Origin: the human T2T-CHM13v2.0 reference genome, Homo sapiens
Assembly: GCF_009914755.1 (NCBI RefSeq)
Contig: NC_060926.1
DNA: 64,000 bases
Strand: one strand, 5' to 3'
Part shown: piece by piece, positions 1 through 64,000 of the stretch
Position numbering within the stretch: the stretch's first letter is position 1
Layout: each line of letters begins with the position of its first letter
The notes under the pieces: generated by a model
What the model saw: the letters and a program-made list of their open reading frames with translations, nothing else
The model's database searches: none
Told to the model about the DNA's origin: nothing
Made by a program: the position numbers and the translations under genes

Positions 1-438
1 CACCCTCCACCGCCAGAAAAAAAAAAAAAAAAAAACAAAAAAAAAAACCCTTAGGTAAGTATACTTATCTCCATTTTATAGATATGGTAATGATATTCTG
101 AAAGATGAAGTCATTTTCCCATGATAGAAACTGGAAACAACTGAGATTTGTATCTCTTGGCTAATTTCAAATCCAGCTTCCTCGACTACTAAACTGTGTT
201 ACAAAATACTGTATCCAGGAAACAGTTGTCTCTAGATTAAGAACACTTAGGTTAAAATCCAGGTATTAGCTGTGTAAATTTAGCCCTTTAATCATTTCCT
301 CTGCTTATATTTCCTCAATTGTAAAATTGGGTTAATGTAACTGCCCTCTTTAACTCACAGGAATATTGTGAAAATGAATTTTTAAAATGGAAATATTTAA
401 TAAAGTTCTATGTTAACTTGTATACTATTCTAACATTT

Positions 439-610
439 GGCCGGTGTGGTGGCTCACACCTGTAATCCCAGCACTTTGGAAGGCCAAGAAGACAGGATTG
501 CTTGAAGCCAGGAGTTTGAGAACAGTCTGGGCAACAAAGAGACACCCCATCACTATCAACAGAGTGAAACACTGTCTCTAAAGCAAAATAATATAAAATA
601 AAATAAAATT
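439..610 (+). mobile_element. AluJ with most of the right arm deleted
   Basis: The left arm runs ggccggtgtggtggctcac to about 556, then jumps to the right-arm end caacagagtgaaacactgtctc and an A-rich tail. Confidence 0.8.
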
Positions 611-850
611 TGTACTTGCTTATTAGGTCCATGAATTTGTTGAGTTTAAATTTGGTAGGCTTTGTGGAGTAAGCACAGTGGCCGTTAAGCCAATTTTGGA
701 TTACAGTAAGGATAGCTTCTATGCTGAAAAATTAGCTGAATTAAGTAATTTCACGTCTGATGATTTGATACATGAATTATAACTTGATGATTTTCTTAGT
801 CAAGACTTCCTCCCACCTGTGTTTGGTAGCAAGTGAGAAAACTCCATTCA

Positions 851-1256
<406 letters not shown>

Positions 1257-1505
1257 TCAAAAATTGTTATTCTTTCTTTCCTCAACTCTCTGTATGGCTG
1301 CTTTATTCTTTAGTGACTTTGGGGACTGTTTCTTTCTGCTTCTCAATAACATACGTAGTTCAAAAATGGAAACCTCAATTAGCTTTAACATCTCTTCAGG
1401 TTCAAGTTTCTAAGTTATTGTAACCAGCACTTTTGGATCCCAAATCTAAATTCTCTGGAGAGAGAATTTGACTGGCCCAGTCTAGTCAATTATCCACCCA
1501 TATTA

Positions 1506-1732
1506 CAAGATTTCTCAACCCTCAGTACTATTAACATTTTTATTTGTACTGACTAATGCTTTGTTTGGGTAGGGGTGGAAGAGGCTTTCCTGTGCATTGC
1601 AGGGCATCATCTCTGGTCTCTACTTTACCAGTGCCAGAAGATCATCCCTCCCACCCCTCCTCCATGATATGACAACCCAAATTATCAAATGTCTCCTGTG
1701 GGGCAGAAATCACTTCTGGTTGATAAACACTG
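1506..1732 (-). mobile_element. MER20 (hAT-Charlie) DNA transposon
   Basis: Termini tttctcaacc...ggttgataaacactg and internal reverse-complement MER20 motifs. Confidence 0.72.
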
Positions 1733-2139
1733 CCCTGTGAAGTAAAGGGTAAAGTGTCCCATAAAACAAACATGGCTACTGGGGCTGACCATCTAGAAGG
1801 GGGTATTTTTCGGAGAAGGCCACGTGTCTGCTTGGCAATTATCCTGAAAGTGGTCTATTATAGAAATAAGAGATGTTGGTGGAAATTATAACTTTTGTGA
1901 AATTTAGCCAACAGAAGCAGATCTACTAAAATAAATTAAAAGGTTCAGAATTTTTAGCACTGTATAAATTGAAGGAAAATTTCAATCAAAGTTAGGGAAA
2001 ACCCTAATAATCAATGACATACAACTTTTTTTTTTGCATTCTACCCTAATACAGTGATTGAATTTCACATTTTTTACTCATATATCTCAATCTGAGAATA
2101 AATATTCACCATCTATGTATATATAATATATAATATGTA

Positions 2140-2469
2140 TACAGAGAGTCTTTCTTGGTATCTGCAGTAAATTGGTTCCAGGACCCCCATAAATACCAAA
2201 CTCCATAGATGTTCACTTCCCTTATATGAAATGGCATATAATATTTGAGTATAAACTACACACATCATCCTGTATACTTTAAATCATCTCTATATTACTT
2301 ATAATGCATAATACAATGTAAATGCTACGTAAATAGATGTTATAATATATAGTTTTTTATATGTATTATTTTTAATTGTTTATTATTTTAATTGTTTTTT
2401 TCCAAGTATTTTTGATCTGCAGTTGGTTGAATTTGCCATGTGGAAACCAGTGATATGGAGGAACGACTG
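2140..2469 (+). mobile_element. MER2 (TcMar-Tigger) DNA transposon
   Basis: attggttccaggaccccc...tactttaaatcatctcta...gcagttggttgaat...cgactgta. Confidence 0.85.
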
Positions 2470-4942
2470 TAAAATCGATACATATAATCTATACACTGCA
2501 TTTTGTAATCTGTAAAAATACACATAAAATAAGACACAGATGAAAATAATAATTAAAGTAATTATTTTAATTGTAATAGTATTATTAATTTTAATTAATA
2601 GTGTTATTGAATACACTGTATGAGACTTCTGGTATAGAAAAGATGGCAGAGACCTTTTTCTTCCCACCTGTTTAATTCAACTGTAAACCCTGAAAGTAAC
2701 GCAAGAGGCAACCAAAGGAGAAATCTGAAAGGTGGTGGGAGGAAGTAATTTTGTTCTGGGATCTAGCACTGGAGGAACAACACAACAGCAGGGTGTCTTA
2801 AGTGCCCCTACTCAACAGAAGAGGGATCCACCCCAGTGTTTCCCAAATCTAAGCTCCTTCCTCCCTCAGATCTATGGTGAGTCCCTCAACAGTACTGGCT
2901 GAACCCCATGGGCCTGAGACAGGGTGTGGTTGGGCCCACCAGAGTGGCTCAGCCACAACAAGGAGCTTTTGCAGAAGCCTCTTTGACCCCTCTGTAAAAT
3001 AAATAAGTGAATAAATAAAATAAGTAGGTGAGTGAGTAAAAACTCATTTTTAATTTGATACCTCGGTAGTTTTTTTCTGCCATGAAATGACCAGTGGATA
3101 TCTAGCACTTTCACAGTCTCTTTGGTTACTTTCCACTTCATCACAAACTGTTGCAGATTTTTCCTTATTTTAGAGAACTTGACTTCCTGCAAATGGTCAC
3201 ATGCGTGTCAGACCAGCACTGGGATGCAACTTAGCCTCCAATTCTTTGCTATTAAAAGAATATCTCCAAATATTGTGAATGAATTTCACACAATAATCTC
3301 ATCTTATTTAAAAGCCTGTTTAAGATTCTTGTCAATACATTCCTGCCATAAAACATTGTTTCTATTAAATAAGTTAATTTAAATCTACACTGACTATGTT
3401 TCATCTAACCCTTTGACAAAGATCCAAAAATTCCCTAATGAACTACTTCGTCCAAAGAATAGGGAGGGAAATAGGCATTTATGTACATTGCTCTCGGTAG
3501 AACTAATTGATCCAACCTCTATAGAAAATAAGATCTCCATTTTGCTGTTCTCTACCCATTTCCAAATCCACATGTCTATGACCCTACAAATTCACCTCTA
3601 GAAATTAATACTACAAATAATTCATACACATGCATGGGTTGAAGAAATCAAGCTGTAGTACAACATGCAAAACATGCTAATATTTGAATGAAAAATGGGG
3701 TGAGTGCTTATATACATACTTCCTTGGGTATGCATAAATTATTTTTGGAAAAATACACCAAAATAGCCAATAATATTTGTTGCCTATGGAGAGCTGAGGG
3801 AAAAAGGTGGGACCCACGTGGGAAGATACTATTTTACCTTATAATCTTTTCCATTTCATGAATTTTGGATATGAGAGTGCCCATGAATTAAAATTAATAA
3901 ATTTAAGAAATCATTCATCATTGGAAATATTTTTCCTATATTTTTATTCTTTGGTGGTTCACAATAAAATAATCCTTTTATATCTCTTTATTAAAACAGA
4001 ATCTAGCAAATAGAACTAGACAAATGTGAACTGAGACAAATTAGAAATCTGTAAAGTTTCATCTAAGAGTGTAATATTTGTATGTTTGAATCTTTAATAT
4101 TTTCTGTATCATCTATGATAACAAAGAAATATATTTCAACTTGTCACTATATTTTTTCCATATCATATTTCAGTCATTTTTATTGCAGCAGGAAGAATGA
4201 GTGTTTACCACTTGTATAGGACATTTTATTTTTCTTTTTTAAAGAAATCATTTATTCTTAAGTTTCATGAAAGTTCAGTGCTGGTTTGAGTACTAAACAA
4301 CATTAAGAATGCTGAAAAAAAAATAGCTATTTGTCTTTATATTTAGTATGCTTTGTTACTATATGTCTTAGCAATGATGATAGCTTCATATTTTCTTTAG
4401 CTAATGACTAATCCAAGAAACAGTATAAACTAAGGGCAATAGTCATTGTCAAAAATAGTGACTATTTCCATAATTCATAAAGTTTTTATCCCTGTGCCTG
4501 GAACAGTGCCTGGAAAAATACAGTGGGTACATAGTACCCTTTCTTTTTTCTTTCCTCTCCTTTTGTAATGAATGAATAGTGAAATAACTAGTTAATGAAA
4601 GGACTGAGAGACCCAGTTAACCTGAAATTGAGTTACTATTTTGTACACATTGGATTTCCCACTTCTAGTGATGTAAAAACTCTAAAGTTATAGCTAATAT
4701 CACCATAGCTGTGCTGTTGAGATCATTAACCTAGAAACCACGAAGAAACCTAAGAATCAATTATATATTAATTTTCATTTGAAAGCAATGAAAATCGGGT
4801 AGTTTTCTTGGCCCAAAGCAAATCAACCACAAGGAGGTGATAGCTCATTTCATGTTTTAGATGACCAGAGGCATGAAATGGACCAATCATTAAAATTCCT
4901 TGACCACATCAAACCTGTGTGCTCTCACTGATGAACACTTAC

Positions 4943-5008
4943 AAGTCTGGCAATGATTTTCTGTGGGTCCCCAGCAACGGCCAGTACAGGACTTATGGCA
5001 ACGTCCAC
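4943..5008 (-). CDS. ERBB4: ERBB4 coding exon (exon 5, 66 nt; start of furin-like Cys-rich domain II)
   Basis: The minus strand reads ctgcag|GTGGACGTTGCCATAAG...CAGACTT|gtaagt. It continues the exon 4 frame as (C)[21 protein letters not shown](L). Confidence 0.97.
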
Positions 5009-8002
5009 CTGCAGAACACGAAAAGGGAAAAAGGACATGCACGTTATAATCTTTCACTCCTTGACTAGGAGTAACTCCTCAAAGGAAATACTCCCGCTCC
5101 TTTATGAGGATTTTTATGTCATACTAGAGCTGAAACATAGCCCATAAAATGCCCACTTAAGTAGGAAAACCTGAATGTCAAACATATGTGAAACTAAAGT
5201 ACAACCTCCTGGTATTCAAATCCTCTTATCATTTTTTAGGAAAATAAAATAAATGAATTTGTGAATTTTCTCAGGAAATCAAAAGCAAATGATTATAGTT
5301 AATAAGTTTCACTTTCACTGTTCAGCATTATTATTCTATTGATCTATTCTACTTGATATAATTTCCAGAGATCACACCTTACTGAGAGCAACATATATTA
5401 AAAAGTAAAGCAACAGTTAAAAATAAGTGGAAATCTATGAGAACAAGAATATATTTTTACAAACACATGAAAAATCATTAGAATAAATGGTAAAATCATG
5501 CATTTAAGCTATACTTTTGAAAGCTTAATTTCAATTATTTTAATATATACTTCTAAAATGTTTATTAACATTATTTGCATTTTCAACTCTAAGCCTTAAT
5601 CTCCTATAGTGGCATCTTCTTCTACCATAGGTATTTGCCTCAACAAACGTAGTTGTCCCACAGAGAAATTCCCATCGGGACTGAAAATAAAGAATATTAG
5701 CTGGAAGAAGTCATATAAAAACGACTTCCTTTGAATCTTATTTCTGAATTTCATAGATTCACTCTAAATTTCTGTGGGTACATGACACATTTTTAGAATA
5801 AAATATAGATGTTAAAAATCTATTAAAGCTTAAAACTTTTCCATAAACAGAAATGTTTTCTATGACATTTCCTTAAATGCTTCTTATTAAACATTGTCAA
5901 TTGTTTAATATTAATTGTTAATAGGATTCTCCCATTTAAAGTGTTTAACAACGTTAACTATATTATAAATATCATCAAATAACATCTCGTCAGATGCTCC
6001 CATCTTTCCTTGATTCAAGTTTTTAATTCCTCAACCAGAAAGTTCTTACAACCTGGAGTGTTTTCCCGCCTCCAGTGAAACTGCCAAAGTGAGCCTATTC
6101 TGTTAAATGAGTACACGGTTAAGATGCAGATTCAAAAGACACTTTCTCTGGCTGGATCTCAGACCATTCAGATTGTCTACCTTTGAGAAAGTAAACTGTA
6201 CTATTTCCAAGTTAATAAAATACTTAGGTTCAATTCCAGTCATCTTAAAAGTACGGGGATCTTTGCTACAACAGAGTTTATTTAAAGCAATTCTATTTGT
6301 GAAGTATTGCCGCTGACATCACCAGTGTATAATATCCTGTCACTCTGCCATCTGTTTATTTAGAGCCAAACACATTATAACAACATAATGCAAGCTCATT
6401 GTAGCTGACAGGAAAAGGACTCCATCTGGCCTGAACAATATAACTTTAATCAGTGATAATGATAATTATTATTAAAAACTTACAGGAGTTCTTTTGTACA
6501 AAGCTAATAAATCTAAATTGATTTATACTAGCGGAAATTAGAAAGGACTGTGAGACAAAATAGGAAGCAGTGAAAACTTTTTGGAGTACAAACTTTTTTA
6601 TGAGAAAGTAGCTAATGTTAATGTGTTTTCTTAGATTTGGTATAATCCTCTAAATTGATCCATTAAGTGGTCTGTTAATTGAAGATAGTTGAAGCATAAG
6701 ATAATCTACCATTTAATCTATGATTTATTTAATTATGTTTGGGGCTTGTAAAATATTTGGCCTTATTCTTTGTGGCCAGAATACTACCTAACTGGAAAAA
6801 AAAAAAAAAAGAAAAGAAAAGATAAAAGCAAATAGAAGAGAAGAAAAGAAAAAGTAAAGAAAGGAGGAAGGAAGGAAGGAACAAGGAAAGGAAGGAGCTA
6901 AGTAACAAAATTCATATTAGACATTTTTATATTCTCAATGTTTTTCTCTTACTCGATTAATTTTTTAACTTCTTATTCTTGAAATTCCAATTTGCCACCC
7001 AGACATCTGCTCCCAGATTCAATATAAAAAGGCATGTTGCTAGAAATACTGTTGACGGTTCTTGACAAGGTATCAGGGCAAGGCCCACCTATTTGAAAAT
7101 GTGATATAGTACCCACACACAAAAAAAAACAAGTTTAAATAATTTAACCTTGACTGTCTACTCGATATTATGAGATTTTGCTGGTAGTTTCCATTTCCAC
7201 TTGACCTACACATTTCAAAATTCTATTATGACAAATGCACTAGAGGATCTAGAATTGACTGTACTCCCATAAATCGCTGTTCAGCCAAGACTACCCTTAT
7301 TTAACTTTCTCTCTGGAGCCTTGACACTTTTGGAATCTGTCCTAGTACTCAGTTCAGCTTTAGTTTTACTCTTCAAAATGGTGCAAGACATGGCACTTGT
7401 GTTATCACTGGATGTTGCCAATTAGCAATTAAGTAAATGCTACAATATCTGACCAAAATATCTGATTAATTTATGAATCAATGCACTTACTACATTTTTA
7501 TGCCTGTAACCTTAGTTTGATTATTGTAGATAATTGGGAAGTACAGAGAGAGTTCCCATAGTAATTATCTGCCTAGCATAGAAAAAAAAAAAACAAAATT
7601 TCCTATAAGCATTCCCTCCTACATCCTTCCAACCACGTATCCCTGATTATTTCATAAGTACCTTCTTCATTTTGTGTATTAAGCATGATGTTAAGCAATG
7701 GACATAAAATATTAAACTGAAACAGAGAAGTTTATCACCTTCTTAGAGTTTAGAATTAATTCAGGAAAAGAGTTTTGACTACTCTGTAGCTAATGTTCAC
7801 CCTCTATGAGTTTAAGGGAAAAAGTCAGTAAATCTAAATTTTTAACAGCCTCCTAGCCCAGGAAAGAAGAGTTGGATGAAAGCAGGTGGAGCTAGATAAT
7901 TCCCAATCTAATTCCCAGGGGCTTGGAAGTCAGCTACATTCCTTAAACGATGACACGTCCATGTGACATCTAAAAGGAGATCACCCTAGACCATTTCAGT
8001 GA

Positions 8003-8462
<460 letters not shown>

Positions 8463-8710
8463 AAAAGTCCTGATTTCATGTGAAAAAGAGATCTTATGTG
8501 TCTGTCATATTCAGTGTGAATTAGTTTTATAAACTACTTCTCCCCAGAGTGTGTTTTGTAAATGAGGGCCACGAAGAGAGGAATTAGTCAGATTCTAGAA
8601 TACGTAAATGAGAGCAGTGTTTAGGGGTTTTGCCAATGCTGTCCAAATCTTCCCACTTCCATGTCTCAACCTGGTACGTGATTCTTCCCATTGATTATTG
8701 CAATAATCCC

Positions 8711-9009
8711 TTTTTTTTTTTTGAGACAGAGTCTCGCTCTGTTGCACAGGCTGGAGTGCAGTGGCGCAATCTTGGCTCACTGCAACCTCTGCCTCCCAGG
8801 TTCAAGCAATTCTCTGCCTCAGCCTCCCGAGTAGCTGGGATTACAGGTGCCTGCCATACGCCCAGCTAGTTTTTGTATTTTTTGTATTTTTAGTAGGGAC
8901 GGGGTTTCACCATCTTGGCCAGGCTGGTCTTGAACTCCCGACCTCATGATCCACCCATCTAGGCCTACCAAAGTGTTGGGATTACAGGCATGAGCCACTG
9001 TGCCCGAGC
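8711..9009 (-). mobile_element. AluS (Sg-like), inserted in the tail of the neighbouring Alu
   Basis: Full dimer directly abutting the poly-T of the next Alu. Confidence 0.9.
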
Positions 9010-9379
<370 letters not shown>

Positions 9380-9491
9380 TAGCTCGGTGATAGGAGAATT
9401 AGTCAAATTAGTACGTCTTGTTATTTTGGCTCAAAGAGATGAAATAAGAAACAAACCAACATTTTAAACAACCATTTCAGTTACTTTATTA

Positions 9492-9878
<387 letters not shown>

Positions 9879-12800
9879 TCACAAGCAATCCCTCTGCTTT
9901 CACAATGCATTATTCATCATGGAAGCTGGCAAACGTGACTAAGTTCATCTTTTATGCTTGTCCAGCGGATGTTACTAAAAATGTAGCCTTTGCATTCCTT
10001 TGTAGGAACTAGAGTCCATGAACTGCATTTATGTTTTTAAGAGTCACAAATTCATCTAGAAGTTGTGCTTATTTGTGTGACCACCTGCATGTGGGATTCA
10101 CTGTCTACCTCTGTAATGCTTTCTGCAAGTAATATGCCAGGACAGTTGAAGAGTTACAAAATATGAAGTCATTGGCAACTATAAAAGATCATATCCTCAA
10201 ACTGCCTCTAGCTAAAGGCAACGCAGTTACATCCCTGGATTTTTCTTTTACTCCTTTTAAAAACTGGCAGGTTTGACCTCTTAAAACTACTTTTACTAGA
10301 GAAAGAAGTGAGAGAATAATACCTTTTTTATGACCATATAATTCAAAATAGGAAAGTAGAACATTGATTGAAAGTCTATGCTAAACCAGTCCCTATTCTT
10401 GGTGTGTGTGTGGGTTCAGGGAGGGGGGATAAAAAGACGAATGTCACTACCCTGTCCTCAAGGAGGTTTTAGGGTCCAGGAAATAGGCAGAGGAATAGGC
10501 AAGTAACTATTATGACCATAATATTTGCGAAAATATAGGTATGTATAAAGTGGAGAGAAAGGATTGCAGAAGGCTCTGCAGTTTAGTTTTGCTTGAACAA
10601 TCTAGTTTGTCCAGCAGTAAAGGGAAGGGAAGGAGAATTTCAGGCTGAATAGCTAGCCTAAGCAATAACACAGAGGCATGGATGAGCACAACTGTTTGGG
10701 GCCATAATGAGTAGTTTAGGGTTTTTTGAGCATAGTTTGCATGAGTAATAGCAGCTGGAGCGTGAGCTTACAAAGTATCACGAAAGCCTTCTAAACAGTT
10801 TGGAGTTTACTCTGTGTGTGTATTATGGAGTTTAATGGGTATTATGGAGTTGGCCAAGGTCCTTGAACATTAAAATGATATAGTTTGACCTGTAGGGTAG
10901 AAAATGGTTTTGAGTCATGTTTCCCAAAAGTTAGTTTTGACACTTTAGTAGCTTGTGCAAGATGCTGATTTTATAGTCTGGTGAGGTACAGGAATCCCTA
11001 GTTTTAAAAAGCACTTCCAGGGATTCTGAGGTTGACGGTTCCAAAATGACAAAAGTATATATAAGATAATGGCTTGGCATATAATTCCAAACTGTTAGTA
11101 TCATAGACATATTTTGAGACAATGCTTTAGTATTAGAGCTGATCAGATGCTTGGTAACCAAACTTTCAGACAAGCAGTGTAAAAATCTAGCAGTCTCTCA
11201 TGTCTTAGAGTTTATTCTTTGATTTGTGGACACATTCCCATCAAATTGCATCTTTCTCCAGCAGTACTAAAATATACATATAGCTTTGTTTTTCACATTT
11301 AACTTACTGTAAACCACTCATATAATAGTAAAGTCTCAATATGATTTGAGCAAATGCTACATCAGTAGGAATTAATGGCATTACCATGATGTGGAATTGC
11401 TCTTCTTTATGAGATGTTAATACTTTCACTTGTTCTTATCTGACAATTCTCATTGTCATCTGTTTATTTGTATTCACTCTTCTGTTATGTGAGTTGACTT
11501 TACTTTTTATTCCAGTCTCAATTCAATTTTCCTATCCTGCCTCTTAATTTGAAAACTAAGTATAAAATGGAAACTTTAACTTTCATACATCTTGATACAA
11601 AAAGATGGGCAGGTATTCTTCCTTGCTAAAAAACATGAAGTTAAAAATGAAACTAAAAACATTTATCGTTGGGATTTTTCATCTTACAGTATATTACATC
11701 AGGAGTTATGAGGTCAAAATATATTAGGCAATTACTGTACAGGAAAAACAAATAAGTACGGTTAACCTTGCTAAACTTGATGTTTTTGTAAGCATCATCA
11801 TGATATTCATTCAAGCAATTTATAGTCAAAATTTTAGAACAGCATATATACTCATGTGATCAAGATTAATTTCAAACAGAAGTGTAAAATGCACAGAAGT
11901 GTCTGCAGCGCTTCCATCTACCCCTCCCTCAGGGGCTCAACTCCCTCCTGCTAATTTGTGACTGCCAGTGCACAAAGTATCTTCTCCAGCATCACCTTAG
12001 ACAGGATATCAGACAGATAGCTAATGGACAGGCCAGTTAATCTGGCACAAAAGTTGTGCAAAGGCTTGAAGATTCTAAAGTTACTTTGCAAATTTGTATT
12101 TTTCCTGAGGCCTTCTGGAAACATAGATCAATTATGAGGGGACATGACAGTGGTAGAAACCACAGCTACAAATAAAAGGCTGGGCAGGCTGGGGTGGGTA
12201 GACCCATGAGAGTGCCATTTTTCAAAATCTCTTAACTCATAAATGGAAGCAACCAGCTACTCCATTTGCAGGCTGAATATAGAACTGTTTCTACATATAG
12301 ATTTAAGGAGAACAGATAGAGCAACACCATTTTACAGTTAAAAGAAAAATTGATGATAATCCATTTAGATCTAAGATTGTCGATTATCACTTACACGTAC
12401 AAGCTCATGTGATTGTAAGAAGGACTAACAGTTAGAAATAACCTAATACATATTATGCCAAAAATGAAATAAACATGAACATACTAAATGCAATCTATTT
12501 CCCACCGAGTGGAAAGATCTGCTCAATGCTGTCTATGATATTACTGTTCTGTATATTCTATGCTCCTTCCAACATGCCTTCAGAATGCTTTAGGCTACTG
12601 AAACCAATGGAAATGAACTTCAAAGAAAATCACATTAAAAGGTCTTAATGCTTTTTGGAAAAGTCATATGTTAATAACAAAATGTCTCAAAATAATAAAA
12701 CATGAAATTTTTCCTAAAAGACTAAAAGCTTTTATATATGATACTGTCATATATTTGTTCCAAACCAGGCACTTTTAAAGCATTAATTATCACTGTTTAT

Positions 12801-13179
12801 AGCTGCTAGCACAAAGTAGAATACAGAAATTCCACCTACTGTGGAACAGAATTAGTTCCAATCAATGTCAAATGTATTTCTGAGCATATAAATAAGGGGT
12901 CTGAACTAACTGAAAAACCTTACCTGAAAACATAAAGAATATACTGAGATGTGTCAGCTTTTTGAAACCAATAGCAACAATAATAATGAGCACTTACTAT
13001 GAGCTTGCCAGAGCCACCAAGGGTGTCCAGAAGCATCTTTCAGATGTACTCAATCTACATGATAACCCTTGGAGGTGTGCAGTGCACAACCTGTTCAGCT
13101 ATATGTAGTGGTGGGCCTTCCAAGGATGTTCTAAGCATTTTGGATATATTAACTCATTTAATCCTCATATAACCTGAAT

Positions 13180-13980
13180 AGTCTGGCACTCTCCAAAATT
13201 TGTATGTCCAGTCTAGACTCTGTGATATGCAAACTTATACTTCCAACTGCTTACGAACCATCTCCACTTGTGCAATTAGCAGGCACTTGAAAATACACAT
13301 GTTCAAAACTAAATCCATACTCTTCCCACTCCAATCATACAAATTATTCCTGTACAGTCTTCCCCATCTCAGTCAATAGCAGCTCAATTCTTTCAGAAGC
13401 TTCTGCCAAAAACTTTGGAGTCATCCTCAGCTCTGTTTTCTTTCGTCTTACAGCCCAGATCCAAATTCATGAACATATCTCGTTGTCTCTAACTTCAAAA
13501 TCTGTCTAGTATCCAATCATTTCTCACCACCTGCACCATTATCATTGTAATACAAACCACTATCATCTATTGCTTGGATTAATGCAATAACCTCTTATCC
13601 GGTGTCCTAGCTTCCACCCTGGCCCCTTTACAATCTCTTCTCAATATATTAGCCAGAGCGATCTTTTTAGTCAGACCATGTCAAATCTCCTAAGTTGCCA
13701 TGTGCCTCATAGTACATGCCAAAGTCCTTACCACAGTCTTCAAGGACCTACAACACGTAGCCCTCTCCTCCCTGCCTCAGTATTTTCCTCCGGGCTTACT
13801 CCTCTCACTGTCATCTCCTGCTGTTCCTAGGACATACAAGGTTCACTCCCACTTAGGGTTCTTCTGTTTCCTCTTCCTCTCCTCCTCTAAGAGCCTATAA
13901 AGCAGGTTTACCCACTAACTTGCTCTTGTTAGATGTCACCTCTCCATGACTCCCCTGACCCACTACATTTAAATAGCAAA
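13180..13980 (+). mobile_element. L2 LINE fragment
   Basis: L2 3'-region motifs: ccaactgc...catctccacttg...cttccccatctcagt...ggagtcatcct. Confidence 0.7.
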
Positions 13981-14106
13981 CATTCCAGATAGATTTACTA
14001 GATTTTATTTCTAATAGATGTTCAAATTGGAAATGCTGTATAATGCATAAAAACATGAAAGAAGAAAAAAATTCATAACCTTGAATTTTGGTGTTTTTCA
14101 TTTTCT

Positions 14107-14109
<3 letters not shown>

Positions 14110-14142
<33 letters not shown>
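14110..14142 (+). repeat. (TG)n microsatellite
   Basis: Seen directly in the sequence. Confidence 0.95.
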
Positions 14143-14144
<2 letters not shown>

Positions 14145-14689
14145 GCATTTTAACACGATGTAATACTTTATACAGTTTTGTCATCTGCTATTTTCAGTTT
14201 ACATTTTTATCCTAAACATTTTGGATGATATTAAATAAATATAATTTTATTTCTTTGGTAGATTTACCTTCCGTCATATAGACATGCCAAAATTCAATTA
14301 ACTATTTTGCCTTATGAGATATTTTCACTGGTACATGTAGGAGATAAATACATATTTTTTAATGAAAATACACATTAAGAAAATACCACTAATTTCACAT
14401 CATATTTTTCAGCAGATTTGTAGCTCATTAAAAGATTACTTAAACAATAGAAAGAATGTGACCATGTGTTTCATTGTGTCCTTGTGTAAAACACTGATGG
14501 GATCTGAAATAGATGAGGGGATTTGTAGATGACTGGCACATGTATCAGAACATTTGATAAAAGTATGATGTGCTAATTGGCCTGGATTGACGTCCTAGCT
14601 CCAGGAGTGTGCCAAAAGCTTCTGTACACATCTATCATATTTGACCTTTTAGTCACTGAGTTGCATAAAATGTTTGAAATACACTTATC

Positions 14690-14850
14690 ATACTTGCAAA
14701 TGACACAAATCTGGAAGGGGTAGTGAATACTCTTATGGAGAATAATCATTCAGATTTAGGAAGAACTTGGTGGAAGGAACAATAAGCTGAAATTAAAGCT
14801 ATGATATTTAATAGGATCAATGTAAATTCTTGCATTTGTGGTTCTGAATC
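14690..14850 (+). mobile_element. L3/CR1 LINE fragment
   Basis: gcaaatgacacaaatctggaagg...tttaataggatcaatgtaaattcttgcatt resembles the CR1 RT FADDTKL region. Confidence 0.5.
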
Positions 14851-15226
14851 AACATTTCATGTAAGTATCAACAGATATGTACTCTTACATAAAGGCTCTC
14901 TGGCATGAGACACATTAGAATTTCAAATCTCACCTGTTACTGGTTGTGTCATTCCTCAGGCAGGTTAGTTAACTTATTTCACTTTGTTTTTATACTTTGG
15001 ACTTAAATGTTTATCCTAAAAATGGAGGTGTACACTATACTGCATACTCCAATCTATACAGCATGATCAACATCATCAACCTCACCACATCATCTAATGC
15101 TTACTGAGCACTCTTTACTCTCTGCACAGCGCAGTAGGTATTTTATATACATTATCTTATTTAATTTTCACAACAACATGATAGCATAAGTACTACCATT
15201 TGTTTTATTTTATAGGTGAGAAAATG

Positions 15227-15552
<326 letters not shown>

Positions 15553-18197
15553 TTAAAGGTAGAAATTTTAATTAATCTTCACACTTCCTAACATACTATG
15601 ACTGAGAACTCTAGAAGTGTTTTTGATGGTGATGTTTTAGAGCTAAAGTACATTATATAACATCCACAGCAAAGAAGGATACGTAATATATGCTGTTATC
15701 TGTCCTTCTAGTTTCATATTTGGTTGTTTAATCAGCGACATCCATCTTAATCAGAAATTATTTTTTCTTTTTTTTTGGAAAAAGCGTCCTTTAAGTAGAG
15801 CCAGAGAATTGTCCCTCTGTGGCACATCAGCCCTTTTTATACGTAGCATGTTTCTAGTCAAACATTTTTGTTCTTGCCCATTATTTCATTTCTAATTGGC
15901 AATTACTTTGATTCTATTACTTGTTTATTAAAGTTCAGCAGTAAATGGGTCTAAAATAAATGTCAATTAAATACAAACACATTTTAGTAATTGGCATTTA
16001 TTTCTAAAGGAGAATGTGATAGGAAATTAGAGCTCACAGTTTAGGAAAGCTAAAATATTCAAAATACAACTGAGTATGTAACCAATTTACAGTATTGTCA
16101 CTTACTTCTCTAAGTGTTCATTTATATGCTCACAAAATGCAAAAAATACAAGCTTTTACTAAGTGCTGGTAAAGTGTGGAAAACCCCAGCTATTAAATCA
16201 TTTTTGTCTCCTTTCAGGCTCCATTATTTACAATTGGTGGAACTGTGGGTAAAGAACTTTACCTAAGAGTTGACTTTCTTCATTAAGAAAATACAGGTAA
16301 TGATACCTACTTCACATATTTGATGAAGGAATGACTAAGTTGAATATCACATGCAAAGTACCTGGCTTGTAATAAGCAGTAATCAATGTTAGTTCCCTTT
16401 TTCTTCCATCGCAACACATTACATAACAATTTTACTGAACAGCAAAGACAGACAAAGAGGGAGAGGGTCAGTAGAGGTGATATGGCAGATACATCAATGG
16501 AGACAGAAATGTTTATGCAAACAGGGTTGAAATGATCAGTAAGGTACCACAGGTCAAGCAATTGGAAGCGGGGAGGGTGTGACCCCTTAGAGGCTTTCGC
16601 AGGCATAGCAGACAAAGACAAGCGGGTTTCAAAGATTTCTGCATCCTTTGACAAAGGCGTGAAAAGCCACAGTTTCAGCAAGAATGTTACGAATAACCCA
16701 ACTCCAGTGAAACTCACTCTGCCACTGGAACTTCGGGCTCTTGTAGAGTTCAGGCTGGTGCACGTGGAGAGAGAAAAAGAAGGCAGGAAATATTTCCAGG
16801 TATGTTTCAGAAAGGGAAACAGAAACCCATGGATGGGGCAATGGTGGATTAGTGAAGAAGATTAGATGTCACTGATGTGGGGGTCTCAGCCCACTCCATG
16901 ACCTTCATCTGTCAGATTGCTAGTGAGACATGCTAATGGGTCCCTGAGGAACTGTAACCACCCACGTGTTCACTTTGTGAGTGGTGTCACATTTGAGAAA
17001 CGTGGTTCAACAGCTAAAATTCAAGCAAAAGAAATTTACTGCTCTCAAAGGACATGAAATGGGATCCAAAGCATTGCCCATGGCAACAGTTCTAAACTGT
17101 TTTCTCACATGACTCTCACTCTCATTCAGCAAAACCCCAATCCTAGTTTTCTCTCTCTTCCTGCTGTCCGTCATCACAAACCTTTTGTCCTTCTACTCCC
17201 ACCATCATTGTATCACTATTATGTGATTGATGGACTAAACCATTCTCCTCAAGTATTTTTCATTCCATTTAGCTCTCTTATCAAATAATTATTTGCCTGT
17301 TTTTTGTTATGTATCTTAAGTGTGCATTACAACATCTAGGGATTGTGTGTGTGTGTGGTGTGTGTGTGTGTGTCTGGAGACAGGAGAACGGTTTGGTCTG
17401 GTGCACTGAAAGTATTAAGCAGACACAAAATATCTGAGAAGGTACAAAAGATAGACTATGAATATTCCCATATTTGTACATTTTATCCTGTCAGAATAGT
17501 CAGTGTTTAAGGAGAAATGTTTGGGTTCTATTTCAACATGAACATAAAGAAATTCTGATAATCTGTGTGTAGTATGGTCTCCATGGATAGCCTGTGTTTT
17601 CATCTGGCTTCCACTTGATAGTTCCAAGAATAGAAATATCTCCTATATAAATTCATAAGAAATGAGTGTTGTCATGGGAAAACTGAGATGGATAAAATTA
17701 TTATGAGTTCCTTAAGGGAAGGAACCATTTCTTTTCCATAGTTCCTAACAGTGTTCAAAACACAATGGGCTTCTCAGATTCAATAAACCAACATTTCCTT
17801 TACTAAGAGGCCAGTATCTTCACATCATAGTGCTAACACAGCTTCTTCAACCCTGAGTACATTTTGAAAGGTCTTATAATATCTGTGGTTTGGGACTTTA
17901 TAATTATGGCTGGGGCCATTAATCTTACAGCCTTCCTTTTTTATTATATATAAGATTGAGACTGAGTTTTTGTTACAGATTGCTAGCCTGTAGCAGTCAG
18001 TTGTGGAGATTAGACATCACCGAGACAGATAACAAAGAAAAATGGATAACAAATTGGAAAAGATTAGGTAGCTCCACACCACAATATTAAACAAAGTCTT
18101 CTGAGGTCTAACAGCCCAAGACTCATCGTATGTTACTACCACTTTTTCATCTGTCAAAGGGACTTGCTGTTAAAACAAGGCCTTAGCTGTGCGTGTG

Positions 18198-18198
<1 letters not shown>

Positions 18199-18235
<37 letters not shown>
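18199..18235 (+). repeat. (CA)n microsatellite
   Basis: Seen directly in the sequence. Confidence 0.95.
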
Positions 18236-18237
<2 letters not shown>

Positions 18238-18799
18238 TATATGTATATGTCCAAGTCCTTTCACTTAAAAAGAACTCAAATTAACAAATAGGCACATTTC
18301 TAAAATGCCACTGTAAGCCAAAGGAATAAAAATGTGATTTTAAAGTTGATGGAGGTTATAAGAAAATGACCCAAAAGGCATTATAGTAAGTAATAAGCCT
18401 AAAATGTCTTGCTGTAGAATGTTTTCAGTAATTCACCTTCGAAGTTCATACACAAAAAATAAATTCAAGGATAATGGACGTATAATATATTTTAAAAATC
18501 TGATTCCATCAAAAAGCTATTTCAGTGGAGTTCCTTCTTAATATACTACTAGACAGATCTGGAAATTGAGTTATTATTTATAGAAAAAAGATAAATGATT
18601 TGCAAACCACTGCATAGACATCTCTTGCATTCCATTGCAAATTATTTTTAAGTCTAAATAAATATCAGTTCTATTACCTATCTTTCAGCTCCAGTTTTCT
18701 GTTTTCTAAAAAATGTTTTTGGTCTTGTAACTTCTGAAATACAAATCCTTTAATCACAATGAAAGCCCTCGTTAGCTAGCATGCTAAAGAGGTAGTTAT

Positions 18800-19010
18800 A
18801 GCTTAAATATATTACAATTTTATTATGTACAAGGCATGGTTCTAGGCAATTTATTTCTATGATAAACTTAGGAGGAAAGTACTACTACAGATTAGGAAGC
18901 TGAGGCCAGAGAAATTTAATAACTTGCCCAAGATCACACAGTTTGCAATAAGCCTGGGTCTGGAGCCTAAAAATGCTATCTCCGGAGCCCATACTCTTAA
19001 CCAATACAAC
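18800..19010 (-). mobile_element. MIR
   Basis: acagattaggaagctgaggccagagaaatttaataacttgcccaagatcacacag is the MIR core. Other MIR relics lie near 55-400, 16250-16400, 52720-52900 and 53930-54740. Confidence 0.75.
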
Positions 19011-21003
19011 CAAGTATCTAATTTATGTTAACAGATACAAAAATAGAATAGCCATTTGGGACAAAGGAGGGAAGAGCACCCAAAATATATTAGAACACAC
19101 ATAGGAAGACAAATTTTGTGTCACAACAAGGTCTGATTTCTAATGGGATTAATACAAATGCTCAGAAAGTTCAATGGATTTTAGGAGGACAGGAATCCAT
19201 TAGGCAAAGATGTTGAATGAGATCATTATAAAGACACTCATTCAAAATCACTTAGGGAATGACTTGCATGGAGTTAAAAAGATGATTTGGGTCATTTACC
19301 AAAATCTTTGATGTGTGTGATAAATGAGCGGTTTAGTCAATAACAGTCAGGGTGGAGGGTGGTGTAGGTGGACGTCAAGAGCATGGAAAAAGGTGCCCCT
19401 CCCCATCTCACTCCCTCGCCTCACAATATTTTAATCTATTATTCCAATTCAGTTTTATATGAGAAAAATGAGGGATAGAGGGGCTAAGCAAGTGTAGTTA
19501 GAAACTCTTGGAGACAAGATTCAAACTCATGTAGAAACACCCACCTTGAGCTCAGACACTAGGCTACCTTTCAAAGCAAAGAACCAGAGGCATCATCATG
19601 CTTTTTGGAAGGAAGATTCAGGGGGCTTTGTCCTGAAATATGGTCAGATAAAAGACTTTGGTAGGAGGGATAGGAAGAGAGGAGAAAAAGAAAAGTGATG
19701 TCTAATTTTTCTCTACCTCCTTACATATTTTAAAAAGTATTCAACGTATATTATACTCTTACTCTTAATGTAATTTACTATTGATAAGACCATGTTTTGT
19801 TTCTTATCCCTCAGGAAAAAAAAATCTCTGAGCCCATTGTATATACTAACAGAAATGACTTACTATTTCATGAGAATGTTGCAAAACTGCATGATGGTAA
19901 TCAATCTTTCTCTTCTGAACCAAAGCAGGCAGATTCCTGTCCAGTATACAACTATAAGGACCCTTAGACATTTGTTTATTCCACTAAGAATGTATAGCAA
20001 GTCTTTTCAATAAAAATAGTTGGTATTTAAAATTATGCATTTCAATGAAATTTAGAAATGTAGAAGTGATGGTTGTCCATCATTGTATTGCTTTAAAAAA
20101 CTTTTAAATTTATCATTGTATTTTTTGTAGTAAAGCCAATTTCTTTATTCTGGGAAACCTTCACTGGCATATGTTTTAAACGACTAGTTTAATGCTGTAT
20201 TCTAATTCTTGAGTACAGAGTTTGAATTGATGCCACAGAAAATATTTTTGAAAAAATTATCTAGATCAACATTTTTGTTTAATGAAGCACAGAAAGGTAG
20301 GAGAATAAAAGTGGCTGATCAAGATAACTACCTGTTTGATGACTTTTCCTTTGTGCATTTTTATTCAAGCTTTTTTCTTTCTTTTATGTATTTCTCTTAC
20401 TTATATTTTGCCAAGAACTTTAAGAGAAATGTCACTGCATAATTTTCTCTCCATTTTTCTCCTGTGTAGAAAGAGCACCTACAATTGGCAAAAGAATCAC
20501 CTCTAAATTGAACATAATGTGTTCTTGCTGAGCAGGAAAGAATTAAATAAAAGTTGCATACAGCTGCTTGCAACAATCTAGGCTTGAAAGATTGCCAAAT
20601 GGGTTAGCAGTTTGATCTGCTTGTTCATCTTTCTCAGCTCCCTGTAGATACCACATCCCTTGCCCCAATCCTCTAGTGTAACCAGTGGTCTCTCCCCTTC
20701 CTCCTCTCTAAACTTTGAAATAAAAGTCCTGAATGAGGGAACACCAATAGGAGAGGAAAGACACATGTGAAACATCTTGGTAAATGTTATGAAAAGGGAA
20801 AGCTGAATGTCTGCACATGTTTTCAGTTATTCATAAACATCTTCCTTTTGCTTTCTAGTTTTCAAGTGATGAGAAATTAGAGAAAAAAAGGGAAAATAGT
20901 TCCTTAAGTTCTATTTAATTGTGAAACTGAATTCTATGAAACACTTTCATTAGTAAACAAGGATGAACTTGTGAGTTGTGATGAAATCTGTGAATGATGG
21001 TTG

Positions 21004-21557
21004 TGAGGCAGGAGAACAGGGTCTGAAGGCAGGGAACCTAACGCCGATCTGTGCTGATTTCCTAGAATGGAATCAAAAGGAAAACCCCACCTCTCCACTC
21101 TCGAGTAACAAAAGGATCAAAGGCTACTCCTTTTGCAACACCCCACTCCCCCATTTCTGCATTGTGGAGGAGAAAGTAAAGTACTTCTGATTGGTCTGCT
21201 CCTGAAACCGGTCAGACTGGTCATGTCGGCCTTGTCTTCATTTGCATAGGGGTGTGACTTGGTAACTTCACTTCAGTCTGTTTGGTCACCTTCCAACACC
21301 AGTCTGACTGGTTGGGGGCCACCACTTCATTAATAGGGTGTAAAGCAAGTAACCAATGGGAAACCTCTCCAGGGTATTTAAACATCAGAAAATTCTGTAA
21401 CCAGCACTCTGGAGTCGCTTGCTCAAGGCTACTCCCACTCTGTGTAGAGTACTTTTGTTTTAATAAATCTGTGCTTTTATTTTATTGCTTTGTTCGTGCA
21501 TTTTTCCCAATTCTTTGTTCAAAACACCAAGAACCTGGTCACCCTCCACTGGTAACA
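21004..21557 (+). mobile_element. MER51-family ERV1 solo LTR
   Basis: tgaggcaggagaacagggtctgaaggcagggaacctaa...ccactggtaaca, with TG...CA ends, CCAAT boxes, a TATA-like element and AATAAA. Confidence 0.75.
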
Positions 21558-21792
21558 GAACACTTACATAATTACTCGCACCCATTACAGAGTAAACAAA
21601 AATAGAAGAGAGTAATACTGAATAGAGTCAGTGTAATTGTCATTCAATTTTACACAGTTACTTTAAACACCAAATATACAATCAGGGTTTTATGTTAAAA
21701 AATCAATTATGGAATGCTTCGTAAATCTCTCTTTTACATTAATTAGGTGCTTATTATTTGACTCAATATATAATTTTATTTAGTAAAAATGA

Positions 21793-22167
21793 TGTATTAG
21801 TCCGTTCTCATGCTGCTAATAAAGACCTACCCCAAACTGGGTAATTTATAAAGAAAAGAGATTTAATTGACTGACAGTTCCATGTGGCCGGGGAAGCCTC
21901 AGGAAACTTACAGTCATGGCGGAAGGGGAAGCAAACACATCCATCTTCACATGGTGGTAGGAAGGATAAGAATGAGCAGAAGGAGAAAAGCCCCTTATAA
22001 AACCATCAGATCTTGTAAGAACTCACTCACTATCACCACAGCAGCATGAGGGTAACAGCCCTAAATTACTAAATTACCTCCCACTGGGTCCCTCCTATAA
22101 CACACGGGGATTATGGGAACTACAATTCAAGACGAGATTTGGGTGAGGACACAGCCAAACCATATCA
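21793..22167 (-). mobile_element. THE1 (THE1C-like) MaLR LTR, the 3' LTR of the composite element
   Basis: tgtattagtccgttctcatgctgct...gacacagccaaaccatatca; 375 bp. Confidence 0.92.
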
Positions 22168-23774
22168 TTCTGCCCCTGGCCTCTCTTAAGTCTCATGACC
22201 TCACATTTCAAAATGTAATCATGCCCTCCCAACAGACCCCCAAAAGTCTTAGCTCATTACAGCATTAACCTAAAAGTCCATGTCCAAAGTCTCATCTGAG
22301 ACAAGTACCTTCCACCTATGAGTCTGTAAAATTGAAAGCAAGTTAGTTACTTCCTAGATACAGTGGGGTTCAGACATTGGGTAAATACACTCATTCCAAA
22401 TGGGAGAAATTGGCCAAAATGAAGGGGCTCCAGGTGCCATTCAAGTCCAAAATCCAGCGGGGCAGTCAACCATTAAAACTCTGTAATGATCTCCTTTGGC
22501 TCCATGTCTCACATCCAGGTCACGTTGATGCAAGAGGTGGGCTCTGAAGGCCTTGGGCAGCTCTGCCCCTGTGGCTCTGCAGGGTACAGCCTTCCTCCTG
22601 GCTGCTTTCAAGGCCTGGCACTGAGTATCTGCAGCTTTTCCAGGCACACAGTGAAGCTGTCGATGGATCTACCATTCTGGGGTCCAAAGGATGGTGGCCC
22701 TCTTCTCACAGCTCCTCTAGGCAGTGCCTCAGTAGGGACTCTGTGTGGGGGCTACAACCCCACTTTGCCCTTCCGTACTGCCCTAGCAGAGGTTCTCCAT
22801 GAGAGCTCTTCCACTGCAACAAACTTCTTCCTGGACATGCAGACATTTCCATACATCCTTAGAAATCTAGGCAGAGGTTCTCAAACCTCAATTCTTGACT
22901 TCTGTGCACCTGCAGGCTCAACACCACGTGGAAGCTGCCAAGGCTTGGGGATTGCACCCTCTGAAGCCATGTCCTGAACTGTATGTTGGCTCCTTTTAGC
23001 AATGGCCGGAATGCAGGGCAGCAAGTCCTGAGATTGCACAAAGCAGCAAGGCCCTGGGACCAGCCCATGAAACCATTTTTTCCTCCTAGGCCTTTTGGCT
23101 TGTGATGCGAGGGTTGCCATGAAGACCTCTGACATGCCCTGGAGACATTTTCCCCATTGTCTTGGTGATTAACATTTGGCTCCTTACTTATGCCAATTTT
23201 TGCAGCCAGCTTGAATTTCTCATCAGAAAATAAGTTTTTCTTTTCTATTGCATTATCAGCCTGCAAATTTGCTGAACTTTAATTCTCTGCTTCCTTTTTA
23301 AACATAAGTTCCAATTCCAAACAATATCTTTGTGAATGCATAAAACTGAATGCCTTTAGCAGCACCCTAGTCATATCTTGAATGCTTTGCTGTTTAGAAA
23401 TTTCTTCTGCCAGATACCCTAAATCATATGTCTCAAGTTCAAAGTTCCCCAGGTCTCTAGGGCAGGGGCAAAATGCTGCCAGTCTCTTTGCTAAAGCATA
23501 GCAAGAATCACCTTTATTTCAGTTCCAAATAAATTCCTCATATCCATTTGAGACCACCTCAGCCTGCACTTCATTCTCCATATCACTATCAGCATTTTGG
23601 TCAAAACCACTCAACAAGTCTCTGGGAAGTTGCAAACTTTCCCACATCTTCCTATCTTCTTCTGAGCTCTCCATATTCAAACAGGGAAACAATCTCTGCC
23701 TGTTGTCCATTTCCAAAGTTGCTTCCACATTTCCAGGTATTTTTTAGCAACACCTCACTCCTGCTATCAAAATC
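22168..23774 (-). mobile_element. THE1 internal region (about 1.6 kb)
   Basis: Starts with the reverse-complement PPT ttctgcccctggcc, has a typical THE1-int body, and ends in a PBS-like cacctcactcctgctatcaaaatc. Confidence 0.9.
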
Positions 23775-24337
23775 TGTTATTAGTCAGCGTTCTCTAGAGG
23801 AACAGAACTAAAAGGATATATAGGAAAGAGAGTTTATGAAGGAAAATTGACTCACAGGATCACAAGGTAAGGTCTCAGGATAGGACATCTGCAAATTGAG
23901 AATCAAGGATCCCAGTGTAAATCAGCCTGAGTCCCAAAACCTCAAAAGTAGGGAAGCCAACTGTCCAGCCTTCAGTCTGTGGCCAAAGTGGCCAAAGGCC
24001 CAAGAGCCTCTGGCAAACCACTGGTGTTAAGTCCAAGAGTCCAAAAGCTGAAGAACTTGGAGTCTGATGTCTGAGGGCAGGAAGCATTCAGTGTGGGTGA
24101 AAGATGAAGGCCGGAAGACTCAGCAAGTCTGCTCTTCCATCTGCTCCTCTCTGTTTTATTCTAGCAGCACCAGCAGCTGATTAGATGGTGCCCACCCATA
24201 TTGAGGGTGAGTCTGCCTCTCCCAGTCCACTTACTCAAATGTTAATTTCTTTTAGCAACACCCTCATAGACACAACCAGGAAAAATACTTCGTATCCTTC
24301 AATCCAATCAAGTTGACACTCAATATTAACCATCACA
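23775..24337 (-). mobile_element. MLT2A (MLT2A2-like, HERV-L) LTR in the 5' LTR position
   Basis: tgttattagtcagcgttctctagaggaacagaact...caatccaatcaagttgacactcaatattaaccatcaca; about 560 bp. Confidence 0.88.
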
Positions 24338-26229
24338 GATGAGTGTTTTACTTGGAGAAAATTTAACTCAGTTTTACCAACCTAGCATTTTAACCTCTAC
24401 GCCTAATTCTTCCAGGCTTAGAAATTTTTGCAAATTCTCATATAGCAGGATGACTTAAACTTTACGTGAAGTACATTTTTTAAAATGTGGAAGATCACCA
24501 GATGTCTCTTACTGTGAATCACTTCACATTAATGTTCCTTGCTTTGTATTTTGTGGTTCTAAAACATTTTAAAATTCAAAAGTATTCAAAGCAAAGTTAA
24601 TTCCACCTTATTTTCCTTATTAAAGGAAATATGCAATACAGAATTTGTTTAGAAAAAGGTAACAAAAAAAGCATTCTTAAATTCCAAAAATCTCTAATTC
24701 TTTTTTAAAAACTCACCATTTTAAAAAATGTTAGGAGTTACTACTTCGAAGAAAAGTTAATTATTCAAATTGCTTTGTCTTTCTCCATCTATTATGTTTG
24801 AACGGTGTGAAAACCTTTCTCATATCAGTGACATTCAGTTATAGCATGATATATTTTTTCAATAAAATTCACATATTTTAGTGAAAATGCTTGTTAAAAT
24901 GTACTTAAAAATAAGTTTCAGAGAAACAATGAAACCTGAAGGCTGCCCTCAGATAGACAATTTGAATTCCAGAGACCTACTATTTCAAGATATTTTGATC
25001 ACTTCAGCTCTTCATTGGAAGCCAACAAGTCTGCTCCATACTAGAAATTGCAAGCTGCTTGAGGCTCTCAGAGGCCCCCAAATCAGGCTCTTAATACCTA
25101 CCTCACATAACATGCAAATTAGAAATAGGGTTCTTTAAGTGCCTGTGATATACCAGGCCCAGGAGGTCACAGGCATTTAAAGCACTGTGATTTTTATTAT
25201 TGAAATTAATGACATAGAAGTTTCGCAAAACAACAGAGAACTAAATATTCTCTAAGAGGGGACTCGTGTATTTGGTAGTTGGCTCATTTGTAGCATGCCC
25301 ATATGTTCTATGCCAATTTCAAACTAACACATGGCCTGAAATGTCTGCATCATATTAGGCTTTGCTAATCATTTTACCATCATAGAAATCTTATGCTAGG
25401 CCAGTGCTACTTACACCTCTTCCTAGAATCAATAGGAGAATTCTGAAGATAGTCAGATTCTCTTCTTTAAACAAAAGGTACTCAGGCAGAATCTCTGAGT
25501 GAATTCAGATACATACCCACGATTGGAAACCTTAATCTAGTTACCTGTGGACATGACGAACCTTGGCCTTTCGTGCTAGTGCTAGACCATGCTACACAAC
25601 ATCTCTGCTGGTCACCTTCATGTAATATTTTTTCTTCCAACAAGCTATGGTCATAAAGAAGATTTAAGGTTCATCAGTGGAAACTGAATCTAAACATAGT
25701 TGAAGGTGGAAAATTGCCATTTTAAGAGCTAGAGCAGTAAGCTTGTGGGGTACAGAGGAGTTAATCTTTGAGACAGAAACTCTTGTTTAATCTGACAGGG
25801 ACCACTTTTCTAAACCTTTTAGTCAAACATAAATAAAATCTACTCATTAGTCTTGTGGAAAACTTGAATGCAAAAGTTAGCATGAGTGCAGGTAAGTATA
25901 CAGTTTAATAATTTAAATGAAAAATGTTAGCAGAAAATGATGCTGAAGAGTCAAATGCTTTTTCTTTACAAATTTTGAGCTAAGCTGCCCTACCCCTAAA
26001 GAGGCTAAAGTGATTGTTCTTTCTTGCGAAGTGTGTGTGTATGTGTGTGTGTGTTTTATTCAGCATTTGCTCACAAGAGACTAGGGGCTACGATCAGTTC
26101 ATACCATGCATGAGGTGCTGGCCGAATCTCTTGGTGCTCTTATAGAGAAAAATGATAAGCAACGGAACTGGCCTCAGCCTACCATTACCTTTACAGGGCT
26201 GTTCATATTCACAGGTGGTAGTACCTGGT

Positions 26230-26614
26230 GTACAAGGCCAACTACTAAAAATTTCTAGAATTTTGAGAGCTTTTCATTAAATAACCATTACTAAATATTA
26301 AACTATATAAACCCACAATTAAATGTTATTAAAACAAAGGTAATATATACTAGAAATTCATTATTTCCTGAATAGTTTACAATGTTTTACTATCTTCTGT
26401 GTAATTGAGTTTACTTACATCTACTGAACCTGTATGGTGGAAATACTACATAATGGTGTGATACCTGGACATCTCTTCCAAAATCCACACTGATTGCTCA
26501 AATGGGAAGACGTTAGAAATATTTATACCATGAAAATCAGTAAGCTCAACAAATTGGGGCTTTTTTCCCCTATTTTTGGAGAGTAGTTATTAAATATTTA
26601 TCAGCACGGCACTG
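26230..26614 (+). mobile_element. MER63-like hAT DNA transposon
   Basis: aaacaaaggtaata...ctgtatggtggaaatacta...taaatatttatcagcacggcactg. Confidence 0.65.
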
Positions 26615-26967
26615 ACATATGGTATAATTTAAGACTGAAGAAATCATGCTTTTGGAAAATGCACTATTAAAACTTGTCTAAGGGATCCACACCATATTCT
26701 GTGTGGAGTGTTTCCTAATATGACAATTGACATTTCCACTAAATCAGAAACAGAAAATGAAATTAGCTTTGAACTGAATGAGAGGCAAAAAGACCTAGGG
26801 GAAGATAAAGAGACTAATCCCTAAGGTCTGAACGTGGTCAGAGGGTCTCAGTAGTGGGGGATATCTTCAATGACAACACATGGACAGGGACATGGAAGTT
26901 AATTTTGGGCCTCTCTCTCTCCAAATAACCATTCTTATTAATAACAAAATTATGTTGATAACTAATG

Positions 26968-27126
26968 TTTTTTCTTCTTTTTTTGAGATGAGGTCTCACT
27001 CTGTCACCCAGGCTGGAGCACACTGGTACAATCATGGCTCACTTCAGTCTTGACCTCCTGGACTTAAGTGATCCTCCTACCTCTGACTCTTGAGTAACTG
27101 AGACTACAGGTATACTTCACCATACT

Positions 27127-27174
<48 letters not shown>

Positions 27175-27195
27175 TATATATACACACACACACAC

Positions 27196-27265
<70 letters not shown>

Positions 27266-27381
27266 AAAGATGGGGTCCTACTCTGTTGCCCAGGTTGCTC
27301 TCAAATTCCAGGCTTAAGGGAATCCTCCCACTTCAGCCTCCCAAATTTCTGGGATTACAGCATGAGCCACCACGCCTTGTC
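26968..27381 (-). mobile_element. AluJ with a (TA)n/(CA)n expansion in the central linker
   Basis: Both arms are present; the microsatellite spans about 27130-27250. Confidence 0.88.
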
Positions 27382-27893
27382 AATAACTGGTTTTATTTGT
27401 GCTTTGAAGGGATCAGGCACCTGGGTCTTAAAAGCAGTTGAGGGAGTGCCTAGCCCAGCTGTGACATGACGGGAGTCCTTGGTAGCAGAGGCTGGGAGGT
27501 TGGCAGTAAGAGAATAAGACCAGAGAGGTGAAGCTATGGAATTTACTCCAAGTTTTTGGTTAAGTTATATGTAAAAGATAAGTAGAAACTAATTAATAAT
27601 TATAAACTGTTGAGACTAATATTGTATGTATGTGTGTATGTATAAATTTACATAAATGTTTACTTTTTATGTACTTATTACATACAAATGAATTTTTTAT
27701 ATACTCATATATGTTATGATTTTCAGGAAAAAGTAATAATACTTGCAATGCATGATGAATACGAGGACTAAGATGAGCTAAGGAAGAGAGGGTATGAGAT
27801 AATCTTCTGTTCTACCACCTGGAGGTCAGGTTAAGTACTTCCAAGGAATAAATACTCTGTCACTTTCAAGAAAGTAAGGATTATACTTCTGTA

Positions 27894-27894
<1 letters not shown>

Positions 27895-27954
<60 letters not shown>

Positions 27955-28078
27955 TACACACACACACACTTCATATACATACTATGAAGTATATATACTT
28001 TATAGTGAAGAATATATATATACACACACACACTTCATATATATACATATATCATATTTATGTGAAGTATATATATAA

Positions 28079-28080
<2 letters not shown>
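27895..28080. repeat. Complex (TA)n/(CA)n microsatellite with fold-back units at the NUMT left junction
   Basis: Seen directly in the sequence. Confidence 0.9.
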
Positions 28081-29819
<1,739 letters not shown>

Positions 29820-29888
29820 TAAAAGTGATCAGGCCATGATGAAATCTTCTGGCCATAAGCCAGATGCTTTGGGTTAAGCTACACTTTG
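29820..29888 (-). pseudogene. mt tRNA-Val pseudogene
   Basis: Lies between 12S and 16S; matches the reverse complement of caaagtgtagcttaacccaaagca. Confidence 0.88.
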
Positions 29889-30855
29889 GTTTGTCCAAGC
29901 ACACTTTCCAATATGCTTACCATGTTATAACTTATCTCCTCTATAGATGTGTAGACAATTATTAGTAATAGTGATATCTAGAGTAATACTTGAGGAGGGT
30001 GATAGGCTGTGTGTACGTGCTTCATGGCCTTATTCAACCAAGCACTCTGCTCTTGGTTTACTGCTAAATCCTCCTTGAGCCCTCAGATTTCACAAAGGTT
30101 TTCATGAGATTTCCTGGACATAGAAAATGTAGCCCATTTCTTGCCACCTCACGGGTTACACCTTGACCTAACGTTTTTTATGTGTATACTTATGCTTAAT
30201 CTATAACTTTTTTAGGGTTTGCTGAAGATGGTGATATACAGACCGGGGGCAAGAGATGGTGAGTTGTATCGGGGTTTGTCTATTATAGAACAGGCTCCTC
30301 TAGAGGGATGTAAAGCACCGCCAAGTCCTTTGAGTTTTAAGCTGTTGCTTGTAGTAGTCTGGCGAATGGTTTTGTTAATGTAACTATTCGACTTTAGGGC
30401 TAAGTGTAGTGGGGTATCTAATCCCAGTTTGGGTCTTAGCTATTGTGTCTTCAGGGTATTAAAGCCACTTTGTAGTACATTTGATTTCAGCTGGAGTTTT
30501 TTACAACTTAGATGGAGTTTTTTACAACTTAGCTTTATTGAGGATAGACCTTAAACATTCTTTATGCCGAGTTCTATTAGCTTGTGTTAATCATATGGCT
30601 GTGGTGGCTGGCATGAAGTTAACCAACCCTAAATATTAGTAAAGCTCAGTCAAGCTTTTGTTTATTACTAAAGATTTATCACTGCTGTTTCCCATAGGGG
30701 TGTGGTTGAGCAAACTCTTTTGAGCTGCATTCGTGTGTGCTTGATACTTGCTCCTTTTAATCTGGGTGATCTAGAGGGCATTTTCACTGGGGTGGGGATA
30801 CTTGCATGTGTAATCTTACTAAGAGCTAATAAAAAAGACCAGGACAAAACCTATC
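29889..30855 (-). pseudogene. mt 12S rRNA pseudogene
   Basis: Contains reverse-complement 12S motifs gtggggtatctaatcccagtttg and gcaccgccaagtcctttgagttttaagc. Confidence 0.95.
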
Positions 30856-30926
30856 TGTTTATGAGGTTGTGTGAACCCATCTAGACATTTTCACTGTCTT
30901 GCTTTGAATACTTAAGCTATACTAAC
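30856..30926 (-). pseudogene. mt tRNA-Phe pseudogene
   Basis: tgtttatgaggttg...agacattttcactgtcttgctttg...taagctatactaac matches the reverse complement of tRNA-Phe. Confidence 0.88.
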
Positions 30927-31502
30927 TGCATGGAATACGTAAGTGAAAATTAAAATATGAGAAAGAAAGAAGTAAATACAAATGGTTGTTTACAGTTCTG
31001 GAAATTCAGGTTCTTTAAAGTTGAATTGGCAGAGGTTTGGCTGAGAGGATGACTCATAATTTGAATATGGTTGATTTAGGGGTATGTTATATTGGGGCAG
31101 TGCTTTCAGAGGGATATGCTCAAGGTATTATATTAGTATTAGGGCAGAGGTTTAGTTACTCTATTTATTATACAGAATGGAGGGTTTATTTGGTAGGAGG
31201 GCCTTAAGATTTTTTAGAAAATTACATCAATTGAGGTGTAGCTGTTGGAGCGTTCGTGGTTAAAATATGATTTCTGGGCTCTGACTGGGTTGCATTTTAG
31301 TATCTTGTTTTTGGGGTTTGGCAAGGGTACATTTACCTAGGTTGATGGTAAAGGCAGAGATGGAGGGAGGGGAGTTTGCAGATGTAATCGGAAATAGTTC
31401 TTCAAATTGAGCATAGGTGCGTGGGGGTACATGCATGAGCGTATATGCGTGAGCATATGTGCGTGAGCATCTACTGATTAATTGTTATGTCCTTCAAGCA
31501 TG
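30927..31502 (-). pseudogene. mt control region fragment with CSB3, CSB2 and CSB1
   Basis: Reverse-complement CSB3 ttgtttttggggtttggca (about 31306-31323), CSB2-like ggagggaggggagtttg (31362-31378), CSB1-like ttatgtccttcaagcat (31485-31501). Confidence 0.85.
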
Positions 31503-31503
31503 A

Positions 31504-32159
31504 TATACTTCTCCTCACATGACAAAAACTAGCCCCTATCTCAATTATGTTTCAAATCTTCCCATCAACAAACCTGAACATCCTCCTATCACAATTCTAT
31601 CCATTATAGTGGGTGGTTGAGGGGGACTTAACCAAACACAACTGCGTAAAATCCTAGCCTACTCCTCAATCACTCACATAGGTTGAATAATAGCAGTACT
31701 AATTTATGACCCAAACATTACCACTCTAAATCTGATTATTTACCTTATCTTAACAACAACTGCATTTCTATCACTCAACCTGAGTATAAGCATCACAACC
31801 CTGTCACTATCTCATGCCTGAAAGAAATTAGCATGGTTGACACCTATAATTCCACTAATTCTACTATCCCTACGAGGTTTACCCCCATTACAGGGTTCCT
31901 GCCTAAATGAATAATCATCCAAGGATTTACAAAAAATTATAGCCTTGTCACCCCAACCATTATAGCTATCATAACCCTACTCAACCTGTACTCTTACATA
32001 CACCTCATTTATTCCATCTTGGTAACACTATTCCCCACATCTAATAATATGAAACTAAAATGACAATTCGAAATCGCAAAACCCACACTACTCCCTCCTC
32101 ACTTGTCATCTCTTCTACCGTCCTCTTACCCACCTCTCCATTAATACTAACTATAACTT
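31504..32159 (+). pseudogene. mt ND2 pseudogene (3' part)
   Basis: cttctcctcacatgacaaaaactagcccct translates to LLLTWQKLAP in the mitochondrial code. It is frameshifted and ends at tRNA-Trp. Confidence 0.93.
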
Positions 32160-32543
32160 AGAAATTTAGTTTAAATAAGACCAAGGGCCTTCAAAGCCCT
32201 TAGTAAGTAAATGACACTTAATTTCTGTAACAGACCTAAGGGCTGCAAGACTCTATTCTGCATCAGTTGAACGCAAATAAACCACTTTAATTAAGCTAAG
32301 CCCTTACTAGACTGGTGGAATTCAAAACCACGAAAATTTAGTTAACAGTTAAACCCCCTAATCAACTGGCTTCAATCTACTTCTCCCACCATTGGGGGAA
32401 AAAGGCAGGAGAAGCCACGGCAGGATTGAAGCTGCTCCTTTGAATTTGCAATTCAACATGAGAAATCACTTCAGGGCTGGTGAACAGTGGCCTTGACCTC
32501 TGTCTTCAGATTTACAGTCTAATGCTTGCTCAGCCATTTTATA
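32160..32543. pseudogene. mt WANCY cluster pseudogenes: Trp(+) 32160-32227, Ala(-) 32237-32305, Asn(-) 32307-32379, OriL 32380-32414, Cys(-) 32413-32478, Tyr(-) 32478-32543
   Basis: Sequence and order match the mitochondrial WANCY region, including the OriL hairpin cttctcccacc...ggcaggagaag. Confidence 0.9.
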
Positions 32544-32562
32544 CCCCCGCCGCCGCCCCCCT

Positions 32563-34069
<1,507 letters not shown>

Positions 34070-34209
34070 TGAGAAAAGAAGGAATCAAACTCCCAGAAAC
34101 TGGTTTCAAGCCCATCCCATAACCTCTATGACTCTCTCGATAAGATATCAGTAAAATTGTTACACAACTTTGTCAGAGTTAATTTATAGGCTAAACCCTA
34201 TATGTCTCA
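34070..34209. pseudogene. mt tRNA-Ser(UCN)(-) 34070-34138 and tRNA-Asp(+) 34142-34209 pseudogenes
   Basis: They lie between COX1 and COX2 and carry the motifs ctggtttcaagcc and aactttgtcagagtt. Confidence 0.88.
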
Positions 34210-34313
34210 ATGGCTCATCCAGTTCAATTAGGCCTTCAAAATGCCACATCTCCTATTACAGAAGAAGTACTCACTTTCCATGACCACGCCCTTATAATTA
34301 TTTTTTATAATTA
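34210..34313 (+). pseudogene. mt COX2 pseudogene, 5' fragment
   Basis: atggctcatccagttcaattaggccttcaa translates to [10 protein letters not shown], followed by FHDHAL. It is truncated at a (CA)n tract. Confidence 0.9.
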
Positions 34314-34378
34314 TACACACACACACAATTTGGCAAAAGGTTGTTTGAGAGGAACTTATCATATATAATAAAAATGAA

Positions 34379-34697
<319 letters not shown>

Positions 34698-36114
34698 GAT
34701 GTATATTGAAAACTGTACTCAAAAAGTGAAACAATACATTTTCATCTCAAGGAACTAAGAGACAAGAAAACCAGGCTAGCAGGTGTATTGTGCTTGCTTC
34801 CGTAATGTTCTTAGTAAAACTTAATTCCTAGAGTGAGTTTCAGTTGACCTGGAAAGCCTCTTCTTATAAATAGAGTGTCAAAGGCCTTCTATGGTGTGGG
34901 TCAGGTGCAAGTCCTTACTTTCTCAAAACAGCATTAAAAAGGCAGCTGAGCTGCCACTTGATCTTAGTGCATTCTTTTTTAAACACATTTTAGATTCTGT
35001 TAGTTCTCTTTGCTAATATTTTATTCAGAAAAATTGCATCTGAATTCATAAGTGATCTTAAGTTCTTTTGTTTTTTGTTTTATTAAAACAGGTCCATAAA
35101 AATCTGTTTTATCGGTATTTTAGAAAAATGATCTTTTGGATTCATACAGATTCAATGTATCCTTTCCATGTCTGATGTTTTTCATATATTCCCATTTCCA
35201 TAATTTAGGGTTTTATTTAAAAATATCTTTTGAAAACAGTGTGATTTCATTCTGTGTATACATTTATGCAAAGTTAGATGTATTGTATGTCTAATGCACA
35301 CAAACTGAAGCTGTACTAAAATACATCGAGGGTAAATTTTCTTGCTACTTTTTTATTTCTTATTTTTTGCTTTACTACACAATACCTTAGAAAGGCACAT
35401 CTATTTTACCTAAATATTTTCATATAGAAGGAGTAACACAAGTTGGTAATGTAATAGAGGAGGTTTAATTGTACTCTATCTCGAGAATTCTATTTCAAGA
35501 AAGCTAGTTATATGTAATACAAAGTGCAATATTAATTAGGAGTGGGTCATTACTATGATATGTAAAAGTCACTGAAAAAAAAGTTTAAAACATGGACAGA
35601 ATGAATGCAGGCAGAACATCTGGTTAAACAAGTAATTAGTCCTGGAATTATGTTCATGATTATAGTGGTATCTATGAATTTGCCAATTCCCCCTCTCCCA
35701 CTTCAGTTGTTAGTTGGTATTTGGTTCTAGAAAGCAACTAAGAATGAGTGATGTACCTGGCGTAATCAAAGAAAAAGGTTGTAGGGACTGGAGCAGCTGA
35801 GGATTGTTCTTCTCAGTGTCTTGATGAGCTAAACCTATGAGAGACAACCTTCTAGTTACTAAAACACACTTAAAATGTAGAAACATAGTTAAATGTCAAT
35901 GAATATATAATGAAAATGTAACTGTCACATATTTTAAAAATACTTCTGTCCTCATATGGTCAATTCATATAAAAATTATAATTGCAAGGTCCTTTATTCT
36001 TTTGTCATAAGAAATCACCCTTGGATTGACACATTAACTCATTTATTGCTCGTAATAGCCCTATGAAGTTGATAATAATAACAGCTCCTGGGCAAAAAAA
36101 AAGAAAAACCTATG

Positions 36115-36762
36115 TGTAATCTTTCAGGCAGGAGCACAGACAATTACTTTACCTGGCAGGCCTCCTGGGGCTTCAAAGCTGTCCTCCCACGCCAGACTTG
36201 GTGCCCAGTCAATGCACTGCAGTCTCTAAGGGGGTTGCAGTAAGACACTCAGGGTTTGCTGACCAGCCATGTCTCATATATGTCTCCCATCCTGGCCCAG
36301 GTACGCTATTCATAGACCTCTTTATTAAGGTCTTTTGACAGCGGTTTTCCTTAGGTGCTTTCACTAAAATCTCCTTAAGGGGAGGAAGTAAGGGGGCCTG
36401 GAAGACACCTTTTCTCCACTCTGACTCCATACTTAGTACTTTTCACTCAGGCCTTCCCACCCCTCTCTCCTTCAAGCTTCCAGGTTCATAAAACTTTCAG
36501 AACCATTTTTTTTGCCACTCCCTCCTCAGTGAAACAATTCCCCATGTCTGCACTCATCCATCTGACCCTCAGCTGGCACTGTTCTATGGAAGAAACATGA
36601 GACTGTGAAGTTGATGCTTTTTCTGGTTTAGCCTTTGGAATAAACTATTGCAGTAAGTGATTAAAAGCTTGACTGTTATCCTCATTTTTGCTTGTCTGAA
36701 TTGACCACTGTCACCTAGCAGCTTAGCTGTCAGCTCAGCTCAGCTCAGCTCAGCTCTTGACA
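36115..36762 (+). mobile_element. Old LTR (family uncertain) splitting a MIR
   Basis: TG...CA ends (tgtaat...cttgaca), ATTAAA near the 3' end, and MIR halves on both sides. It includes a (CAGCT)n run. Confidence 0.45.
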
Positions 36763-36961
36763 CTCTCTGTCTTTTATAGGTAAGGAGATAGAGTGACTGA
36801 GGGCATAGATGACTTGCTTAAGGTCAAATTGCTGGTAAGCAGCAGTGCCATGATGTAAATAAGTTGCCCTCTAAAATTTAAGCAAATAGGAATATACAAG
36901 AACATTAATATGGAAAAATAGAGAAACAATGATTTCTCATCAGAGAAGATGGTGTAGTTCA

Positions 36962-38391
<1,430 letters not shown>

Positions 38392-38394
38392 TTC

Positions 38395-39985
<1,591 letters not shown>

Positions 39986-42322
39986 AAAATATATTATTTA
40001 TGCCTATCACTGCTTGAAAATGATATTAGATATTAATCCTACTGCTAATATTTTTAATTTAATGTATGAATAAGCATATTACTATATTAGGTATCTGTTT
40101 CTTAAGCATTTTGATAAATGTATCTCAACCTAACTTATTTTCCTTGTAATCCATTGTAATTCATTTTATGTATTTATTGATTGCAATGCATTCATGAATT
40201 AAAGTATTTGTTTTGTGCTCATTTTTTCTTCTAAAAATATTATGAGAAGAGGTCAATGGGCTTCACCAGGATGCTACAGTGTCCATTGCCTCAAAAAATA
40301 TTAAAAATTCAGAGTTTGTTTTAGTAATTTAGACAGATGAAGTCTTGAACTAGGGCAATCATAATAATAAATATGTAAAATCAAGAAATGGGCAAAGATC
40401 AGGATGACTCGGTGATTAACTCCCAAGAGCCAAGTGAAAGTAAAGATAATAATGACCCCCCAAATTTTTAACTTGGTTGAGTGATTGGTTGGTGGTATGT
40501 AGTTCTAGGGAGTCATCAACCTAGAGGTTGCATTTAAAACCCTGAGAGTGTCTGAGATTACCCCTGGGGAGAAGACAGAGAAATAAATTGACTAAAGATA
40601 AAACCATAATAGTCAAAAAACAGTCAATTCATTATTAATAGCTATGGTGTCATGCAGTACATATAATGTGTCAGCAAATAAAACTACTATGTAAATAATA
40701 AAACTTTGGCAATCAATTGGTAGTTAATTTGTAAAAGACCATTGGTTATGACTCTACTCTGCATTTATAATTTTTGCACCTGCAATTATTTACATGAAAA
40801 AAACAATACAGCCACAGTTGCCTAATTATAGGCACAACCATCCAAATTTGTCTTCAAAAAGAATAGCACAAAGAGACACCATCTGTGAAAGTGCAGCAAA
40901 CCCCTCAGACCTTTCCTGCTCCAAATTCTGTAAGGCTGGTGGGCACACTTCCCTTTTGGCTTCTGTCTCAGGCTCTATTCTTGCACGATCTTATTCATGC
41001 CTTACAGACCAGTCAGTCTGATAAGCTGAGAGTCAGCAGGTCTTTCCTTTTACCCAACCAATATCCACACCTCCCCACCACTACCCTGCCAATATAATAT
41101 GTGCAATAGCATGGGCAGACTGAAAACAGAAGGCATTTCTGAAACACATCATTTGTCTTGTTAATGTGAAAAGATTCCATTTTTCTCACATGTAATTTTA
41201 CAAAGTAGGCAACATGAATGCCATAAAGGGAAAATCCCATACAAATTTCTGTTCAAAGGTGACAAGAAAATTATGTTACTCTACTTTTTACATAAAGTTT
41301 TAGCCATTTATTAAAAACACAGCTGTCAGTTTTGATCAAATACATTCATATTTCCCATTATATTATTAGGGCCATGATGAAATTTAATAATTGTCCCTTG
41401 GAGTTTGATTTTTCACAAAAATGTCATAACACAATCAGTAATATAGCAAATAATTATTGAACTATGTTGAGACAGTTATGATTTCAGGTGGGAAATATAT
41501 AATAGATGAGAAATATAAAACCCAGGTTAACACTTGATGAAAATTCTGTTTTCATACAAATGTCAGTAATAATAAATGTGGGGATCACATAGCCTGCTTT
41601 ATGAAAATGAAACAGATACCAGACAGAATAATTTTCAAAGGTTTAAATCATGGTTCAAATATTACTTGCTTATTATTAAATCATATTAAACACTTTAAAT
41701 CTGATAAATTCTTTGTGGTAGAAAGAATACACATTTTAAGAATGAGAAATTCAGTAGTTTATTCGACTAATGACTAAAATCAGACTGTAACATGTTTCTT
41801 CCATATGAAATCTATATTTCTCCATTCCATAAGTGTTTGAAATTATCATAAAGTATGACCACGAAGGCTTCAGGGGCAAATGAAGGCTTAAGAATTCTCA
41901 ATGTTCACTAGTTTTTACTTTTTTATTGAAAAAATTATAGTGAATAGGAAGGTACATTTTTGTTCTACTACCTTTGTCTCAATGGGATATGGGTCACAGA
42001 GACTTGAAGCAATAGTTAGATACCAGCCTTAAGTTTGTGGATAGTGGAACACACATTTGTACATTGGAAGTATGATAAAGTAATTTAAATTAAGCAAAGA
42101 GGAACATGTTAACAAAATGAGAATTTGTGAAGAGGAAACATGATTTCCAAAAGAGAATTAGCTAGAAGTAAAAGGTTGATCAGCCATTTGTTCTGCCATA
42201 TATAACTGAACATTTCAATGAATGCAATCAAAGTTCAAAATATTAGTAATGACATAATAAGCATAACTCATTCATCGCCACATAGGGTAGAACATTTTGA
42301 GAAATTAAAAAGAATAATTCTA

Positions 42323-42541
<219 letters not shown>

Positions 42542-43539
42542 TTAACTATTTTCAATGTTAAATTAGAGTCATGTTGCTAATAGCCAAGATATCTTTTAAA
42601 ATATCTTTCAATGAATCATATACATTGATTACAGGAATTTGAAAAGATTAAAAATTACAAAAGTGAAAAACAACCACTCATATTCTACACTCTGAGAGTA
42701 ACACTCCTAACATTTTGGTATAAATGTTACAGTCTTTTATCTGTTTTCTTCCCTGGAATTGAAATAATATTTTATATAATATTTTATAACCTGCTTGTTT
42801 AGTTTAATATTATGTAGTGAGTACTTAATGGTAATTACTACTCTGTATTTTAATGAGAACAGGATATGTCATAGTATAAATTAAATGGTAATTATTTAAC
42901 CAATCCTCTCTTGTTGGTAATTTAACTTATTTATCTCTCATTGGTCTTTACAACAAATTTCCACACATGACATTCCAAGGTCATAGAGTGTGGATAGTTT
43001 TAAGATTTTTGGTATCAATTGTCATATTATCCTTAGAGAGATTGTTTCAGTCAAGGTGACATTGACTGCAGTCAGTAGGTAAGTAATTAGCACAAAGTGG
43101 AAGCTAAAATTAATGCCTCAATCACAAAAATGTTGTCATCTCAAATGAAATCGATAAGATTGCCAATTATTCTTAACAACACAAAGCAATGTATAACAAA
43201 TCCTGTGGTTCACTGAAGTAAGGATACGGCTGTGGGATAACATGCACTAAAGCCAATTTGTACTTGATTCTTTATTTCACAACACTGGCCTTGATTAGCT
43301 AATTTGTCCTCCACAAACAATGACTGACCACAGAAATGAATTCTCTTTCGGATAGCTTTAAGTTATCCAGGAAAATAAAAACTGAAATATATCCTCTGAA
43401 AATATTATTCTTATTATTTGAAGAAATTAGCTACAAATACACATAGCACCTTCCAGCCCAATATGTACCACATTTCCCCTTCCTGTTCAATACAAAAGCA
43501 ATTTAAGAGAAATCATGCATCAGTCCATAAAGTGTTCAA

Positions 43540-44021
43540 CTACAATTAATCAAAACCCAATCAACAGTTTATAGAGATAGGGGATTTCTTTTTTCACATA
43601 AGAAACCTATAGGAGGCAGTTGCAGATATTAGTTCAGCTGTTCCGCAGTGCCCACTATCTGTTCTGCCATCCTCAGTGTGTCAGTTTTATTCATTTCAGG
43701 CACAAGATGGCTGCTACATCTAAAAACTAAACTGCAGTCCTTCTGAATTGCAGGCAGGATGAAGTCACAAGAGCAAGCAAGAGACTTCCTCCTAGTGAAG
43801 CTGTGACTTTTTATTTGAGAAGAAATGCTCTCCTTGAGGATTATGTCTGCATTTAACTGGCCAGAACAATATCCCATGGTTATCTCTACCGCAAGAGAGA
43901 TTGAATAAGTAACTATTGAGGTGGAAATATTGCTACTGGGACAAAACCCAGACCAGCAGGGGTGTTAGTGAGGAAGAAGAGGGACATGGATATTGGGAAG
44001 GCAACCGACACCATCTCCCAC
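43540..44021. mobile_element. MLT1-family MaLR LTR relic
   Basis: tggccagaac...catggt...ggatattgggaaggcaac motifs. Similar relics lie near 820-1850 and 49790-50235. Confidence 0.55.
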
Positions 44022-47000
44022 GGTAGCCTTGAGAAATTCATCTCTCTTGTGTGGAACCCCAAGCTAAGTTTGTAGGAGTCATCTTCAACTGAAGAGAGAT
44101 AAATGAAAGGAACGTGTCACACCACAAGAGGCTTATTTGTGGACTGGTGGTCACATCCCAAGTGCCTTACTGCATTGCATGTACGAAACCCTCCAGATTA
44201 GTTTTGATATTGTAGTTCTTTCTACATTTAAAATCACTGCCATTTTCATCATCAGTCATTTCACTGACTATTGGTTCCATTTTGTCGGTGAGGAAAAAAA
44301 AAGAAAAGAAATTAGATCATCTTTCTACTTCTAAAACCCAGTTCATTATTTTTTATGACCTAACCATACAACCTTCATCAAAGCAGAAGGGAGATGTAAG
44401 ACGTAAGAAAGATTGTGAAATGGATTTCTACATTAATGTTTGGCATTAAGTTTTTATCTACGAAATGTGATGATCTCATACTAATAGCTTTCTCATGAGA
44501 CATTAGGTGATGCTCTTCTGCTCTAGGAATAATTTTCCATTAGGTGACAAAGAAAGGAGATTTTGACTGCTATCCAGGAAATAAAGGTTATTTTTCAGTC
44601 TACATTTAGAAAAGTTCTACTTAAAAAAAAAAGTGAAAAGGTAATAGCTCAAACATTGCAGAAAGAGTGTATATTTTTCAGGAGTCACATTGTATTTCAA
44701 ATAGTTCATACAAAGGAACACAGTATCCATCTCCAACTTCCTATCTAAAATTTTTCAAATAGAATCAGATTATATTATACTGAATAATAGTCTTATCAAA
44801 TCCCTTTCTTCAACAGTATTAATCTGCTATGAATGTTGACATTTGTTTCTTAGAAATAGTCTGTTCGAGAGCTTGGCTTATACTTGGAAAAGGGATTTAG
44901 AAAGGAGACAATAATAAATCCAGCATAATCTTACACGTTAACATTTCAAATTAAGACACATGATCAATCCAGATGATACTTTTATCATTCCTAATTCAAA
45001 ACTCAGCATCTGCTAGCAATTCTGGTCAGGAGGATTTATAAATGTTTAGCAATTAATGATGGGTAGTTTATTTATGTATTGTTTGTTTTCCTTGAAAATA
45101 TTCTTTTTTCCTTTATGTTTGGTATACACCCTATTCTGCTGTTGAATGTCAAAGCCTCACAGTCAGAGAATGTAGAATTTCATTGACACTTATAGGACAG
45201 TTTTAATGTACAGTCTTACACTTTCTTTTGATTAATTTGATTACCTAAATATGTGTCAGAAAGTAATGTTATAATGGCATTTACATATATTCTTAAAGTT
45301 TTCATTGATTTTGTAACTTTACATTTTTAAAATATGAATTTGACATATTTTTGTGAGAAAATATACTCAGGTATGTTTATTACTGTATTAAAAAAATTCT
45401 AGAGAATAGATACTAACCTGTAAGAAAGTTCTTAGAGATACAAATTATTTACTTGTTAGAAGGACTGCCTAATGTTTCTGTCTTGGTTGACTACAGAGGC
45501 TTGACCGCATTTTTTAGATAAGAAAGAGGGACAAGGATTAGGAAAAGAGAAAAGTTTGTTTAGATGTTTATCTAATAAGAGTACAAAAATGTCTGGCTAT
45601 ATTTAGATCTTGTGGTGACACACAAGAATAACAAAGTTTTCCACAAGTTTTATCAAAGATTTTACAAAGGAATCACCTGTGTTACACCAACCAACAGTTT
45701 CCCCCCACTAACATGAAATAAAGTAACAAATAAATGTTAAGAAAGATAGGCAAAGGAGGCACACATTTAATTGATACTCAAAGAAAGATGCAAAGTGTCT
45801 GGATGAGTGCAGAAGCTAAAAAAAAAATGTTGAATGCGTGAATGAGTTCAAAGTATCTCATTTCATTTTATTTTACTTCCACTGCAGAAAATTATCAGAG
45901 TAAATTGAGAGAGACACAGATAGATTCTTGGTCATTGAATCAATTGATAGAAAAAAGCTGCTATGAGTTTTCTTATCATATTATACACAAATATTTCTGG
46001 CAAGTTCACAAAACAGAACTGTCTCTTTTTAATAAATGTCATGGTTAAATAGAGTAAGATATATTAGACATGACATCGATGAAAAAAGTATCATTTCATT
46101 GCTGAAAATTTCCAGTAAACACTTAAATATGTTTGTGTCTCAAACGTTTCCGACTAGATTAATGCATGCAAGTTGAGTAAAAGATGTCACGAATCTTTTT
46201 TTATTTAGAGTAAATTGTAATCTACACTATTTTCCAATATCTTGAATTTAACTTATATATAGCATAGTATTTGTAGCTGAGATATAATTAGACTAAGCCC
46301 CATGAAGGTAAGAAATGTTTTTCAGTGCTGTATCTATAGCATCAAACCTAGAGCAACAGTCACTCCATGAATAATTGTTAGATTTAATTGTGTATGGAAA
46401 AAAAGTACCATGGAATTTGCAATCAATATTTATAAGGTAACTTCTATTGTAGTTCCTAATTTTAAATTATATTCTGACCAAATCAAAGTAAGAATGAAAG
46501 TTATCGTTTCCCATAAACACTCTACAGGTTATCTTGACTGGTCCTATGTTTCATAAAGTATGAAGCTGTTACTGTTTTGTTCAAAACCATATCTCCAGTT
46601 TCAGTATTATGCAAGGCTCAAGGTGATACACAATAAATATTTGATTAATTGAAATATCTATACAGAATATCTTGAATTTAAGAAAATATATATATATAAT
46701 TCTGTGGTTAGAGAAAGCCGAAAGGAAAATAGCATTTATTATATAAAACGCATATAACTGATAATATACAATATTACTGCAGACAATACATTTGATATTT
46801 ATAAGGCATTTTTACTCCCTAACCTATTTTGTACACAAAACTCAATTATTAGTTACCAGGTAAATAATGACGATCTTTAGCTATCCCATACAGACCAAAT
46901 TTCTCTAAGCCTGTGCAAATCACCTTGCATATGCTACAGAGAAGCCTAAATTTTCTTGTATTGAACTGTAAGTCTACCTCACATTGTCCTTACATTTTTC

Positions 47001-50000
47001 AGAAAGGTATAAACTGCCAATATGACATTTGAAAAAGGACAGAAAGTATTTGTATCTTTGTCATTCACTCCACAAAGGTTAACCATTGGACCATGTCTTT
47101 CCTTGATTTCCATTTTCATGAGTCTAATAAATAAGGAAATGTTTGTGTTATTTAAATAACTTCTTTTGTATTCTTCATTTCTTGTCAAATGCTAGTTACT
47201 GCAGTGAATTTGGGGATGAGTGCCCATTAACAGAATCATTGACATTTTGCAAATATATTATCTCCAAAACTATGGTAAAATACTGAATAATAGCTTTTTT
47301 TCTCTGCCCTGTATGAAATGACCTAATTGTGATGTAACATCCCTGCTGAAAATACAGATTAATATGACCCCTTTACTAGGTTTAAGAAATTTACAAAATT
47401 GCATGGACCCCATGCACAATTTGTAACCATTTTGTGAATAAGATTGAATATCTTTCTCTTTTTCCAAAATAAAGATTATAATTTTAAATGCAGTTACACT
47501 ATATTTCACTTTAGTCTATATGATCGATATTATCAGTGAACATTTTAATTCTACTCAAAATCTACCAACCATATGATATAAGAAGGATCTAATAAACAGG
47601 AATGAAATATTTAACCTCTATCCCTGATTGTATATCTAAGTATTTTGTTTTGCAGGGGTGCATCTACAGGTCAACCTTAGAATTAAAATGATAATTAAAA
47701 TAATAAAGATTAGAAATATTGCACTTATCTAATCACAATAGGCGCATTTAAATAATGCATATGTCAGACTTATACTATCTATCTAAGTCAAAGGGCAGAA
47801 TCAAGAATCAAAATCCAAGGCAGCAAAACCCATTTTCAAGATGAAGCCACAGAAAGCAGTTACAAGACTTTCTCGGACATAAAGCAATGTATCTTTCTCA
47901 CTGTCATCACCTTAAGCCACACAAGTCTGTTGGCAGATAATGATACAAAAGTAATATAGCTCACATCATCCACCTATGATACTTAATACATGATCTCTGG
48001 AATGGACTTGGTCCAGAGATTCCTGTATCTTTCCCAAACCCAGACCTTTCAGCTGGGAGCACAATGAATTGCTGCTACCCCACTGGGTCAGCCCTCAAGG
48101 TTCATTATTAATAAGCTGAGACTCAAAAGGCTAATGAGAACCGGGTGCTTGAGGAGACAATGGCTCATTCATCATCAATCAAGCTTTGAAGTTTTTATAC
48201 AGATGATTTAAGGAGAGTTGAAGTGTGCAAAATTGAAATGTCACGTTTGTATTGGGAGCGGGTAGAGGGTGATAATGTAAATGAGTGACGTAACCTTCTA
48301 TATTTCAGCTCGATGATCAGAGTCAAAAGCTCATGGATGCAGATACCAAATGTTTTTCCATCAGAGTATAGCAATTTCAAGATGAAATTATTAGATCCAC
48401 TGGCTGAAAATCAGCTTAAGATAGAAAATAATATCTTGATTTCAATTGAATGAAGCTCAGTAATGCTTGTTGCAATGTTCTAACTTATTAATACATACTT
48501 CAGTATCCACTACAATTCTTAGCTTTCATTATGTTTCAGGTTTGAGTTCTAGCTCCTCTGAGAGGTTTGCTATGACCACCTAGTTCTTAGAGTTCCCCCT
48601 TCCTCTAACTCCTGTAACACTGATTACCCGAGCCACTTATCTGACATAGAGCAAATGCTACCTTACCTTCTTATATATTCTTTTGTGTATTTGCCTTGTC
48701 TCCCCTATCTTATTGGAGGTCCCTCAAGGATTAGAACTATGATGTACACCTCTTTGTGTCCCTAGTGCCAAAGAAAGTGTCAAGCACATAGTAGAATTTC
48801 AAATGTTTTTGATGATTATGATAATGATAACATCCATAGAACATGACCAACTTTTGTAAAAAATTACTTGCTTAGTGATAGCATAATGTTAGTGATATGC
48901 ACTAGATATTTACATTGTAAATCCCATAAAATATTGAATACATTTATTTTGATCTTAATATATTCTTTCTGTCCTAATATTAAGAAAGTAGTAATCCACT
49001 TAAACTCATTGATATTCCCCGGAAAAAATTAAAACTATATTTTATCTTGTAACAGTACTCAAATTATGAACATAGGATTTCCTTCTCAAATTGTCTTATT
49101 ATATAATCCCATACGTGTGTCAACGTCTAACTTTTTTCTAATAATTTTCCCGAGATTTGTATTCTCCCTGTGTTTTCTTATTTCTGTTAAAATCAACATA
49201 AATGCTGTAAAAGTCACATAGACTCAAAGTTTGAAATTTATTACTATTTCCTTTATTTCTATATTTAACCATTTATGGTGCTCTACAGAAAATTTCTCAT
49301 AGTGTCTCTTTTTATATCCACAACTGCTACTTAATTCAGGTTCTATCATCTCATACCAGATTTAACTTCTTGCCTGTAATCTATTCTCCCCACAAATCCA
49401 TCTTGCATATTAAAGTCATAATATATGCTATATTATAAAGAGATAGATAATATACTCTAGGTAGGTGGAGAGAGACAGGTGGTAGGGGAGAGAAATCCTG
49501 CTCTATCACGGCTTTGAATTGTAAAGGCAATAATACTGAATCTAGTTGACTGGATAAAATAAAGCTCATAATCTAGTTTTGTTTCAACAAAGCAAAGGTG
49601 GGCCTTGTCCACCTTTATGAAGCTGAGTTTGCTCAATTCTGTGATGGGTTTATTGTACTCACGGTATCTGTCGCATAGTTGCTTCTATTATAATTTTAAA
49701 TTGCTAATTATTTAAATAGTGGTTACTTCTTGGTATGAGCAAGGAATATGCTTCTTTTGAGTATTCATACTAACATTGCTTTAATCAGTATTAGATTAGG
49801 TTGTAGTTTAAAGAGTATAGACATTTTTTTCTTCTATATAAAAATCTGGCTAGGTTATTTAAGGCTATTATATAAAAATCCACAATCATCAGGGAGCCCC
49901 ATTCTATTTTGTTCTTGTTTCTCTACCATCTTCAATACAAGAGGAGTTTCCAACTGGCAAAAACCATGCAAAAGACGGAGAAAATCATGAAGGACAAAAG

Positions 50001-50319
50001 AACAGAGGAAGAGTACATGTATTTTAATGAAAATTCCTGCAAATTGCCACAGCACAATTATACTTGTATCTCGTTGGTCAGAATGAAGTCAACGAGCCAC
50101 AGCTAGGTGCATGGAAGGAAGGGAATTAAAGTATTCATTCTGGGTGATCATATGAGTAGCTAAACTTTATATACTATTTAAAATTTAGAAAGTGGTAATA
50201 GATATTGGTGACAACTAGCAGTCTCTGTTATAGTGACTCAAAAGAAACCTCGCATCTTCTGGATATTTATAAAACATAAATCTTGTGACTTGAACAAATG
50301 TAAAGCTTTTTAAGAAACT

Positions 50320-51010
50320 TTTTAATTGAATTATAATATACACACATAGATGTGCATTATCATATTCAATTAACTTTTACAAACTGAACACACTTATGTA
50401 ACCAGCACTCAGATCAAGAGCTTGAGCCATACCAACACCACAGCAGCCTTCCTCATACTTTCCACCTCATGTCACTCTATCAGAACCCTGATCCTGACTT
50501 TGAGCAAGATAATGTGTGCTTATTTTTGTATTTTACGTATATAGAATCATACCATACGTATTCTCTTGTGTCTGGCTCCTTTTGCTCGATATTATGTTTG
50601 TGAAATTCATCTATATTGTTTATTTTCATTGTTGTGTGGTATTCCATGGTTTGTCAATTCTGCATTGATGGGCATTTGGATACTTTCCACACTTGGGCTA
50701 TTATAAATAACTGCTGCTATGCACTTCCTAGAAAATGCCTTTAGATGATTATATGTACACATTTATGTTGCGTGTATACCTAGAAGTAGTACTGCTGGGT
50801 CATAGTGATAATCACTTTTTATTTAACCAATTTAACTTATTTATATGCCCATTAGTAGTATATGAGAAATCTAGTTGCTTCTTGACCTTGTCAAGTCTTG
50901 ATTATTAGTTGGTTTTGTTGTATTTCATTGTAGTCACTCTTATTGGTGTATAGTGGTATTATTTTAATTTGCACTTCCCTAGTGACTACTGAAGTTGACC
51001 TTCTTAAATA
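50320..51010 (-). mobile_element. Old L1M 3' fragment
   Basis: ttttacaaactgaacacacttatgtaaccagcactcagatcaag...tacctagaagt motifs. A similar fragment lies at about 52270-52710. Confidence 0.65.
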
Positions 51011-54000
51011 CTATCTTTAAAGAGTAATTTTTAAAGGCAAGAGATTTATTTCTGTTTACTCCAAGAAAGGTCTTACTATGTGTAAAACATTTACAAAGCA
51101 CTGTTAAAAACCTGATCTTTAAGTTATTGGCAAACAATTTAGTAAAATAATTTATCAGGTGTAACCCTCATAACTTATTTTTGTTGTTATTGTTAAGAGA
51201 TCTGGTTCAATGTTTTGAAAATGACACTTTAAAATGTCTTAGAAAAAATTAAAACTACATTAATAATTATAAAGAGTAAAATACGATTTCTGGAAGACGG
51301 ATGGGAAAATTCACAGTAGGTGATTATCTCTCTGATAACAGACAAACACAACCAAAGGTATATAAAAAGGATGAGAAATTTAATGTCTTCTTGCTATTAA
51401 AATAGAACACTCTTTTACATAAAGCTCACATATTTTTATTCCTATATCCACCAGAAAGCCCTCATTACAGACAACAATCCTCTTAAATAACTGTTCCAAG
51501 TTTCCAGAAAATGTAATTGCTTCAGTAGAACAAATCAGTAGAGTTCAATGTTTTCATTACCAATAAGGGGACGGTCATATTAGTACTCAGAAATGATTTG
51601 TCCCTTTTATTTACAGGATTTAATACAATAAGCCTGGGGATATACTGCAAGGTCACTTTCAAATATCTCACCCACTATATTAGTTTGTATAGTTTTAATA
51701 ACTCTTCTCACAATGTGTGATTTCTACACTATTTCTTTTTTAGAATACTTCAAAAAAGTATGATTTTTCTTGATGACAGTAATAATAAATAATATTGCTA
51801 TGTATGTTTGTTGCTGGCATGTTAAGACTTGCAAATAAAAGATAAAGCAAGAGAAAGAATAATGATTTACTCTTGTAAGATGATTATATGATTTTCAAAT
51901 ATGTCAAGATTTTTAAAAGGCTATATTTGTGAATATTAAAAATATAAATAAGTGATTTGGGGGCTAGAAGTCTCAGCTAAAATGCCTAGAATGTTAATTT
52001 TAAAAATAACACATAAAGACAACACTTTACAAAATAAGAAATTAAAGAAGGAGTCATAAAATAAGATTGCAAGCAAGCCATACTGGAAGATTATTTTAAA
52101 AGCCACAACACGAAGGTCCAAATTAATTTTCTTTTAAAATGAAGTTTAAATCTGGAGAAAATCAGGAAGGAATAATTGAATAACAGTAATCATCATTTTA
52201 TAAAGCACTGGTTGTCAAAATACAAAATATCAGGTACTGTGGCAAAATAGAAAGAAATGGCTTTTTAGATTGCTTTGTATACAGTTTCAAATTAGTATAC
52301 ATTAACTACAGTAAAATGGACAAATTTTAAGCTCTATGTTTTACATATACATGTATACAATATTTGTACATCTGTATCAAGCAGCCGCCACCCAGATAAA
52401 GACACAGCATATCTCTATCACTCCAGAAAATTTTCCCTGCTTCATTCCAGTCAATACTGCATAGAAGTCAGCATAGAAAGTCAGCCACTATGCTGACTTC
52501 TACCACAACAAATTAGTTTTGCCTCTTTATTAAATTCATAGAAATAGAATCACACAATATGTATCTTATTCCTTTTTCTTATCTTCTTTCCCTGAAAATA
52601 ATGTTTTTGAGATTTATTTATGCTGTTGCTTTAATTCATAGGCTGTTCATTTTTATTGTTCCGTATTATTCCAGTCTGTGAATATACCACAATTTGTTTA
52701 TACATTAGTTCACTTTTTAACCATAGATTTGGCACTTTTACTAGGTGGTTGCAGGCAAATTACTTCACGTTTCTTTTCTACCATCTACAAAATTGGAATA
52801 ATAATCTTTACTTTGTTGGGTTACAATGAGAAATACAGATAATATATACAAAACTCCAGTTACATACTAGGTGTTCAAAAGGTACTAGCTATTTCAAAAT
52901 AAGTTAATAATATAGTTCAGGAGCTTTGTCTAAACTATTTTAAAACCTATGTACATTGGTCAAAGTACAGGTTTTGGGGGAGAAATGATGACCAAATGAA
53001 AACCTTTGAGAGATACATGAAATCCCCATTAAGTTTGGTGCCTAGCATAACAATTTTAGAGATAGATATATTGAGCTAAAATATTATTAAATGTCTTACT
53101 AAAGTTAGTTAATTAAAAAATTGGGTTTCTCTGTATTTCATAAGTTAAATTCTTCCTAAGAACAAGATCATAAATTCTATAACTTACTATCTTTCCCACA
53201 CTGAAGTATCTTAGATATCTGGTTGAGTTAACCCTTTAGTAATTTCCTGTCATTTCTCTAACTATATTCTGTGACAGCATTTAGAGCTGCTAGATTTCCC
53301 TCTGTTTGGATCAGGTTGGTGCATAGTTCGTAGGTCACAAAACCTCCCTCACAATCTCCAGGTGGCCTTTACCTCTGCTGTCACTACCACTGTGCTTCAA
53401 ATAAATTAGCATAAATTCCAAAGTCTTGTACAAGAGAGCTGAGCTCTTTTCTTCCAGGCCAAGGGTCTGGAATTTTTACAGTAGAATAATGAATTAATTC
53501 AAAAACACAATATTCTATGGTCCTTACCACCACCCAATCATTTTCTCCACTGTAAAAATTATTTTCATATTGTCACATCTGAGGTCATAAGAGAATAGCC
53601 TCCATTATAGCTCTGTAATGTGTATTACCATGTCTTCTAAATTACATAAAGGAACATCTTTTATTTTAGAATGTTTCTGCTTTCATAGGGTAAATAAATA
53701 TTTTAAAATCTTTGCGGATCTTTGTCTGCTTCTTGAGGCTAGACATAAAGAAAAATTCTAACATGTCTAACAATGCCAGATGGTTTAGTCCACTCAAGAT
53801 GCCAACATTCAAGAAGGGAAAACTATTGAGAAATTGATATCTGCAGGGGACTGGGTAACCATGACTCTGCCATAGAGCAACAGCCTTTCAGGAAGGGAAT
53901 TATCAAAAAGTATGAGATAATTTTTGTAGGTATCCTCCCCAAATCTCAGTTCTCTTCTCTATAAAATGGTGATAACTCATAGTGCCACGTTCATGAGGCA

Positions 54001-56280
54001 ACTGAAAGGAGAAAATGAGTTATCATATGTATATGTTGACCACAGTGTCTGCCATGCAACACATGTTCAGTTGATGTACTATTATTATTATTGAGGGAAA
54101 GATAAGAAGAGTTCTCTGATAAGCAGATTTCTTCTATCCTGCTTGATGATTTTTCTCCATTTCCTGTCATAAATACCCTTTTCAGAGAGAGCTAAAACCA
54201 GGGCAAGACTACTAGGCCACGTTAAAATTCATGGGTTTGTGCATTTGCTCATTTAAAAAAATATATTTTAACCCACTTTTATGAGTTTCACATGCCCTTT
54301 TTGGAGCACATTATGCTTCTGGACACCCATAAAATTATTCACAATCACTAAATATAGAACTTTCCTTTTTAAGGGTGGGATTTCTGCACCCCAAAGGCAT
54401 AGTAAGTGAGACACACAATGATGAAGCAAGTTGCCAAATGCCTCATGCATAGTTGGGGATCAGACTAGGATTCCAAAGTCTGTCTGCCTGGCTCCACAGC
54501 CCCATTGTTAGCCACCTCACTGTACACTCTTCATAAATGCTGCCATTGTGTGAATACTTATAATGCAGTATTTCTCTTAATCCTTACAGAAATCCTATGA
54601 GGTAATTATTACTAATCTCATTTTACAGATGAAAAAACTGAGGTTTAGAGAGCTAAATAACTGGTAAGAGTTCGAAAGAACCATGATTCCAACTTAGTCT
54701 GATGGCTGAGTTGGCTTTTAAATTTTTAGTCTGTGCTCTCCCCATTGTAGAAAGGAAAGCGTGAGTAATCTAAATGGAAAACAAAACAAAACAAAACAGT
54801 TTAAGCAGAGATGAGGCACAATTTTATCTTATGTAATCTACTTCTAAGTATAATTAAGAACTCACAGTAATTTCCCTGAAGTCCTTTTTGAAAATATTTT
54901 ATGGAGTTGAAAGGTAAAATTATGCTTTTAAGGGATCTTTTCTACATGAAAAACTGTGCGTTAAAAAAAAAAAAAAAAAAAAACCTCTTGGCTCTGGTAG
55001 ATGTCTGGACCATATCCCAACCTCGTCTCTTGAGGTGCGTTTCTTTTGCCTCTGTCAAAAGTAGATGCAGAGGAAAAGGCAGCACAATAAAAAACTTCAA
55101 GAATTCAGCCCACTTAAGGAAAAGCACTTCAATTTGGTAAAAAAATAGAAAATAAAAAAGTGAATTAAAAGAAAGCCAATTTTATTATTGTCAAGTACTG
55201 TGGGAACTCTATGCTTAGTGTTTGAAAGCTCTGCTTTAATGAATAGGGTAAAATGATTTTAATTACCATATCCAAACTCATAAACTTATAAAGAATTTAT
55301 CTCTATGTGCTTTATAGCTGTATTTCTAAAAATATAAAATTGATATTCAAATGTGTAGGGCATTCAGTTCTTCTAACCGAATTCCATTCCCCTTATAATT
55401 TATTTCCTATTATTTGTTGAGTAATTCACATAAAGAAAGCAAAAGTGCAAAATATTTACATTATTAATTCAAATAAATGAAAATGTATTTAAACATTAAG
55501 CTTAATATTCTAATCACTGTAAAGGTAAATTGGATTCATATGATGGGGAAAAAAAGGGAATCCAAAATTAAAACAGGTGGTTAAATGTAGCCTTATCACA
55601 GTATCTTTTGTTAGGTGAACTTACTGGATTAAATACCGCTCAATATCATACGAGAACTGAAATATCTTCTTGAAATATATATTTTTTAAATCATCTTTTT
55701 TCTTTGCTTGATATAGTTAAAAATATTCATCTTTAGACATGCCTATTAGCTAACTTTTATTTAAAATAGTGAAAAAAGGAAGCTGATTTTATTTGTGAGT
55801 TTGGGATATTTTCTTTATTTTATGTACATTAATTTCATAAATGTGCTGAGTTAAAAGGTAATATAATATATTGTACACAGAAGAGTTTTTATTCTAGCAC
55901 AAACAAAAGGATATGTTCACTTCTAAAGATATAATTATCTTTAAAAGTAGAAAGTTCTTAACTAAAACTTTCTCAGATATAAAGTAAAATAAGAGAAAAT
56001 ATTTTTAGAAGTTTCATGAAACTAAACATTTATTTGTGAATTTAAAAAGATTTAAACTGGACTTTACAGAAGAGAATAATACAAAGAGTATCTTGTATAC
56101 ATTCATGTTCTACGCCTAATTTATTTTTGTAGGGCATGTGTTTATATAGTTATATCATATTTGAAAGAATCTTACATAGAAAATTAAGCTCTGGTGATAA
56201 TCTCTAGTTCATGCTACCTAGCTGAGATGCAAGGGAGACAAAAAGGAACACTAATCAGATTAGCATAAAACTGGAATACA

Positions 56281-56587
56281 GGCCGGGCACGGTGGCTCAC
56301 GCCTGTAATCCCTGCACTTTGGGAGGCCGAGGCGGGCGGATCACGAGGTCAGGAGATCGAGACCATCCTGGCTAACACGGTGAAAACCCGTCTCTACTAA
56401 AAATACAAAAAATTAGCCGGGTGCGGTGGCGGGCACCTGTAGTCGCAGCTACTCGGGAGGCTGAGGCAGGAGAATGGCAGAAACTCGGGAGGCGGAGCTT
56501 GCAGTGAGCCGAGATAGCGCCGCTGCAGTACGGCCTGGGCGAAAGAGCGAGACTCAGTCTCCAACAAAAAAAAAAAAACACAAAAAA
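56281..56587 (+). mobile_element. AluY (CpG-rich, minor-subfamily-like right arm)
   Basis: gagatcgagaccatcctggctaacacggtg and gcagtacggcctgggcgaaagagcg; TSD aaaactg(g/a)aataca. Confidence 0.93.
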
Positions 56588-59225
56588 CTGAAATACAGGT
56601 AGTGGGAATGCTAATAAGAGTACCAATAGTGTCCTCAGTTCTAATTTCACCATTGTCACATACATATCTTTCCTTACAATTAATGACATCACAAGAACAT
56701 TATTTACTAAAAAGCTATAATATTTTGAGAACTTAACTATTAGGTTCTCTATTCTCATTTTACTTTGAAGTTCAGAACAATTAGCTGGCAACAAACATCT
56801 TGAAGAATTGTTGCAAACCAGATGCTAAACCTAAGCCTTCTAAAAGTATCTGTGTGCTGACATGTGGAAAAGAGAATGATGATTTATTAATAAATACCGG
56901 AAATACATTTTTGAAATAAAAATATGTTTAAAATGTTGTTTCACTTGTAATTGTTTAATATTTTATTTTCTCCAGAGCTTCAAGAGTTATAATCTAAATT
57001 GCAACTGAAGGAAGCTTAAGCTAGCTGATATGCACCTAGCTATTTCCCCGCTTCAAAGCCTACAGAACCATCTGCTTGTTGGCAGGTGTAATTAATTAGC
57101 TAAGTGGAGAAGACGCTCCCTTTTAGAGTGAATAGGAGGAGAGGAGGGAGAACTCTGTGAAAGCCTAATCCTAGGCAGACCCATCAGCTGGGTGCCTCTG
57201 GGCAAATTTCCGATGCTGAAAACTCATTGAATTTAATGGTTCTTAATTTCACAAGATTTCTAATTACAGCTAGGATAATAAGATGCGATCCAAAAGTTGA
57301 AAAAAAGTTGGCACATTTTCAAGGAAAATCCTTTCACACAATGTAGACATCCTAAAGTGTAGAAGTTCATTTATTTACACATTTTCCACTTATTCCCTCA
57401 ACTTTGCTAATAAGCAATTTTGAATCTATTTGGCTGACAGGTGGCAAATGCCTATTAATAATAGTAAAATGTGTCATGCTAAATTTTGTATCTAATCCAA
57501 CATTGCTTTTCAGAATAGTCAAAGAAAAGTCCATCCAAGCAACATTATTATTCATTTTCAATAGATTTTAAAAGGACTACATTCTAAGAATAGAAATGGG
57601 GGGAAATATAACACTAAGACCATAAAACTTCCTATAATTTTATCAGTATAGATTATATTAGATTATCACCGAAGAGTCCAGAAGATAATAAACTCTACAA
57701 CACTTCCTTCTTTTAAACACTCTGTCAGAAACAAAATTCCCTCTTAAACATCTCCTGGTATTTGGTTTTAATGGGTAAGGTGAGACAGGTATAAGGAATA
57801 GAGTGAGTAGAACTATGGCAAACTGGAAAGCACCCATCACAACTAAAAGAGCACTGACTGCTCAGCCCCAGAAGATGTTACTAAGAGACAATGTGAACTC
57901 AGGGTTGCCAGAGGTTGGTTTTATTCAGAGGGGCCAGAAATGCAGAATTTATCGGTAAATTCCCTCAAATTTTAAACACTCTTCTATGCAAAGCACGTCT
58001 GTAGATTACAGTCTTTGAGACAGCAGTTTACCACATCTGGTTTATTGAATAATTGTATCTGTGAACTCCTCAATGATGAGCAAGCTCTTACTACATCAAT
58101 AACCAGACTGAGATATGCTCTCATGGAACTAGTCTTCACAGCTCCTCTACCTATTGATAAAGAATGGAAAGGGAAAGGGAGGCAGTTATACAGTTCATGA
58201 GAGAGTAAAGAAAAGTGCAGAAGCCCCTACTGTTACATGAACAGTAGAGACCAGAAGGCACTGAATTCCATAAGACTTCTTCATACTTCTTGTCATCATT
58301 TGTTGCAATGGAGTAGAATAAGCGTCTGGCTATCTAATGATTCTTGAAATGTGTGCTGCAGACATGTCACCCCAGAATATCACACTTCCACTGCTGAATA
58401 TTTACTTCCACGTGTAAATTTTGAATAGGAAAGGCTTACATGTCATCTGGAAGATAAAATCAAATAACTGGCTGTCATGTTAGTATGGACCTGTTTATAG
58501 GATTAACATAATAACATAAAAAATCTAAAGATTAGAGGGACTGGAAGGTTAAATTATAATTTAGAAAAAGGAAGCAAATGTACAAAAAGGTTGCAGTCAG
58601 GGATATGTTCCCAAGTTTTGTTAGTCCTGCATTAATCACTCAGGTGAGACTATATACTTGATCCTTGGGAGTAGACGTGGCATAGGAGAAAGGAAATTTT
58701 CAACCTGCTTATTTCATAATGCTGAATGGTCTTCTACTTGTTCTTTGGAAACAAATGAATTGAGTGACTTTCAGCTCCCCTACCACTGAATCCAATAGGC
58801 CAATACAATTCCAAAAAAGTCTTTCCAATAGTCAGAATTTCAAAAGACAAATTATCTCAGGAATTGACATCAGTCAACTAGTATGCTCTCAGCCAGAAGT
58901 TGGGTGCAGGGAAAATTATAGCTGCCCATTGTGGGGTTTTTTAATGCTCTATAAACACGCCAGGTAATACCAAAAGACTTATGGGAATCAAATTGGAGTC
59001 CAAGGTTGATTTCTTTTCTGTATTCAGTACACAGGAATTTAAAGAGACCTGGGCTCTTTCCCTTAGCTCCATCTCTTAGGATTTCTGGCATTGTAGCCTT
59101 CCTTCTTTAACTGTCCATTTTAGAGGAACATGGTTAGAGTGAATCCTTCTAAATGAGCTCTTCATCCCTAACAGTGAGTGTTCTTTCTACTTCTGAGCAG
59201 AGGTTACAGCTCTTTCAAAATATTC

Positions 59226-59529
59226 TTTTTTTTTTTTTTTGAGATGGTGTGTTGCTCTGTCACCCAGGCTGGAGTGCAATGGCATGATCTTGGCTCACTG
59301 CAACCTCCGCCTCAAAGGTTCAAGTGATTCTTCTGCCTTAGCTTATCCAGTAACTAGGATTATAGGCACCTGCCACCACACTCAGCTAAATTTGTATTTT
59401 TAGTAGAGACAGGGTTTCACCATGTTGGCCAGGCTTGTCTCAAACTCCTGACTTCAAGTGACCCATCCGCCTGTGCCTCCCAAAGTGCTAAAGTGCTGGG
59501 ATTACAGGTGTGAGCCACTGTGCCTGGCC
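59226..59529 (-). mobile_element. AluS (Sx/Sz-like)
   Basis: Full dimer with a small aaagtgct duplication. Confidence 0.9.
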
Positions 59530-60059
59530 CTTTTTAAAAGATTCTATTCAACTCCTCCATGCCATAGGCTGGAAGTTGGTCTGTGATCCTCAAATCCTTT
59601 TTTTGTTTTCTTTGAGTATGGAGAAGAGTTGAGTGAGAACAAGAATCTGTCTGATCAAATATCCGAGGGTAATGATAGTTTCTGGAAAGGAAATCAGTGG
59701 AGAAAAATAATATAAAAGGGTGTTAAAAGTCAAAGAAAGAAAACACAAGAGTATGAGCATAGAAAAATCTAAATAGAACAAGGAGAGACGTATTTATTTA
59801 AAATATTTTACCTATGTATTACTTCCATTGATTTGTTCTAAGTCTTTCAAGAGATGGGTGGCCTCTTCGCCAAACCATGTCATCTCTTGCCAGAAAACAG
59901 CACTGTGTCTCTTTGCTTATTCTCTTGCCTTTAAACAATTAATTTGTCACAGTCAGTCAATGTGGTCTTTTCAAAACCAAAATTAAATTGTTATAAGATG
60001 AACGACAAGGGTGGAACCAATACCAAAAATAGATAATTCAGAAGCTAGTATCTATGTCA

Positions 60060-61440
60060 AGATATATCTAGTTCATATTCACAGATAATTTGAGAAAAAA
60101 ATACAAAAAAAATTCTATTCTATAGGAAAGAATAATCAATGAAGAAACAAGTATTCTTGAAAATTGCAAATGTCATATCTGATAAAATATTTAATAAATA
60201 TAATATTTAACAAAATTGAAGAAGTCTCCTAGAAAGTAGAGAAAAAAGAGAAATATAAAGAAGAGAAAAAAATAAAAGAAATAAAGGATACATCCAGGAA
60301 GTCAAGCATTACAAGTTATAGAGAGAAGAAAGAACATATAGAAGAATACATTATCAATAAATTGAGGCAAATAATTTCCCTTAAGTTTAATCGAGCCAAA
60401 TAATTTCCCATAATTATGCAGAAAAAGATTTTAAAACAAAATAAATGCCTAGATGTGTATATTTAAAATTTCAGAATCTTAAAAAAAATGTAAAATCCTA
60501 CAAAAGAATAGGACAGGGATATAAGAAAGGCAGAGACAGCTAGAATGAGAATGAGAGACTAAGGAGAGAGAGACAGCAGGGATCAAAATCACATCAGACT
60601 TCTCAACAGGGACACCGTGTGAAAAGTAGTAACTTCAAATACTAAGTGAAATTCTTTTTAACTTAGAATTCTAAACCCAGTCGCCATTAATCAAACCATC
60701 ACTAAATTATGAGTATAGAAGGAGACATTTTGATATTCAAGAACCCAGTAAATTTACCCTTCACCATTTTTTTAAGGAATATTTTAAAGATACCCTTCAA
60801 GAAAATAAGGGAGCACAGCAAGATAGTGAAAAATAGGTGATGCAGGATCCAGCCCAGGAAGTAACTAAAGAGAAGTATCACAATGCAACAGAAATGTACA
60901 GAAAATAATACGGATTGGTGACATAAAACTGAGAGGCCAAAGAAGGTAGTCTCCAGGGAAAAGGGGGACTGATATAATGCATCATAGGAAATCTGACAAT
61001 AATTGGACTATAACAAAAACATGTAGTGTAAGAAAATGAAAGCCAAGTGGAAACATCAAGAAAAAACAAGCAAACTGCACAAGGAAATAAATATAATCAT
61101 AGTACATTCTTCCCTCTGCTATGATTTTTTAAAAGTTGCATGAATGTAAAAATCACAATAATGTAAGTATAATGCATATTGATTTTCAACTTTTAGACAA
61201 AGATAGTATCTTTTAACAATATCTTTTAAAGATACTTTTAAAGATAGTATCTTTAAACAATATTGTTTAAAAGACAGTATCTTTTACACAACAAAAACGT
61301 CAAGATTGATAATATATTCTGTTCAATAGATGCCTTAAATGATAAATCAAGAAATAATTAATTATATTTTAAATATATTCAGAGATATGTTAATAATCAT
61401 CAGAAACAGCTTAATGAGCTAGAGAGTAGACAAAACAGGA
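60060..61440 (+). mobile_element. Old L1M relic (ORF1/ORF2-start-like)
   Basis: A-rich strand bias and motifs atcagacttctcaacag and acttagaattctaaacccag. Confidence 0.55.
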
Positions 61441-61449
61441 GACTGTTGA

Positions 61450-64000
<2,551 letters not shown>

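What the first reader, a model, noticed from the sequence alone, without database searches (positions are those of the whole stretch)
21788..24342. Chimeric provirus with two different LTRs: HERV-L MLT2A 5' LTR, tRNA-Leu PBS, THE1 internal region and THE1C 3' LTR in one TSD
Seen: on the minus strand an intact MLT2A-type LTR (24337-23775) is followed directly by GATTT-TGATAGCAGGAGTGAGGT, then THE1-int and a THE1C LTR. There is no THE1 5' LTR. The whole unit is flanked by aatga (21788-21792) and gatga (24338-24342), a 4/5 match to a 5-bp TSD. Knowledge (from memory): HERV-L internal sequence begins GATTTTGGTACCAGGAGTG, whereas THE1-int begins GTAAATTGGTACC. The 18 nt after GATTT match the complement of the tRNA-Leu(UAA) 3' end (TGGTACCAGGAGTGGGGT) at 15/18. 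MaLRs lack pol and are presumed to be mobilised in trans by ERVL. Inference: this is the product expected if HERV-L plus-strand strong-stop DNA (LTR, spacer, tRNA-copied PBS) jumped onto a THE1 minus strand in the same particle. It would be a physical record of HERV-L/THE1 co-packaging that annotation tools list as unrelated adjacent repeats.
Basis: partly seen in the sequence, partly recalled or inferred. Interest (0 to 1): 0.85.

Follow-up and report, generated by a model that had tools for sequence, protein, structure and literature searches.

The report
Two-parent retroelement with mismatched LTRs
An old retrovirus-like insertion in an ERBB4 intron has the front end of HERV-L and the body and tail of THE1 inside one target-site duplication, and at least 22 similar insertions elsewhere in the genome suggest the two elements were reverse-transcribed together in one particle.

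Summary
On the minus strand there is a 563-bp HERV-L-type LTR (24337-23775), then GATTT, an 18-nt tRNA-Leu(UAA) primer-binding site (15/18), about 1.58 kb of THE1-type internal sequence and a 375-bp THE1-type LTR (22167-21793). The flanks are TCATC and TCATT. Homology to real HERV-L copies stops inside the PBS, and everything after it is THE1.

It is not a one-off. I read the same junction at 23 independent loci, and 7 more are indicated by alignment span. All 9 elements read end to end have a THE1-type 3' LTR. Eight of those 9 have a 5-bp duplication matching at 4/5 or better (shuffled pairs: 1 of 72). The copies are no closer to each other than to ordinary THE1 or MLT2A copies, so they arose repeatedly.

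Reciprocal junctions (THE1 LTR-PBS-HERV-L leader) also exist: 2 read, one with a 4/5 duplication, and 3 more by span.

Spacer and PBS variants co-vary as expected for a PBS heteroduplex. GATTT goes with the tRNA-perfect-length PBS, and a hybrid GATAT goes with THE1's own variant PBS.

Best reading (about 0.75): intermolecular plus-strand strong-stop transfer between co-packaged HERV-L and THE1 cDNAs.

The parts
24338..24342 (-). 5' copy of the target-site duplication (TCATC on the minus strand)
   Evidence: It matches the 3' copy at 4 of 5 positions.
23775..24337 (-). 5' LTR of HERV-L type (MLT2A-like, a recalled label), 563 bp, TG...CA ends
   Evidence: Full-length alignment to more than 20 LTR copies, solo or followed by the HERV-L leader. 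Mean gap-free identity is 84.3%, typical for that family.
23770..23774 (-). Spacer GATTT between U5 and the PBS (HERV-L type)
   Evidence: 12 of 12 true HERV-L junctions read GATTT. 0 of 28 normal THE1 junctions do; they read GTAAAT or close variants.
23752..23769 (-). Primer-binding site, 18 nt, 15/18 complementary to the tRNA-Leu(UAA) 3' end. This is the switch zone between the two parents.
   Evidence: tRNA-Leu(TAA) gene found in the same genome (ARAGORN, sequence). HERV-L homology ends here and THE1 homology begins here.
22168..23751 (-). THE1-type internal region, about 1.58 kb, uninterrupted
   Evidence: 80-84% identity over q3-1584 to elements with two THE1 LTRs. It sits among normal THE1 copies in a star-like tree.
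22168..22187 (-). Purine-rich tract directly 5' of the 3' LTR (polypurine-tract position)
   Evidence: Read directly (aagagaggccaggggcagaa). It lies in the block that aligns without a break to normal THE1 across the internal/LTR boundary (L037). No statistics were run on it.
21793..22167 (-). 3' LTR of THE1 type, 375 bp, TG...CA ends
   Evidence: Aligns full length to both LTRs of normal THE1 elements. Best gap-free identities are 85.6-87.2% (L064, L066, L051, L058). The subfamily THE1C was not testable.
21788..21792 (-). 3' copy of the target-site duplication (TCATT on the minus strand)

Best explanation
The element was integrated once, as a finished double-stranded cDNA whose two ends came from two different RNAs reverse-transcribed in the same HERV-L particle.

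Inferred sequence of events:
1. A HERV-L RNA and a THE1 RNA were packaged together.
2. Minus-strand DNA was started on both.
3. The HERV-L minus strand gave rise to plus-strand strong-stop DNA, made of the MLT2A-type U3-R-U5, the spacer GATTT and an 18-nt copy of the tRNA-Leu primer.
4. This DNA annealed through the PBS to the 3' end of the THE1 minus strand instead of to its own.
5. Extension of both strands gave HERV-L LTR - PBS - THE1 internal - THE1 LTR.
6. The HERV-L integrase inserted this with a 5-bp duplication.

Shown here: the architecture, single integration, a junction within the PBS, recurrence at many independent loci, the existence of the reciprocal junction, and a spacer/PBS pattern that fits a heteroduplex at the PBS.

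Inferred, not shown: co-packaging itself and the enzymology.

The element has no evident present function. It is a roughly 11%-diverged fossil in an ERBB4 intron.
For: 1. Anatomy. Searches give the parts and show that HERV-L homology stops at about el 787 (inside the PBS), while THE1 homology covers everything downstream, including the boundary between the internal region and the 3' LTR.

2. Single integration. Of 9 hetero-LTR elements read at both ends, 4 have 5/5 flank matches, 4 (including the window's) have 4/5, and 1 has 2/5. Only 1 of 72 cross-pairs reaches 4/5.

3. Recurrence. 23 independent loci show an MLT2A-type LTR end followed by a THE1-type leader. Seven more places align across the junction. 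All 9 elements read in full have a THE1-type 3' LTR.

4. Independent origins.
- The closest relatives of the internal regions of the window's element, L032 and L034 are normal THE1 copies, not other chimeras. The top-40 lists for L032 and L034 share no locus.
- On the tree the chimera label needs 5 changes for 5 rows (shuffled mean 4.8).
- The 5' LTRs come in two length classes and their nearest LTRs are non-chimeric.
- Pairwise identity among 7 chimeras is 72-81%, which is ordinary.

5. Reciprocal product. L122 reads THE1 LTR - GTGAAT - PBS - 540 nt of HERV-L leader - MLT2A-type LTR, with flanks GATGT/AATGT. L123 has the same 5' junction. Three more places align across it.

6. PBS heteroduplex signature, using only loci found by unbiased DNA searches.
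- Chimeras with GATTT-like spacers have a PBS of tRNA-perfect length in 10 of 11.
- Chimeras with A at spacer position -2 (GATAT x7, GAAAT, GTAAAT) have THE1's insertion-type PBS in 7 of 9. Fisher p = 0.0045.
- Normal THE1 has the insertion type in 21 of 28. GATTT chimeras against normal THE1 give p = 0.0003.
- GATAT equals the HERV-L GAT plus the two PBS-proximal THE1 bases, AT.
- GATAT occurs with both LTR length classes and with two different THE1 internal subgroups.
- The split is 11 to 9, close to even.

7. Same age. LTR and internal divergences are typical of both families. A THE1 solo LTR with duplication AGAGG lies inside a HERV-L leader (L009).

8. The helper is a dUTPase-bearing ERV. 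Two of the 39 other elements with the HERV-L leader have a Pfam dUTPase hit on the same strand, 4.3 and 8.2 kb downstream. The chance of this is about 4e-5.
Against: - One of the 9 elements (L126) has only a 2/5 flank match.
- Reciprocal junctions are fewer (2 read plus 3 by span, against 23 plus 7). The one clean reciprocal is internally deleted, and the other (L123) is complex: an LTR fragment followed again by GATTT and a PBS-like stretch.
- None of 39 sampled HERV-L 5' junctions was reciprocal.
- The tree has no well-supported branches (0 of 29 starred), so a single origin is made unlikely rather than formally rejected.
- In studied retroviruses the second strand transfer is generally intramolecular (abstract of PMC5651808). 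The model therefore needs an event that is rare in those systems.
- The spacer/PBS reading rests on 20 loci, and the spacer and PBS classes were partly assigned by eye. A script check agreed where its anchors worked.
- The family names are recalled, not tested.
- No orthologous loci were examined.
Confidence: 0.75

Rival explanations
1. The two cDNAs were made separately, possibly in different particles in the same cell. They were then joined as DNA before integration by host recombination or annealing at the shared PBS, rather than by reverse-transcriptase strand transfer.
For: It would give the same architecture, the same single duplication and reciprocal products. Nothing in the sequence names the enzyme that made the join.
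Against: The shared homology is only about 15-18 nt plus about 11 nt at the LTR end. That is short for cellular homologous recombination but is exactly the substrate of the second strand transfer. The hybrid spacer GATAT and the near-even split of the two PBS types (11 to 9) fit an unrepaired heteroduplex formed by annealing strong-stop DNA to a minus-strand end. Reverse transcription normally finishes inside the capsid (established knowledge).
Confidence: 0.1
2. A single ancestral chimera became a self-propagating family that keeps one HERV-L LTR and one THE1 LTR. The window's copy is simply one member.
For: There are many copies with identical architecture. Seven chimeras share the unusual spacer GATAT. 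The tree cannot formally exclude one origin (the least number of changes forced by starred branches is 1).
Against: Ordinary reverse transcription makes both LTRs from the same U3-R-U5, so a hetero-LTR RNA would give hybrid but identical LTRs. No such copies were seen among the 9 elements read. The chimeras' nearest relatives are normal THE1 and normal MLT2A-type copies. L032 and L034 both have GATAT, yet their internal regions have non-overlapping nearest-relative lists and their LTRs fall in different length classes. Pairwise identity among chimeras is no higher than to other copies.
Confidence: 0.07
3. There were independent insertions of a HERV-L (or solo MLT2A LTR) and a THE1. A later deletion, unequal recombination between their similar PBS regions, or gene conversion of the 5' LTR then produced the present arrangement.
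For: This is the default reading of two adjacent repeats. One of the 9 elements (L126) lacks a good duplication. Deletions do occur in these elements (L019, L122).
Against: The outer ends of two unrelated insertions would not share a 5-bp duplication, yet 8 of 9 do (1 of 72 in the control). The join is at the same 18-nt site in 23 loci. The deletion variant L019 has a perfect duplication, CTTCC.
Confidence: 0.03

Closest known systems
Recombinant proviruses from heterozygous retroviral particles, and intermolecular second (plus-strand) strong-stop transfer
   Same: Two co-packaged RNAs, strand transfer at R and at the PBS, and a chimeric DNA integrated once. The abstract of PMC5651808 argues that the second transfer in HIV-1 can be intermolecular when the two RNAs are very divergent.
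   Different: In those cases the two parents are variants of one virus and the LTRs end up alike or mosaic. Here the parents are an autonomous ERV and its non-coding dependant, the two LTRs are unrelated in sequence, and the record is a germline fossil present at dozens of loci.
Complex or chimeric plant LTR retrotransposons made by template switching (Sabot and Schulman 2007, PMC1950507, abstract read). LTR swapping between autonomous and non-autonomous partners in soybean (Du 2010) is known to me only from its title in a reference list; the paper is not held.
   Same: Daughter elements fused from two parent elements during reverse transcription and then inserted as one unit. This has been used as evidence for cross-packaging.
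   Different: The plant cases are large fusions sharing an LTR, or families that go on to propagate. Here there is a clean exchange of the whole 5' LTR at the PBS, apparently with no propagation of the product.
Mosaic HERVs such as Harlequin, and the 'mosaic forms are common' survey (PMC4724089, passages read; PMC5753468, passages read)
   Same: Human ERV copies built from pieces of different families.
   Different: In the passages I read, MaLR pieces were reported on class I or class II backbones, mostly at the 3' end, often antisense, and judged possibly artificial. Neither the abstract nor those passages (12 of 21 matching places were shown) describe an MLT2-LTR/THE1 unit with a duplication. 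The supplements were not opened.
Ordinary THE1 (MaLR) and ordinary HERV-L elements
   Same: The window's element has THE1's internal region, polypurine side and 3' LTR. It has HERV-L's 5' LTR and spacer. It has the tRNA-Leu PBS and 5-bp duplication common to both.
   Different: It fails the two-identical-LTR rule of either family. It lacks the HERV-L leader and coding region, and it lacks THE1's GTAAAT spacer.

Membership tests
LTR retroelement inserted as one unit | Outer termini TG...CA and a 5-bp target-site duplication | tested here: met
   TGTGATGG...CTAATACA with flanks TCATC/TCATT, a 4/5 match. Across the class 8 of 9 reach 4/5 or better, against 1 of 72 control pairs.
LTR retroelement inserted as one unit | tRNA-complementary PBS next to the 5' LTR and a purine tract next to the 3' LTR | tested here: met
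   The PBS matches 15/18 to the tRNA-Leu(TAA) 3' end. The purine-rich 20-mer at 22168-22187 was read directly and not tested statistically.
LTR retroelement inserted as one unit | Two LTRs that were identical at insertion | tested here: not met
   No direct repeat longer than 23 nt in 21000-25200. The two LTRs match different families.
HERV-L (ERVL) | MLT2A-type LTR at both ends | tested here: not met
   The 5' LTR aligns full length to LTRs that precede the HERV-L leader. The 3' LTR is THE1-type. The name MLT2A is recalled.
HERV-L (ERVL) | GATTT spacer and tRNA-Leu PBS | tested here: met
   12 of 12 HERV-L junctions have GATTT, and the window's element has it too.
HERV-L (ERVL) | HERV-L leader followed by gag-pol with dUTPase | tested here: not met
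   Homology to HERV-L copies ends at the PBS. For reference HERV-L copies, dUTPase hits lie downstream of 2 of 39 junctions. Pfam found nothing in gag-region ORF pieces of L010.
THE1 (MaLR) | THE1-type internal sequence | tested here: met
   80-84% identity over about 1.58 kb to elements with two THE1 LTRs. End branch 0.11, equal to the median.
THE1 (MaLR) | THE1 LTR at both ends and the GTAAAT spacer | tested here: not met
   Only the 3' LTR is THE1-type. The spacer is GATTT, and 0 of 28 normal THE1 rows have that.
THE1 (MaLR) | Subfamily THE1C for the 3' LTR | not testable with these tools
   No Dfam or Repbase library is available. The nearest LTRs are L064, L066_5, L051 and L058_3 at 85.6-87.2%.
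Strand-transfer recombinant of two co-packaged RNAs | Crossover at an obligatory strand-transfer site (the PBS) | tested here: met
   The switch zone is el 769-794, which is window 23774-23749. The same site is used in 23 loci.
Strand-transfer recombinant of two co-packaged RNAs | Parents active at the same time | tested here: met
   Similar family-wide pairwise identities. A THE1 solo LTR is inserted in a HERV-L leader. Dating is rough and no orthologs were examined.
Strand-transfer recombinant of two co-packaged RNAs | The reciprocal product exists | tested here: met
   L122 with a 4/5 duplication, the L123 junction, and 3 more by span. They are fewer than the forward class and none was read as a full-length element.
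Strand-transfer recombinant of two co-packaged RNAs | Both RNAs physically in one particle | not testable with these tools
   Inferred from the products only.

The most novel reading that the evidence does not exclude
Hetero-LTR HERV-L/THE1 elements are a genome-wide fossil series of intermolecular plus-strand strong-stop transfers in mixed particles. If so, they give three things. First, direct physical evidence that HERV-L was the machine that copied THE1. Second, a countable rate of intermolecular second jumps in an extinct retrovirus, at least about 23-30 forward and 5 reciprocal products against roughly 9,000 internal-sequence-bearing THE1/MST loci (first-look candidate counts). Third, a single-nucleotide read-out of the reaction intermediates. 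The hybrid spacer GATAT would mean the THE1 minus strand ran 2 nt past the PBS, marking where RNase H left the template. The 11 to 9 split of PBS types would mean the PBS heteroduplex was resolved by replication rather than by repair.
Probability: 0.6. Interest if true: 0.8.

Novelty: new variant of a known kind. Interest (0 to 1): 0.68.

Why it matters
MaLRs such as THE1 make up about 4% of the human genome and encode no polymerase (PMC10735291, introduction read). That ERV-L copied them has been an assumption based on sequence likeness.

Elements whose two ends come from HERV-L and THE1, but which were integrated once, are the kind of product that only forms if both were reverse-transcribed together. 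They turn the assumption into something that can be counted and dated in any anthropoid genome.

They also preserve details of an extinct retrovirus's reverse transcription: how often the second jump went to the other template, how far the minus strand ran, and how the PBS mismatch was resolved.

For annotation, these units should be joined as one insertion event. They cannot collapse to solo LTRs, so they are over-represented among surviving full-length copies.

The most recent survey of primate MaLR evolution that I could read does not mention MLT2, HERV-L, chimeras or hybrids (0 occurrences). It states that recombination and mosaic forms still await evidence.

Tried and rejected
- Post-integration origin was rejected by the flank test.
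- A special kinship between L126 and L032 was suspected from 90% identity over the junction. It was rejected because the whole elements are 78.9% identical, which is ordinary.
- L035 and L036 both stop matching at el 1142, which looked like a second recombination point. It is a shared L1/Alu insertion hot spot at GAAGAAA.
- I tried comparing 5' and 3' LTRs within normal THE1 elements, to see whether hetero-subfamily LTR pairs are common. There is too little signal: intra-element identity is 81-88%, about the same as between elements. A few elements (L066, L055, L058) have partner ranks of 20-39 of 50. This was left open.
- Pfam on gag-region ORF pieces of a HERV-L copy gave 0 families.
- The reciprocal pattern search found only 3 places and missed the 3 later found by DNA search, so pattern counts are not a census.
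- The GATAT and GATTT patterns mostly hit normal MaLRs. In one search, 13 of 19 hits were THE1/MST-type. In one search, 7 hits were MLT1-like, 5 were other MaLR-like and 5 were older MLT2-like. One hit (C7:88455828) was not fetched.
- Loci found by these patterns (L089, L106) were kept out of the spacer/PBS statistics, because the patterns impose the association.
- L076 (spacer GACGT) was left out of the main Fisher table as unclassifiable. Including it gives p = 0.0019.
- L036, L038, L107, L109 and L119 (older MLT2-like LTRs with a MaLR-like leader) were not counted as chimeras.
- Literature: 7 searches found no description of MLT2A/THE1 hetero-LTR units.
- Smit 1993, Cordonnier 1995, Benit 1999 and Du 2010 are not held. 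Smit 1996 and 1999 are subscription reviews and I did not try to fetch them. Prior mention in any of these cannot be excluded.


Full report
WHAT IS THERE

One search was read on the minus strand against the ruler. It shows:
- flank TCATC (24342-24338);
- a 563-bp LTR beginning TGTGATGG (24337) and ending ...CTAATAACA (23775);
- GATTT (23774-23770);
- TGATAGCAGGAGTGAGGT (23769-23752);
- about 1.58 kb of internal sequence (to 22168), ending in a purine-rich tract;
- a 375-bp LTR from TGATATGG (22167) to ...CTAATACA (21793);
- flank TCATT (21792-21788).

The two LTRs are unrelated: the longest direct repeat in 21000-25200 is 23 nt.

THE PARTS AND WHERE THE PARENTS SWITCH

The window's own assembly can be searched. 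A 161-nt probe across the 5' LTR/internal junction (40 of 740 candidates scored) and BLAST of the whole element against the fetched loci gave three kinds of relative.

1. LTR copies that align over the whole 5' LTR and stop at its end, or at about el 787. The copies that stop at el 787 continue with a different internal sequence.
2. Elements with THE1-type LTRs at both ends. Their internal region aligns with the window's over q3-1584 at 80-84%.
3. Other loci with the window's own architecture.

The junction alignments show the following.
- True HERV-L copies read LTR...ACA | GATTT | TGGTACCAGGAGTGG | TTCTAGAGGAACAG... This holds in 12 of 12 (6, 6).
- Normal THE1 reads LTR...ACA | GTAAAT (or a one-base variant) | PBS | GTGCTGCTRTAAAGATACC... 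None of 28 rows has GATTT or GATAT.

So the window's element is HERV-L up to the spacer and THE1 from just after the PBS. The switch lies within window 23774-23749.

Evidence that the reference family really is a dUTPase-bearing ERV: 2 of the 39 other leader-bearing loci have a Pfam dUTPase hit on the same strand, 4.3 and 8.2 kb downstream. The chance of this is about 4e-5. The names MLT2A, HERV-L and THE1C are recalled labels. PMC5753468 (passage read) lists HERVL with MLT2A1/2, and THE1_I with THE1A-D.

THE PBS

A tRNA-Leu(TAA) gene was located in the same genome with the reverse complement of the PBS core. ARAGORN confirmed it. Its 3' end...ACCCCACTCCTGGTA plus CCA, gives the canonical PBS TGGTACCAGGAGTGGGGT.

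IT IS A CLASS, NOT A SINGLETON

Junction probes from the window and from other chimeras, plus two pattern searches, gave 23 independent loci where I read an MLT2A-type LTR end followed by a THE1-type leader:
- the window;
- L031-L034;
- the L035 group (four segmental duplicates with 96-98% identical LTRs, counted once);
- L069-L082 (14 of 14 candidates confirmed);
- L019;
- L089;
- L106.

Nine elements were read at both ends, and all nine have a THE1-type 3' LTR. Their flanks match as follows:
- 5/5 in four: L031 GTTAC, L032 AGTTC, L034 AACCT, L019 CTTCC;
- 4/5 in four: the window, L033, L127, L125;
- 2/5 in one: L126.

Among 72 pairs made from the 5' flank of one element and the 3' flank of another, only 1 reaches 4/5. 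Each unit was therefore integrated once. This excludes independent insertion followed by deletion, unequal recombination, and LTR conversion.

ONE ORIGIN OR MANY

- The internal regions of the window's element, L032 and L034 each have normal THE1 copies as their best matches (82-85%), not other chimeras. The top-40 lists for L032 and L034 share no locus. Several of the hits are elements shown to have two THE1 LTRs.
- A maximum-likelihood tree of 32 internal regions is star-like (0 of 29 branches starred). The chimera label needs 5 changes for 5 rows (shuffled mean 4.8). The window's end branch (0.11) equals the median.
- The 5' LTRs come in two length classes (about 440 and about 550 bp). Their nearest relatives are non-chimeric LTRs, and the window's mean identity (84.3%) is typical.
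- The window's 3' LTR is closest to normal THE1 LTRs (85.6-87.2%), not to other chimeras' 3' LTRs.
- Pairwise identity among seven chimeras is 72-81%.

Standard reverse transcription also cannot reproduce a hetero-LTR unit. I therefore read the class as repeated independent products. A single origin is not formally rejected, because the tree has no support either way.

THE RECIPROCAL PRODUCT

- A pattern for a THE1-type spacer plus the HERV-L leader found 3 places. Two have THE1-type LTRs upstream.
- L122 reads THE1 LTR | GTGAAT | PBS | 540 nt of HERV-L leader | deletion | MLT2A-type LTR (from about LTR position 18). Its flanks are GATGT/AATGT, a 4/5 match.
- L123 has the same 5' junction but a complex 3' side.
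- A DNA probe across the L122 junction found 3 more places aligning over 1-160 or 8-159.
- None of the 39 best HERV-L 5' junctions was reciprocal.

Reciprocals therefore exist but are rarer than the forward class. A possible reason, by inference only, is this. The forward product needs just the first few hundred bases of HERV-L minus strand, whereas the reciprocal needs the whole roughly 6-kb minus strand.

A FOOTPRINT OF THE INTERMEDIATE

This uses only loci found by DNA searches (n = 21, with L076 left out because its spacer could not be classified).

| Group | Canonical-length PBS | Insertion-type PBS |
|---|---|---|
| Chimeras with GATTT-like spacer (n = 11) | 10 | 1 |
| Chimeras with A at spacer position -2: GATAT x7, GAAAT, GTAAAT (n = 9) | 2 | 7 |
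| Normal THE1 (n = 28) | 7 | 21 |

- The first two groups differ with Fisher p = 0.0045.
- GATTT chimeras against normal THE1 give p = 0.0003.
- The A-type chimeras do not differ from normal THE1 (p = 1).

GATAT is the HERV-L GAT followed by the two PBS-proximal THE1 bases, AT.

This is what a plus-strand transfer predicts. The plus strand carries the HERV-L spacer and a tRNA-copied PBS. The minus strand carries THE1's own PBS and, if it ran 2 nt past it, AT. Replication then fixes one strand or the other. The split seen is 11 to 9.

GATAT occurs with both LTR classes and with two THE1 internal subgroups (L032 against L034), so it is not a lineage marker. The window's copy is of the plus-strand type. 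The classes were partly assigned by eye, and the script check failed to anchor in 5 rows, which I classed by eye.

MECHANISM AND RIVALS

The rivals are:
- DNA-level joining of two unintegrated cDNAs at the PBS (0.10);
- a self-propagating chimeric family (0.07);
- post-integration rearrangement (0.03).

Against the main reading:
- one element lacks a duplication;
- reciprocals are scarce and imperfect;
- trees are unsupported;
- in studied retroviruses the second jump is generally intramolecular (abstract of PMC5651808).

WHAT IS KNOWN

Seven full-text searches found no description of MLT2A/THE1 hetero-LTR units.

- The review PMC6894440 (passages read) describes reverse-transcription recombination as yielding two identical LTRs. 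It cites inter-family recombinants in yeast and plants.
- PMC1950507 (abstract read) describes fused plant elements made by template switching.
- PMC4724089 (passages read) reports MaLR pieces in mosaic HERVs, mainly as suspected artefacts. Its supplements were not opened.
- PMC10735291 (introduction and discussion read, plus term counts) never mentions MLT2, HERV-L, chimeras or hybrids. It says recombination and mosaic forms await evidence.
- The classical papers (Smit 1993, Cordonnier 1995, Benit 1999) and Du 2010 are not held. An earlier mention cannot be excluded.

VERDICT

I extended it from one locus to a recurrent class with reciprocal products and a heteroduplex footprint. I rate it a new variant of a known kind (strand-transfer recombinants of co-packaged retroelement RNAs), with interest 0.68.

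Limits:
- no repeat library, so family names are recalled;
- no other primate genomes;

Noticed in passing
L009 (G000:C12:82.17 Mb), locus positions 1818-2166: A THE1-type solo LTR sits inside the leader of a HERV-L copy, with its own duplication AGAGG. The HERV-L leader continues after it. So THE1 was still moving after that HERV-L copy had inserted.
   Followed up: yes
L123 (G000:C2:179.556 Mb), locus positions 109-1700: A THE1 LTR, PBS and about 600 nt of HERV-L leader are followed by the last 315 nt or so of an MLT2A-type LTR. After that come GATTT and a PBS-like stretch again, and then unrelated sequence. No matching flanks were seen. This may be an aberrant reverse-transcription product, and it is unexplained.
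   Followed up: partly
L098 (G000:C5:136.2577 Mb): An LTR end of THE1/MST type is followed by the HERV-L-type spacer GATTT and then a THE1-type insertion PBS. This is the opposite combination from the chimeras. It is a single case and only 83 nt were read.
   Followed up: no
L108, L112, L113, L115, L117, L118, L120 and L107, L109, L119, L036, L038: LTR ends that look MLT1-like and older MLT2-like (recalled labels) are followed by GATTT, a canonical-length tRNA-Leu PBS and a THE1-like leader. So GATTT and this leader look ancestral for the ERVL/MaLR group. On this view THE1's GTAAAT and the HERV-L leader are the derived states.
   Followed up: partly
True HERV-L junctions: L010, L015, L016, L027, L083-L088: Genomic HERV-L copies match the tRNA-Leu 3' end for only 15 nt (TGGTACCAGGAGTGG, then TTC). 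The GATTT-type chimeras carry the full 18-mer ending GGT. This fits a PBS copied from the tRNA, or from THE1, rather than from HERV-L RNA.
   Followed up: partly
L035, L003, L005, L007 (C2:92.13, C4:106.24, C10:38.73, C22:17.13 Mb); possibly also C2:89.49 Mb: One chimeric junction is present in four copies whose LTRs are 96-98% identical. These are later segmental duplications and were counted as one event.
   Followed up: partly
L066, L055, L058 (normal THE1 elements): The 5' and 3' LTRs of the same element are each much closer to LTRs of other elements than to each other (partner rank 20-39 of 50). These could be hetero-subfamily THE1 elements made by the same kind of jump. The L066 locus is also structurally complex.
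   Followed up: no
window 20854-21390 and 31505-34062: According to the hub's annotation, a RefSeq enhancer lies about 400 bp beyond the element's 3' end, and two mitochondrial pseudogenes (MTND2P23, MTCO1P46) lie 7-10 kb away. The element has the same orientation as ERBB4, in an intron. None of this was examined.
   Followed up: no
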